64,000 nt of DNA from Basidiobolus ranarum (taxonomy: Eukaryota): positions 1 through 64,000 of the forward strand of contig JASJQH010006878.1 in assembly GCA_040143965.1 (NCBI GenBank), in the 5' to 3' direction. The translations under genes and the position numbers were made by a program. The notes beneath the pieces are model-generated. The model ran no database searches and was not told the DNA's origin. It worked only from the letters and a program-made list of their open reading frames with translations. Positions 1 through 64,000 of this stretch are shown piece by piece (positions within the stretch are counted from its first letter, which is position 1; every line of letters begins with the position of its first letter).

Positions 1-569
1 AAGGGGGCACAGGTCCTAAAGCAAGCTCCTATTCCGACAAGAGCTCTACTACCCCAAATCAACATGGAAAGGATAGTAGTGGGAGTAGCACCTATCCCAG
101 TATGAATCCAGGTGATAAAGGCAGTTTAATAGGACATCAAAACTCAGCTGATGGTGAAACTAGTGATAAATACACTGCTCCTGCCCAAGGTAGTAGCCCC
201 AGTGACTATGAAAGTCCAAATAACCATGGCGATTCTAGTGCTACTCCTGATAGTGGGAACAAAGGCAGCAAGGACAATGATAGCTACAAAAGTCCGGCTC
301 CTGGTGGTGATACTGGAGGCTCTGCGAAATCAAGTAGCAACACTGGAGGCTACACTATGGGAAGCAAAACAGCATCTCCGCCTTCGTGTAATGATATTTG
401 TAACAGTCTGAGTCTTCTTGGAGTTAAGGTTGATACCAGCATATGCCTCAGCAAGAAAAATATAGGCCTCACAGCACCAGTATTGTCCGCTGATACAGGT
501 TGTGTAACTCTAATTGCCAATGCCAAGCTGTTAGGTATTGCTCATGTTGATGTGTCCCTATGTCACTAA
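1..569 (+). CDS. 3' part of a Ser/Gly/Asp-rich low-complexity protein with a small Cys-containing C-terminal domain (5' end outside window)
   Basis: The frame is open from base 3 to the TAA at 569. A low-complexity S/G/D/P region is followed by CNDICNSLSLLGVKVDTSICL...GCVTLIANAKLLGIAHVDVSLCH. Confidence 0.7.
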   Translation, partial: GGTGPKASSYSDKSSTTPNQHGKDSSGSSTYPSMNPGDKGSLIGHQNSADGETSDKYTAPAQGSSPSDYESPNNHGDSSATPDSGNKGSKDNDSYKSPAPGGDTGGSAKSSSNTGGYTMGSKTASPPSCNDICNSLSLLGVKVDTSICLSKKNIGLTAPVLSADTGCVTLIANAKLLGIAHVDVSLCH

Positions 570-1365
570 GTAGAAGAACTAGAAGTCGTTTTGCAGGTCA
601 AACGAATCCGTTGAGTATACTAACATTGTAGGTGGGAGGAATTCCAAGATATTTCAGAGAATAAAAGGCAGTTGTTCTAACATGACTAGGATACTTTGAA
701 GCATAGATATTATGGCTAATAGTTTAACTTCAAACGCTTTATAATTTAAAATGGAGTAATTACTGAAATTCTATATACTTGGAACAATGAGTGTATATGG
801 CAGTAGCATAAACTATATGTGTGAACTATTAAACCACACTTATTTTTGTATATTACTTAAATATATTTGATGTTGATTATTATTGATATTTTCTTTTCTA
901 TCGGGTCAAGTATAATGTCCAATTTTCGTTTTGTGCAGCATTAAACAGGAACTACACATCGAACATGAATTCTGAATACTTCCAAGTCATCACAGTCACC
1001 GACAAAATGATATAAGCTCTTGGTCAGCTCCAAACTAGACGGCAAATATTGCCTTCCCTACTCTGTGGTTGCAGCAGACAAATGTATTTTTTATACCTTG
1101 AAATTTGGCGGGGTTTGTATGTAGAGATTACTCAAGCAGATCTTTCGATCACAATTTTGATTGATATTGTCTATATTGTGTAACATCTTCACACGTTGGT
1201 TCCAATTTTATGTCAACAAACTTACCTTACATACAAACACCGGAAATCTTGGTTAGCTGTTTCGAACAGAGAATATGTTTTTAGCAACAATCTGTCTCTT
1301 GCGGCATTTTATCTTAGAGTTAGATCTACTTGTAAAATGCATCAACAAATACAATGTAAAATATT

Positions 1366-1438
1366 CAACCCAACCGGGGGTCGAACCCGGGGCCTTCCGC
1401 TTAGGAGGCGGACGCTCTATCCACTGAGCTACAGGGCC
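1366..1438 (-). tRNA. tRNA-Arg (anticodon CCT)
   Basis: The reverse complement GGCCCTG TA GCTCAGTGGATAGAGC G TCCGC CTCCTAA GCGGA AGGCC CCGGG TTCGACC CCCGG TTGGGTT G folds as a cloverleaf. D, anticodon and T arms are perfect, but the acceptor stem is weak. Confidence 0.88.
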
Positions 1439-1881
1439 TTACTGCTTTTGTTTCTAATAGAATAAAATGGTAGCCCAACATCTTATACACGTAGGCACTG
1501 GAAGCCTTTAACAATAGTTTTACATAACCTATTAGTAACTAAATATCTATCGATAATTTTACTCTATTGCTTAACCAATATTCCACCGAACTGAATTACA
1601 AGAATCAAAGTTAAACTCTAATTTAGATAAATCTTATCAACAAATCCAAAAATTGACTGGTCAGCATTCGTTCAACAACTTCGAGTGAGTATTCTGGGTG
1701 ATATGGTATTATTAGGATTAAATCATTGTTACACTCGATTTTGACTTTAGAGTTTAGCGAATGAGAATGGATGACCGCGCTTTAATAGTTTATTATATTG
1801 TAAGTTAGGATGATGTCTAATCATATCCCTCAGAGAATAGATCAACATGATATCGACAAAGAGCTGTAGCCAAGTAACATA

Positions 1882-3382
1882 TTAGACCCTTTTTGGAGTG
1901 TTCATCCGATGGAGCGTAAATAAACAACAAGCAGCAGCAAGTGTAATAAATCCCGAAAACAATATTGCAGGAATATAGGTCATTCTCCCCTCTCCAGCAG
2001 TACCCTTCAAGGCTGTAGTGATGGGAGTTCCCACCAAATTACCAACTATGGTGGTAGCAAATACTAATCCCAGTGCGTTACCCAGTTTTTGAACACCTAT
2101 TAAAATGCGAAGATGTGAGTATACTGATTGAAGTATAATTACCAAGGGTCAATACCTACCTGTAACCTGAGCAGTTACTACTGGCAATAAGCTAACAAAT
2201 CCACCACCAAAAAATCCATAAGCAAGTACAAAGACGCACATAAGGGCATAGCCATGTGAGAATGACCATAGAAGCAATATGGATATTCCAGCAAGAAAAG
2301 TACAACAAGTCATGGTGATCGTATTCCCATATTTGTCAGCAATAAAGCCAAACACAATTCGGCCGACAGCATTAGCGCCACTCATTAGCCCAACAAATAA
2401 TCCACCAGTACCTGAACCAAGGCCGATGTAGACACAATATTCTAGAGAGCGAATTCAATGTTAGTATATATCCAAGTAGTAACATTTCCCACCATGACAT
2501 ACCTGGGGTTAAGAAAAATGGAATCACATAAGCGAAATACTCAATGAATGTTGTAGCTAGTAATACAACAAATCGATTGTCTTTTAATAAAGAGAAATCC
2601 AGCTGGAATGGACGACGAGGTCTCTCGATACGTCCTCTGATTAAAAAGGTAGCAATCACGAGTAAAACAAAAGCATGGATAGCAATGATTCTCAAAGTCC
2701 AAGCAACGTTCACAACATCAATTAGTTTATGAGTGAGGGGACCAAGTACCAGGCCTCCAACGCCAGTGCCTGAGACGGCAATTCCAGAAGCCAACCCTCG
2801 TCTTTTACTGAACCATTCAGCAATGATGCCCACGGATGGAAAAAATACAAATGAGGCGCCTATCCCATACAAGACTCCTTGGGTAAGGAAAAGGTGCCAT
2901 AACTATTTTCACAAATTATTAATTGAATGCAGACTCCAGGAAATGGTCTTTAGTGATCTTTTTACCTCTGTAGCAAATGAAGCTAGTAGTATTCCTAGTG
3001 GAAGTAAAATCGAGCCCAATCCCACTAGCTTTCTATATCCGAAACGATCGATGAGAGGACCATTTATCGGGCCCAAAACTACGATTAAAGCAGTTCCAAC
3101 AGTGCCTACCAAAGCCAAAGCGGAAATGGACACTCTTTCATGGAAAACCTCCCGGTAGTAGTAATCTTCGTAGATACCCCAAGTGAAATTGTATCCGAAT
3201 ATCACCCATTGGCATAGGAAAGAACCAGCTACTACAAGCCACCTACATTCGGATTGTTTAGTAAAAGAAAAGGTTAAATCAAATTAGGCCATTTGAGTTT
3301 ACCCAGGGCCACCGTCTGGCGGTGCATCTAATGGATCCAATTCAATTTTTGTATCTTTTTCGTGGTTTAGAATATCCGACAT
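1882..3382 (-). CDS. MFS monocarboxylate-porter (MCT/Mch-like) transporter, multi-exon
   Basis: Starts MSDILNHEK...APPDGG. Contains WFSKRRGLASGIAVSGTGVGG and GRIVFGFIADKYG motifs and many TM segments across GT-AG spliced exons. Confidence 0.9.
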
Positions 3383-4756
3383 CCTTAAAGTGAAGATCTA
3401 ATGAAATCGGTACGAATTCGAAGCGTATATATTCAAGTTCGGATGTACTAATCAACCGAACGGCAACCGAAAAGATCCTCATATTTACCAGAGTTCAAGC
3501 ATACACTGATCATACACCACAAAATCTCTGGGATAAGGTGGTACTCAATAAATCAATTGATTCTAAATGAAAGAGAGTGAAATAACAGGTTATGATATGC
3601 AGAAGATTTTCCAACATTAGTAATGACTCTGACTAGTCATTTGATTGGTTCAAACGAATGATGAAAACGTCGATTCCCTTTGTGGTGAATATTTTACTTG
3701 GGTTTACGTTCTGCATAGCTCTAAACTAACTTCAGTATGTATAGCAAGGTGTCTGGTTACGACATTTGACATTTCCTTGATCAAACAAGTGACATTGTAC
3801 AGATCCCGTGAAGCATTGGGTGCTTTCCAATTTTTCATTAATCATAGAAGAACCCTCAGTGTTCGCAAATCCTTTGGTAAAGAAAAATTAATCTCCTCCT
3901 GAACTTAGATTTCTAAAATTTGAGTTCACTAACCATGGAGGATCTGATAATATTCAATTATAGTAAACGCTCTATAAACAGAATGGAAACTGGCAGCTAT
4001 AGAAAAACTGCACAGGTTTGAACATAAAGATGCTTGCATTAAGGCATGCCAACTTGAAGATTTTGTGCCATACAGATTAGATTATTCTAGGTTGCAGAAG
4101 AGCTTAAAATGTAACCTATCCAGTCCCTATCTAAGTTAACAGTAACCAAACAAAAAATATAAAGAGTAGTTTTAATTGTCAATCTTGTCACAATGACTGA
4201 ACTTTCAGTAAATATGGTCATTAAGAAACCATATGGCAGTAGTAGAATTTGTCAACAATAGGGTGCTAAATTTTCCAATTTATCCAAGGATATAATTAAT
4301 ACATATATTGATATGTAGAAAGAATCATTCTCCAAGGCTATATTATTAGTCATATAACACTGGGTTGGCATATATACTTTGAAAATAGGAAACTTAATCA
4401 ATTTAGCAAAATCGAACTTGAAAGCCATGAAAATTAACTCCAGGATGGCTCATTGCACTCTCACAAATATTTAGAGCACAACTCTTTGTATCTTTAGCAT
4501 TTTGTACAAAATGATATATACTTTAATTCAGTTCAATCGATAAATACATGACTCTTAATAATCACTCCACCAACTTCACAATATCTCCGTTGAAAGTAAT
4601 TTGTGACGAAATGTTGGTCTGGCCAGGATTTGAACCCATTTGATTATTATGGATTTGCGAATCGTTACAAAAAGGAAATAGACAACACTCAATATTTTTT
4701 GTATGGCCAAATAATGGTTGTTGGGAATGTAAAGGCCATAGGTGTAGAAAAACGGT

Positions 4757-4889
4757 TAGTTTACCACTCATATGCCATGTATGTTATGTAGTTTACCACT
4801 CATATGCCATGTATGTTATGTAGTTTACCACTCATATGTCATGTATGTTATGTAGTTTACCACTCATATGTCATGTATGTTATGTAGTT
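4757..4889. repeat. 32-bp minisatellite, 4 copies plus partial
   Basis: Unit TAGTTTACCACTCATATG(C/T)CATGTATGTTATG at 4757, 4789, 4821 and 4853. Confidence 0.95.
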
Positions 4890-4917
4890 CAATTTTGAAA
4901 GCTTGAGACGATCCATA

Positions 4918-5287
4918 TCAACAGTCACCACCTCCACCTCCAAAATCACCGCAATCGAAAGACATGTCGTAGTGACCATGATGATGACCATGACCATAGC
5001 CATGACAATGATCATGGTTAGGGTATAGCGGTCCTCTAGATATGTCTCCAGCCCCATTACTCAGATCAAGAGGAATCCTTGAATCGGTTTTATCTTCGGA
5101 GGTGCTGCACTGCCGATTTTGAGTAGAATCAGATCCTATTGATAAAGTAGTAAAAGCTTAGAACCAATTTCAATGGAGATGTGAATGGGTTGTGGAGACC
5201 TCTTATTTGAGAGCAAACCTTCCAGATTATGACTCCTATAATAACCGCAAGGGCACAAAAAATTGCCACTAAACCAGCGGTTTGCAT
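4918..5287 (-). CDS. small single-pass membrane protein (about 101 aa) with His/Gly-rich tail, 2 exons
   Basis: Exon 1 (5287-5200) reads MQTAGLVAIFCALAVIIGVIIWKVCSQIR. An in-phase GT-AG intron spans 5199-5136. Exon 2 ends NHDHCHGYGHGHHHGHYDMSFDCGDFGGGGGDC*. Confidence 0.65.
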
Positions 5288-5815
5288 TGTGTAATTATGT
5301 GAATCTAGAGAGAAAATATTCCCTATTTATATGCTAACAAACGTCGAATAGTCATATCTGTACAACACGAGTCAGCTGGTATTCCGACCAAAACGTCGAC
5401 CTTAGTTGATAAAATAATACCTGATCTAGTAATACAGTTGAACACCATAGTTGCACATTCACTCTTGGCAACTGTTTACCTCTAAAAGCTTAAGAATATT
5501 TCAGGTATGTATTTACATGTGGTTCAGGATAATTCAAGGTAAATGGCTAAATATACTGCTGACTAGATATGGATAAGTCCAAACCATGTGCTTTTAACTC
5601 CAGTTCAAATTATATACAACATTTCTCTTAACTCCAGTCCAAATTAATAAACACTTCGGCGAAACAGTCGATTCAACTAGCTATATCTTGCCACTCCACT
5701 ATATTACATGCAAATTTTAACCAACCTGGCGGGAATAACAACCAATACATTAAGGTTATTCCCAGTCCAAAGTTGTAACGATATGCTTATACAAGAAGGT
5801 CAGCATTTTATTCGC

Positions 5816-6889
5816 TTATTTGGCTACGTCGTTCAAAAAGTCAGCAAGTGGTTGGGAAGTGGGTCTGACAGGACGTCTCTTAAACAAACCATCGGTTACA
5901 ACCTCGGAGGTAAGGCTCATAAGCCTAGACAAAGGTGAATATTTTAACAATAGAATGGAATGTGTACTCCTCTTACCATTTCTTTTGTTCATCGTTGAGC
6001 TGCGGTGTATCGCTCTCATTGATCAGTGATTTAATTTTATCGAACTGAGTCTCGATTTTCGATTTAAATTTTAGAAAGCCTCCACCAGCTTGATTAAGGC
6101 TTTGCTATCCAGTAGGTTAATATTGAGGGAGTAAAAGCTGAACAATTGGTGATACTTACATATAGGAGTGCCAATTGATGGGCAATGTACTTGTGATTAC
6201 TTATCCCGATATCCTTCTGTAGTTGTAAAGCAGTGGAAACCACTTGATTCATCAAAGACATGTGTGAAAAATGGTCTATATGGTATGATGAGCAAATAGG
6301 TCCATCAAAATGTAAGTATCTATTCGAATACCTTGGACATTATAAGACACTTCCTCTGTTGTAACATCGATACCTAAACGACTGCTAGCCCGTGGAAATA
6401 CTGTGGCTAAACCGGTGAATTTCACATATTCCTAATTCATAGAATCAATAAAACCTCTTATGTGTTTCTTCGCTAGTATTAAACTTTGTTACTTGTGCTG
6501 TTTTGTATTTTTCACTTTGCTTTGAAATGAGTTCTTCGAGTTCCAGAACAATAGCATCTATTTTGTCGCTAAGATTTAATCCACTCTGAGGAAAAAAATG
6601 AGTGGAATGTTGAAAGGTTACTTGATATAAGGAAAGAATAACCTTACATGTTCTTCTTTTTGAACTAATAGGTCAATTCCATGAAGTAGAGCTAAAATTT
6701 GCTGGCCTAAACGACGTCGTTTAGAACTCTGACTTATTGTCAGTGGTTCATCCAGGTATAATTCCACTACAAAAGTTTAATGCTGAATATGGTGAATATA
6801 TTGGTGTAATAAACCCTTAAGGTACCTCGTGGTACTTCCTCCAAAGGGTGTATACGAGCTAAGGGGAGACTACGAGAGAGTTGACTCAT
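5816..6889 (-). CDS. hypothetical protein of about 245 aa, 7 exons
   Basis: Six short phase-compatible GT-AG introns join one uninterrupted ORF: MSQLSRSLPL...EYVKFTGLATVFPR...NHKYIAHQLALLYQSLNQ...LADFLNDVAK*. Confidence 0.8.
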
Positions 6890-7307
6890 TTTTCCACTAA
6901 GTTAGAGGGAAACAAAATTAAAGTGAAAGAGTAGAATGCAGTTGAGTGGCACAAAGGCTTATCCATCAACCCAATTCAAAGTTAGTAAAAGAATTGGTTA
7001 AGTTTAAGTAGGTATTGCCTCCTACATGCGTTAAATCAATTTAGATTCTCAAAAGAACCGTCTCATTCATGATTATTATTCACAATTAGTGCAGATTTTA
7101 CCATTGTTCCATAGTTTGGCACATTCTTCATCCTTAATACATGTTAAATGCTCGGTATTGACAAGACGTGAATGGAAACCTTATTGCGTGGCAAGAAGCC
7201 CTTATAATACCTAATCATGGCAAGATTCCAGAAGCAGACAGCAAAATGGTTTATTCAAGTAAAAAGTATAAATGGCTCTAAATAAATCTATGAATAAATA
7301 CACACAG

Positions 7308-7817
7308 CTAAATGGGGATCCGTTTATCCCAAGGATAGAGATTGGTTAATTCTTGATGAAAAGAAGATTTCACCTCATCAGAAGTCACCTTGTACTCCTC
7401 AATATAAGCGTCAAAAAGGTTCTCCAGGATATCCGTATCTTTGTCAACCATCAGAGCTGATTCATCGAATCCTGAGGAACTCTCAAGAAGGGCAAGCTTG
7501 GCTCTATTCCATTGGTGGCGTAATGTTCGATTCCTGAGAAATAGTTGCTTCAGGCGACGCATGGTATTTGCAAAGATTATACTCGTGTTCACTTGACCCT
7601 CTTCCGCACTGCTTTTAATCTTTTGAAGCTCGACATTGCCCTCCTGGAAGAAGCGATAATTCTTTAGTGTGATTATCTTATATTCCCTCAATGTAGTTCG
7701 GTTTTGGCCCACCGATTGGCCATAAGTGACTTCTAAAGTCAACAGAAGCAAAGAAAAAGCAACCCAAAGCTTTAAGCAAATCATGAAAATGATAAATTGA
7801 ATAGAAGCCAGGGCCAT
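7308..7817 (-). CDS. putative secreted protein, single exon
   Basis: 169-aa ORF with a signal-peptide-like segment (LWVAFSLLLLTLEVTYG) and a helical body. No family recognised. Confidence 0.6.
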   Translation of the reverse strand: MALASIQFIIFMICLKLWVAFSLLLLTLEVTYGQSVGQNRTTLREYKIITLKNYRFFQEGNVELQKIKSSAEEGQVNTSIIFANTMRRLKQLFLRNRTLRHQWNRAKLALLESSSGFDESALMVDKDTDILENLFDAYIEEYKVTSDEVKSSFHQELTNLYPWDKRIPI

Positions 7818-8367
7818 TTACAGAAATTTAACCAGTCTTGAGTTTCAAATTTGAAGTGGATGAAGCTCGGATGATTTGAACTTCGCAACCATGTAATGGA
7901 AGTTGGATCAAGTTGTATGGCATTGATAATCTCGAATTGTAGATATTAGATATAGTGGTTCTTCACATAAAATATATAGTCTAAGCCACCGCCATACGCA
8001 GTCTCAGCCACAGCGACTACAGCACCTAGATATATGCTCGTCCATAAAGCTTTGAATCGAAATTTGTAGATCATCGAGGTTCACTGTAGATGCAACTAGA
8101 TATAGACAATGTGTCAAGTTTTCAAACGTGTCAGGCAAAAGGAAACTTATCAGAGTTACAATGTTGATCAATTTAATTGGATGAATGAGTGCAATTATGA
8201 TAAATCAAATATCGAGGATTCTCTAATGACGCCAATATTTGTGGCCTATACTGATAGAATTCATATTAACAAGTTAGAGAGTCACGCAAACATACTAACA
8301 GATGAAGTACAAGCAGTTTAAAAATTCTATTGAAGAAGAAATTGAAGTGTAAAAGCTCCGAGTGAAA

Positions 8368-11300
8368 CTACCAACTATAGTCAAATCTCGATAAGGTTTC
8401 CGTGGTATCCTCAACATCTTTTTGTGCCTTTTTTCTCATGTAAAAGATCGGACAATCTTTACTTGTGCAAAGAACTTCTTGATGCAAACTTCCCTGGCAT
8501 CTTTGGCATTGAGTCCAAAGGCGGGAGAACCTCACCTCCATCTCGTTAATTGCATCCAGTTGTTTGTGATATAACTCGGTTTCTCGCGATTTGCAATGTA
8601 CACAAACTGCATGTTCATTTTTCTTTAAAGGTGATTTACAACCAAGACAAAGAGCCGTTTTAACTGTAAATTTCATGAGACCACCGGTAGTAGGAGTTGA
8701 AAGTTGAATAGTGCGCGTATGGTCGCCATTGAGCAAACTTTCTGCTTTCTCCCCTAGGATAGGTTCGAAAATACGTAGAAGCGGCTTTGATAATTGATTG
8801 TCAAGGTAATATCTAGTATCGATAGGTACATTATGCTCCAGAACGTATAGTGGATCTTCAGATTTTTCGTAAGCGGCAGCACCCTTAGACCCCTTGATAA
8901 TTACATATGCGACACGATCACCTAACGTTGGTGCTGATCCAGCATCACGCTTTCTCATTCTCTCTGCTAGTTCTACGTGAGCCTGCTTGCCTGCATAGTC
9001 TGTTTTACTCAAAGCCTTGGTGATCACTAATTGTGACATATCGATCTTATTTTGCAAAAGATCTGAAATGATTTGTTTAGTATAATCCAAAGCTGCTTGA
9101 ACATCTCGATCGATGAGAATTTTACGGAGACATGTTGTAATTACACCCGAGACCAACCGGCAATTATCTCTTCGCACAGTCTTTAAAAATTAAGATTTGA
9201 TTTTAGAATTACCAACCTCTGGTTGAACTCAAAGACTTCATTTACCTCAATACCCTTGGTGTCCATTTTATCCCACTGCTTGGGGTTAGTCCAATATAAT
9301 CCAGCATATCTCTTCTTACTAATGAGCAAGTACGGGAAATATGCCTTCTCAAATTCCAAATTGATAGGTTTAATGAACTGGGCGGTGACTACACCGGCAG
9401 CCTCGTTACCTATTTAACGCGTGAGCTTGATAGAGCTATGTGATACGATGAGATATAATCAAACGAAACGTACCTAGCTTCATGGCTTCTTCGAGATTGT
9501 CTGTTCCAAACTTGATCATTACGGAATCCGTATCACCATAAATGACTTTAGCATCATGTGTATATCCGTTAGCAATGGTGAAATGCTCTTCAACAGCCTA
9601 GTCAGAATGGACGTTATTATTAGAATGGGTAGACTTTACCTATAGTAAACCACGTTAATCAAAGCATTAAGCCATACCTGTTTAGTCTTCTCAATCATCG
9701 TTCTACCGTAAGCAGTAACACTGGATGAGATCTGTAAGCAGGGAAGTTTCCCTACTGTGGCACCAGTGAATCCATAGACTGAATTAGCACTGATCTTTTG
9801 AATAACGTACCGTTAGAATCAATTCTATTGAAGAAATTTCAGTTGTAATGAGCCAACCTTTAACGCTAATTGACGACCATCCAACACAGCTTTTTTGAAC
9901 GGATCAGTTTCTTTTTTTAAATCCGCCTTGGCTCTTTTTCTAGCTGATAGGAGATCCTCCAAAATAGTGGGGAGCAACCCCTTTCTTCTGTCGATCTTAA
10001 CGAATGCATCTAACGAAACGATGGTTAACTATCAACCGATACTTCAACTAATTTCTTTTCCACTTACCATTGTTTGGGGTAACTGAGTAATCCACATCTT
10101 TTTGGAGGTTGAATTTGGCGATGGTAGAGGGATTAAGTAGAGTTGTATAACAAAGATTGTGGGCCATCATAATAGACGGATATAGCGAGTTGAAATCGAG
10201 TGTAGCAATGGGAACATGATAGTACCCTTTCACGGGCTCAATAACAGTGGCACCCTCATAAGCTTCTTCGGAGCCTACATGAATGAATCTTAGTCAGACT
10301 ACTCTAGCTAAGCATGATTTTACTGAGACACCTACCTTCAGCTTTCATGGCTGGGACGACCAAATCCTGTTCGATAGCTTTTCTATATAACTGGGAAACG
10401 ACCTTAATTTGCTGTCCTCTGGATAATAGATAATTAAAGGGAACGCCAGTCACACGAGCCATTTCAATATAATTGATCAGGCACATGAGTTTGTCCATTA
10501 GCCGTTGTGGTAGATAGGCATCCTAGAAGTGACAAGTATACAATGAACATTCGTTTCTACACTTGGTGCCTAATGAGATTACAACGCATACCTTTAGACA
10601 GTACACAGCCAATCTTCTTCGTGTCTCATCATTCCCGTTCTGCAATTCAGTAATAATTGAATGATGAACATCTTCTTTTTGTTCTCCCAAGAATTGAGCA
10701 CAAACAGAATTAAGAGTATATGATCTGAGTTTGTAGTCACGTTGCATAACTTGCAACAGATCCAACTGAATCCGTCCTTCAATATTAACCGTCTTATTGT
10801 CACGAGTACCGTACGCACGGGAAGAGAATCGTGTATCTTTGGCCTGACTTTGAATGTCTAGATAGTAAGCGAGAGATTAGATCAATGATTACTGGGTATA
10901 TATATATATTTCGTATCGGTGATAAACTTACATTTTATACGTCCCAGATACGCGAAGTTGTCGACTTTGAGGTGGGAGGCTCGATCCAATAGATACGGCA
11001 AATCGAAGTTTGTAGTATTATATCCGATGATTACATCTGGATCGACCTGTTTAGATTGCGCTTTAGTAGGGAATTACATAGAAAACATTTATACGATCAA
11101 TAGATGCTATCCCATACTTCGACTAGAAAGTCCCTCCATTTCGACAACATCTCCCCTTCATCCTGATATGAGAAGATCTCCGTCCCCACAATAGAGGCGC
11201 ATGTGTTTAACGTAAAAACGTTCTTGATAAATGGTTTGGACTGTCCTTTAAGAACAGGGATAATGTTAATATATCACGAGACACTCACACAAGATAGATA

Positions 11301-12683
11301 CTTAAATGTTCACTGTACCTTGCACAGTCACCATATTGGCGATCTGAATAACCGGATCAACAGATGCTTCAGGAAAAATTCCTTTACGACCTGCACATTC
11401 GATATCGAAACTAAGAATGCGCAGAGGTGCAATGTGTGACCAGTCGCCAACTGGGTCGTGACTGATAAGTTTATCGTATCTAAAAGACGAATGTATATTA
11501 AGTTTGTATACGCTCCGATTACAGTTCACCGAGTTATCTTACCTGACCTCAAGCTCAAGTTGGCAATTAGATGAAGAGTCGGAGATTATTCTATACGACT
11601 TGGGTGGAAGCTCAATCCAGTTCATTCCGGAAATCTGTAGCATTACCAGGTCAATACTGAGGACTAACGAGACATAACAACCAATCACTTACGTGGCAAT
11701 CGATCATAAACCGCATTATGTACTCCAGGTTACTTTCGAAAGTTTGGCAAGCATAGGATGGAAATTGCCCAAAAGTTATTCCATGTTCTAGAACACGTGT
11801 GAGGAGTGAAGGACAAAAGTAGGTGAAAATTCCCATTACTATCTACAACACTAGTAAAAAAGGATATGTTTTGTAGGAGCCACGAGTTTCGGAAATGCCA
11901 GCTCAATTCGTAAAAATGGTGTTTTGCTATTTCCATGGAAGCCATATATACTTTCTTTCATTGTGATGTATACCTCTCGAACTAAAGTATTAACTTTGTC
12001 CTTTTGTTCGCTTTTAACTGCTTGCTATAAATCCGTATGTGTGAGTACTTATCTAAAGTCGGTAAGGAGAAATGAGTATAGTACCTCTAAAGCTAATTTA
12101 AATTCAGGTATATGTGACTCTTTAAAACCCTGAGGTGCTGGGATATAAAAGTATGGGAAGAAACCACGCACGTGGCATGTTATACTGTTCCCTTTCTATT
12201 AACAATAAAGAAATAAGCTCTATTAGAAAATCACCATTTTCAACAACAATAGTCTGCTTGAATACTGACATCAGTGATTCCGTATAGTCGAATGGCGGGT
12301 TCATTGTTTTGCGAATCAACATACTCATCCGCTTCAATCTGTTGAAATACTTGATAAGTGTAATAAACTCAGGTAAATAAGTTGCTTTGTGGATAATTTG
12401 AATCAAATTCACCCACTTATTTTGTCATTGGCGGGATTTATCTTTGGTAAAGCTGCTCGTCTCCACACATTCTCGTTGGGATCAGCTAGAAAATTTAACA
12501 AGCTTGAGTAAATCTGTACAAACATACATGTTTCTGCAACGAACCTATTGGGTTTTGTGATAGAAGTTCTAGATCTTCCTCAAAAGAAGAAGGCACTCGA
12601 GTACCAAAAGTAGGAACCTGTGGAGTATCTACTTTCCTTTTCTTTAAAGCTGGGGAAAATACTTTATCTGGTTTAGCGGACAT
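8368..12683 (-). CDS. POL3: DNA polymerase delta catalytic subunit, multi-exon
   Basis: Family-B motifs [24 protein letters not shown] and YGDTDS, plus C-terminal CysA/CysB ([33 protein letters not shown]). Confidence 0.98.
11797..11867 (-). other. U12-type AT-AC intron in POL3
   Basis: 5' ATATCCTTT, branch TCCTTCAC, 3' AC. Removal restores VAPTK-R-VLEHG. Confidence 0.9.
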
Positions 12684-13087
12684 GTTCTCAAGCTAATAAA
12701 TTTCGTGGGTGTCAAAGCAAAATAGGCTTGAATGAGGTCTATGAAGTGGATTTCTACGGATTTGTTTATGGATTTGTTTATTACGATGAAAAAAGTAAAT
12801 ATAAATCTAAGATTGTTGACCTGTTGTTTTGATCAATAGTTGGGTCTCCATGTTTAAACTGGAATTCCAGGATGAACTCCCAAACTATAGGGAGATTACC
12901 ATTAGCCAGTTATACATCATTTACATGGTAGACTTCAACACTTACTGAATAAACTTGAAATTTAGAGCAAATATTTTTGACAAATTCGATGGATATAGTT
13001 CAAAAATCTGAGAGTATTGAATGGAATTATCTGCTTTACATTAGGAATATTGGAACTCTTTAAATATAACCGAAGAGGTACTTTACG

Positions 13088-14417
13088 ATGTCTTTGGAAA
13101 CTGATGTCAAAAACCAAGCTGCCCAATTCTGGTCTGAATTTAAAAATAGAAAGCAAGGTACAGTTTCTATATTGATTATCAATAAATATTTTACTAAGAC
13201 CCAAGGAATTACAAAGACATTGAACAGGATTTGAATGGACTTGATACTCTCTCGAAAACACAACTCCCCAAAGCATTTGATTCTATACTTCAAGCCATAT
13301 CAAATCTTGAGAAAGCAGTTAATGAAGCCTTAGTATATATTCCAGCTTATGACGAAAGACAATATAGTCAGGTATTTGTTCGCCATTACTTGTCAAAGTT
13401 CTTTATTATATTGGTAACGACTTGTATATATTGTTATTTCTAACTCATTTATTAAATTCTCAAGTCACTAAAAGAATTGAGTGCTACATACACGGTCAAA
13501 AAATCGCAGTTAACACCTAAAAGCAAATTTTCTTTTAAATCCAAACGAGGTAAAACAGCCGAAAAACCGGATACAAGTGCATTAAAGACTGATCCTTCGC
13601 TCCCTGGTTAGTGTTCACTCTCTATGTCCCAGCCTTTTCATCATACTGAATCAAATTTTTTTACCTAAATAACTGTCGTGGTCTTTATTAGTCACAACTC
13701 AAAGTACCACTCAAGCTAATTATACGTTTGCTGATCGAAGCAATGCTTATCTGAACTTCGACTCCTCAATTACAAACACCAATTCACAGTCGAAGGATTG
13801 TTTATTGCACAATCTTAGAAACTGTATAGTTAATTTAGTGTCGGAGACTCCCTTAACTGCTTTACTTGTTGATACATTAGAGAATTGTATTGTTTTGTGT
13901 GGCCCTCTTGCTGGTAGCTTGATTGCGCATCGTGTAAAAAATTGCGTCTTAGTACTAGCATGTCATCAGGTAAGATTTATATAGGATTATGCATAGCCTT
14001 AGCCCAGGCCTCATGCTAACCTCAGCACCTCAGTTTCGTTTGCATGAGTCAACAAATCTAGATATCTTCTTGCATGTAACTAGTCACCCAATCATCGAAG
14101 ACTCAACCCAGCTAAGATTTGGCCGGTACAATATTAATTATGAGCACATGGACTCCCTCTATCAGGTACCTCTTCCCGTGATGTAGAGTTGGATCTCCGT
14201 TACTAACAATAGCAACAATCTGTAGGCATCTGGTCTTAACCGAGAGGTGAATATGTTCTCTCAAGTAGAAGACTTCAATTGGTTAAAAAAAATAGAATCT
14301 CCTAATTGGACATTAATCCCCGATGAGCTCACACCCACATCAGAAGCTTTGCCACTTGAGCAGCCTGAGGACGTTAGATCAACCTTACTTCAACATTTAC
14401 CAACCAAGTTTAATTAA
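13088..14417 (+). CDS. TBCC: tubulin-specific chaperone C, multi-exon
   Basis: Motifs IPAYDERQY, PKSKFSFK, ACHQ-FRLHES..LHVTSHPIIEDS and VEDFNWLKKIESPNW. Confidence 0.92.
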
Positions 14418-15285
14418 TTGGTAACCCTAACCCTAAGTGTTCTCTAGATCAACAAAGTTTAATTAATGAGTTACGCCGTCATGGTACAATAATAAATACA
14501 TTTGAACTTGGTCCAATTTCGTTTTTGGTAGGTGCTGTGCTTAAAGCTAATATGAACTTGGGTGGTACAGAATCAGGCTCGGTGGATTGTTCAGGAAACA
14601 GTTGTTCAGCTTCCAAAGATGAACAAATCAGAGTAATAGCGGTAACTAAGTCATATGGAACTTGTCCATGATTTGCGAGACTAATGGCCGAAAACCGATG
14701 GGCTTCCGAGCATGTTTATCAATCAGGTTAGAAACGAAATAGATTCCTCGTACAAGTTGCGTATAAATAATTTGTTTTCCCATTCCAGACGAATGGCCTT
14801 ATCGGGAGCCAATACCCAGGTACGTGGGTAGTACTTGAGGCACTAGAGATACATTAACTTGTTCTATTCTCGAATGAACAGGCTCTAGAAACCATCGAAT
14901 TTAACTTCAAATATTCCAACTCTTGATTGAGATAATGGGGAGCCATTCATGCAAAATAGTCCTCCCCCGCTTTCAGCACCCTTCAACTCTAATTCGGGAA
15001 TTCCCGTGTTTATTTAGGTTCTTTTCCATTCCATTCTCTTTTATTGTCTAGAGTTCCTGCTAGTTTTTTTTATTACTCTAAGTTACGAAAGTGTTCGAGT
15101 AGCCGTTCCCTTCCCTATAAGCTAGACAGTTTTGCCTCTTGCAATATACTATCAACATCGATAAAGATTATCTTACGTGTGTATAGTACACTTTCGCTGT
15201 ACTCTAGCTTATAAGAGCTAACTTCTTTAGTTTGTAAGAATCTCATTGACTTTCCTGAGCATTCAGTGAATTTTCAAACCAAAGA

Positions 15286-16676
15286 ATGCAACCTTGGTAC
15301 CTTCTTGTCGGAATCCTTTCTTTGTATAAGATCCAGGTCTTGGCTATCGATGTTTCCACTCGACACAGGTGCTGGAATAAAGATCCTGCCAATCTGAATA
15401 AGTGTCTGGATACACCACAATATTCGTAAGTATAAACCAAGTCTTATGATATTCCCTTATAATCCGTTTCCGGTTTAGAGGTTCACGTTATTTACACGTA
15501 TATTTTGTATTCTTGGCAATTCTATAGCCCTACACCTGTCATTTACAAATTTAAGCGAAGAGATGAGGAAGGTAAACCTTCGGTTGGTGAGTCATATGAG
15601 CCAGAGGTAATTACTTCAACATCAACTCCAGTCTTGACCGAAGTTACACCCACATCTGATGTTAGCTCAACACACACAGCTCAACCAAGTATGCCATATC
15701 AATGTTACTTTTCATGTATATTACTCTACGAATGTCCTTATTTAACGCTTGATAAATGTTTTAGCACATTCCGTGAATTCTGATAGAGCACTTTTCACAC
15801 CCACTTTCCCTAACCAAGTGGAGAACACCACTCCTACAGAAAATAACAAGAATCAACACTCCGCAGACGAATCAAAAAAACTTATGGGACTGCCACTTGC
15901 CGCTGGAATCGGTATCATTGTTGGAATAGTGTTATTAGCCTGTATCATTGGTGGATTTTTCACCTACCTCCATATTAAACGTCGTAGAGCTAGACGTTGG
16001 CCAAAGTCGACTGGTAATATTGAATAATGCAATCCTCACTATCAGATTTTCTAAACTAGTTCATGGTGTTAAGGTTATATTGATCTGCATGATGTTCCGA
16101 CTACATCTCGAAGAGCACATCCACCTCCACTTTTATCTTCAGGCGACGAAGCACATGCTAATTTATTACATCCCAGTATGCACCCTGCAGTTATATCTGC
16201 ACGTGCAAGGGATAATAGTCCACCATCTCCTGGTATATCCAGAGATCATACACAGCCAGAGATGTCCGAAGGTAAAACCGAGTAGACATTACCAATAGTC
16301 ACCAACCTTTCAGTGTTAACTAATACAACATTCAGGTATCATCGCCACTACTCAGACTCCTCGCTCAGACTACCCCAAGCCTACAATATACCGATTGTCT
16401 GTGGCACCTATGTTAGCTAGCCAGCAAGACCTCGACTTTGCTTCTGGATCGAATTCATCTAATGAGCCAGAGTCATCACCAGATTATTCTTTCGTGATGT
16501 CGGCTATTTTATCATACAAACCTCGACAGGAGGGTGAGATAGAAGTCAACGTTGGAGATGAACTGGCGATCACTGATGAAATGGGCCCAGATTGGCTAAT
16601 TGGGTTTAATTTGACCACTAACTCGGTCACTGGCGGGTTCCCTAGAACATGTGTGACTGGTACTTCTTATCAATGA
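15286..16676 (+). CDS. type I membrane protein with signal peptide, S/T-rich ectodomain, TM and C-terminal SH3 domain
   Basis: Signal MQPWYLLVGILSLYKIQVLA, TM AAGIGIIVGIVLLACIIGGFF followed by KRRRARR, and SH3 AILSYKPRQEGEIEVNVGD...DWLIG...GGFPRTCV. Confidence 0.85.
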
Positions 16677-17281
16677 TCATTGACACGAAAGCCCGCTTTA
16701 TTTATTCAACATCTCCATTGTTGCCAAGGTTTTGCTAGAAATATGACAATTCAATTCAATTTTCCACTTTTGCTATATAATATTTGTTCACCTTATAGTG
16801 AAGAGTCTGTTTACCATTGTTACTTTTTGCCTTCTGTATACAATCAGAGAATCGTTTAAGAATAACCCACTCCACCCCCTCCCCTTTCAATTATCCTTAT
16901 CTCACTATTTCCAAGTTCGATATACACCTGTGGTTAATATGTTATTTTGGAGATGTTTCGTACTATTTTGCTCTTCGGCTTTTTGTACAGATCTGTAGTA
17001 AACACACTTTCTTTTACCGATCCACAGATTGTTTACCCATCGATATGTTCCATGGATGTGACTAATCTAATGTGAAGCCAAATAGGCGTTTGTATGTACG
17101 TCATCCACGATGATTCTGTCCATCTACTCTGGTGGCAATTAGAGAGGGTGATGTGAGGTAAGCCTTGCTGGATGGTTGAATCATCCACCTTGACGTAACT
17201 GATGGAAAATTCTTTAGTATAAATTACAGTTGTTTCCCGCCAGGATTTTGCATTCATCATATTTATATTCCCCTATTCAGC

Positions 17282-17482
17282 ATGCCCAACAAACAACCAC
17301 CCTCCTCTGACGGTCGTGACGAAGGTACCACCACAGCTCCAGGAGGTAAGCATCCTAGTGCGAGTGCATCCAAAAGCACCAGTAGACCTGCTCACACCAA
17401 CGACAAGCCCCCCAATGCTAATCAAGTTGGATCAAGTGGGAGAAGTAATGTCCAAAAAGGAGAGAAGGAGCAAAGTAATTAA
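17282..17482 (+). CDS. small hydrophilic, disordered protein (66 aa)
   Basis: GC-richer ORF with hydrophilin-like composition. A TATAAA lies near 17218. Confidence 0.5.
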   Translation: MPNKQPPSSDGRDEGTTTAPGGKHPSASASKSTSRPAHTNDKPPNANQVGSSGRSNVQKGEKEQSN

Positions 17483-18156
17483 ACCATGACTTGGTTGATG
17501 AGTGATCGCGAACGCACCATCATTTCCAATAACAAATAGTCAAATGCAAACCAATTTAGGCAATACTACGACTTCCGATATTACCTATTGTACAATAAAA
17601 TATTCGCATTTGAACAAAACAAAATGCCGGTTTCACCATGGCAACTCAATTCTATCACAGATCATTCGCTCAGTTTATTAGTGCACGATAATACCAGCTA
17701 CTCAGCCAGTCACGAGGCATGTGCTTACCAAAACTTGGAGATAAACACAAGTAATGGGCAGTGATAGTGCTATCGTAGTTGGCTGTATTCGTCTTGTAGT
17801 AGACTGTATACAAACATGCTGATGATAACAGTAATTCAAACATTGTGTTTCTTGTTTGAAAAGGAGTGTGACTGTACTGATTTGAAGACTTCTGAAGAGG
17901 CGCCGTAGCCAATGAATCCATTTGTACATATATATCATTGGTTGCGTGATCCATCTTAAAATCCCAACTTTGTATACATTAAGCATTTAATATAACTCTT
18001 TATTAGTCAGTTTTTTTACTTTTATCACCCTAGATAGTCTCAATATAGAGTATACTTGGCTGCATTCTCGCTTTACCTTTTTGATATCTCTTCTCTCCCT
18101 TTAGAAACCTCAGTTGTTTGTTCTCTTTGTAAGCTCCTCTATAGAAAGCGTCAAAC

Positions 18157-19432
18157 ATGGGGACTTCAAATAGTGATCTTACTACCAATGTGCCTTTGGC
18201 TGTTATAACTACTCCCAGCACTACGGGGACAACAAGCGCACTCACTACTTTAAATTCTCAGACAAATACCACTTCCACACAGGAAGTTAGACCAAATATT
18301 CAAGCACGCTTTTCAGTTGCAAGCGCTGGCCGTTCTCAAACAAATGCTTCTATTGCCCCAAGCGAGCACAACTGGTTTACTTATGCTCTTCATCGGTATC
18401 GAAACCTCCCACGTTATCACAAGATTATGTTAACGCTATCTTTAATTATAAGCACGTCTCAGGTATTCAACAATAGAGAAGTTACCTTCTGAAGCAATAC
18501 TAATATTAAAATCTTTATATTATCTACAGATAGTCTCCATCACTAGTGTTGTAGGTATTACAGCATATCAGAGTTGCGAGTCTTTATTTCGTTTCTACCT
18601 TATAGCTACCGCTGTCAGACTACTCTTGTATACCCCGTTGATAGGAATATATTACTTGCATCCAGAGGGACGTAACACTCATTACTCTACCTCTATATTT
18701 TTGAGCTGGGTAAATCGTAGTAGAAGTGTATTGGATTTTTTTGGAACCATGTTATTTTTAGTGGGAAATTATCTCATATTTACCACCGAAATATGTTCCT
18801 CCGGCTCTCCAGGCCTATATGGTTTGACAATAGCATTAGTAGTACTTGGCTACCTGAAGATCATAGTTCCGATCATGTTGTGTGCAGCGATCTTGTGTTT
18901 ACCATGTATTCTTATCGTTTTAAGAGCTTTAAGAATTGGAGAGGTATTGCAAACTGGAGCCAATGAAGAAAGTATTGATAAATTGAGGATAGTAAGATAC
19001 CATAAAAATAGAGAGGAATCAGAGGATCAAGAAAATTCATCTGGAAAGAAATCTACCGAAATCTCCCATGTTACGAACGCATCTAATAAGAATACTCGGC
19101 CTAATTTATTCACTCGCATATTACTTAAAATCTTTCGAAGAAACAAATCTAAAGAAATCCCTGTCAATGATAATGTTGAAGAAGGAAAGCCTGAAGGAGG
19201 GAGTCAGCAAGTAGTCTACTTATCAGATGAAGATGCTGTATGTTGTATCTGCTTGGAAGAGTATTCGGATGGAGAGAAGTTGCGTGAAATGAAATGCATA
19301 CATTACTTCCATGTACATTGTATCGATGAATGGTTGAAGCTGAATAGAACTTGTCCATTATGTAAACGAGATATTGAATTCGACAAATCCACTGAAGAGA
19401 CAGAAACCACCGAGTCGAATGTCAACTCTTGA
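18157..19432 (+). CDS. transmembrane RING-H2 E3 ubiquitin ligase
   Basis: Several TM helices, then [37 protein letters not shown]. One intron near 18463-18529. Confidence 0.92.
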
Positions 19433-19921
19433 TCTATTTCAACCTCTTGTCGGTTGGCTATATGGTCATTGTAAATACTTTTACATTTATGCACATTTCT
19501 TTTATTTATCTCACATTTTGAAGTATATCAGTTCTTTGGTAAATATACCTGATTGCCTTGCTTTGTCTCTCCTTTCCCTCCCTTCTCTCCTCACCTCTTT
19601 GTTCGATTCATCCTGATTAACATGCTTTTATAAATATATTCGGATTTGTGAATAAGATGATATATACACCACCCATGTCCCTCTAATAGCGATGGATTCA
19701 CAGTCGATAATAATTAATGGCAAGTAATTTCAAAATCATACTGAAATGGATTTATCTGCGGACTAGGTATGTACATCTGTATAGTGGGGGGGGGGGTTCG
19801 GAGTGTTCATAGGTCTAAATGATCTTACATGAAAATTATAGGTGTATAAAGATTCTGAGTTGATTCTAGAGCAACAATCCTACAATATGGCAATTCCAAT
19901 AAGGGGTGCGAAGGGGACTTG

Positions 19922-21187
19922 CTAGGATGATTTTCCAGATGTTATTGCTGTGACAGTTTTGTAATCTGAATAGAAATCGAGGTCATCCAGATACTGGGAT
20001 GTATCAATATCAGGGTATTGTTTGTTTACCATCTAGTCAAATATAAAGAATAAGTATATATGAGAATCAAGCATCAATCGTTATTTCCACTTACCGCGAG
20101 AAACCGCGTTCTACTTGAAGAGTAGCTCAAAGTGCACAGAATATCATGAATCTATTAAGTGGCAAATTAATTTAGAACTCCCTTGAACTTTCAATCCAAA
20201 GACATACCTTGGTTTGTAGTACTGATGGTTCACATGTTTCGAGATACTTTTTGATGAGGGTGAATCTTTCACGATCTATTCGACATTCTCGAAGCTTAGT
20301 TACAATGTCGTCAGTTTTAGGTGGATTCAGTTCTTCAGTACTCTTAGGACTATCGGGAAACGGGTATCTCATTTGTCGATCAGCAAATGTGGGTTTACAA
20401 TCCTATGATTATATTCCAAAGGATTTGTTAGTAAACATTCCAAAACATTCGATATCCATCACTACCTTGAGTTGACGATGACGAATCCATTTTCTCCGTC
20501 TTACGAACGACCTAAAGAATCGGTATTCCCCTTCAATAAAGAAACGACTAGTTTAGAAATTGACAGGTAAATTAATTCCACCGAAACCATAACCTACCAT
20601 GCCACGAATTCGATTGAAATATTATAGAATATTCCCAGCCGTCCTCATCCACATCTTCTGACTTGTCGATGTACCAATATGGATCAGCCTGTAGAGTATT
20701 GGATGAATATCATATGAAAATTAATATGCATTAGGTACAAAATTAATCACTCACCCAGACCCAGTTTGGGTCCGGAAGCTGGGCAGAATGAATATCTACT
20801 GGTGAAAACCTAGGTTGATTTTGGTTGAACTCGAGTTAGGGTATTGAGTACAATAGTATGTGATATGTGTAAGTACCGTTGATATTTGTCGGTCCAAGGT
20901 GGACTATCAAAGGGATTCAACCTAACTCGGGAAGCTTGTTAGTGTCGATTATCTTCAGAGGGTTAAGTATATGAAAGAGAGATTCACATTTTAAAACTGA
21001 AATAGGGTGTACCGCAAGCCCATATTCTAAATTAGATGGACAAAAGTTTAGCCAAAAGAACCTCCACTTTTTCGTTGTTTACTTTGTGCATTCAAGGAAA
21101 TACAAACCCTCGCTGGTTTTCGTAAAGTATTTCTACTTTGATTCTTTGCTCTTCTTCTTCGGAAAGAGACGTAACAGTTGTATTCAT
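19922..21187 (-). CDS. dysferlin-domain protein, Spo73/Mug65-like, multi-exon
   Basis: Spliced motifs ILYENQRG, GTPYFS..LNPFDSPPWTD, QLPDPNWVW, WYIDKSEDVDEDGWEYS and FVRRRKWIR. Confidence 0.85.
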
Positions 21188-21966
21188 TTAAGACTCAGAC
21201 AGTCTTTCTATGCTTTCAATTAATGTTAATCAGAGGGAGGTTATCACTAGAAAGAGGAAAGAAGTGATGGTAAAGAAAGAGGGAAGAGGATGAAGAACGA
21301 GAAATAATAAGCGTCCAGTCAATCCAACAGTATAATAAATATAGAAAGTGATGCATGTAGATGCAACCTCATTCCATTCTATCGAGATAGTAACCATTAT
21401 CCGATCAGTTCAACAAGTACCTAATCAACAAAATGATGATCTAACTATATGAATGGCTATATGAATGGAATGTATTTCAAATGATACCTCACAAATAACC
21501 CCCTTTCAACCTTTTGTTTTAGTTTCTTCGAATGTGTAACAGAGGATCACGCGCTGTACTCTCAATGGCTCGGCGCTCGTCAGCGATCAATCAACACGCC
21601 AATGATGTAGTAATAATATGGGTAATGGTAATTTTAAGGTGGCTAAAAAGATTATTAGGCGGATGGGTATTAAACTGTATGTAGAATCAACATTACGCCA
21701 GGTAGGAGCACATAAACAACTTGAATCATCTTAAGCCATTAAATCGATTCAATAATCTGGATTTCTCCAACTACTTATAACTGCCAAAGAAAATTTCCAC
21801 AGGGTCAACACAATCAGAAATGATGGAAAATTTAACCGAGATCACGAGCTATGGACGTACAATCTTAGTCCAAATATTTATTGACAGATTCAAAGTTCAT
21901 AAGATATCATTTTTTTCAAGCATACTTTCCCAGTCTAGTTTACCTCTCTTTCATTCATACGGAGTC

Positions 21967-24355
21967 ATGTCCAAAGAACGCGTCTCCTATTACTATGATT
22001 GTAAGTTATTAGAGAATCCCTTATAACTCAAAATCACTTTGTATCTCGAATTCATATTGACTTATAATAGCTGACGTGGGAAATTACACGTACGGTCCGG
22101 GGCATCCCATGAAACCACAACGCATGAGAATGACCCACAATCTAGTCGTGAACTATGGGCTACATAAAAAAATGGAAATTCTGGTGAGTATCCTTACAGG
22201 ATAGCTTTTTTAGTAGCAAATAGACCAAGATACACACTGTATTCGAAACAACAAGCAGTCACTTACAAAAATTTTCTCCTCTAGAGGCCGACTCGTGCAA
22301 CTAAAACTCAAATGACTCGATTTCACTCAGATGAATACATAGATTTTCTACAAAAAGTAACCACAGAAAATATGGATAACTTAGTTTCTCATCAAAATAG
22401 ATGTAAGTAAAGAGGTTTTCTCTTCTCCTCTAGTTTGTATCGTATTTGGAATTTCTCTATGTAGAATGGTGAATTTGCAATGTTACGATTACTTTGCTAT
22501 TTTATCCCTTTTCTTCAATATTGAACGTACTTGTTAAACTAACAATTATATATATCTGTACTTGCTATTAGTCCTCTCTGGTGACGATTGTCCAGTTTTT
22601 GATGGACTTTATGAATTCTGCTCTATTTCTGCCGGTGGTTCAATTGGTAAATATTATTTCTGATATGTAGCATTGTTGAAGCTCAGGAAATAACCGGGCA
22701 ATTGGTTCTTCAAGCTGGTGCGAATAAACTCAACAAAGGAGAGTCGGATGTTGTCATTAATTGGTCGGGTGGCCTTCATCATGCTAAAAAGACGGAAGCA
22801 TCTGGATTTTGCTATGTGAATGATATTGTGCTTGCTATTTTGGAGTTGTTAAGGTAGCGCATATAAATCGATGAAATAATGCTACTGAATATTGTCCATA
22901 ATCGATTCAATCCCATCATAGATGTCATCAAAGAGTATTGTACATTGATATTGATTGTCATCATGGAGATGGTGTTGAAGAAGCCTTTTATACCACCGAC
23001 CGAGTAATGTCTGTATCTTTTCACAAGTATGGAGAATATTTCCCTGGTACCGGAGACATTGACGTATGTGCGACCCATCATTGCTAACCAGACGCAAAGC
23101 CATTCTTACTCATTTCTACTCAATTCTCCAGGATGTTGGAATAGGCAAAGGAAAGAACTATGCGGTGAACTTCCCGCTACGCGACGGTATCGATGATGAA
23201 TCTTATAAAGTGGTTTTTGAATCGGTAAGCAGTCTCGACACCCTTAGAAGTCGAACTTGTACTCATCCAACCATGACAACAGGTTCTCAGCCATGTGATG
23301 GAGTGGTATAGACCAGGCGCGGTCGTTATGCAATGCGGAACAGACTCTCTTGCGGGTGATAGATTGGGATGTTTCAATTTATCCATGAAAGGTCTCCTAG
23401 TTTACTTGGTATTAGAAATGTATTATAACTCTTTACTCAACTGCATCATTGATACACAGGACACGGCCATTGCGTCAAATTCATGAAAACCTTCAATGTT
23501 CCACTTATCTTTGTGGGTGGAGGTGGATACACTATCAGAAACGTATCCCGTACTTGGGCTTATGAAACAGGGGTCATCTTAAACGAGGAGTTGGATGAGA
23601 ATTTACCGTACAATGATTACTACGAGTATTTCGGACCCGATTACAAACTTGGTGTACCATCGAATAACATGGAGAACCTGAATACCCGAGAATACCTTGA
23701 GAACATTCGTTCGAAAGTGATCGATAATCTGAGACAGATTCCTTTTGCGCCATCAGTTCAAATGCAAGAGGTGCCGAGAGACTTTTCTTCTGATGAGGAA
23801 GAAGAGGAAGATCCAGATGTCAGAGTTTCTACACAACAGTACGACGCTCGAGTAGTTCCAGATACCGAATTATCTGATTCAGATGATGATGACCATCGAC
23901 GAGATGAAACCAACTTCAAAGATCAAGCTCCTCGTTCCTCCAGAAGAACTCGTAAGACTTCCTCTCGAGAACGTAACCGTAGTCGTAGTCGCAAAACCGC
24001 GAAACCTTCGAATGCAAATGAATACTCAGTTAAATCTGAGCATGTTGGATTCCCTCTCACCGGATCATCTGCTCGCTTCGAAAACGATGGTAGCTTTGTT
24101 GAGGAAGAGGAAGAATCATCGGGTAAGGCGGTACTTTCCACCGATCGTCACCCAATTGTTCGCGATGGAGGTGCTGTCAAAATTAAGTCAGAACCGGATG
24201 ATGAACATAAAATGGATGTAGACCAAGAGTCAGAAACTGAGGATGATGGTGACACGCAGAACGTAAATGAAGCTTCCACAAACAACAGTCCTAACCAAAC
24301 CCCTACACCAATGGAGGTCCAAGAAACGGAAGAGCAGTCGACCAAGAAGCATTGA
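21967..24355 (+). CDS. RPD3: class I histone deacetylase (Rpd3/HDAC1-like), multi-exon
   Basis: Motifs [45 protein letters not shown] and [10 protein letters not shown], with an acidic tail. Confidence 0.93.
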
Positions 24356-24562
24356 TTCTCTCAGAAGTGGATTTTTTCTTTAGAATAAGCAACATTTTAA
24401 TTTGTTACGTTACCTGTAGTTTGTTTTGTGTACAGTGTTAATCATCAGAATATTCAATAAATCATTTTGATATACTTTTATTTCAAAAACCTATCACTAT
24501 TCCTACACTTTTCCTACACTCTACTGAATCTGGAATTGGTGAAAATGAATGTTCAACGCAAT

Positions 24563-25548
24563 CTAGCCAATATGTTGATTGACTTGTTGTTCAGATGAAG
24601 GTGTTTTGTGATCTGCAGGGTTAGCTGCCAACTCATAGATCGTAATAATCGGATCTTCGTTAATCTATTTAGAGCTTAGGTGTAAATCAATTTGAAAGTA
24701 TGTTTAACGAGAGAAACCATTCATACCTCAGTCCAATCCCCTTTGAAACCAATATAGGTTAGGACGGTAGTGTCTTCTCCATAGTTTTCGGGGAAATATA
24801 ATGTGACACTGCGAACATTTGTAAATTTGGTGATTCTTTTACAGATCCAGTAAGTCAGAATTAGTAATATGTAGTTGCATGATTCGAAATGTTCAGCTTT
24901 ACCTTGTAGCGTATTCAACAACATCTTTATGAGCTTCTGCTTGTACAAGTTCCCATTCTTGGGTAGGGGTCATAGAATCCGCATTATCAAAGTCGACATC
25001 CTCTCGGTTGATAATCCTAAAAAGTAGTTATAAAGTTTAATTAAAAAGTAAAAGTGTTCCTTGTTTAAAAAGGTTAACCTACACTTTCATTTTAGCTGGG
25101 CTTTTCGCACCTGGACCACCGCGAATCGAGATAGACTTAAGTTTAACACTTCCAGTAAAGCTAAGTTAATGGAAAAGAGAAAAAAGTGTGAATTTCTGAT
25201 CAACTCAATATTCTTCAATAGTCTTGACTTACGGAACATATATGATGAGTTGTTCATCACAATCACTTTCTACAAACTGCGATAGAGGTTTTTATCAGTG
25301 ATATATATCGATTAGGCTTTAGATAAACCTTCTAAGCAAACCTTAGTTGTATCAAGGCGTTCATGCCATGGTTTGAATACTCGACGAGAGGCACCTGGTT
25401 CACTTTCGTTTAAGCATCTAACTCGATCAACGTCAATTTTTGAGAATAAAGTATCCTTAAGCGCAGCCTCAATATCATCGTCATGATTGTGGTCGTGGTG
25501 ATGGTGGTGGTGATCGTCTTCATGTGCTTCGTCTCTGCAATGCTCCAT
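24563..25548 (-). CDS. PITHD1: PITH domain-containing protein
   Basis: His-rich N-terminus, then ID..RVRCLNE, ESDCDEQLIIYVPFTGSVKLKSI and TYIGFKGDW..ELAANPADHK. Confidence 0.92.
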
Positions 25549-25958
25549 TTTTGCGGGTAGATTAAAGAGACAATGATTTCGCAGCAATGATCAAGATATA
25601 GTAAATATTTAATTAGCATATGAATATGGATTTACGTCAATTATCAATTGTAAATCATAGTGGATTTAAACAGATCCTATGGTGTATATCATAGTCAGAG
25701 TAAAGCAGTCATGATGATCACTCACTCTTTCAAGGGTGGCAAACTACTACTGAAGAGGTTGAATTGGAACGTTATTTATTCTTTGACTTCACCGCAAAAT
25801 TGATTTAAATTAAATGATTGATTTAACCCTAACCCTTTCCCCTTCAAAACAAGCTTCTATTTTAACAAAAAAGAAAACACTATACCTAACTCTGGTTGGC
25901 ATATGTGGTTTTTGCTTCTTTCTTTCTTTACTGTAATTGCTGGTGTTCTGCTTTTTGG

Positions 25959-27825
25959 TTAAATATTCACATCGAGTCTTGAAAGATACTCGGCAACATA
26001 CTCCGACGCGTTCATATATTGCTCACCTTCGTATTTTTTGTATATACCAATGTGCTGCGCTGGTGTTTTAAGGCATTTGAGTAACTCACGGACACATGGC
26101 AACAATGCCGACTCCTCTAAGCCAGAGTAGTGCTGATGAGAAGAGGTCTGTGTAAAGAGAAGGTGAATTAATTTCAAGAAAATGGACCAAGAACTATTCT
26201 GGAACTTACCCAGGTGACTTTCCCCAGCATTCTCATGGCCAGGTAGTAACCGGCGGCAGCGATTAAAGAAGAGGAATACTTGATGAAGGATTCGTACATG
26301 ATTGTCACTTCAATTAGGTATTTGGCCAGTGTCCGAGTGTTCGGATCGTAGTGGTCTGCTTTGGAGATTCTTCTCAAGAAACTGAGTGGTCCGGGAAAGC
26401 CAAGTTCGTAATTTAACAAGTTAATCATGAATTTCTCGGCATTCTTCAACTCTTCACAAGTGTAAGTTCCAGACACCATATAAATCATTTCATTGATGGT
26501 TGGTGCGGCGATTTCCTCATACTTGGCCGCGATAAACAACGCGGTTGTGCCAACTAGTTGGAACTTCTCGATCGATACTTCCTTTAAAGAAAGAAATCTA
26601 TCAATGTAGTTCACACTAAGAAACAGTGTCTCCTGGAGCATTCTGAAGCGCTCATGAACTTGAACCAGCCAGTCCAATAGGATGCCTCGCATGTGCCACT
26701 GAAGCTCTGATTGGAAGCTCATGTAATCCGGGTTGGGCTTTAGCTTTTGCTATAAAATAATGATAAAAAGGTATTAGTGCTAAGCACCAATCAATCAAGA
26801 GTGAATACCAAGTAAATTTACTTCAAGTTCCCTCCAATAATCAAATATGTCATCAGCATAATCCGAGACCATGGATATATCATGCCTATCCATTTCCTCA
26901 ACAAGATGTAACCTTTGGCTCAACTCAGTCTCTTCGCCAACTGTGTTTCTTTCTTCGGAATGTGATGAATTAGTCTCCGACTCCATATCAATAAACTCAT
27001 CAAACTCGATGGCTGGCCGACCATCTTCTGCATTATTGCTACGCGGAGTGCTCGTCTCCGAAGTGCCAAATTCTTCTGACGATGGGCCCTCTCTACGGGA
27101 CGGAAAATTCTCCACAGTAGGACTTGAAAAACTATCTTCTAGATCGTTATCAAGTGAGTCATTGCTGCTTATAATAATGGGCTCTTCCGGAGCCATCAGG
27201 ATCGAATCCTCATTAGTTGGTATGGTTGAGACGATATCATTTGCAGGTACTGGAGGAGAATCATCTTCTGTATTGTTACGAGATCCATTATTAGCTTCGG
27301 TCACGTCAAGCTCCTCTGAGGTTATTGAAGGTGGATCCTCGTGGTCAGAAAGAAACGAAAAGCGGTCTTTTACAATATCTTCTTCCTCAGCTAACGAAGA
27401 TACTTCTGTGGAGACTCCAGTCTCCTCGGATAGCGGAGGATCCCTTCCCACCTCCTCAGTAAGAACAGAGGAACATGATATTTGATTTTCAGATGTTACT
27501 GTAGATTTATGTGGGTTCTTAGCTAGCTTTGAAATTATCCCAATTATTTAGGTAAGACAAGTGAGAGAAAAATAACACTTGGTTTTTTGCTTAACTACCT
27601 TTACGTTGCTAATATCCCCAAGGATTTGTCTGGAACTGGAACTAGTATCATTGGTGGTCCTTTTAGAAGCTGTACTTCCTGAAGACATCGTTCTTGTAGA
27701 AGAAATAACGCTTTCTTCCGGTACAAAAGCTCTGTTAGTCAAGACCTAAATGAAAAGTAAAAGTTGGATAATGTTTACGAGGCCACCAAAGGAGGAAAGA
27801 GAATACATACTTGAACCGAATCCAT
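25959..27825 (-). CDS. B-type cyclin (Clb3-like)
   Basis: D-box-like RQILGDISN, cyclin box MRGILLDWLVQVH..ETLFL..DRFLS..FQLVG..AAKYEE, and GPLSFLRRISKAD. Confidence 0.93.
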
Positions 27826-28755
27826 AACAAAAGCTAGCTTTTAGTTAGTTAATTCGGGGTTTAAACGGAGAAGAAAAACACCTTTCTGGAGGTGAGTTGC
27901 GACTCTATCAAGCTGCGATTAAGGAGTAAAATTTATCAAAGGAACAAGGTAAATGAATGTATGTAAAATTTAACAAGTATGAGAAATTGTTGGTTGAAGG
28001 AATGTATGGCCAGATAATGGCCTCAACTTGGCGAGAGTATCCAAATGAGCAAGAAACTCGTAGAAATAGTCAGGCCTAACCCCCTCCCCTGCTCATGACG
28101 ACTGGTCAGTTGTTTTGATTGCTTTACCTAATCCTCTTGGTTTGTTTTCTGATCAAAATTCATTGGATTTTGATCTATGACCGGCTTTCATTTAAATTTA
28201 AACCAAATGAGGAGATTAGTGTTGGGTTGTTTGATTTAAAACTACTGTTGCTTTTTTTTATCAATACAACCCGTTTCCGAGTATTTTTATACACATGACG
28301 TCGTTTCGAGGGACTAGGTAGAAGGCATAATATTCTATTGTGGTTCATCACGTGATATAGATCTCTGTATACTCCAAATATACCACTCACTGTTACAGAA
28401 CTTATCGTGACTCCATAATTGGTGAGAGAGATCATTATGGCGATGGATCACATTACATAAGCCTATCACTTTGGTACATTGGGCTCCATGACTAAGCCAA
28501 AACAAAGGACTTCCCGAAGTTTCAGTATTTATTTTAAACTTAATATTTGGAAGAGATTGCCGAAGCTTGCATCATGCAATTGCCGATTACTGGAGTTGAC
28601 GTACATTTAACTTGTGACTGTTGTCGATGAGAATACTCCGTTCGTATCACCCTTGGGATTAAGTCTACTTTGTTCAATTACCGTGCATTGGAGAGAACTC
28701 TCCCCATTTGAAACGCAAATCTTGGAGGTCTACGAGCAAGTAGTCTACAATCAGT

Positions 28756-29723
28756 TCATTTGGCTACTATGGATTTCAAGATTTCAGCTTCAGCTGGCAA
28801 TGATCTAGTAATATGCTAAGTAGTATTATATACGACCGAAGACAATGGGATTTAAGTACCTTCTGTAGCTAAAACACTGAAAGATCAACTCCTCGCTCTG
28901 ACAATCTGAGATAGGAATGGTCAAATTATTTCTTTGCAAGACACCTACCATTCTGTGTGGTGGATCGGATGATTGAGACAAGGATAGAGTGATTTTTCGA
29001 TCCATTTCCCAGAGATAGCAATGTAAAGAGGGATGTGGTCGGTTCTTGACACCAGGCTTTGGTAAAGTATTACAGATATCAAATTCCCTTAGGCGAGGAT
29101 TTATATGTCGGTCTCCAGTTAGGGAATAAACCATAGCTAGTAATAATAAATGTTAATCATGCCAAGGCATTATTTCCATCAAAAAATTAAATCATTCCAA
29201 CCATAAAGCTCAATAAGTATTGGTTTGGATGTTGAGATAGTTTCGGGGATTCCAGACTTCAGTAGTTCTTCCAACGAATGGCAGGTCAGCATTCGGTATG
29301 GTCTTAACACCTTCAGACTCAATGGGGTTTGTAATTTTAACAACTGCTTTAGAAATTTGAGATTCCAGTTAGTCGCTACAATAAAGAATATTCGCCAGTG
29401 TGAATTTTGGAACCTGATTTGATGACGAAGATGGGGTATTCACAATGGCGTCTGTTCGTGTTGTTGGTAGTTGCGCTTCCACAGAAAAAAAAAGACCCGT
29501 GTTCATCCCTTTCTCTAGCTGGCAACATGGTCATAAAAAATAACGATCTTTTGCCTTTCCGATAATTGCAAATACCTCTTTTTTAGTCGTATCAATCCCA
29601 CTATTTGCTGGCCCTGCTGATAATAGGTTAAACTCATTTCAGTGGCAGTAACTCAAACCACTTGCCTTGTTTAAGAGTAAATACAGGTTGCACATTGGAA
29701 GTGAAATATCTGGGATTGCTCAT
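28756..29723 (-). CDS. SPATA22-like OB-fold protein (start uncertain), multi-exon
   Basis: The spliced C-terminus ILIELYAMVYS..LHCYLWEMDRKI..HRMVG..IFQCFSYR resembles the SPATA22 OB fold (LFEVLAVLDS..LPCVFYEIDRE..HRCVG..IFQCVSVR). Confidence 0.65.
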
Positions 29724-30272
29724 TAGTATGAATACTACTCGATTAAGTTACAACATTACTGTATTTCCATTATGTATCTGATAATCAAGAGCATTCATTT
29801 GAAACTTTTGTGACCAATGGTATTTTACTATATGCGTTGATCTAATAGAACATGACTACGGTTCATAAACTCATTTGTACTTTTGTAGCATCAAATACGT
29901 TCTAATTCATTCCTCGTTTATCTTCAAATACACAAAGCAGCTAATTGATTCCAACAGTTTTCAAACGGGCTATATTTAAATGGCCAAGAGTATTTTCAAA
30001 TGGCCTAATTATCAGAGAAGAAAATTGCGGATTTCAAGTCACATTTGTGGCGATTTGTGTTATAGATCATATTAGTAATAGATGAGCCCAGCTATTTTGC
30101 AACTTGATCTAGAGGCTTCATTGCGGACTACCCGATAAATTGATCACATACTGGTGTCTTTTTTTTTCTCACACTTTTTTTTCTTTTATTCAAATATACA
30201 TGAGTACTCAATTTCTAATTTTATTAAATAAGCCCACCTTTTACTGTTTCGTTACTTAAGTTCCCTTACATC

Positions 30273-31198
30273 ATGGCAGTTCGTAAGTTACTTTATGAGT
30301 TGTAGGCGCCTTTATTTTGTATTTTGTTCTCACATCTCATCCTACTTCAGGTGCCCAATTTGAGAACAGCAACGAGATCGGCGTATTCTCTCGCCTAACC
30401 AATTCCTACTGCTTGGTTGCTTTAGGAGGTTCTGAAAATTTTTATAGGTTAGCTTAGAAAATACCTACTCTTTTTTGTTAATCCTATTAATTTTTTTTCT
30501 GATTTTGTATAGTGTATTTGAGAGTGAATTGGGTGATGTTGTTCCTGTAGTCCACACTTCCATTGCCGGTACTCGTATCATTGGTCGTCTCACTGCTGGT
30601 AACTCCAAAGGTCTTCTAGTTCCTAACACTACCACTGATCAGGTTTGTACTTGTGCAGATATTTGTTCCTCAAATATGACATTAATCCACATTTTAGGAA
30701 CTTCAACATTTGCGTAACAGTCTTCCCGATAAGGTTGCCATTCAGCGTGTAGAAGAACGTCTTTCTGCTTTAGGCAACGTTATTGCCTGTAATGATTACG
30801 TTGCCCTTGTCCATCCCGATATTGACAGAGAAACAGAAGAAATTATTGCTGATGTCTTGGGAGTTGAAGTTTTCCGTCAAACTGTTGCTGACCAAGTCTT
30901 AGTTGGTAGTTATTGTGCTTTCAGTAATCAAGGTGGTTTAGTCCATCCTAGAACCAGTGTTCAAGATCAAGATGAATTATCATCTCTTCTTCAAGTTCCA
31001 CTTGTTGCCGGAACCATTAACCGTGGTTCCGATGTCATTGGAGCCGGTCTTGTTGTCAACGATTGGTGCGCTTTCGCTGGCCTCGACTCTACTTCTACTG
31101 AGTTATCTGTTGTTGAGAGCATTTTCAAACTTCAAGATTCTCAACCAACTGCTATTGTTAACGAAATGCGCGATTCTTTGATCGATACTTACAGTTAA
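30273..31198 (+). CDS. TIF6: eukaryotic translation initiation factor 6
   Basis: [34 protein letters not shown] and [15 protein letters not shown]. Confidence 0.98.
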
Positions 31199-31740
31199 AC
31201 ATTCAGCATTCAAACTACACATAATATATATAACCTAAATGAAAGCAACAAACAAATATATAAATTTTAGTATAAAATGTACCTAGTTGTTCGTTTCTGT
31301 TAGATTTGTTTTACGTTTCCTTCTAATAAATATCATTTCTGTGAAATCAAAGTTCTACCAAACCTATTTTACTACATATTTTGCATAGTTGCTTAAACAA
31401 TGCAATACTTGCGATACTATAGTTGCATTTACCCCATTCTATTATGCAATATTTCCGTCGATGGAGATAGATGGGGTAAGGGGGTTGGGGAATATCAAAG
31501 TTTAGTGACATCTCTTAGTGGGGAAATATCTAGGGTTAGGGCTCCTTGATGTGTGGAGATCAAGTATATATTATAAGTTTGAAATTGTGAGCTATTCTAA
31601 AAGTTAATAGGAATCTGAGCCCATTTTTGGATTTTTACTAGTACTTGGGTTGAAGATATAATTTTTTCTGGTATTTCCCTTCAAACGGTGGTCATTATCA
31701 ACACTTCGGACTTCAACAGTTACTTTAGTAGTATTAGGAT

Positions 31741-32538
31741 ATGGGTGCCCAACAATCTAGACAGGAACCTCTTGTTTTCTATGGTGAATCAGATGTTGCT
31801 CTTAAAGTAAACTATATATTTTTGAATTACATCCAGTTCCGTGTTCGGATTATGTTAACTTACACCCTATTTTCATAGTTCTCTCACGATTTTGTAAATC
31901 AACTCCAACGTAACAATCAAGTTAGTCACTTTAGTTCTTTTGTTTCTCAGTAAAACTATCCCTTACATTTTATTTGCATATTATAGTCTTCAAGCGTATC
32001 TCATGAACACAAGAGTGAATCCGTCAATCCCGCTGAAATTGACCAAATCGTAGAGAAGCGTGTCTCTCAAGAGTTAAAGAAGATCCGTTCTAGTTTGGCC
32101 GTTGAGCAGGAGAAGAAGCGTCCCAGCACCAAAATCATTGAGCAGGATTTGGAGAAGCTAGCGGAGAAGAACAAAGTGTAAGTCTCTGCCTAGAATGTCA
32201 CTTGCTTAACACCAATATTAATACTCTACATCACTTTAGTAGAAACGAAAAGCCCCTTGCCCCTGAAATTGAAGAGAGACAAAATAATCTGATTTCTTGT
32301 TATAAGTAAGCTAAGCTAAACGTTTGTTCTATTTCACTGAATTTAAATTACTAATACACAATTGGTTTGTTAGGAACAAACAAGGACAACCACTTGATTG
32401 TTGGAAGGAGGTAGAGCTGTTCAAACAAAGTGTTGAGAAAGCTCGCAAGGTACATATCTTATTTCTTAATGTTAATTTAGGACGAAAACTAATTCTTTTA
32501 ACCAACCACTACAGGAGTTCGTAGCTAATCACTTGTAA
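31741..32538 (+). CDS. MIC19: MICOS subunit Mic19 (CHCHD3-like), multi-exon
   Basis: MGAQQS myristoylation motif, a coiled coil, and the Cys pair LISCY..QPLDCWKEVELFKQSV. Confidence 0.82.
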
Positions 32539-33001
32539 TTCTGTCTACACAAAATATCCTCACCTCTTTTGCATATTTTCTCGGCTTCGTTCATTACAGG
32601 GTCATATTCAAACTCAATCCCTTTACATGTCGTATTTGAATGTTCTCTGTCGATTCTTTACATCTATCAACTATTAAAATGATCGAATTTTCCAATCCTA
32701 AGCATATGATCAATGACTATTATTTTCGATACTGGCTTTACACGGTGATGCCTTATTGTGATACAGTATGGCCGATGCTATTTTGTACACAGGCATATGC
32801 TTCAGCCGACTGCCAAGAGTTCATGTTTATTATGATCTTATTTTCGGTGGTTAAAGCATGCGGATTAAGCATTTTGCGATATTTATTAAAATAGAAATTC
32901 AAGTACACAATCACAAATGTTGATTTTCACTATAGAAAATTAATCTACCGATGATTCAAGATTTCTACATAATACCTAGTTCTAGAGTGTGTTAGCTCAG
33001 A

Positions 33002-33594
33002 ATGGATGAGGCTGAAGACTTAAAGCAAGGTATACCATTATCACTTGAATAATCATAAAACGATACTTATTCCCTTAGTATTGAAGCAAGCCTTAGAGAA
33101 ACGCGGCTCTCTTGAACCTATCCGGGCTAAACTTCGCAGTGATATATTGGCTTTGCTAAATGATTCACTTGAGGTTAATTAAATGTTTTCTCTCATATTA
33201 AAATTAAATTCCTTCTCTAAACTGAATTGTAGGAGAAAACAAAGGGTCAAGAAGAACTTACTCCTTTGGTGAATCAGATTTTTATCGAGTATTTGACACA
33301 TCACAATCTAGCTCACACTCTATCAGTTTTTCTAGCGGGTAAAGAGGATATCCAGTTTTGAGTTCAAGACGCTTATTAATATAGATCTATTCAAAATAGA
33401 GACTGGTAGTCGATGTGAAGCTGGAAAAACGGAACAACTTGCACGCGATCTTAATTTAAGCTCCAAAAACAATCGGTAAGGTTTAGTAGAGAACATAAAA
33501 AATTGATAGTTGCTTTCTGAACTTTTACTCCTCAAGGCCGATTATCTACTCTATGGTGGAAAAATGTGGTAACAAGAGCCCAGACGAGATATAA
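33002..33594 (+). CDS. FOP/LisH-domain protein, FOR20/CEP20 (FOPNL)-like, 5 exons
   Basis: Spliced product: MDEAEDLKQVLKQALEKRGSLEPIRAKLRSDILALLND..LVNQIFIEYLTHHNLAHTLSVFLAETG..LARDLNL..PIIYSMVE. Confidence 0.85.
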
Positions 33595-33912
33595 GTCTAA
33601 TATTATACTTAGGGAGGAAGTCAATTAGCTAAACAATCGCGATGGTTGCTCAAAGACTATCACCATACTGCTCTTCACTTATATAATTAAAGCCTATATC
33701 GTCATATGTACATGTTAGGCGTCGCTAACTTTTATTGTTACAATTCCTCATAATGGGTATTGACATCTCCTTAGAAGGCTGATAATATTAAACAGTAATC
33801 TAGAGAAAGTCTAAGCAGAATGTCTACGTATTAAATATAGGAAAGTGTTTGTCTAATATACAATCATGGTGGAGATATTGAAAAGATATTTGGGTTGTTA
33901 AGGCTAGCTTAC

Positions 33913-35832
33913 TCAACGTTTTTTAAGTGATTTTGGTTTATGGTGTACATGGCATTTATGTGCATGGCGAAACCATAAAGCCATATCCTTTTTCTTGGTA
34001 TGGCAAACTGCCACCACATCACGACATTGATGGCACAACCCCTTGATTCCATTTTCGAAAGTACTCATCTGTAATGGGGCTCGATAATAGCGACCAGATG
34101 TGGCAGATATTCCATGGTAAAATTGTACATGATACCTGTAAGAAACCATAAATTTAGTGATCATTATAGCCATGCATGTCTACATATAAAACTTACCAGT
34201 AAGCGCTATTTTTGAGTTGCAACCATTTCCCCGGTTTGCAGTGTTGGCAAAAGCCTTCTTTGGCCTGACCGTTATGTCTAACCCACTGAGGAGTATACAA
34301 ATCTCCCTCAAAGCGTACCTTTTGCCGACGAGGACGTGCATCGGAATTGCCAACATCTGATGGTGCTATGTCAAACAATGGCATGGAGAGGGTTTGATCT
34401 AACGCAGGTCCCCAAGGAATTGGATACCTGTATTCGTCGACACTAGTTCCGAGGTATGTTCCATCCAAAGAATCATTTCCTTTTTCTGCGTAATATTTGT
34501 TTGCTTGGGTATACCGTTGAATCTCAGAGCCATTGGCGGGGTTGTACATGAGATCCATCGACCTAAAACGCTTATTACGAGTGTGAGGGTTGTGGTCGTA
34601 TGATTCAGTGGACTGTGTTTCATTGTTGAGATAATTGTAGGTAACCGAATCACTTTGGGCTCTTTTTCTTCCTGAGTATGAGGCAGATTCATCCAAGATC
34701 GGAGGAGTGTATGTTGTGATGAACCGGCCATCAGCTAGATGCAAACCCTGGGGTGTTTGATTACCCTCCAAGCTGGAGGTAGAATAAGCGTTTTGATAAA
34801 ATGGCATACGTAGTGACATGTGGTTGTACGCCTGAGTTTCTTGCAAATGTGATTCAAAATCCTCAGTGGGATTGGCTATCATATGGTTGTTTGCAAATGA
34901 ATAATCGGTCTCCGAATTAGACCTGTGGTTAAGAAAGTTGTTATTTTCATTACTGACAGAGTATCCGCTAGCGTATGAAGATCTTCTCTTTGCATCGTAG
35001 TGGTGGTTTCTTGCGGGGCCGGGGTACTGGTTGTAAGGACCAGTGTGTGAAACATCAGGCACCAACGGACTACTTGAATTAGTATAATGAACATCCGCAG
35101 CGCCATTGCCTATGCCAGTGTCTGTGTTCCCTTCAACTAGGTTTGAATTGGAAGGTCGAACATCGAACGTTTGATCCAAATTAGTGGCGGTCAATTTACG
35201 CTCGTTATTGTCAGAAATGTGGCTTTCATTGGATCCCAGAAAATTCTCATCAATGACAGGCAAAGCCCCGACTGAACGAATACCAATCGACCATAACCTC
35301 CAAGCATTTGAGATTGCGTCCTCCATTGAGCTTGGTGGGTTTGCATCGACGCTGGAAATCATTGCTGTGGGGGAGGTGCCTCCATGAACTTGCGGATAAT
35401 CTAGGGAGGGGGTTAGTTGGTTTCTATTTATAAGTAAGCGCCTTAATATATATTGATAGGTGTACCTTGTCTTTGATCGTTCTCTGTCATCAATACCGTC
35501 GAACCCTTTCGTCGCTCTTGTGTGTTGGTTTGTACGTCGATTGGAACAGAAGACTGTACAGAATTCCTAACATCAATCGATTGCTGCGGAAAGGCTTGAC
35601 CATTTACCATTCTTGACATAGAAAGGCCGTAGGGAAATGACTCGGCAATGGATGGTACATTGCATGACTCGGTTGGTCTGCTATATACACTTTGGTTGTA
35701 AGCGTGATCAGCGTTGAAATTTTGATACTTGTTGCCAAGAAGGAGACTTTGGTCATAGTGATGAAGATTGTTACTGTCTGGGTCATACATATCTGTTCTA
35801 GATAAGTGGTTTGCGGATTTGTTGAAATCCAT
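33913..35832 (-). CDS. DUF4451 (Rua1/Meu26-like) zinc-binding transcription regulator
   Basis: C-terminal DLYTPQWVR..KEGFCQHCKPGKWLQLKNSAYW-YHVQFYHGISA..GLCHQC..WFRHAHKCH. Confidence 0.85.
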
Positions 35833-36570
35833 GTGATTCTCTCAACGATAGGGGAAGGCTAGGATGAGAGATAGAAGAATCCTTGTATGTATGGCTATCC
35901 ATGGTACTATTTATAAGCAAACCCTTAAAACCGCGGTTTGAGACGATTTATCATATTGGCCCAGTTAACTAGTGATAGGCTTCTCTTTCCTCGAGTTTGA
36001 AAAATTTCCAAGAGACATGTGTTTGGAATATGATTCGCTTCTCTGGATTTACCAGCTCTCATTACTATCATCAAAGATTTGTTGAGCGATCATCGGATCG
36101 TTAACAATCTGCTACATTCAGATATATTCACTCACTCGTCCACTCACCTACCTTTGCTCAAGCCATGCATTATTTGGGTTAGAGTAACCGGGTTTAGGAT
36201 AATACTCCTTAAAGACGTGGAGAAGTAGATTTGTTGAAGCCAATTGGTCCATCTCGCATGACTAACCATTAGAGAGCTTGGTGGCGCTGACATTCTCTTC
36301 CGGAATGAAGATGGGAGCAGTTGAAATAGCACCATTAAGGTGTTGAGCATAACTAGTCTGTAAACAAATCGTTTCGTGATGACATTCTGACCGGAAATGA
36401 GGCGTGGCATCTCTACGCTCTACAAATAGAATTCTGAATATTCGAAAGTATTAACTTTGTGTTAGATATTTGCAAACATTCTCAATCAAAACCAAACCAA
36501 TTGAATATATCTCGTTTTATCGCAGATACTGCTCCGGAATATGTCACTCTCCAATATTGCTCATACTAGT

Positions 36571-36636
36571 CTTTAAACGATGCGGCTTTCCCAAATATCT
36601 GCATTTCATCTTTAAACGATGCAGCTTTTCCAGATA
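36571..36636. repeat. imperfect direct repeat of about 27 bp, 2 copies
   Basis: CTTTAAACGATGC(G/A)GCTTT(C/T)C at 36571 and 36610. Confidence 0.7.
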
Positions 36637-36901
36637 CCCTAAATTTACTTCTACTCTCTTCCATTTCTAGAATTCACGTACATCGCGCGTTACGACCTGA
36701 CACTTTGTTTGATCAGTGCCCAAACACCGTTAACTCCAGGTCAGGTCACATGCCCTTTTGTTATATATACCTCAGTTGAGCTTACCCTAATTGGGCTTGA
36801 GTAGGGTTAGGGCCCAAAGCGCATCATGATTTGTTACTGTGGTACACTCTAGTACCATAGCTACACCAATTATTACAAGTGATTTTCTATTCGCTATTAT
36901 C

Positions 36902-37125
36902 GATTGAAATATGGATTGAAATACACATCTTTTAGACTGAAGTATGGATTGAAATACTCATCTTTTAGACTGAGGTATGGATTGAAATACTCATCTTATA
37001 GATTGGAATACTCAGTCTAGACATTGATTGAAATACACATCTTTTAGACTGAAGTATGGATTAAAGTATGGATTGAAATCCTCATCTTATAGATTGGAAT
37101 ACTCGGTCTAGACATTGATTGAAAT
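36902..37125. repeat. compound minisatellite (33-bp units plus a 60-bp higher-order duplication)
   Basis: TATGGATTGAAATAC(A/T)CATCTTTTAGACTGA(A/G)G starts at 36910, 36943 and (diverging) 36976. Block 36975-37034 recurs at 37066-37125. Confidence 0.9.
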
Positions 37126-37756
37126 GATATCTAATGGATTGGAGTTTGTACAAGCCTTTAGTTTCTAGCTTATAGCATCGAATTGGCCAACATCAACTCG
37201 TTGGTAAGCAATCAACGGTAAGCAACCAACAGGCCTATTATCAGACCATGTGATCATTGCAAATCTTCTGTGCATGCATATTGCTTTTAATACCAACAAT
37301 GATAACAATACCTTGCTTATCACTCCCAGCTTACTAGAACCAGCAACAAAGCCAGAGATTAAATATTAACCGTATTGACTATTCACGTGGCTCGCATGCA
37401 GAACAGATGAAGGGCAACATAGTATCATGTGTTGATGACAAGGAATTCTATTCGATGAAAATGCACTAATTATTCAGAAATCTGGGCAATTTCAATGGTT
37501 GTGGAACAATTGATTTGAGAACACTAAGAACACTGAATTAATCCCAGAGGTGGCTTTTATTGAGCCATCTTTGCAAATATAGCCATAAAATCATTGCGAA
37601 TCCCATTGGCCAGTAATTGACTGTGAATTGCAAAGGTTGTCATCAAAATGTCTACCGATCGTTGTTATCACTTCTCATTGGTTGATTTTCCTATTGCTTT
37701 TCGATCAATGATAGGGGATTTCTGTTGTCTTTGGCCTCTTGGGCAATCAGAAATGC

Positions 37757-37775
37757 TGTGGCGAGCATTGATTGG
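37757..37775 (-). promoter_or_regulatory. ERSE-like element CCAAT-N9-CCACA upstream of calreticulin
   Basis: The + strand reads TGTGG CGAGCATTG ATTGG, about 170 bp before the ATG and upstream of a TATATA. Confidence 0.5.
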
Positions 37776-37945
37776 GTGAGCAATCATAAAGGACAGAGAA
37801 TAGGCAGAGTAAACATCGAGTAGTGTGTAGGAGTATATATACTGTTTACTGAAGTCCATTGAATCTACAGATACCGCTTTTCTTTTCTTATACTCTTGGA
37901 ATATATTTCTTTACTTTTCAATACACTAGTATTTGTCAATTTATT

Positions 37946-39232
37946 ATGAAAGCTACTGTACTCCTTGGTTCTCTTCTCGCCCTTGCCGCCGCCTCCGCCG
38001 AAGTTTTCTTTGAAGAAACCTTCGATGGAAACTGGGCTGACCGTTGGGTTCCCTCCAAGGTAAAGGAAGACCTCGGTATTTTCGATGTCTCCGCTGGTAA
38101 ATTTTTCGCCGACTCTGAGGTCAGCAAGGGTCTTCAAACCACTCAAGATGCTCGTTTCTATGCTCTCTCCGCCCCAATGGATAAGACTTTCTCTAACAAG
38201 GATAAGGATTTCGTAGTTCAATTCTCCGTTAAGCACGAGCAAAACATCGACTGTGGTGGTGGTTACCTTAAGGTTCTCCCCCCTGGTGTTGACTTGGAGA
38301 AGTTCGATGGTGAAACCAAATACAATGTCATGTTTGGTCCTGATATTTGTGGTCCTGACAGAAAGGTTCACGTTATTTTGAACCATAACAATGTCAACCA
38401 TCTCATCAAAAAGCCCATCATCCCTCCTTCCGATCAAATGACCCATTTGTACACTCTTATCATCAAGCCTGACTTGACCTACTCTGTCCTCATTGATAAC
38501 AAGGAAGAAGCCACCGGTGGTCTTTTGGAAGATTGGGACATTTTGCCTCCCAAGACCATCAAAGACCCCGAAGCCAAGAAGCCTGAAGACTGGGTTGATA
38601 ATGCCACTATTCCTGATCCTGAAGACAAAAAACCTGAAGGTTATGACGATATCCAAGCACTTATTGCCGATCCCGAAGCTAAGAAGCCTGAAGACTGGGA
38701 TGATGAAGATGATGGTGAATGGGAATCACCCATGATTGATAACCCTGACTACAACGGTCCCTGGGAGCCCAAGACCATCCCCAATCCTGACTATAAGGGC
38801 CCTTGGGTACATCCTGAGATTCCTAACCCCGAATATAAGGAAGACAAAGATCTCTACGTCTACGAAAGTGGAAACGTCGCTTTCGATCTCTGGCAAGTCA
38901 AGGCCGGTACCATCTTTGACAACATTTTAATCACTGATGATGCCGCATACGCCAAGGAATTTGCCGAGAAAACCTTCGGAAAATACCAAGAAGCCGAGAA
39001 GGAAGCCAAAGAGAAGTTCGATGAAGTAGAGAAGAAGAAGCAAGAAGAAGAGGAGGCCAAGCTAGCTGCTGAAGCTGAAGCCGAAGCTGAAAATGAGGAA
39101 GTCGAGGAATTAGATGCTGACAAGGAAGTCACTGAAGAATCCAAATCCGCCGATGAGATTGTTGTTGAGACAGTTACTCCTGTACCCGAGGAGCCTGTTA
39201 AAGAGAAGGAAGCTATTAAGGATGAGTTGTAA
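37946..39232 (+). CDS. CALR: calreticulin, intronless
   Basis: Signal peptide, KHEQNIDCGGGY, MFGPDICG, P-domain KPEDWD repeats, no TM, and an acidic tail ending KDEL. Confidence 0.97.
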   Translation: MKATVLLGSLLALAAASAEVFFEETFDGNWADRWVPSKVKEDLGIFDVSAGKFFADSEVSKGLQTTQDARFYALSAPMDKTFSNKDKDFVVQFSVKHEQNIDCGGGYLKVLPPGVDLEKFDGETKYNVMFGPDICGPDRKVHVILNHNNVNHLIKKPIIPPSDQMTHLYTLIIKPDLTYSVLIDNKEEATGGLLEDWDILPPKTIKDPEAKKPEDWVDNATIPDPEDKKPEGYDDIQALIADPEAKKPEDWDDEDDGEWESPMIDNPDYNGPWEPKTIPNPDYKGPWVHPEIPNPEYKEDKDLYVYESGNVAFDLWQVKAGTIFDNILITDDAAYAKEFAEKTFGKYQEAEKEAKEKFDEVEKKKQEEEEAKLAAEAEAEAENEEVEELDADKEVTEESKSADEIVVETVTPVPEEPVKEKEAIKDEL

Positions 39233-39937
39233 ATTGAATTGAATTATTATTTAATATCATCCAAACTCTTTCCACTCGCGACTGCACTTAGCACCAATAT
39301 GCTACCATAGATTAGCAATGTTCTCACTCCAGATTCATATTTACATACAATCATTTTCGACTTACCTAATCCGCAGTGCTATGAGCTGAGCTTTATATTG
39401 GGAGATTGATATAAATCAAAACTATATAAAAAGTGAATAAATCAGCAGCATTTGACTACAGTACGTAGTTTTTGTATTTAAATTATCGAATTGCGAATTA
39501 GTTTTAGACCGAGAACTCCACCATTTAACGGAGTCTTTAGACTGATATATCCCAAGAAGCGTCCGATGGATTTTCCCACAAATTACGAGTAGTTGGTGGA
39601 ATTCCTTCAGTTGATGGAAAGAGAAGTTTCTGGGATGCCATCTAAGATAGCACCTTGATGATGGAGTTTAAATTAAAAGATACTTATCTCGAACGATTGT
39701 CCGACTTCAATGCTAGCCAGTAAGAATATTTCATCATGATGGAATTTCATGGAAATCAGCGTCAATTCCATTAATATCACATCATCATATATGGTGAAAT
39801 CTGATTTGTGATAAAAAAAATTCCAAGAAAGGGTTTGATGCTCAATTACCACAGCGTGAGTGTCTAGAAAAAAAAGCTCAACAAAAAAGCGAGGTTTAGC
39901 TAAGTAACAGAGCTTGTTCTTTGAACTTATTCACATA

Positions 39938-42066
39938 ATGGTGAGTTATTTAAACATACAAGAGTTTTGTATTTCCTTCTTGAAAATTAACTCTTTGTTA
40001 TAACAGTCTGCTACTGCCGAGAAAGTTGAAAGACCTGTTGCTAACGAAGCTAACCGCAAGGTCAGAGAAGGCGTCGCCTTGAATTTGTCCACAGATGATG
40101 TCAAGTATGGAGCTACATTGTTATTCCCAATCGATCCCTCGACTAACAGAAATTTACTTCTAGACTTCCTGTTAAGGGTGAAAGAAACATCTTAGTAACT
40201 TCTGCCTTGCCTTATGTTAACAATGTTCCCCATTTGGGTAACATTATTGGTGCTGTTTTGAGTGCTGACGTTTTCGCTCGTTATACACGCTCTCGTGGTT
40301 ACAATGTTCTCTACGTTTGTGGTACTGATGAATATGGTACTGCTACTGAAACCAAAGCCTTAGAGGAAGGTGTTTCATGCCAAGAGCTTTGCGATAAATA
40401 TAATGCCCTTCACGCACAAGTCTACGAGTGGTTTGGTATTGACTTCGACTACTTTGGTAGAACCACCACTAAGCAACAAACTGAGTAAGTACTTCATTTC
40501 CTTGAAACCATTCTGAAGCGACCCCTTTTTAATTGAACTTGCTGTAGAATTGGCCAAGACATCTTTTTGAAGCTTCAGAAAAACGGATACCTTATTGAGG
40601 ATAGTATGACACAGTTGTACTGTGAAAAATGCGAAAGATTCTTGGCTGATCGTTATGTTGAGGGTACTTGTCCCAAGTGCCGTTATGTCGATGCTAGAGG
40701 TGACCAATGTGATCAATGCCAACAGTTGCTTAACGCCACCGAGCTTATCTCTCCTCGTTGTAAACTTGACGGAAATGCCCCAATCACCCGTGATTCTACT
40801 CACATGTTCTTAGACCTTCCCAAGCTTCAACCCAAATGTGAGGAGTTTGTCAGAGAATCTAGCCAAACTGGTCACTGGGCCAACAATGGTAAGATCATCA
40901 CTCAATCTTGGTTGAAGGAGGGTTTGAAGGTTCGTTGTATCACCCGTGATCTTAAATGGGGTACTCCCGTTCCTTTGGAACACATGAAGGATAAGGTTTT
41001 CTATGTTTGGTTCGATGCTCCAATCGGTTACCCATCTATCACCGCTAACTACACCTCTGAGTGGGAGAAATGGTGGAAGAATCCCGAGGATGTTAAACTT
41101 TATCAATTCATGGGTAAAGACAATATTCCTTTCCATACCGTTATATTCCCCTGCTCTTTGATTGGTACCAACGACCCATGGACTATGTTGCATCATATCA
41201 GTACCACTGAATATCTCAACTATGAGAATGGTAAATTCTCCAAGAGTAGAAATGTTGGTGTCTTCGGTAACAATGTTATGGAGACTGGAATCCCCGTTTC
41301 TGTCTGGCGTTATTACCTCTTATCCAACCGCCCTGAAACCAACGACAGTGTCTTCACCTGGAAGGACTTCATCATCAGAAACAACAGTGAATTGTTGGCT
41401 AATGTTGGTAACTTCTGTAATCGTGTTATCAAGTTCGTTGACTCTGCCAAGTACAATGGCGTCCTACCTCCTTTCTCTCTTGAAGGAGACAATGAAAAAC
41501 AACTCATTGAAGATGTGAACAAGTTGCTTGATTCTTACATTGATGCTCTTGAAAATGTTAAATTACGTAGTGGTCTTGAGATTGCTATGAAGATTTCTCA
41601 ACGCGGTAATCAATACCTTCAAGAATCTAAACTTGATAACTCTCTCTATGACAACGAACGTCCTCAATGTGACACCCTTATCACAGTCGCTGTTAATTTG
41701 ATCTACTTGCTCTCGGCTGTTTTCTACCCCTACATGCCTACTACTTCCGAATCGATCTGTAGACAACTTAATGCACCAATCCCTCGCATTCCTGAGACCT
41801 TCCAAATCAACATTCTTGAAGGACATGTTATGGGTAAACCTGAATATCTTTTCAAGAGAATTGATGGAAAGATGGAGGAAGTTTTCAAGCAGAAATATGG
41901 TGGCGGTGCTAAGGAAGAGCCTGCTAAGAAAAAGAAGTCCAAGAAGAGCAAGAAAACCGAGGCTAAACCCCAAGTGGAAGGCGACAAAGCCGAGGCTAAA
42001 CCCCAGGCTGAGAGTGAAAAGGCCGAGCCCAAGGTTGAGAGCGACAAAACCACCGAAACTGCCTAA
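39938..42066 (+). CDS. MES1: cytoplasmic methionyl-tRNA synthetase
   Basis: [12 protein letters not shown] (HIGH), CxxC zinc knuckles and KFSKS. The first exon is ATG only. Confidence 0.97.
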
Positions 42067-42782
42067 AGCATTGATCCAAATCTACTCATGTTGACCACTT
42101 TTCGACCAGTTTTTCATCCTCATTTCATCTTCTGTAAATCATATTACTGATCGATTATATAAGAAAACCATATAAAATAAACTTATATAGCTACTTGTAT
42201 AATGCAGGAATACGAGTTTGTTTTCTCCAAATGCGTTTCTCTCCACAAGTACACATCAATGCATCATTGAAGGATCACCTTAAAAGGCTGCGCCAGACAT
42301 CAAGTGATTTTTGCTGAGCTAAGAGAAATCCAAGACCAAGATTACTGGGGCTATTGAGATATTTTGTGATACACTCTTACTAAACTAGTCATTTCTGCAA
42401 AGTTGTACTATGGGAGTATTGGCTTATTTGGTAGAAAAATTAAGGAAAGTCCATATTTTACCTTATTCGAATCAATACGTATCTCTCTCGGTGTGTAGAT
42501 GTGGCCCCAAGGTAGGACCAAAATTTGAGCGAGCGTAAGATCGTGTTACATTGACCCTCGACATACATGAACTACGCATAAGTGCTAGTTACGATATTTT
42601 GCTTTTTTCTTATTCCCGGCTCTAGCCTTCCTTATATGAGCTATTTTCTTCGAACTGTTTTCAATATACAAGAATAGGTGTTGTCTTTCAGAGATCAATA
42701 CCTCATATTCGACATTTCTTTTCATATCTGTTTTATATACTTATTTATTAGCATTAATACTCTAATTCCAGCTCTCGAGCAA

Positions 42783-43842
42783 ATGAAACTCAACACTCAC
42801 TCATGGATAGCATATCAAGTGCTCTGTTTATTTCTGATATCAACCACTGATGCTCTGAAGGAATCCTTGACGTACCATATAGTAGGGGGTGTTCCAGCTA
42901 TTAAAGATGAATTCCCATTCATGGTCAACGTGTATATAGATAATTGGCCATCTTGCGGGGGTGCAGTTTTGGCAAATGAATGGATTGCAACCGCTGGACA
43001 TTGTGTGAATGCTGCATATATAGACGACGAGAGTAACCAAGAAGCTAATGTTTACAGACCACTTAATGCCACACGATTGAAAATTGCAGTAGGGTCCATT
43101 GCAAAGAATTCCCCAACCCTCTTGCCAATCAAATCAATTGTTGTTCATCCTGACTATACACCCGGCTCGGAAATGGTAGCGTCATAACTTTCTGTCTAAA
43201 TTGTTTATTCAATAGAAAGCTAATCAGTTACTGATACCCTTTCTAATATAGAATGACCTGGCTCTTTTACAGCTTTATCAACCATTAGCTTTCAATCGTA
43301 GTGTACAAAGGGTGCCTATAAGTAAATCCAAAGTACTTCCTGGGCAGAATGTAACTGCTTTAGGCTGGGGAAGCAACGAGTCGAATGTGTCTGCAGTGTC
43401 GCTATTAAAGGTTGACTTTAATATAGCACCTCTGGACCCATGTCGCATGATGAATCCAGAATTTACCGACAATCAAGGCTCGCAAATTTGTGCAGGAATG
43501 ACACCTGGGCGAGACACTTGCTATGGAGATTCTGGGGGTCCACTGGTGCAACAAATTAATGGGACTATTAGTTTACTGGGGATTACTAGTTACGGTGGCT
43601 CTATCGTCAGTGGGGGACCATCTTGCGGAGGGGACAACAACATTGCCTTTTACACCCACGTTAGCCAATATATGAACTTCTTGCGCAACACAACTGGACT
43701 ACCAGATGCTCAGTTTGGGCCAGTGCAATCAACTAACTCCACACCAACCACTGATCAGACTACCAGTAATGCTCACTTATCCCAAAGTTTTAACTTCTTC
43801 AGTCTTTTTGTAATTTTCGTATGTAGTTTGAACTTCCTGTAA
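42783..43842 (+). CDS. secreted trypsin-family (S1) serine protease with hydrophobic C-terminus
   Basis: Signal peptide, IVGG, TAGHC, NDLAL and RDTCYGDSGGP, then an S/T linker and hydrophobic tail. One intron. Confidence 0.95.
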
Positions 43843-44450
43843 GCATTCTAATTGTTGTAATCAACGCTATACTATGTATTGTTCTTTAATAATTCATTTC
43901 CTGAGATTAATCATTAGTAGGTTACCTCATTAATATAAAGTGCCATACAAATCAGCTGCTGGTTCCTTTGCTCTTCACAGAGAAGGTTCTTTTACCAAAG
44001 ATGTCCTAATATAATTGTATATATGGTACAACTGTTCTTTTTCCTGTTGGCCAAATCAGGTGAAATTAGACTCGATCCTCTGTGGTTTGGAGGCTTAGCT
44101 TGATTCCCATATTTCCTCGTTTCTGTGAATTCATGGAATTTCAAGAAATATCGGAATATGTTAGATTCTATCACCTTGTCAATCTTGAATTCCCTAATTC
44201 GTCTCTAATCCGTTCAACATCAAGATATTTGAATTAATCCTATTTTCATAGCATCTTATTGAACATTAGGGTACTAAATTGTCGAGTAGTATTGCTTACC
44301 AAAAATTGCGTTTCTCATGCTTACCCGGTCCCCCTGCTCACTGAAGTAGCTGGTTCCATTTATCTTATCTAAACCGCTCCTCCAAACACCTTCAGGTTCT
44401 GTCCCCATCATTTTTACACTCTATTAGTTTCTTTGCCCTACTTACTTGTG

Positions 44451-46276
44451 ATGGATCCCAGAATCAATGAAAAGGAAGCTGCTGCTATCCACGCTGCTGC
44501 AGTAACCAGAAACTACTCTTTACAACCACGTTTAGGTACGATATACCCCCTTTTTTTGACTTCTTCCCCTCATCTACAAACTATATGTGCAGTATGTAAC
44601 ACTATTATTCTGTAATATAGATTACAGAACTGTTGCCGGTGTCAACGGTCCTTTAGTCATTCTTGATAACGTCAAGGTATTTCCCCTGTTTACGTTATAT
44701 AACTTCTCACCTCATTTTTCTCACACGCTTATCATACTATAGTTCCCCAAATTCGCTGAAATTGTCGAACTTACTTTACCAGATGGTACTAAGCGTTCTG
44801 GCCAAGTACTAGAAGTCCAAGGAAAGAGAGCTGTTGTGCAGGTATGTAGCTATTCATGCTCACTTTACTTGTTCAATTCTCATGTAGTTTCTCCAAACCG
44901 TAGGTTTTCGAAGGTACCGCTGGTGTTGATGCTCGTGCCACTCATGTTGAATTCACTGGTGATACCCTAAAGATGCCCGTCTCGGAAGATATGTTGGGTC
45001 GTGTTTTCAACGGTTCTGGTAAAAGTATTGACAAGGGCCCTAAAGTATTTGCTGAAGAATTCCTGGATATTGAAGGTTTGTTTCACTACATTCATTCCGA
45101 ATGTTTTTTTAGTCAATCCTCTCATTCCCTTGCTAACAAAATACCATTTTAACACCCAAAGGTTCTCCAATCAACCCCTTCTCACGTATTTACCCCGAAG
45201 AAATGATTCAAACCGGTATCTCTGCTATTGATACCATGAATTCTATTGCCCGTGGTCAAAAGATCCCCATTTTCTCTGCTGCTGGTTTGCCTCATAATGA
45301 AGTTGCAGCTCAAATTTGCCGACAAGCAGGTTTAGTCAAGAAGCCCACTAAGGATGTTCACGATGGTCATGAAGACAACTTCGCTATTGTATTTGCTGCC
45401 ATGGGTGTCAATATGGAAACTGCTCGTTTCTTCAAGCAGGACTTCGAGGAGAATGGCTCTATTGAACGTGTCACATTGTTCCTCAATCTTGCCAATGATC
45501 CTACTATTGAACGTATCATTACTCCCAGATTGGCCTTGACTACCGCAGAATACTATGCCTATCAGCTCGAGAAACACGTGTTGGTTATCTTGACCGATAT
45601 GTCTTCCTATGCTGATGCCTTGCGTGAAGTTTCTGCTGCCAGAGAAGAAGTACCTGGTCGTCGTGGTTATCCCGGTTATATGTACACCGATTTGTCCACC
45701 ATTTACGAGCGTGCTGGTCGTGTTGAAGGCCGTAATGGCTCCATTACACAAATCCCTATTTTGACTATGCCTAACGATGATATTACACATCCTATTCCTG
45801 ATTTGACTGGCTACATTACTGAGGGACAGATTTATGTGGACCGTCAACTCCACAATCGCCAAATTTACCCACCCATCAACGTTTTGCCTTCTCTTTCTCG
45901 TCTCATGAAGTCTGCCATTGGTGAAGGTATGACTCGTAAGGACCATGGTGATGTTTCCAACCAACTGTATGCCAAGTATGCCATTGGTCGTGATGCTGCT
46001 GCCATGAAGGCTGTCGTTGGTGAAGAAGCTCTTAACCAGGAAGATAAACTTTCTCTCGAGTTTTTGGACAAATTCGAAAAGACCTTCATTGCTCAAGGCC
46101 ATTACGAATCCAGAACCATTTTTGAATCTCTCGATCATGCCTGGTCTCTTCTTCGTATCTTCCCCAAGGAGTTGCTTAACCGTATCCCTCAAAAGACCTT
46201 GGCCGAGTTTTATCAACGTGATCGTAAGAAGGGTAACAAAGACACCATTGATAACGAAATTGACACTAAAGCATAG
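44451..46276 (+). CDS. VMA2: V-type ATPase subunit B
   Basis: [32 protein letters not shown] and [15 protein letters not shown]. Confidence 0.98.
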
Positions 46277-47053
46277 TTTGGTTTGCCTTGCTTTCGCATT
46301 GTGGATGTAAGTGTGGATTCCCTAACAAGACTAAGCAACAGATATAATGACTGAATTATATCCAATTTGATTCGCTTTTAAATAATATATCCGTCCGCCC
46401 TCTTTTCACTTTTTAATAAAGTTATTTAAAACCTGGTCAGCATTGTCACATATGTGTGGGTGTGGTATGGCTGTATCTCATGCATAACTCATCAACGGAC
46501 ATGTTACTGCCAGTTGCTGGGTGTTTGTAGGTCGTAACACCAATTCCCAACCTGAAGTCATGATAATCATTAGATGTGCAACTACGCTGAAGATGATTGA
46601 GTGCCTTAGCACTTAAGTAAAATAGTTAAGGATTGCCCATTTCCGACATATAATACCTATTTATGGTAAGACCACCGGTATTATACTTGTAAGGAAATAT
46701 CATATCCAATTTATAAATGATTGGTTTGAGGTCTTATGTGCTATGTATTTGTGTATTTGTTAATATTGTTCGAAGGATTTTGTACCTCTAGTTAAGGATT
46801 GCCCACTCTTGTTTTTTACTCTACTCTGTGCTTAGACCTAGAAAACCAGAAACGATTATTTTTCCGCAAAGCCGTACTCTTCAACGAAGTACCTAGTTCA
46901 TTTCCTGCGCTGAATACACATAAACAATTCCCTTCCACGATACATGTCAGCTGTTCTGTAGACACTCAATCACTTTTCTAAACAATATAGTCGAGTAGTG
47001 AAGTTAGATATCTACTTTTCCCTCTCCCTTCAATAGGTTACTTTAAGCGCATT

Positions 47054-48292
47054 ATGCACATAAAAGCATCGTTTTGCTCCTATGTAATTTCATTCTTTTT
47101 AGTCATTATCTTTGGGTCAGGTCAAAATTCCTTTTTCTCTTACTCACAAATAGTTCAACGGGATGGTAGGTAGTTCCTTTTTATTTAACACGTAGAATAT
47201 CACGTTAACTCCTTTTCTGATAGACACTTCAGTTTGCGGTCCTGAAATTTATTGTTTACCCAAACGCAATGAAACTTGGACTATGTCGACTGTTGGTGTT
47301 ATACGTTGGTATCCCAAATATCCTACATTTGTGGTCCAAGATCGTGTTGACGTTCGACTCTACGATGTAACAGATTTACGAAAACCTGTGTTGGAACGAC
47401 TGAATACCACTAATGGGGATGGTTATATGTACTTGGAATTAGACCCAAATCTTCAGCCACCAATTTTTGCACCAGTCCTCAACCGCCCAAAGAATTATAC
47501 TGCCCAAAGAATATTTTGCTTTTCAATTACTCCTGCCGGTGATACTACAGTCGGTAACTTGAATGGTCCCTACTTTTATATTCAAGGTACCTTGTTATTA
47601 TTAAGGGAATGTATGATTTCATGAACTATATTCTAATGCATCAGTATTTACTTTACCAGACCCTCCGCCTCTAAATGAATCCACTCTGACAACCTCGACA
47701 ACCCTTAGTACAGTTATCCCAACCTATACGACCATGACTTCACAACCAGAGAGCTCTACCCCTATATCTACAAATACCCCCAATCAAGTTAATTCAAAGC
47801 GAAAGCCCGAATCCGTGGGTTTATCGTCTGGTGCGATTGCTGGAATTTCTGTAGGATCCATAGCAGTTCTAGTAGCCGCTGGAATATATCCTTTTATTGA
47901 AAATAATTCTTTCTCCTATTTTCTTTATTTACAAATGATTATATCCTTAACATTTTACTGCCTTGATGTTTTATCGTAAGCGAAGTAAAAAATCACAATT
48001 CGATACTGGAACCGGGAAAAATTCGTCTCAAGATGACTCTACTGGTGGTGCTATCACTGAGAATGTAGGGGTTAAACGTTTGAATTCTTTACGTCTGACT
48101 GCAAACGATGCCCGCTTAATTGCAGAAACCTATCGACGACTCTTACGTAAACCAAGTTGGGGACTTACAGACGAGCATGAAATAATACCCATGAGGACAG
48201 GTTCCTCACCCATTTCTTCTACTCACTCTATTAATCCTACTCCTGATACGACTCCCCCAGGAAAATCTTCTCACCTACCAGATCACCTTTGA
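47054..48292 (+). CDS. type I membrane protein (signal/ectodomain, S/T stalk, LSSGAIAGI TM)
   Basis: Spliced ORF. The TM is completed across an AT-AC intron (GAIAGISVGSIAVLVAAGIALMFYRKR), followed by cytosolic LTANDARLIAETYRRLLRKPSW. Confidence 0.8.
47886..47958 (+). other. U12-type AT-AC intron
   Basis: 5' ATATCCTTT, branch TCCTTAAC at 47944-47951, 3' AC. Removal gives in-frame AAG-I-ALMFYRK. Confidence 0.92.
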
Positions 48293-48711
48293 CAAAGGTC
48301 AAAAACCCGTGTGAATTCATATACTATTAGTCCATTTTTTCATTAATTTTCTCTTTCGAAACCTCATCTCACTTGATTTTGAACGACACAACACCACTGT
48401 TTCCCTTTTTTTGTTGATAAGAGTTTAAAGGCACAGTTTTGATAAATCTCGGTTTTCAGATTTTAAATAGAATCGAAGAGATGTTTGTGTAGCTCATTGC
48501 AAGGTTGTATACCCTCTCGTACCATACGTACAAATATATGAAGATGCCAAGTGTAACTAAACTGCCCATGTGAAGTTGAACTCTAGTGATATTCATTTTA
48601 TTTACAATCGATATTGCGCTACCTTCTATATTGGAAGCTACAATAATTAATGAAACATTAAGTAACCCTTAATAAACTCTAGTGAAAATTGCTAACTATA
48701 CATTGGTGCAA

Positions 48712-50881
48712 CTAAAAAGGCACATAACTCAACCCTGATTCTTGCTTGACTAGCATTTGTTGACGTCTTACTAACTCTTGTTCAAGATCTTGAATGCGTC
48801 GGTTAAGGGCCAAGAATAACACGGATTTCGGCATTTGGTTTGGTGCTTGAGATAAATCAATGGCCGCTGGATAATAAAATATTGTTTAGATTCGGTATAC
48901 TCTAATATATCGCAACAACTACTTACCAGAGCTTTCTGTCATTCCTCCTAATCGTCTATTATTAAACCAACCACGGAGAGCATGTAGTGTTAGGTTCATA
49001 CTGTTGGCAAGCTCGATGATTTGAGGGTGGTTAGGGTATGGCGTGGTGGTAAAGACCTCCTCCAACTTAGCCACAACCTCAGGGCTAAAAAGAGTGTAGC
49101 CATCTCTTTGACTCTCTAAATCAGACTTGCGGTCTCGACGGCGAAGCTCTTTAAACCATCGCTCGATATTCTACAATATATAATCAAATTTAGTTACTTG
49201 GAAATTAATGTCGCTCGCTATTGCCATTGTTCTGACCTTGAACGTTTCATTGTACTGCTCAGCCAACTCTTGGATCGTTTCTCGGGATGGATACATAACT
49301 TGCTTGTGGACTTCTTCTACTGCAAGGTGAAGAGGATCCTCATAGTAACCTACTCTGGATTGCCGCTCACGGAACCAAGCATTAATTTTAAGATAGTCAA
49401 TACCCAATTGCTCCGCCAACTCCTTACGCTGTAGCGAGGTGGGGTACCCATGACATTCGTCGTAAAGCTTACTCATTGCTTCCACAACTGGTGGTGGGAA
49501 TCTAGCTAACTTAGCGGCTCGTTTGTTCTTGGGTTTAACAGTTTTATCTACCATTTTTCTCTTCTCTGGAGTTGTTTTGGGGTGCGGGTTCAGAGGATGT
49601 TGATCTATCTCGATTCCTCTTTCTCGGTCTTCGGCACGGCGTTTGTAAAACCATTGAGAGATTGACTAGCGTATAGGTATTACTAAAATGGAACGCAAAC
49701 AATCATTCCATTCAATAACATACCTTATCACTTCTCTTTAAATGCTCCGCAAGCTCTAATAATTGTTCAGCACTGGGAAATGGTGTTTGCTCGTAAAAGT
49801 CATGTAGTGTCTGTATAGCTTCAGGAGTATACTTGACCAATGCAGGTTTAATATCAACGCCATCATTTCTGTCACGATCTCGTCTCTTAGAAAACCAGCG
49901 TTTGATTCTCTAATGTTAATAAGAAAATGATTAGAATATGTCTACGTGGACAATACGAATATCTCCAGTCTAAGTAACAAAACTTACTCTTAACGTGACG
50001 TCGTTTTCACTGGCTAACTGTTCCATAACTGGAACTGGTGGATAAAATGTATCTTTATAAACCTTTTCACATGACTCGCCAAGTTTTTCCAAATCACATT
50101 CAGGTGCGCTACAAATAACTGGAGAAATGATTTCGGCACCTTTTTGGCGTAACTGGTTTCGTCTATTTGTGAACCACAAGATAATTTTCTATGAATGAAT
50201 TAAACCTTGTTTAGAATACATGCCACTCGATGAACTTGTTGTGAAAATACCTTTCTATTTACTCCCATTTTGTAGGCGATTTGTGTATATTCTTGTGTAG
50301 AAGGATATTTATTCTGTTGGAAGATGGGCTCAAGGTAAAAAGCAAGCGCGTTCTTTTTTCGAGCATTAATCGATTCATAATCTGCGGAAGTTATTTGATT
50401 GACGCGTTTGTTGGTTGGTGAGTAATATAGTTGCCAAAAACTTCTCACTATCTCAGAAGTCGTGTCAGCCTCTTGAGCAAATTTTTTCAGTTGGTCTTCG
50501 TTAGGAGAAGAAGTAGCCAAGATAAAGGAGCGTATTTTTTCTACATTTTCAGTAGTTAAGCCCACCTCTTTACTCCTAGTAGCTTTTCTTCTTCTGTTTC
50601 TAAACCAAGCTTTGGTGGACTTTATAAGTTCAAGTTCGGAAAGAGAGTAAGTGACAGTTGGTGTCAAACTTATTTGATAAAAAAATTACGCGACAAACCT
50701 CTTGTTCAACCGAGCAAACTTCACAAATAACACTATATTCATATTGGTTTGGGTAGGGATTGCATATATAGTATTCTTCAAAGCGTTCTCGTACAGACTG
50801 GCTTAAGTGTCGGGTGATAGAGGATTTTTTTGGCTTGTCAGAGTCTACACATTCAACCTCGACCTCAGCTTCAGCTGCCAT
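48712..50881 (-). CDS. multi-homeodomain protein (about 8 tandem homeodomains), 7 exons
   Basis: Repeated YP..(helix 2)..WF.nRR units: AWFRNRRR, LWFTNRRN, RWFSKRRD, QWFYKRRA, AWFRERQS, RWFKELRR and GWFNNRRL, plus one degenerate unit. A C-terminal coiled-coil-like segment follows (3' end slightly uncertain). Confidence 0.88.
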
Positions 50882-51650
50882 TCTAAAGTTTAGTAGTCAA
50901 GCGATATTAATTGATACACCTAATCTATATAATTTATCCAAATGGATTTTTTTTCTTTTTTCTACTTAAAATTCAATCATGATTTTCTTAAGATAAATTG
51001 ATGATATATTTGAACATGACTGTGTATTGTCGACACGTACCATTCTCAAAAGAAAGGTCTTGAGCCATTCTGAGCATAGATTCAGAATAGAACAAAGCAT
51101 CCATCTTCTATTCTAGAATATCAGTGATCAGCGAGAATCCTAGTAGAAATTTATTTCTGATCATTGGGAGTTTAAAGATTGAGGTCAATGTATGCTCCAC
51201 CACTGTTGCACCAATCTAAGCTCGTACCACCTTTATTATATTATTAGCTTTCCTGGCTTTTCTGAAGCTCTCTTACCAATCATATGTCTGATGATCCAAT
51301 TTATTCACGTTGATTCAATCCTAAACTGGGGAAGAGTATCCCCCCTGTTGTCTCCTATCTTACTCCCCCCTTGTTAGATCACAACCAAGCAACATGGTAA
51401 TTCCGTGGCGCACTTGATGAATTTCTTGTTCGCCTTTTTTGTTGTATTTTCTTTTTCCCTGCGTTGGATTGATTTTCCTTTCCCAATCCCTACATTCTGT
51501 AACTCTATAGCTCCTCATTTGTCTTCTTCAGCCTCATATTCTTTCACATTAACTCATTTACATTCGTTCTATTTTGCTCATCTCCTTTACATTACCAAAC
51601 TTTATTAAACAGCAGTTGACTTCGACAGTTTTGCGTCACTTATTATTACC

Positions 51651-52415
51651 ATGCGTGAATACAAACTTGTTGTACTTGGTTCAGGTGGTGTTGGTAAATC
51701 TGCCTTGGTAAGCATCTGCTTTCTATCATATCTCCTTCAAGTCTTCCTTGACGTTTGAATATTGTAACTATTGCTCACTGTTTATCCTTTATCGAATACA
51801 TATTTTAGACTGTTCAATTCGTGCAATCTATATTTGTCGAGAAATACGACCCGACTATTGAAGATTCGTACAGAAAGCAGGTGGAGGTAGATGGACAACA
51901 ATGCATGTTGGAGATTTTGGATACTGCTGGTACGGAGCAGTTTACTGCAATGCGAGACCTTTACATGAAAAATGGACAAGGTTTTGTGTTGGCTTATTCA
52001 ATCACCTCTATGGCCACTTTCAATGATTTAGCCGAGTTAAGAGAGCAAATTGTCCGAGTTAAAGACTCAGAACAGGTGATTCTAATTAGAATTTGATCTA
52101 TATATGAACCTCCATTTACCATATTTGGAGTTCACTATCCTGGTATAGAAAGGTCCATTTAACTCAACCACTTTATTTTGGAAATAGGTTCCTACAGTTT
52201 TGGTTGGAAATAAATCGGATTTAGAGGCTGATCGATGCGTTCCGCGTGAGGTTGGTTTAGAACTAGCACAGCATTGGCCTGGTGCCACTTTCTTTGAAAC
52301 CTCAGCACGTAAAAGAAGCAATGTTGATGATGCTTTCTTCGAACTTGTACGACAAATAAATCGACAAAATCCTGGACGTTTGGATAAGCGCAAAAAGAAG
52401 TGTATCATCCTCTAA
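51651..52415 (+). CDS. RSR1: Rap1/Rsr1 small GTPase
   Basis: [36 protein letters not shown] (Rap-type T61) and CAAX CIIL. Confidence 0.95.
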
Positions 52416-52931
52416 CTTTACCTCTTCCTTCAGCTTTTATTTTCCAATCATTTCCATCATCCCATTTAATTCCACCTAAAATTTGTTTGTTGTCTTCATG
52501 TCCGGATCTACACCCAGCCCTACTTCTATTTACCTTCTTTTAATAGCTTCTTACATGGTCTCTGTGGACCATCGGTGATTATCTCAGTGTTGGATCTTTA
52601 AAGAATAGTCACCGAATTTGTACTTCCACACTGCTGGAATTTGTTAACACTAATATATACAACCTCCCCAAATACCCATCAAGCTACATATTTGATCAGA
52701 TATCTTTTAATCAAAATCTTCACTAACTAAATCCCAGGTATTTGGTGTGTTGAGTTCATTGAGTCTAACCAATAAATCTGGAATTCTAAGCAACATTTAT
52801 ACTTGACCTTCTATACTAGAATATACATCTGAACAACACTTGAAAGATAGAGCCAATCTCTTACAGGTGGAAGTGCTAGCAGCAACAGGATAGCCAGTAA
52901 AGTGGAATTGTTGGGTATTGAGTTTGCACTA

Positions 52932-55128
52932 CTAATAAGCCGAAGTATCAATCAATTTATAGTTACTAATGCAATCGAGAACCCAATTGGCTAACACCAC
53001 CTCACGAGAATATTGCTCTCGAAGCCTATTTTTCGTTCGCATTGCTGTCGCATTATCACATATCACTAAAGTCTGTTGTGAACAATTCGAGGGAGGACAC
53101 TTGTCGACGATTGTGGCTCCACCTGCAGTTAACAGTGTGATAAGGTCGTCACGCGACGGTTGCTTAAACTCACCAACAAGGAGATATTGTTGGTTATGGA
53201 ATAACTTTGGTTCCTACGTGCAATTCGAATCATTAGCTGGTGAGGATGGAAAGTAAATTGATCCACAAAGAGGCTTACTCCATTTTTTATACTTTGACGA
53301 GCTCTCTTCGGTCCATAATTTGAATAACGTTCGTCACCAATAACTTCATAAACATCTTCATCAAGCCATTCATTGCGGCTCAGTGAATCTTCAATCCCTA
53401 CTCGATTTCAATATAGTTTAGGTTGAGGTGTATTCTATGGAAAGGGTAAGCTGTACAAAAGATATACATTGGTAATTTACAAGCCAACGTCCATGCAGTA
53501 TGGCAAGAAAGTATTTCATCGTACGTTTTGAGGTGCCTTTAACTATCAATTGTTTTAATACCATGAAGGATAATGAACTTCGATAATCCATAGATTACCC
53601 GCTTCGGTGACTAGATGTGTAACGTCGCTCGTAAACTCAGTGACGATGGTAGCATTAAGTTTTTTGACCGAGGTATTCATTTTTTTCTTAAGAATAACAA
53701 ATATTAGCTTGGTTATCATCAATGTGAGCGATGTAGAAGAAATGCTGTTATACAATTTGAGAAGCCTTAAGCATCGTTCCTAAGATAACCGGCATTTCTT
53801 GTGTATCTTGATTCTGAGAGGCCACTTCAGAAGAATCAAACAAATCTGGTGAGGAGCACCTTGTGTTCGAAAGCGATTCACGCGATGTATCTTGAGTATC
53901 GTTCTGAATCATGATTTTTGGTGTTCCTTCATCTAGAATATCCGATTTAATAAAAGGAATACTTCCTGTTTGGTGATGAGAGAACTGAACTTACTATTCA
54001 GTTCAGCTAAAACCACATCAACGTCTGATACTAATTGCTGTAGTAACATCAGATTCTGCGTGATTGAAAGTTTTAGTATGGTGTCAACCCAAGTGGGAAT
54101 TTTTCTGAGATTCAATACCTGTGTAGAAGGCTCCACTTGAGAAGCGTCAATATCCACCGACAAACTCGGGTCATATTGAATATGAGCTAGATATCCAGGA
54201 ATGTTAATGGAATCCATGATAAACATTTCCCATCAAACTTACGAGAGTTCGTAGATTTTTCTTTAACAATAAACAATGAGCAAAAGAAAATCGTAATAAG
54301 ATAAATGAGTGTATACACATACCTAAAGAAGAGATGATGTTTTTCCCTTTAGAATATTCGGGTTTAATCATAATTCTATTATTTACGTGATCTCCAGAAT
54401 CCTGAAATATTAATGTTAAACATAATCCCAAGAATGTTTTGATGGTTATTTTGACAATCCACTTACTTGATCGACATCCATAATTTCCATTTTAGCCTTT
54501 CCTTTACTTTTGGTTTTACGCCGTTTATTTCTAATCGGGCTATTGGGAGTATCGTCCTGTTTCGTGTCTACGCCCTCTTTCACCGGGTAGGGATATGCCT
54601 GAGAGAGGTTGGGGATTGGTTCGCATTGCCATTCACTGTGTTGCTTTTCTTGAGATAAGGCTATAATGGTGGTTGGAAGTTTGAGAATTTAACCAATATA
54701 GTAAAAAGGAGGCACTAGTTACCAGCCCCTGTCATTTCTTCGTATGAATCGAGTAATTCTTGATATGCATCGGCTAGTTCCCCGGTTGATTCCATTTTAT
54801 TCAGTCCTCTCTTAGTTATTGGAGTTTTACAAAGTGGACATTTTGCTAGATTCATTTGAAGCGATTGGTGTATGCATTCTTCACAGAATAAATGGTTGCA
54901 TTGGGTTGAATAAGGATCTCGTAGAATTCCCAGGCTAATGAAGATAACATATGTGAATAGTTAAATTATAGAGCTCTTCTTCGAGAATATATTGGTCATT
55001 TAAAAAGACTACCAAATTGGACAATTGAGTTCTGCTGCCATTCGTCGTAGAAGACCACTTACAGTTTTTGGGATTTCCTCATTCACCAAGACTGATTGAG
55101 AGAGGATTGTATTTTGCTCCAAAGACAT
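52932..55128 (-). CDS. BRCA1: BRCA1-like protein (N-terminal RING, C-terminal tandem BRCT), multi-exon
   Basis: RING ELNCPICL..CNHLFC..CPLCKTPITKRGL. BRCT1 THLV..RTMKYFLAILHGRWLVNYQWIEDS..GPKRARQS. BRCT2 KLF..GGATIV..WVLDCISNY. Confidence 0.88.
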
Positions 55129-55529
55129 ATGTAAGAGTTTAAAGCAAAGTTCGGTGTGATATACAGTAGAAACTACGGTAACGAAAAATACTATTTGCTA
55201 TGTTGAAGTTCAAAAAGATATTATGCCCTCTTGTCTCGAATTTCTGGTTAGTTCATTACCATAGTAGCAGTCAAAATCACAACAAATCTTTGAAACAAAA
55301 GCTAGCAGAGGGTAGAAAAGCTAACTGCGCCATTGCTTAACTTAATTCAACTTTCTCTATAATGAATAAATTAAATCCATTCCAAAGGGGTCATCAAATC
55401 ACGGTTTTATAAAAAAATCTGAGGTTTTTTTATGCTTTCACGCGATCGTATCATTAAGTAATAGTAGCATTCACACCAAAAAGATTTAGTTGCTATTTAC
55501 CTTGTTCTCCTAGAGTATTTCTCGACGAG

Positions 55530-58114
55530 ATGCCGGGTCAAAATCTCAAAAGTAACGTCGACAATGATGACAGCTCGTCTCTATTTATGATTGTATCCTT
55601 TTTATATAGTCCAACATACTAGTTTAGCCTATCTATACTTTACATACGTTTAATTCCTTAACACTGATCTATAGAGCGAAGAAGACATCGCATATGAAGA
55701 AGACCTTTTACGAAACCCTTATACCCTTAAAAGTTGGTTGAGATATTTGGATCACAAGAGTAACTCTTCACTCCAACATAAAATCTTTATCTATGAAAGA
55801 GCTGTCAAAGAACTCCCTGGTTCTTATAAGCTTTGGAAAGCTTACTTGGATCTTAGACGTTCTATCCTCAAGGGTAAGAATCCTGTAAGCTTTGCTCCCG
55901 CATATGAAAAAGTGAACAATTGCTTTGAAAGAGCTTTAGTTTTATTACACAAGGTATGCCACTTCAGAAACCCCCATTCGCATCCACTACTTTGATTTTA
56001 ACTAGATGCTTTGAAACTATAGATGCCTCGTATCTGGCTTGACTATTGTCACTTTTTGATCAATCAAGGGTATGTTACAAAAACCCGTAGAGTTTTTGAT
56101 CGCGCACTTCGTGCTCTTCCCATTACCCAGCATTCTAGAGTATGGGAATTATACTTAAGATTTGCGCGTCTGGTTGGTGGTGAAACCTCGTTACGTATTT
56201 ACAAACGCTATCTTCAATTAGAACCTGACCATGTAGAGGAGTATGTTGATTTACTCATTTCCTTAAAACGATACGACGAGGCCACCACTAAGCTTGCCGT
56301 AATAGCTAATGACGATAAATTCAAATCGTTACATGGAAAGTCTAAATATCAGCTGTGGATGGAGCTCTGTGATATTGCTTGTAAACATCCCACAGAAATT
56401 AAGACCTTAAATATCGAACCTATTATTCGTGATGGAATTAAACGATTTACCGATCAGGTAGGAAAATTGTGGAATTCTTTAGCTAGATACTGGATAATGC
56501 AAAATCAATTCGAAAAAGCTAGAGACGTATACGAAGAGGGGATAAATTCTGTCATGACAGTTCGTGATTTTACTCAAGTCTTCGATGCATACGCTGAATT
56601 TGAAGAGTCTGTTATCACATCTAAAATGGAATTGGTTGCTGAGCGAGCAGAAGATGGTGAACAAGATCCCGAGGAAGATTTGGATCTTGACTTAAGATTG
56701 ATGAGATTTGAAAAATTAATGGATAGACGGCCATTCCTTGTCAACGATGTTCTCCTTAGACAAAACCCTAACAATGTCAGCGAATGGGAAAAACGTGTTG
56801 CCTTGTGGAAAGATAATGCTGAAAAGATTGTTGAGACATACACAACAGCCATAGCTACTATAAATCCCAAGAAAGCCACTGGTAAACTCAATCAATTATG
56901 GGTGAACTTTGCTAAGTTTTACGAAAAAGGAGGTAACTTGGAAACAGCCCGTGCCGTTTTTGAAAAAGGAGTTTTGGTCAACTTCAAGTCTGTGAATGAT
57001 TTGGCCGATCTCTGGTGTGAATATGCCGAAATGGAACTTCGACATGAGAATTTCGATAGGGCTGCTGAGATCATGGGTCGCGCGACTGCTCCTCCAAAGA
57101 ACACCAAAGTCAGTTACCATGATGAATCGATACCGGTCCAAAATCGTGTCTTTAAAGCTTTGAAGCTCTGGTCGTTTTATGTTGATCTTGAAGAAAGTAT
57201 TGGTTCTGTTGAATCCACTCGTGCTGTATATGACCGTGTTTTAGACTTGAAGATTGCTACACCACAGATCATCATCAATTACGCCGCTTTTCTGGAAGAA
57301 AACAAATACTTTGAAGAGAGTTTCAAAGTATATGAGCGGGGTGTTGAGTTGTTCAACCATCCAGTGGCTTTCGAAATATGGAATATCTACCTCTCCAAGT
57401 TCCTTGAACGCTTTGGCGGCTCCAAGCTTGAGCGCGCCCGAGATCTCTTCGAACAAGCATTGGAGAAGTGTCCTGCTAAATTTGCCAAACCTCTTTATTT
57501 GATGTATGGCAAACTTGAAGAAGAACACGGTTTAGCCAAGCATGCCATGAAGATTTATGATCGTGCTACTAGAGCAGTCTCTGATGAAGACAGATTTGAA
57601 ATGTTTAATTTCTATATCGCCAAGGCCAGTGCCTCATTTGGTATCGCATCTACCCGCGAAATTTATGAACGTTCGGTGGAGGTTTTACCAGATCACCAAG
57701 CCAGAGAAATGTGTATGAGATATGCCGAGTTAGAAGTTAAGCTTGGCGAAATTGACCGTGCTAGAGCTTTATATGCATTTGGATCTCAGTTCTGCGATCC
57801 TCGAGTAAGTGTTAGTTGTTTAAGAGGATCTTTCTTCATAGTGTTGACCCTTATTTCTATTTTAGATTGTACCTACGTTCTGGAAGATCTGGGAGAATTT
57901 CGAAATTAAGCATGGTAATGAGGATACTTACAAGGAGATGCTTCGCATCAAGAGAAGTGTTCAAGCACAATATAACACGGAGGTTAATTTCATCTCGGCT
58001 CAAATGATCGCTACTCGCCAGGAACAGCAGCAACAAGAAACTGAATCTAAGGCACCAGCAAGCACTGAAGTAGCTGGATCTGGAGAAATTGATATCGACG
58101 ATATGGATCTCTAA
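55530..58114 (+). CDS. SYF1: pre-mRNA splicing factor SYF1/XAB2 (HAT repeats)
   Basis: [42 protein letters not shown] and [17 protein letters not shown]. Confidence 0.97.
55593..55674 (+). other. U12-type GT-AG intron (intron 1 of SYF1)
   Basis: 5' GTATCCTTT, branch TTCCTTAAC at 55654-55662, short distance to AG, phase 0. Confidence 0.85.
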
Positions 58115-58375
58115 TGGAAAGGATGATTGGAAGCCACGGAAGCGGCCCCTCTGTTTTTTACATGTTTTGATTTGAAGTCACCTATAAATGCAAATTCAAT
58201 ATATAAAAACTAGCTGTAAAATAGGAATCATTCAAGTTAATGTTTTCAGTGTATGGATTTATTGAAACAGCGGAATTCACTTGCGCACACCAATTCTCAT
58301 GATATATATAGTCGCATAACATGTCTATAAATTATAGGCGTATGTGAATAGTCGGTGTAGCTTGTATATCCTTCG

Positions 58376-59592
58376 TTATTGAGCTTTTAATAATTGTTCT
58401 TTTTCCATGGTGATCAGTTTGGCAAGACGTGTAGCTATGTTTTTTCCTGGAACGTTCCAAGTTTCACAGAATTTCTCAGCAACCTCACGAGGATCGTCAA
58501 ATTCGTGTAGAACAATGGTTTTTCTCCCACCATCATGAATTTCGATATCTAACAACATAATGATTTCCCCTTGCTCTATCCCTTGTGCAGTCTCTTCCTC
58601 ACTTTCAGATGTAACATGCTGTGGATTTTTGGTAGTTGCCACTTCCGAAGCTGGGGGTTTTGTCGACTCCGATGGCTTATCTGAATTATAAGTAATGATC
58701 TCTTCAGCCGCATCTATTAGGTATTCCTGAGAGTCGTCATCTTCTGTAGGATCACTCCAATATTCTAACCCATCTATATCAGAACTACAATCGAATAACG
58801 TGCATTTTCGTTCAGTCTCTTCCAATTCCAACTCTGAAAACCCATCTATGATTATCCCTATTTTTTGATATTCGTCTTGCTCTGCCAAGTCATCCCAAGG
58901 TGTGGATAGCTTCCTTTCCGTGGATTGAAAATTTTTACTTGCATTCGGTTTGGGGTATTTTTGAACTTCTTTACGCCTATTATGCTCTATGTACTCCGGC
59001 TTGAAATTTTTTCCTTGTCTATGTAATTGACCTGATCCTACTTCATACTCTGAAGTCTTTTTAATCGATACCGGCACATTAAATGATTGATTTTTTCTAT
59101 TCTTGTTCTTATGTTTAGGAAGCGCTCTATTATCTGGGTTTGGTTTGTAGTTTTTTCCTATACGATGAAGACCACCAGCTTCTACTTCTCCGGCCGCTAA
59201 CTTGCTCTTTTGAGGTCCTATGGTATGCCAAGCTGAAACGGCATGCTTTGGAAGCTTTGTAGAACTGGAATTGACATTCTTATAATCCTCCATTGTATCT
59301 AAATCACACGAACCATGGTCACTAAAACTTGGCTTGCCCTTTGTATAGTCAAATAGATAACGATCTGTGGTATTTAGTTTATCTGTTTATATTTGTTTAT
59401 CGAAATATAGGCTTTCTTACTTTTACCGGAGACATGTTTTTCTTTTCTTGGCCTACCTCCTTCGTTAATTGGTTTATAATTTTTACCAAGTCGATGCAAA
59501 CCACCCAAAGCGACTGTTCCCTCTCTTCGATCACTTTCAACGGGACCTAAGGAATGCCAGGCTGATATTCTGTCCTGTTTAAGCTCGGACAT
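58376..59592 (-). CDS. hypothetical protein with internal GGLHRxGKNYKP repeats and a small C-terminal domain
   Basis: Two exons share the repeat SAWH.(L/I)GP..GGLHR.GKNYKP. The C-terminus reads LLDIEIHDGGRKTIVLHEFDDPREVAEKFCETW. The 5' end is uncertain. Confidence 0.75.
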
Positions 59593-60106
59593 GCTATCTT
59601 TCTTCGTATCTGAAGGGGTTAATAAACAATATTTAAAGGATGGAATTAAAATAATAGACTAAAGAAAATGGCTGGCCAATGCTCCAGTGTGTGGTTGCCA
59701 GAACAAAAAAGAGAATAATCAAACTCAAAGGGACTCTTTATTGAATCTCCTTGTCCATTTGTTCGCTTAAATCAATAGACATGCGAGCGATAAAATGGTT
59801 TGATTAAAAATGAAATGATGGAATAATCACAATCATCACTCAAGGTTATATATATGTGAACCTTAATCCAGAAAAGAGGCACAAGTTGAGCGAACTTCAT
59901 GACTGCTAATTTTCAGGATTTATTTAACCCCAGCTAAGATAAAATCTAACGTTTATTTCTACGAGAAAATAGCCATTGGTATTGCGTGAGTTAAAAGCAA
60001 GGCATTTTTGTCATCTGAAATGCAAATTGAGTCCAGTAAGTCTAATCCGTTCCAGTCAATCCTTCGGACTTGTGGTTAGTTACAGTATGTTCAGCTCCAA
60101 CTGATT

Positions 60107-60729
60107 TCAAATTTTCGATCTACATGACTTGAGATGTTATATGAAATGTGGAATATTGGCTGTAATAAGGCTATTGATTACCAAAGTGTAGTTACTCATC
60201 TCCCCTTCATATCGCGCTTTATCTTGGACTGCCAATTCAGCATAAGGCTACTCAATAAAGTTAGTACAAACACCCACAAATCCCAGAAATCTAGTGAGTA
60301 CCTTTTTTTCGTCTTCACCCATAGTTTTCCACCTGGCTGCCAAAAGCTTTACCAAATCAGATGGTGAAGCATCGGGGTTGTTTTCTTTCTCAGACGCTCT
60401 GGTTCGTATGTTGGTTAGTATCTGTGTATATATGGTAAGCACTTTGCTTTTTATATTTGTAAAGACTACCTCTGCTCTGTTGCGAAGATTATGTACGAGC
60501 TTCTTGGCCTCTTCGGACGATCTTTCTTTCGGTCATCGTCGCCTTTGTCTGTCTTGGATTTTCTTCCTCTCTTGACACCTTTTTCATTTGAGGTATTGGA
60601 TTGAAGTCTTTTTGGCTTTGATACTACGTTACATATCACCTTTTGCATACTATAGGATTTTTGGGTGCCTGCGTCGATACGTTTGCTCGTTAATTCGTTG
60701 GAGATTTTCTTTACTCCTGAGTATTCCAT
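60107..60729 (-). CDS. HMG-box protein (HMGB/Nhp6-type box), ends uncertain
   Basis: RPKRPRSSYIIFATEQR..NPDAS..LVKLLAARWKTMGEDEKK-PYAELAVQDKARYEGEM. Confidence 0.85.
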
Positions 60730-61059
60730 AGTCTTCTCTATGAAGAATTTGGTCAAGAACTGAAAGTACCAATTCAATGTGCGTTGGTTGGCATTTTTAT
60801 GCTCATCTTGGCCTATCGCATCACCTGATATTGCGCCGCACATGGTAAATAGATGCAGTTTAGAATATATGCTTCACCATAAACCTTGAGTCATTGATCT
60901 TCAATAAGCATAGCATTCATTCAAGTTGAAGTGATGATTTCAAGGATTCATTAGAAAATAACCCTGCGAAGACTACAATATTACAGTAAATCGAATCAAG
61001 TTTATTCATCAGATTTTCACTAGTTCACTGCGACTTTGAGTAAATGCAAACTACTCAGA

Positions 61060-61769
61060 TTATGATTTTTGATAATGTTTTTGTGTAGAAGGAGCAACCC
61101 CAAATTCCTCTGGAATGTCGATTTTATGCTCAATACATATTACTTTGATAAGAGCATGGTGGTGAACTAAAATTGAGCACTGATTAGACCAATAATTTCA
61201 GCTATACCAAATACATCAAACTTGACTACTTACTAGCGTGATGAATACAGAACCATAACTCTCTTCCATAATTTGACAAGAATTCGGATTCTTTATCTTC
61301 AGTGCTATTAACAATTGCGAGTAAACGAACAGGTGTATCGAGCGACATAGTATTGTTTAGTATTTTGGTCTGAAGTTTCTCGATTTCTTGAATAGCTATC
61401 TGTTTATCTGTCTCCATAGGAACCTAAGTACGGAAGTTAAGTTATTGAAGCCAAAAAAAACCAACCTTGAATAATAGTTCATACATTACGGTCGCGAGAG
61501 TCATAATCAACTGCCCAGATAGTTTGTCCATTTTGAATGCATGGAGTGTCCGGCTTATTTACCAGAAGCAGTCTATAATGATCAACCAAGTGTCGTACAT
61601 GCTTTGCAATGTTACTCTTTGGAACAAAAACTGATTCCTTTGTAAACAAGAGTGCGTCTGGAAGTGACTCCAGAAGAGCTTTACTTTGTTGTAACACTTC
61701 AGCGGCAACTGAGCCAAGCTCGTAGTCCTTGTCCGTCTTCTCGGTAGGTACACTTGTGTTCTTTGTCAT
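61060..61769 (-). CDS. DinB/YfiT-superfamily protein, 3 exons
   Basis: IAKHVRHLVDHY, VDYDSRDR, GRELWFCIHHA.HHHALIK and FGVAPST. Confidence 0.82.
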
Positions 61770-62453
61770 TTCGAATCTTCTTGTTTTACAGGCTTAACTC
61801 TAGTACGATGTATATATAGAAAGAGTTGGTAGAGATGTAAGTATGTGTTACACTCTACAAATATGCTTTAAAGGCAACACTCATCCCGTCATTACCTGCA
61901 TGTGACTTGGTACTCCAGTTTTACCTCAAACCTTTAATGACAAATCAGGTTTATTGTAGCATATCACCTCAACTGACGCAAGTCACATATCATTGTTTAC
62001 TTACTCAAATCAGTTAAATATTGTGGGGACGCATATTACATAGCCATTCAATTCTGAATCAATACTTTACTACTGTATGAAATGATCAATATGTCATGAG
62101 TATTAAATTAAATTAAATTAAATCAACTACGATTCATATCCCTGGAAATTAATCATGAATTTAAACGGTATTTATAAAATTGATTAAAACCAACCTTTTG
62201 ATGTAAAGTTAAACAATTCATAACTGTGATTTATTCTATATTTAAAATGAAGTTAACTTGATTCCAAATATTCTTGGGGCTTGGATTAAAAAAACTAGTG
62301 TGAAATTAATCAGCTTACGTAGTCGTCACCACCTAGGAGAGAAGCAACGCGCAATACTACTTCTCCTGGTCTTGAACTAATAAAGATTATCGACAGAAGT
62401 AAGAGCAGAAATATTTATACTTAACGCATCCAAGTCATATATATACATACAAG

Positions 62454-63878
62454 ATGGTTCTCGAAGCTACTATGCTCATGTAAAGTTTCATTCTCATAAT
62501 CGTACATCTAATTCCATGTTTATCAGGATCCTTACAATCGTTTACCTCCTACTTGTAACATATATAGTTTAGATAACTCCGAATGGATGAGAAATGGCGA
62601 TTACACTCCCACTCGATTGGAAGCCCAAGGAGACGCTGTCAACTTGATTTTCAACTCAAAGTTTCAATCTAATCCCGAAAATACTGTTGGTTTAATGACG
62701 ATGGCAAGAAAAGGGTTTGTATTTATTTAAAAAGATGTGTGTGTGTGTGACTTCTTAAATTTACACAGATTTTTTTTCTTCATGTAGTCCTGAAGTGTTG
62801 GTCACTTTAACTCGCGATGTAGGGAAAATTCTAAATGCTCTTCATAATATCAAGGTGGAAGGAAACTCCAACCTGACTACTGGAATCCAAATTGCTCAGG
62901 TTTGTGTTTATTTTAAGATACTCTTTATTTTTACTCCTTTGTTGACTTATTCACTTGTCTGTCGAAACTATACAGCTTGCATTGAAGCACAGACAGAATA
63001 AAAATCAGCAACAACGTATCATTGTCTTCGTTGGTAGTCCAGTATCAACCGATGAGAAAAGTTTAGTAAAGTTGGCCAAGAAAATGAAGAAAAACAATAT
63101 CGCCATTGACGTCATCAACTTTGGTGAAGAAGGAGAAAATACCAGTAAACTTGAAGCTTTTATAACTGCTGTTAATAGTAATGATAATAGGTAAGACATA
63201 AACTTGCTTTACTTCATTCAGGAAATACAGCGATATATTAATGTATCTTTAATATTTTCTAGTCATCTTGTTACTATCCCACCAGGTCCTCATATTCTCA
63301 GCGATATTCTCCTATCCTCACCTATTTTCGCCGGCGAAGGTAGCTCCGTGCCCGGATATAGTGGCTCTGGAGGCTCCTATGAACTTGGCGTGGATCCTAA
63401 CCTTGATCCTGAACTTGCTCTCGCTCTTCGTATTTCTCTTGAAGAAGAAAAAGCTCGTCAAGAACAAGAATCTGCCAAGACTACCCAAGATAAAGAGGGC
63501 AACCTTGCCACTCCTCAAGCTACAGCCTCATCAGCTAATGCTGGCAACAGTGAAGAAGATATGTTAGCCCAAGCCTTAGCCATGTCTATGGATAATGCTG
63601 ATGGTAAGGATATTCAAATGGAAGATGTACCCGAGGAAGCATTGACCGAGGAGGAACAAATTGCTCGTGCCATCTCTTTATCCATGCAATCCGAATCCAA
63701 CGACCAAAGTAACGCAGAAACCACATCCTCTGACTCCACCTTTATGAATTCAGTTTTAGAATCCCTCCCAGGCGTTGATCCAAATGACCCACGCGTTAAA
63801 AGTGCCTTACAAGGACTTTCCAGCAATCCCGATTCTGATAAAAAAGAGAAACAGAATGATGATGAAAAGAAGGAGTAA
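62454..63878 (+). CDS. RPN10: 26S proteasome ubiquitin receptor Rpn10
   Basis: [25 protein letters not shown] domain, UIMs [15 protein letters not shown] and [12 protein letters not shown], and LPGVDPND. Confidence 0.97.
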
Positions 63879-64000
63879 AATACTCACCAATAATTCCTTT
63901 CATTAATTGATTATTTATACTTCTTGATATTTACCCAACATAAAATTTCAACGAACACATTGTATTCTTTGAATCTAGTTTCATTGTGATGAAAAGCAAA

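Follow-up and report, generated by a model that had tools for sequence, protein, structure and literature searches.

The Basidiobolus ranarum gene K7432_000157, at present an uncharacterized "hypothetical protein," encodes eight homeodomains arrayed along a single chain, and five of these are split by a phase-0 intron at the same homeodomain position. The gene occupies the minus strand of the window that we analyzed, a 64,000-nucleotide stretch of contig JASJQH010006878.1 (Table 1). The account that we favor, and consider rather probable as a whole, is that of a seven-exon gene whose eight-homeodomain array arose by duplication of a unit, has been held under purifying selection, and makes up a nuclear regulator in which labor is divided among the units.

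Table 1. Features of the eight-homeodomain gene of B. ranarum, in coordinates of the window (HD, homeodomain; 50/51, residues at these two positions of helix 3)
Feature	Position	Strand	Size	Residues	Description
Complete CDS (K7432_000157)	48712..50881	minus	588 aa		7 exons; ATG at 50881, stop at 48712-48714
Exon 1	50699..50881	minus	183 nt		Acidic N-terminus; arm and helices 1 and 2 of HD1
HD1	50569..50827	minus		19-78	Split by intron 1; 50/51 = R,N; net charge +5; candidate DNA binder
Intron 1	50620..50698	minus	79 nt		GT..AG, phase 0, HD1 positions 43/44
Exon 2	50251..50619	minus	369 nt		HD1 helix 3, entire degenerate HD2, HD3 helices 1-2
HD2	50401..50580	minus		75-134	Degenerate, F-W replaces W-F; 50/51 = Q,L; intronless
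HD3	50138..50379	minus		142-201	Split by intron 2; 50/51 = T,N; net charge +9; candidate DNA binder
Intron 2	50189..50250	minus	62 nt		GT..AG, phase 0, HD3 positions 43/44
Exon 3	49988..50188	minus	201 nt		HD3 helix 3, HD4 helices 1-2
HD4	49859..50116	minus		209-268	Split by intron 3; 50/51 = S,K; net charge 0
Intron 3	49910..49987	minus	78 nt		GT..AG, phase 0, HD4 positions 43/44
Exon 4	49724..49909	minus	186 nt		HD4 helix 3, HD5 helices 1-2
HD5	49615..49852	minus		271-330	Split by intron 4; 50/51 = Y,K; net charge 0
Intron 4	49666..49723	minus	58 nt		GT..AG, phase 0, HD5 positions 43/44
Exon 5	49237..49665	minus	429 nt		HD5 helix 3, basic linker, entire HD6, HD7 helices 1-2
Long linker	49519..49614	minus		331-362	Low model confidence, Lys/Arg/Pro-rich
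HD6	49339..49518	minus		363-422	Intronless; 50/51 = R,E; one extra residue between helices 1 and 2
HD7	49120..49365	minus		414-473	Split by intron 5; 50/51 = K,E
Intron 5	49171..49236	minus	66 nt		GT..AG, phase 0, HD7 positions 43/44
Exon 6	48927..49170	minus	244 nt		HD7 helix 3, entire HD8
HD8	48931..49110	minus		477-536	Intronless; 50/51 = N,N; best single Pfam stretch; net charge -1
Intron 6	48867..48926	minus	60 nt		GT..AG, phase 1, 3' of HD8; absent from the first-pass list
Exon 7	48712..48866	minus	155 nt		C-terminal tail with predicted long helix, and stop codon
Predicted C-terminal helix	48742..48828	minus		551-579	Hydrophobics spaced 3-4, conserved in orthologue

Splicing of the six introns joins the seven exons into a 1767-nt frame of 588 codons plus a stop, and the product is a 100% letter match to the NCBI entry "hypothetical protein K7432_000157 [Basidiobolus ranarum]" (here P0001). 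Exons 1 to 6 all begin in phase 0, and read-through of any of introns 1 to 5 runs into an in-frame stop in the open reading frame list. These five introns follow residues 61, 184, 251, 313, and 456, and the matching Trp48 residues are 66, 189, 256, 318, and 461. A first-pass annotation, made from the letters of the window alone, had placed five phase-0 introns exactly four codons before the Trp-Phe of helix 3; that distance is found in five of five cases, corresponds to homeodomain positions 43/44, and is accompanied by GT..AG borders throughout. The same boundary is visible when the exons are searched one by one with Pfam: homeodomain fragments stop at profile positions 40 to 42, where exons end, and resume at positions 43 to 44, where exons start. 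Since single exons give only homeodomain fragments broken at 42/43, splicing restores whole domains. The gene model of the orthologue in Basidiobolus meristosporus contains five extra residues exactly at intron 4, so at least one of the two annotations is uncertain at that point.

The number of homeodomains was assessed by profile search and by structure prediction. Pfam PF00046 matched P0001 in seven stretches (E 3e-58, 193.9 bits; gathering cut-off, 22.9) and also matched the B. meristosporus orthologue (P0002) in seven (E 3e-56). The AlphaFold2 model of P0001, which was built on an alignment of two sequences and has low confidence overall (mean pLDDT 63.9, pTM 0.30), contains eight sets of three helices, at residues 28-76, 84-127, 150-199, 217-266, 280-328, 371-416, 424-477, and 486-529. 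The modeled HD1 and HD5 superpose on solved homeodomains with Z scores of ~10 and rmsd values of ~1 Å over 53 to 58 residues (range, 0.6 to 1.9 Å, for engrailed, Antp, NKX2.1, and others). HD2 is the unit missed by Pfam, and a scan of exon 2 gave no match across it. A profile built from the other 14 repeats nevertheless matches HD2 in exact register (hhalign P 1.8e-4, probability 48.8%), and when modeled alone HD2 forms three helices with a pLDDT of 75.9. A Foldseek search with this stand-alone model returned no match at E <= 0.001; all of the rows listed were homeodomain-containing entries (TMq 0.56 to 0.67, E 0.07 or worse), ZHX1 HD4 among them. The seven clear homeodomains and one degenerate homeodomain of the first-pass annotation are thus borne out, with seven profile stretches and eight three-helix units, far above one or two.

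Most of the units abut. The spacing from one Trp48 to the next along the array is 56-57, 66-67, 67, 62, 92, 51, and 63 residues, and the 60-residue span of HD7, whose Trp48 lies only 51 residues past that of HD6, overlaps HD6 helix 3. The composition of the long linker makes it a possible nuclear localization signal. With regard to an HD-Zip-like arrangement, the predicted C-terminal helix (pLDDT 50-66) starts ~22 residues past the last helix of HD8 and does not abut it; its heptad spacing, as read by eye, marks it as a possible dimerization helix. A prediction of a two-copy complex of residues 536 to 588 scored 0.03 against a mark of 0.32, which weighs neither way on dimerization.

Positions 50 and 51 of helix 3 vary from unit to unit (Table 1), as the first-pass annotation had noticed, and Asn51 is indeed kept in only three of the eight units (HD1, HD3, and HD8); the other five carry Lys, Glu, or Leu at this position. 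Trp48-Phe49 is present in every unit except HD2, and Arg53 is present in six of eight. HD1 and HD3 each keep the full set of Trp48, Phe49, Asn51, Arg52, and Arg53, none of which differs between B. ranarum and B. meristosporus. The same two units stand out in net charge over their 60 residues, the other six ranging from -1 to +1. The usual Arg3 and Arg5 are absent from the N-terminal arms, those of HD1, HD3, and HD8 included.

Conservation of the array could be followed in a second species. The orthologue from B. meristosporus CBS 931.73 (594 aa, locus K493DRAFT_303721) is collinear over all eight units, with 74% identity in the alignment and 72% by BLASTP, so that repeat number, a point on which the first-pass annotation had suggested looking at orthologues, is the same in both Basidiobolus species. 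Each unit shares 43 to 51 of its 60 residues with its counterpart, apart from HD2 (31/60); HD5 was left out of this count because its five-residue gap is incompatible with ungapped scoring. Residues 48 to 53 are identical between the two species in seven of the eight units. This identity across species speaks for selection on each helix 3, whether or not it is canonical.

Beyond this pair of proteins, similarity drops to a generic level. A HMMER pass over 1.84 billion representatives gave 353 matches at E <= 0.001 and 4 at E <= 1e-30, and all of them except the query itself were 20 to 42% identical to it; a word-indexed search at near length matched only the two Basidiobolus proteins. Across 1.84 billion representatives and 5.8 billion clusters, the B. 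meristosporus orthologue is, as judged from sequence, the only relative above generic homeodomain similarity. Restriction of the gene to the genus Basidiobolus is therefore supported at this level, in agreement with the lineage-specific array proposed earlier. The best distant matches are multi-homeodomain proteins as well: all 18 of those scanned have between 4 and 16 PF00046 stretches. Of 30 clusters that were looked up, 5 carry organism names, all of them animals (a moth, sheep, stick insects, and two nematodes). Scans for relatives of P0079 in genome contigs and of P0009 in viral contigs found none, a search from P0007 returned P0007 alone, and the best feature score in the ESM Atlas was 0.82, under the level at which a match exceeds a lead.

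These observations bear on what the protein might do. It would most likely be a nuclear transcription regulator. Because of their residue patterns, their charge, and the precedent of the ZHX proteins, the strongly basic HD1 and HD3, and perhaps also HD8, would make base-specific contacts with DNA; the five near-neutral units with Lys51, Glu51, or Leu51 may be spacers, protein-contact modules, or non-canonical nucleic-acid binders. It is also conceivable that all eight units contact nucleic acid, either by reading a long composite site or by wrapping DNA or RNA, with positions 47, 50, 51, and 54 serving as a specificity code for each unit. Helix 3 by itself is positively charged (+3 to +7) in six of eight units, the helix-3 residues of all units are conserved across the two species, and the units are tightly packed, with a period of 51 to 67 residues in six of seven intervals and little linker. 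In addition, DUX4, which gives the best sequence match over two units, has solved double homeodomains that bind DNA in tandem, and other dense arrays often lack Asn51 too: a crude motif count finds it in only 235 of their 565 units. We nonetheless regard contact by all eight units as unlikely: net charge over the whole unit is only -1 to +1 in six of eight, Asn51 is a near-universal base contact of homeodomains, and in the full-length AlphaFold2 model the domains are not packed against one another with confidence (pTM 0.30).

Alternatively, the protein could be a scaffold or co-regulator for protein-protein contacts, like HOPX or the ZHX co-repressors, that binds no specific DNA by itself. Such a role would fit the absence of Asn51 from five of eight units and of a canonical Arg-rich N-terminal arm from all eight, and ZHX proteins are described as dimerizing and binding NF-Y (PMC9570228). 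Against it, HD1 and HD3 are strongly basic and retain the DNA-contact set, invariant in both species, and we consider this possibility improbable as well. The division of labor set out above, with DNA contacts by HD1 and HD3 and other roles for most remaining units, is the reading that we retain.

We next consider how the array was built. Units share only 2 to 17 of 49 residues pairwise, and no DNA-level repeat longer than an 18-nt motif, which encodes W-F-x-x-R-R, was found in the gene. The lack of long DNA repeats and the low identity between units indicate that the duplications are old, and they predate the split between B. ranarum and B. meristosporus. A tree of individual repeats, as the first-pass annotation had proposed, was computed from 46 units and 54 columns. 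It resolves only the eight orthologue pairs (SH-aLRT 86-100) and the grouping of HD4 with HD7 (90), and no other branching. One clade of the eight units was not recovered in this tree, on which the array label needs 6 changes, so that a single origin is neither backed nor rejected by it. When the units are split at the intron, HD4 and HD7 are alike on both sides, with weak scores; a copied homeodomain that brought its intron along would account for this likeness no less well than a single copied exon.

The introns themselves are more informative. Five units carry them at one position and in one phase, which speaks for a common ancestral unit that already had the intron. By our own estimate there are ~180 position-phase slots in a homeodomain, and independent insertion into the same one in five units, at odds of ~(1/180)^4, is very unlikely. 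Duplication of an intron-bearing unit is thus well supported. The earlier proposal of tandem exon duplication therefore stands insofar as an intron-bearing unit was duplicated; the tree and the HD4/HD7 likeness are indecisive on a single exon as the duplicated unit. The lack of an intron in HD2, HD6, and HD8 may stem from its precise loss or from a separate origin of these units. In the sequence of events that we propose, a homeodomain unit already carrying the phase-0 intron at 43/44 would have been duplicated repeatedly to build the array, the intron being lost later from HD2, HD6, and HD8 or never present in them. The array would have been complete before B. ranarum and B. meristosporus diverged, and purifying selection would have maintained it since then, odd recognition-helix residues included.

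The same exon structure raises the prospect of regulated exon skipping, which would yield isoforms with fewer units and chimeric homeodomains that join helices 1 and 2 to a foreign helix 3. Exons 2 to 5 are all phase 0-0 (sizes in Table 1), and all of their boundaries fall at the same homeodomain position, so any skip preserves both the frame and a complete domain. We judge such regulation highly improbable: fungi seldom skip exons and mostly retain introns instead, and duplication of an intron-bearing unit yields the symmetry automatically, which makes selection for skipping unnecessary. The idea that an annotation error has merged neighboring single-homeodomain genes or a decaying pseudogene into one model, prompted by two other top matches, both with named organisms, that resemble merged tandem genes with exact periods (114 aa in P0004 and 273 aa in P0006), is very improbable here, given introns of only 58 to 79 nt, which leave no space between units for a promoter or a start codon, the location of three units wholly within exons that also carry parts of neighboring units, a frame open across 588 codons, and a collinear orthologue of 74% identity from a separate source record. 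The gene is real and spliced, with eight homeodomain folds in one protein, and its array is best explained by duplication of an intron-bearing unit.

The genes around the array encode a V-ATPase subunit, a Psg1-like open reading frame, a Ras-family GTPase, Syf1, a trypsin-like protease, and a Met-tRNA ligase. A mating-type locus was considered and rejected, the neighboring genes being housekeeping genes, and nothing in the surroundings suggests a mating-type or mobile region. A search of the 64-kb window with a profile of 16 repeats found no second homeobox gene.

To our knowledge, the fungal homeobox genes studied so far carry one homeodomain. The existence of a conserved array of eight units in a fungus of an early-diverging lineage means that animals are not alone in having extreme multi-homeodomain architecture. 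In the five identical introns, the growth of such an array has left an unusually clear molecular trace, and the five units that lack Asn51 and yet have a helix 3 unchanged across species offer a natural test bed for non-classical homeodomain function. The gene extends a known theme and does not open a new one. Fungal homeobox genes are described as numbering "usually less than a dozen" per genome (PMC4901127). The main texts of openly accessible papers yielded no fungal or Basidiobolus multi-homeodomain protein.

The closest parallels in architecture come from nematodes. C. elegans CEH-100 has 12 homeodomains and CEH-99 has 4, as reported by Hench et al. in 2015 (PMC4448998), and the former is presented as the most extreme multi-homeodomain case by Burglin and Affolter in 2016 (PMC4901127). 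Like the Basidiobolus array, both are described as consisting of divergent homeodomains that are tightly packed and almost linkerless, with units down to 55 residues, and their genes are likewise restricted to one lineage, with local duplication as the presumed origin. CEH-100 differs in that it is described as having no orthologue even among other Caenorhabditis species (PMC4448998), whereas the Basidiobolus gene is conserved between two species. The named nematode matches in our searches (Heterodera and Trichinella) are 28 to 31% identical, which is the generic homeodomain level, and CEH-100 itself was compared by description only.

Among vertebrate proteins, ZHX1-3 and HOMEZ resemble the Basidiobolus protein in having several homeodomains per chain, some of them atypical. 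ZHX proteins are described as having 4 to 5 homeodomains, some with structures predicted to disrupt DNA binding, and the presence of several copies is suggested to let some units take on new functions (Nail et al. 2020, PMC7144352). They differ in having two N-terminal C2H2 zinc fingers and long linkers, whereas the Basidiobolus units are nearly contiguous, and the 14 Pfam families listed for P0001 at E <= 1 include no zinc finger. Among solved structures, the best sequence match spanning more than one unit is DUX4 (HD3-HD4 against DUX4 HD1-HD2, E 1.4e-5), which also offers a structural example of two neighboring homeodomains sitting jointly on DNA. Both homeodomains of DUX4 keep the canonical DNA-contact residues. 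It is a mammalian protein with two PRD-like units and is not an orthologue; membership in the DUX family, which has exactly two PRD-like homeodomains, was rejected for the eight-unit Basidiobolus protein.

Outside animals, Marchantia BELL2/3/4 of the TALE class, with homeodomains designated a, b, and c, are a described case of several homeodomains per protein (PMC8476127). They differ in having the three-residue TALE loop extension and two or three units, whereas the Basidiobolus spacing is that of a typical 60-residue homeodomain. Assignment to TALE was likewise rejected, since an ungapped 60-residue register fits positions 16/20, Pro26, and Trp48 in seven of eight units. HD6 has one extra residue between helices 1 and 2, compared with three in TALE proteins, and the PF05920 matches (95.1 bits) overlap stronger PF00046 matches.

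Dense arrays also occur among metagenome-derived proteins (for example, P0008, P0009, P0003, and P0007), which carry 8 homeodomains in 515 to 554 aa or 16 Pfam stretches in 1666 aa and share both periods of 56 to 66 residues and frequent loss of Asn51. P0007 aligns to the Basidiobolus protein across four or five units at 25 to 28% identity, and its units are all closest to HD5 or HD8. Comparisons with P0007, P0008, P0009, P0014, P0050, and P0017 gave no diagonal pattern of one-to-one unit correspondence, so the metagenome-derived arrays are either independent expansions or too diverged for a match. A far-reaching conjecture, to which we give little credence, is that dense homeodomain arrays form an unrecognized and recurrent class of repeat proteins (period of ~55 to 65 residues, Asn51 mostly replaced, each helix 3 individually conserved) that act as modular readers of extended DNA or RNA, with Basidiobolus as the first fungal, intron-marked example. 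If this were true, the homeodomain fold would read one unit per few nucleotides and not as a single TAAT-type binder, and the identical phase-0 introns of Basidiobolus could let splicing re-pair helices 1 and 2 with other recognition helices.

The first-pass annotation had left room for a match to a well-described family. The kind of architecture has indeed been described, in CEH-100 and ZHX; the Basidiobolus protein itself belongs to none of the ZHX, TALE, and DUX families or, as far as tested, that of CEH-100. It represents a rare but known multi-homeodomain architecture in a fungal variant marked by introns.

The eight-homeodomain gene K7432_000157 lies between genes for a Met-tRNA ligase, a trypsin-like protease (split over two ORF pieces), a V-type ATPase subunit, a Psg1-like ORF, a Ras-family GTPase and the splicing factor Syf1. 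We inspected the sequence immediately upstream of its main start codon (50881, minus strand) by eye. On the minus strand, a short frame opens at an upstream ATG at 51104 and extends as far as the GT at 51040. An AG that could serve as acceptor is present at 50884-50883, immediately 5' of the main ATG. If this GT were spliced to this AG, the short frame would cross the main start out of frame. The region may contain an upstream ORF together with an intron in the 5'-UTR.

Features at and around the eight-homeodomain gene
Feature	Coordinates	Strand	Remarks
Candidate upstream ORF and 5'-UTR intron region	50883-51104	minus	Sequence inspected by eye
Flanking genes	40537-46276 and 51609-57909		All ordinary housekeeping

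Alignment of the B. ranarum protein (P0001) with its collinear B. meristosporus orthologue (P0002) revealed five additional residues in the latter, the first of them Val, at residues ~314-319 and precisely at the position of B. ranarum intron 4. These residues would fit either a donor site that was called 15 nt too far downstream or a genuine shift.

Among the proteins matched in our HMMER search, two named animal proteins have homeodomains spaced at an exact period, of 273 residues in P0006 (sheep, 2210 aa) and of 114 residues in P0004 (moth, 748 aa). Given these exact periods, both look less like true multi-domain proteins than like tandem gene or satellite copies that automatic annotation has fused. 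Another match, the 374-aa P0018/P0162, carries six homeodomain stretches and is predicted as a single uninterrupted ORF; this cluster was found on contigs of at most 90 kb, and its label in one source is "transcriptional regulator with XRE-family HTH domain."

Dense homeodomain arrays also occur in many unnamed metagenome-derived proteins, including P0003, P0005, P0007, P0008, P0009 and P0010. A domain scan of the search matches identified arrays with 16 Pfam homeodomain stretches in 1666 aa and 12 in 1300 aa, and others hold 8 homeodomains in 515-554 aa, with a period of ~56-66 residues. Asn51, the canonical base-contact residue of helix 3, is kept in only 235 of the 565 units of dense arrays according to a crude count of motifs. 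Dense multi-homeodomain architecture seems to be more common than the literature implies.

What the first reader, a model, noticed from the sequence alone, without database searches (positions are those of the whole stretch)
52932..55128. A compact BRCA1 orthologue in a fungus, apparently sharing three intron positions with human BRCA1
Seen: the spliced gene encodes RING + central SQ-containing region + two BRCTs. Its motifs closely echo human BRCA1 (CPLCKTPITKR vs CPLCKNDITKR; RTMKYFL vs RTLKYFL; GPKRARQS vs GPKRARES; WVLDC vs WVLDS). Introns fall in phase 2 inside the Cys of CPIC (54935-55012), phase 1 after THLVTEA (53543-53598) and phase 1 inside the Trp of YQW (53398-53467). Known from memory: human BRCA1 has junctions at c.80 (C27), c.5074 (D1692) and c.5152 (W1718), and yeasts lack BRCA1. 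Inference: a vertically inherited, much shorter BRCA1, offering a fungal model of minimal BRCA1 function. The ORF track largely misses it.
Basis: partly seen in the sequence, partly recalled or inferred. Interest (0 to 1): 0.85.

Follow-up and report, generated by a model that had tools for sequence, protein, structure and literature searches.

The report
Fungal BRCA1-like gene, already annotated
This is a real, compact BRCA1-type DNA-repair gene of the fungus Basidiobolus ranarum that keeps several intron positions of the human BRCA1/BARD1 family, but it is already named in the public record and such genes have been reported in early-diverging fungi.

Summary
A 12-exon minus-strand gene (55128..52932; 11 GT-AG introns of 56-78 nt) encodes 496 aa: RING, disordered SQ/TQ-rich centre with one predicted helix, tandem BRCT. 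The protein is identical to the NCBI entry [quoted passage not shown], one of five deposited isoforms. Compact relatives occur in other early-diverging fungi and in Amoebozoa and Heterolobosea. BRCA1 in early-diverging fungi is in print (PMC11061109).

The three claimed intron matches are right, and there are more. Three positions match human BRCA1 exactly, one lies at a 1-residue gap, one is 3 codons off. Three also match human BARD1 exactly, so they mark the BRCA1/BARD1 family, not BRCA1 alone.

The RING is clearly BRCA1-type (88 vs 44 bits). The BRCT pair is equivocal. Trees favour fungi with animal BRCA1 only weakly; an animal-only BRCA1/BARD1 duplication is not rejected (p-AU 0.16).

No fungal BARD1 was found, but the genome could not be searched.

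Verdict: real, vertically inherited, already known; strict orthology unresolved.

The parts
52932..55128 (-). Whole coding region of the BRCA1-like gene, ATG to stop. 12 exons: 55128-55013, 54934-54723, 54660-54467, 54401-54323, 54260-54243, 54186-54119, 54055-53995, 53932-53754, 53686-53599, 53542-53468, 53397-53279, 53213-52932.
   Evidence: Splice model. The translation is identical to deposited protein P0001.
54730..55062 (-). RING domain with its two flanking helices (aa 23-107). The Zn-binding core C36-C74 is at 55023-54829 and is interrupted by intron 1 (55012-54935, phase 2 in Cys39).
   Evidence: Pfam RING families. All 8 Zn ligands and the Ile of CPICL align with fox/human BRCA1. AF2 helices 23-33 and 87-107, block pLDDT 83-94 over aa 21-110. 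BRCA1-RING HMM 88.1 bits vs BARD1-RING HMM 43.8 bits.
54578..54622 (-). Short motif EPxxNLSQxYPYPxK (aa 123-137), conserved in the fungal relatives. Function unknown.
   Evidence: P124, L128, P133, P135 and K137 are invariant in the 18-sequence fungal alignment A2. Local pLDDT about 60-66 in an otherwise disordered stretch.
54494..54532 (-). Lys/Arg-rich patch (aa 153-165), a possible nuclear localisation signal (inference only).
   Evidence: Sequence; not tested.
53757..54142 (-). SQ/TQ-rich disordered centre (SQ/TQ at aa 222, 228, 262, 288, 293, 307). It contains the 18-nt micro-exon's neighbours and the predicted helix aa 230-247 (54055-54002, which is exon 7).
   Evidence: SQ/TQ list. Helix 230-247 at low pLDDT. 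The best, non-significant local match of the centre is to the BRCA1 coiled-coil segment (BLASTP E 0.12; hhalign E 0.4 against 0.92 for the reversed control).
54243..54260 (-). 18-nt micro-exon (encodes most of EKSTNS); in frame whether kept or skipped.
   Evidence: Present in all 5 deposited isoforms. An equivalent stretch is present in the B. meristosporus protein.
53318..53789 (-). First BRCT repeat and linker (aa 298-390), split by introns 8 (53753-53687, phase 0), 9 (53598-53543, phase 1) and 10 (53467-53398, phase 1 in Trp364). Candidate phosphate-pocket residues are T302, T346 and K348, plus R345.
   Evidence: Pfam BRCT. Alignment to BRCA1 and BARD1. Block pLDDT 80-95 over aa 301-390. 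Intron columns.
52935..53213 (-). Second BRCT repeat (aa 404-496), a single exon after intron 11 (53278-53214, phase 0).
   Evidence: Pfam BRCT_2, 1.3e-9 for this exon alone. Foldseek best matches are BRCA1 and BARD1 tandem BRCTs.

Best explanation
This is the Basidiobolus ranarum member of the BRCA1/BARD1 family, and most likely the fungal counterpart of BRCA1.

Proposed mechanism, by analogy with BRCA1:
- The N-terminal RING, with its two flanking helices, dimerises through a four-helix bundle and recruits a ubiquitin-conjugating enzyme, making it an E3 ubiquitin ligase subunit.
- The disordered centre carries SQ/TQ sites that a checkpoint kinase could phosphorylate, plus one short helix that may bind a partner.
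- The C-terminal tandem BRCT reads phosphoserine peptides of repair factors.
- Together these would bring ligase activity to damaged or replicating chromatin and promote recombinational repair.

Shown here: the gene structure, the domains, the BRCA1-type RING, the conserved intron positions and the spread among early-diverging fungi.

Inferred only: ligase activity, phosphopeptide binding, the DNA-repair role, and strict orthology to BRCA1 rather than to the undivided BRCA1/BARD1 ancestor.
For: Gene model and identity to the deposited protein named BRCA1.

Domains: RING plus two BRCTs, no ankyrin. AF2 model with confident RING (block pLDDT 83-94) and BRCT pair (block pLDDT mostly 87-95, two blocks at 74-80). 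Best Foldseek match is the BRCA1 BRCT 9qpx_A (E 2.4e-18, TMt 0.83); the best BARD1 match is 6m14_A (E 3.7e-18, TMt 0.74).

RING: the best solved relative is human BRCA1 1JM7_A at 56.4 bits, against 15.8 bits for the BARD1 RING stretch. Class HMMs give 88.1 bits (animal BRCA1) vs 43.8 bits (animal BARD1). All 22 of 22 fungal relatives that have a RING favour BRCA1, by +27 to +50 bits. For comparison, 23 plant-type proteins give +4.5 to +20.5 and 3 amoebozoan/heterolobosean proteins give +0.8 to +10.

Database search: after 10 named fungal relatives, the next hits are 7 animal BRCA1 entries (E 2e-27 to 6e-20); no BARD1 is among the 41 hits.

Introns: 3 positions are exact with human BRCA1 (Cys27, 1662|1663, Trp1718). 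One is at an adjacent column across a 1-residue gap (Asp1692). One is 3 codons off (1759|1760). Phases agree in all five. The 1662|1663 and Asp1692 positions have no BARD1 counterpart.

Tree: the best tree puts fungi with animal BRCA1, against BARD1 and the named outgroups (support 57). In the RING-only test, the tree with fungi and animal BRCA1 held together scored 2.8 log-likelihood units higher than the free search (p-AU 0.57).

Dimerisation: ESMFold2 on two copies of aa 12-118 scored 0.55 against a best of 3 controls of 0.00. The mark was reached by 21 of 30 microbial proteins solved as pairs of one chain and by 0 of 23 solved as single chains; on eukaryotes by 17 of 29 and 0 of 30. The runs agree in at least 85% of contacts and the partner pLDDT is at least 76. 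The interface is helices 23-34 and 84-102. Because BRCA1-BARD1 RING structures are solved, this pass may come from memory and shows likeness only.
Against: The BRCT pair does not side with BRCA1. Solved BARD1 scores 69.2 bits against 63.5 for BRCA1. Exon 12 alone hits BARD1 at E 3.7e-6 and BRCA1 at 0.11. The class HMMs give 154.4 vs 153.9 bits, and 15 of 23 fungal relatives favour the BARD1 BRCT HMM.

Intron 11 matches BARD1 exactly and BRCA1 only within 3 codons.

The tree backbone is weak. Holding animal BRCA1 and BARD1 together costs 14.5 lnL (p-AU 0.161), and holding fungi with BARD1 costs 16.2 lnL (p-AU 0.072). Neither is rejected. The RING-only tests are equally open.

The protein lacks the long central region of animal BRCA1, and the coiled-coil likeness is not significant.

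No partner protein and no transcript reads could be examined. No function was tested.
Confidence: 0.68

Rival explanations
1. It descends from the undivided BRCA1/BARD1 gene. On this view the duplication that gave BRCA1 and BARD1 happened on the animal side after the split from fungi, so the fungal protein is co-orthologous to both, has no BARD1 partner, and works as a RING homodimer.
For: Mosaic character: a BRCA1-like RING with a BRCT pair that is equivocal or BARD1-leaning. Its intron set is the union of positions kept by BRCA1 and by BARD1, with 3 exact matches each. A tree holding animal BRCA1 and BARD1 together is not rejected (p-AU 0.161 concatenated, 0.387 RING only). All 6 plant-type proteins in the tree form one clade (100*), which would fit lineage-specific duplications; I could not label them as BRCA1 or BARD1. 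All 4 ankyrin-bearing proteins among the 99 representatives scanned are animal. No fungus appears among the best 120 of 708 hits of a BARD1 profile. The homodimer model passed its controls (0.55 vs 0.00, same counts and caveats as above).
Against: The best tree joins fungi to animal BRCA1. Fungal RINGs favour BRCA1 far more than those of plants, Amoebozoa or Heterolobosea do, although fast divergence of the BARD1 RING could also cause this. The absence of a fungal BARD1 was not really tested: the genome is not held, only the top 120 of 708 hits were visible, and the word-based search can miss distant relatives. The dimer pass may simply reflect memory of solved BRCA1-BARD1 structures.
Confidence: 0.26
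2. It is the fungal orthologue of BARD1, not of BRCA1.
For: The best solved relatives of the BRCT pair, and of exon 12 alone, are BARD1. Intron 11 is exact with BARD1 667|668. [quoted passage not shown]
Against: The RING scores 44 bits better with the BRCA1 HMM. The Pfam BARD1-type RING model scores 25.4 bits, below its 35-bit cut-off, and there are no ankyrin repeats. Introns 8 and 9 match BRCA1 and have no BARD1 counterpart. A tree holding fungi with BARD1 is 16.2 lnL worse (p-AU 0.072).
Confidence: 0.04
3. It is an unrelated RING-BRCT protein that only resembles BRCA1 by domain shuffling.
For: RING and BRCT are common, mobile domains. The centre has no significant similarity to BRCA1.
Against: Both ends find BRCA1/BARD1 as their best solved relatives. 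The flanking helices of the RING are conserved. Five intron positions coincide or nearly coincide with the human genes.
Confidence: 0.02

Closest known systems
Animal BRCA1 (human BRCA1; solved RING 1JM7, solved BRCT pair 1JNX/1T15)
   Same: The same domain order: a RING with flanking helices, then a tandem BRCT. All 8 Zn ligands and the CPICL Ile are kept. T/K/R residues sit at the aligned positions of S1655, T1700, K1702 and R1699. Three intron positions are exact and two are near, all with the same phase.
   Different: 496 aa instead of about 1,860. It has no large central exon region and no Pfam match in the centre. The coiled-coil likeness is not significant. The residue aligned with M1775 is Pro. 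The human gene's other introns in these domains are absent.
Animal BARD1
   Same: RING plus tandem BRCT. The BRCT pair is at least as similar to BARD1 as to BRCA1. Three intron positions are exact: Cys53, Trp635 and 667|668.
   Different: No ankyrin repeats, and the RING is not of BARD1 type. The BARD1 introns at codon 604 and at 559|560 are not shared.
Compact RING-BRCT proteins of other early-diverging fungi (Umbelopsis, Mortierella, Linnemannia, Dimargaris, Calcarisporiella, Jimgerdemannia, Mucorales), some named BRCA1 by UniRef/NCBI; BRCA1 is listed for early-diverging fungi in PMC11061109
   Same: The same architecture and size (387-608 aa). They share the EPxxNLSQxYPYPxK motif after the RING.
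   Different: Identity outside Basidiobolus is only 25-36% in alignment A2. The second BRCT of the Mortierellaceae members is more divergent.
Plant BRCA1/BARD1 (RING, PHD-like finger, tandem BRCT)
   Same: The same family and the same end domains.
   Different: The plant proteins carry a PHD-like zf-HC5HC2H domain that is absent here.

Membership tests
BRCA1 | N-terminal C3HC4 RING with helices on both sides (dimerisation bundle) | tested here: met
   Pfam RING at 35-74. The 8 Zn ligands align with BRCA1. AF2 helices 23-33 and 87-107.
BRCA1 | RING closer to BRCA1 than to BARD1 | tested here: met
   56.4 vs 15.8 bits against solved chains. 88.1 vs 43.8 bits against class HMMs.
BRCA1 | C-terminal tandem BRCT with a phosphoserine pocket | tested here: met
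   Pfam BRCT and BRCT_2. Foldseek TMt 0.83 to BRCA1 BRCTs. T302, T346 and K348 align with S1655, T1700 and K1702; the roles of those human residues are recalled, not tested.
BRCA1 | BRCT pair closer to BRCA1 than to BARD1 | tested here: inconclusive
   63.5 vs 69.2 bits. 154.4 vs 153.9 bits. TMt 0.83 vs 0.74-0.80.
BRCA1 | Coiled coil before the BRCTs (PALB2-binding in vertebrates, recalled) | tested here: inconclusive
   A predicted helix at 230-247. It is the best local match of the centre to the BRCA1 coiled-coil segment, but E is 0.12 and 0.4.
BRCA1 | Long central region of animal BRCA1 | tested here: not met
   The centre is only about 190 aa and has no Pfam family. This feature defines the animal form, not the family.
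BRCA1 | Forms one clade with animal BRCA1, excluding BARD1 | tested here: inconclusive
   Present in the best tree with support 57. The alternatives are not rejected: p-AU 0.161 and 0.072.
BRCA1 | Shared gene structure | tested here: met
   3 exact and 2 near intron matches, all with equal phase. Junction numbers come from PMC4231409.
BRCA1 | A BARD1 partner encoded in the same genome | not testable with these tools
   The genome is not held. No fungus appears among the best 120 of 708 BARD1-profile hits.
BRCA1 | E3 ligase activity and a DNA-repair role | not testable with these tools
   This needs biochemistry and genetics.
BARD1 | Ankyrin repeats between RING and BRCTs | tested here: not met
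   No Ank family at E <= 0.01. The animal BARD1 representatives score 1e-24 to 1e-32.
BARD1 | BARD1-type RING (Pfam PF14835) | tested here: not met
   25.4 bits, below the 35-bit cut-off.

The most novel reading that the evidence does not exclude
The fungal protein preserves the state before BRCA1 and BARD1 separated: one gene, one RING that pairs with itself, and a five-intron core structure later divided unequally between the two animal genes. It would then be a natural 'one-subunit BRCA1/BARD1', and heterodimers would have arisen independently in animals and plants.
Probability: 0.25. Interest if true: 0.6.

Novelty: already known. Interest (0 to 1): 0.3.

Why it matters
The usual statement that fungi lack BRCA1 holds for yeasts only. 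Early-diverging fungi keep a roughly 500-aa version.

That gives a small, intron-mapped, possibly self-pairing form of a major tumour-suppressor family. In principle it could be studied in tractable relatives such as Mucor or Rhizopus.

- The intron map. Five positions are shared or nearly shared with the human genes, and three of them are common to BRCA1 and BARD1.
- The finding that BRCA1-versus-BARD1 orthology is not settled by the sequences at hand.
- A conserved fungal motif after the RING.

None of this changes the picture of the family, so the interest is modest.

Tried and rejected
- Own-genome search for BARD1, BRCA2 and BRCC36/Abraxas: no genome is held.
- BARD1 profile search for a fungal partner: the best 120 of 708 hits are animal or unnamed, and the rest are not visible. 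This is not evidence of absence.
- Naming unnamed representatives: 12 of the 29 looked up carry no organism.
- Coiled-coil homology: hhalign on the central regions gave E 0.4 against 0.92 for the reversed control. Rejected as evidence and kept as a lead.
- Whole-alignment hhalign reported only the BRCT match.
- The BRCT-only FastTree and the concatenated tree left the backbone unresolved.
- I considered using the BRCT motifs as BRCA1 markers and rejected it, because the invertebrate BARD1 consensus has them too.
- A Mucorales gene called brca1 has been knocked out (PMC12818731, passages read). The text calls it a BRCT-domain protein and the word RING does not occur in it, so I could not tell whether it is the orthologue of this gene. 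Its supplements and those of PMC11061109 (per-species tables) were not available and may bear on distribution, including Basidiobolus.
- Literature searches: 'BRCA1' with 'Basidiobolus' found 0 papers. Searches for intron-position conservation between BRCA1 and BARD1 found nothing relevant.
Full report
**What is there.** The minus strand between 55128 and 52932 can be spliced into 12 exons. This gives a 1491-nt reading frame of 496 codons. All 11 introns begin GT and end AG, are 56-78 nt long, and have 26-42% G+C. The translation is identical to a database protein, P0001. NCBI calls that protein [quoted passage not shown]. Four further isoforms of the same gene lie on the same 74,158-bp contig. 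Those isoforms differ by retention of intron 10, retention of intron 11, an alternative 3' end, and a start at Met167. Isoforms of this kind usually come from transcript-based annotation, which would place the RING and BRCT exons on one transcript. B. ranarum belongs to Basidiobolomycota. The neighbours are ordinary genes: a SYF1/CRNKL1 splicing factor upstream on the other strand, and homeodomain ORFs and a V-ATPase subunit downstream.

**Domains.** Pfam finds a C3HC4 RING at aa 35-74, BRCT at 308-369 and BRCT_2 at 406-496. It finds no ankyrin repeats and nothing in the centre. An AlphaFold2 model built on 18 fungal sequences has a mean pLDDT of 71.2. The RING is confident and has helices on both sides (23-33 and 87-107; block pLDDT 83-94). 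The BRCT pair is also confident (block pLDDT mostly 87-95, two blocks at 74-80). The centre is disordered (pLDDT below 50) and holds one predicted helix at 230-247. Foldseek's best solved matches are the tandem BRCTs of BRCA1 (9qpx_A, E 2.4e-18, TMt 0.83) and of BARD1 (6m14_A, E 3.7e-18, TMt 0.74). The centre carries SQ/TQ sites at 222, 228, 262, 288, 293 and 307.

**Relatives.** A word-indexed search with the whole protein gave 41 hits. These were itself, the B. meristosporus protein (70% identity; its model lacks the RING), nine proteins of Umbelopsis, Mortierella, Linnemannia and Dimargaris, then seven animal BRCA1 entries (E 2e-27 to 6e-20), then unrelated RING proteins. No BARD1 appeared. 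An exhaustive HMMER search found 5509 representatives at E <= 1e-3, 44 of them at E <= 1e-30. I looked up 29 of these representatives by name:
- 10 are fungi (Calcarisporiella, Jimgerdemannia, Linnemannia, Mortierella x2, Podila, Dissophora, Fennellomyces, Phascolomyces, Halteromyces).
- 4 are animals.
- 2 are Amoebozoa (Balamuthia, Flabellula).
- 1 is Heterolobosea (Willaertia).
- 12 carry no organism.

No named fungal relative is from Dikarya. UniRef already titles some of them "RING-type E3 ubiquitin transferase BRCA1". I scanned 99 representatives under 1300 aa against Pfam. Four have ankyrin repeats and all four are animal. The plant-type ones carry a PHD-like finger.

**BRCA1 or BARD1?** The RING answers clearly.
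- Against solved chains it scores 56.4 bits to human BRCA1 (1JM7_A) and 15.8 bits to a BARD1 RING.
- I built class HMMs from 49 animal BRCA1 sequences and 111 named animal BARD1 sequences. Of the 49, 3 are named. The other 46 are unnamed proteins of 1300 aa or more, the placed ones of which fall in the clade that holds named BRCA1.
- The query RING scores 88.1 vs 43.8 bits against these HMMs.
- All 22 of 22 fungal relatives that have a RING favour BRCA1, by +27.3 to +50.5 bits.
- By comparison, 23 plant-type proteins give +4.5 to +20.5 and three amoebozoan/heterolobosean proteins give +0.8 to +10.0.

The BRCT pair does not answer.
- Solved BARD1 scores 69.2 bits and BRCA1 63.5 bits.
- The last exon alone hits BARD1 at 3.7e-6 and BRCA1 at 0.11.
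- The class HMMs give 154.4 vs 153.9 bits. Only 8 of 23 fungal relatives favour BRCA1, and the plant proteins mostly favour the BARD1 model too.

**Trees.** I chose 54 of the 328 proteins held at that point: 12 fungal, 13 animal BRCA1, 12 animal BARD1 and 17 others. I left out the RING-less B. meristosporus model, the Dimargaris and other proteins with partial BRCT coverage, and the long-branched springtail BRCA1. The RING and BRCT blocks were concatenated (310 columns; IQ-TREE, LG+C20+F+G4). Animal BRCA1 (100*), animal BARD1 (98*) and the plant-type proteins (100*) are each clades, but the backbone is weak.
- The best tree has fungi plus animal BRCA1 on one side of a branch against BARD1 and the named outgroups, with support 57.
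- Holding animal BRCA1 and BARD1 together costs 14.5 log-likelihood units (p-AU 0.161).
- Holding fungi with BARD1 costs 16.2 units (p-AU 0.072).
- RING-only tests are equally open: the fungi-with-BRCA1 tree scored 2.8 units higher than the free search (p 0.57); BRCA1 with BARD1 costs 3.9 (p 0.387); fungi with BARD1 costs 11.2 (p 0.185).

So the sequences favour, but do not establish, strict BRCA1 orthology. The alternative is a fungal gene descending from the undivided BRCA1/BARD1 gene, and it stays open.

**Intron positions.** Human junction numbers were taken from tables and text in two papers (passages read). For BRCA1 they are c.80|81, c.4986|4987, c.5074|5075, c.5152|5153, c.5193|5194 and c.5277|5278 (PMC4231409). 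For BARD1 they are c.158|159, c.1677|1678, c.1810|1811, c.1903|1904 and c.2001|2002 (PMC6877745). Codons and phases are my arithmetic.

Human numbering was carried over in two ways. For BRCA1 I went through the fox protein P0012: its residue 581 aligns with the first residue of chain 1JNX, which I recall as residue 1646. For BARD1 I went through a capuchin protein whose first CxxC is at 50-53 and whose later residues are offset by +1, consistent with chain 2NTE. Two independent alignments agree: the BLASTP pair and the 54-row L-INS-i alignment.

| Fungal intron | Phase and position | Human BRCA1 | Human BARD1 |
|---|---|---|---|
| 1 | phase 2, second Cys of CPIC | Cys27, same column | Cys53, same column |
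| 8 | phase 0, 309\|310 | 1662\|1663, exact | no intron |
| 9 | phase 1, codon 339 | Asp1692, adjacent column across a 1-residue gap | nearest intron in codon 604, 12 columns (8 codons) away |
| 10 | phase 1, in Trp364 | Trp1718, same column | Trp635, same column |
| 11 | phase 0, 403\|404 | 1759\|1760, three columns away in a linker where BRCA1 is 3 residues shorter | 667\|668, exact |

Intron 2 (phase 1, codon 110) lies one codon from BRCA1 c.301|302 (phase 1, codon 101) if the alignment is extended ungapped past Gly108/Gly98. I do not count it.

But three of the five positions are family-wide, two are BRCA1-only and one is BARD1-exact. This fits vertical inheritance of an old gene structure and does not by itself decide orthology.

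**Other features.** The best local match of the centre to animal BRCA1 falls on the helix at 230-247 and the BRCA1 coiled-coil segment. It is not significant: BLASTP E 0.12; hhalign E 0.4 against 0.92 for a reversed control. A motif EPxxNLSQxYPYPxK (aa 123-137) has five invariant residues across 18 fungal sequences and is unexplained. ESMFold2 on two copies of aa 12-118 scored 0.55 against a best of three controls of 0.00. The mark was reached by 21 of 30 microbial proteins solved as pairs of one chain and by 0 of 23 solved as single chains; on eukaryotes by 17 of 29 and 0 of 30, but by only 1 of 7 with no older solved relative. The runs agree in at least 85% of contacts and the partner pLDDT is at least 76. 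The interface is formed by the flanking helices. Because BRCA1-BARD1 RING structures are solved, this shows likeness to that bundle, not that the fungal protein self-pairs.

**What is known.**
- PMC8483008 (passages) states that databases hold no fungal BRCA1 orthologues, which contradict.
- PMC11061109 (passages) lists BRCA1 among Fanconi-pathway genes predicted and expressed in Mucorales and Mortierellomycotina.
- PMC12818731 (passages) knocks out a Mucorales gene called brca1, described only as a BRCT-domain protein. I could not tell whether it is the orthologue of this gene.
- No paper holds both 'BRCA1' and 'Basidiobolus'.
- I found nothing on shared BRCA1/BARD1 intron positions.
- Supplementary tables of these papers were not available and may list Basidiobolus.

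**Verdict.** The gene is real and correctly read, vertically inherited, and the fungal counterpart of BRCA1 by its RING. It is already annotated and its family is already reported, so it scores low on novelty. The open points are whether these fungi have a BARD1 partner and whether the gene predates the BRCA1/BARD1 split.

Noticed in passing
window 54578-54622 (aa 123-137): The motif EPxxNLSQxYPYPxK just after the RING has five invariant residues in 18 fungal relatives. It has a slightly raised pLDDT in a disordered stretch. No known counterpart was found.
   Followed up: partly
window 54002-54055 (aa 230-247): This predicted helix, encoded almost exactly by exon 7, is the best but non-significant match of the centre to the BRCA1 coiled-coil segment.
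   Followed up: yes
window 54243-54260: An 18-nt micro-exon that stays in frame whether kept or skipped. It is present in all five deposited isoforms.
   Followed up: partly
window 56023-57909 (+): A long open frame encoding a SYF1/CRNKL1-type pre-mRNA splicing factor (HAT repeats, E 7e-175), divergent from the BRCA1-like gene.
   Followed up: partly
window 49174-49665 and 50203-50685 (-): Two open frames with homeodomain matches (1.6e-11 and 7e-5) downstream of the gene.
   Followed up: no
window 45137-46273 (+): An open frame with V/A-type ATPase nucleotide-binding and C-terminal domains.
   Followed up: no
window 19100-19399 (+): A separate RING-H2 finger (zf-RING_2, 2e-14), picked up weakly by protist RING-BRCT queries. 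No BRCT lies nearby in the tblastn hits.
   Followed up: partly
protein P0080 (unnamed, 446 aa): This was the only protein without an ankyrin match at E <= 1e-9 whose RING clearly favours the BARD1 HMM over the BRCA1 HMM (58.9 vs 43.6 bits). Its organism is unknown. It could be a non-animal BARD1-like protein.
   Followed up: no
protein P0003 (Umbelopsis isabellina, 839 aa): The RING starts at about aa 362, and a TBC-domain family (PF00566) is listed for the protein. This is probably a fused gene model.
   Followed up: no
plant-type representatives in the tree: All six RING-PHD-BRCT proteins, 686-1016 aa long, form one clade (100*). If they include both plant BRCA1 and plant BARD1, that points to a plant-specific duplication. 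I could not label them.
   Followed up: no
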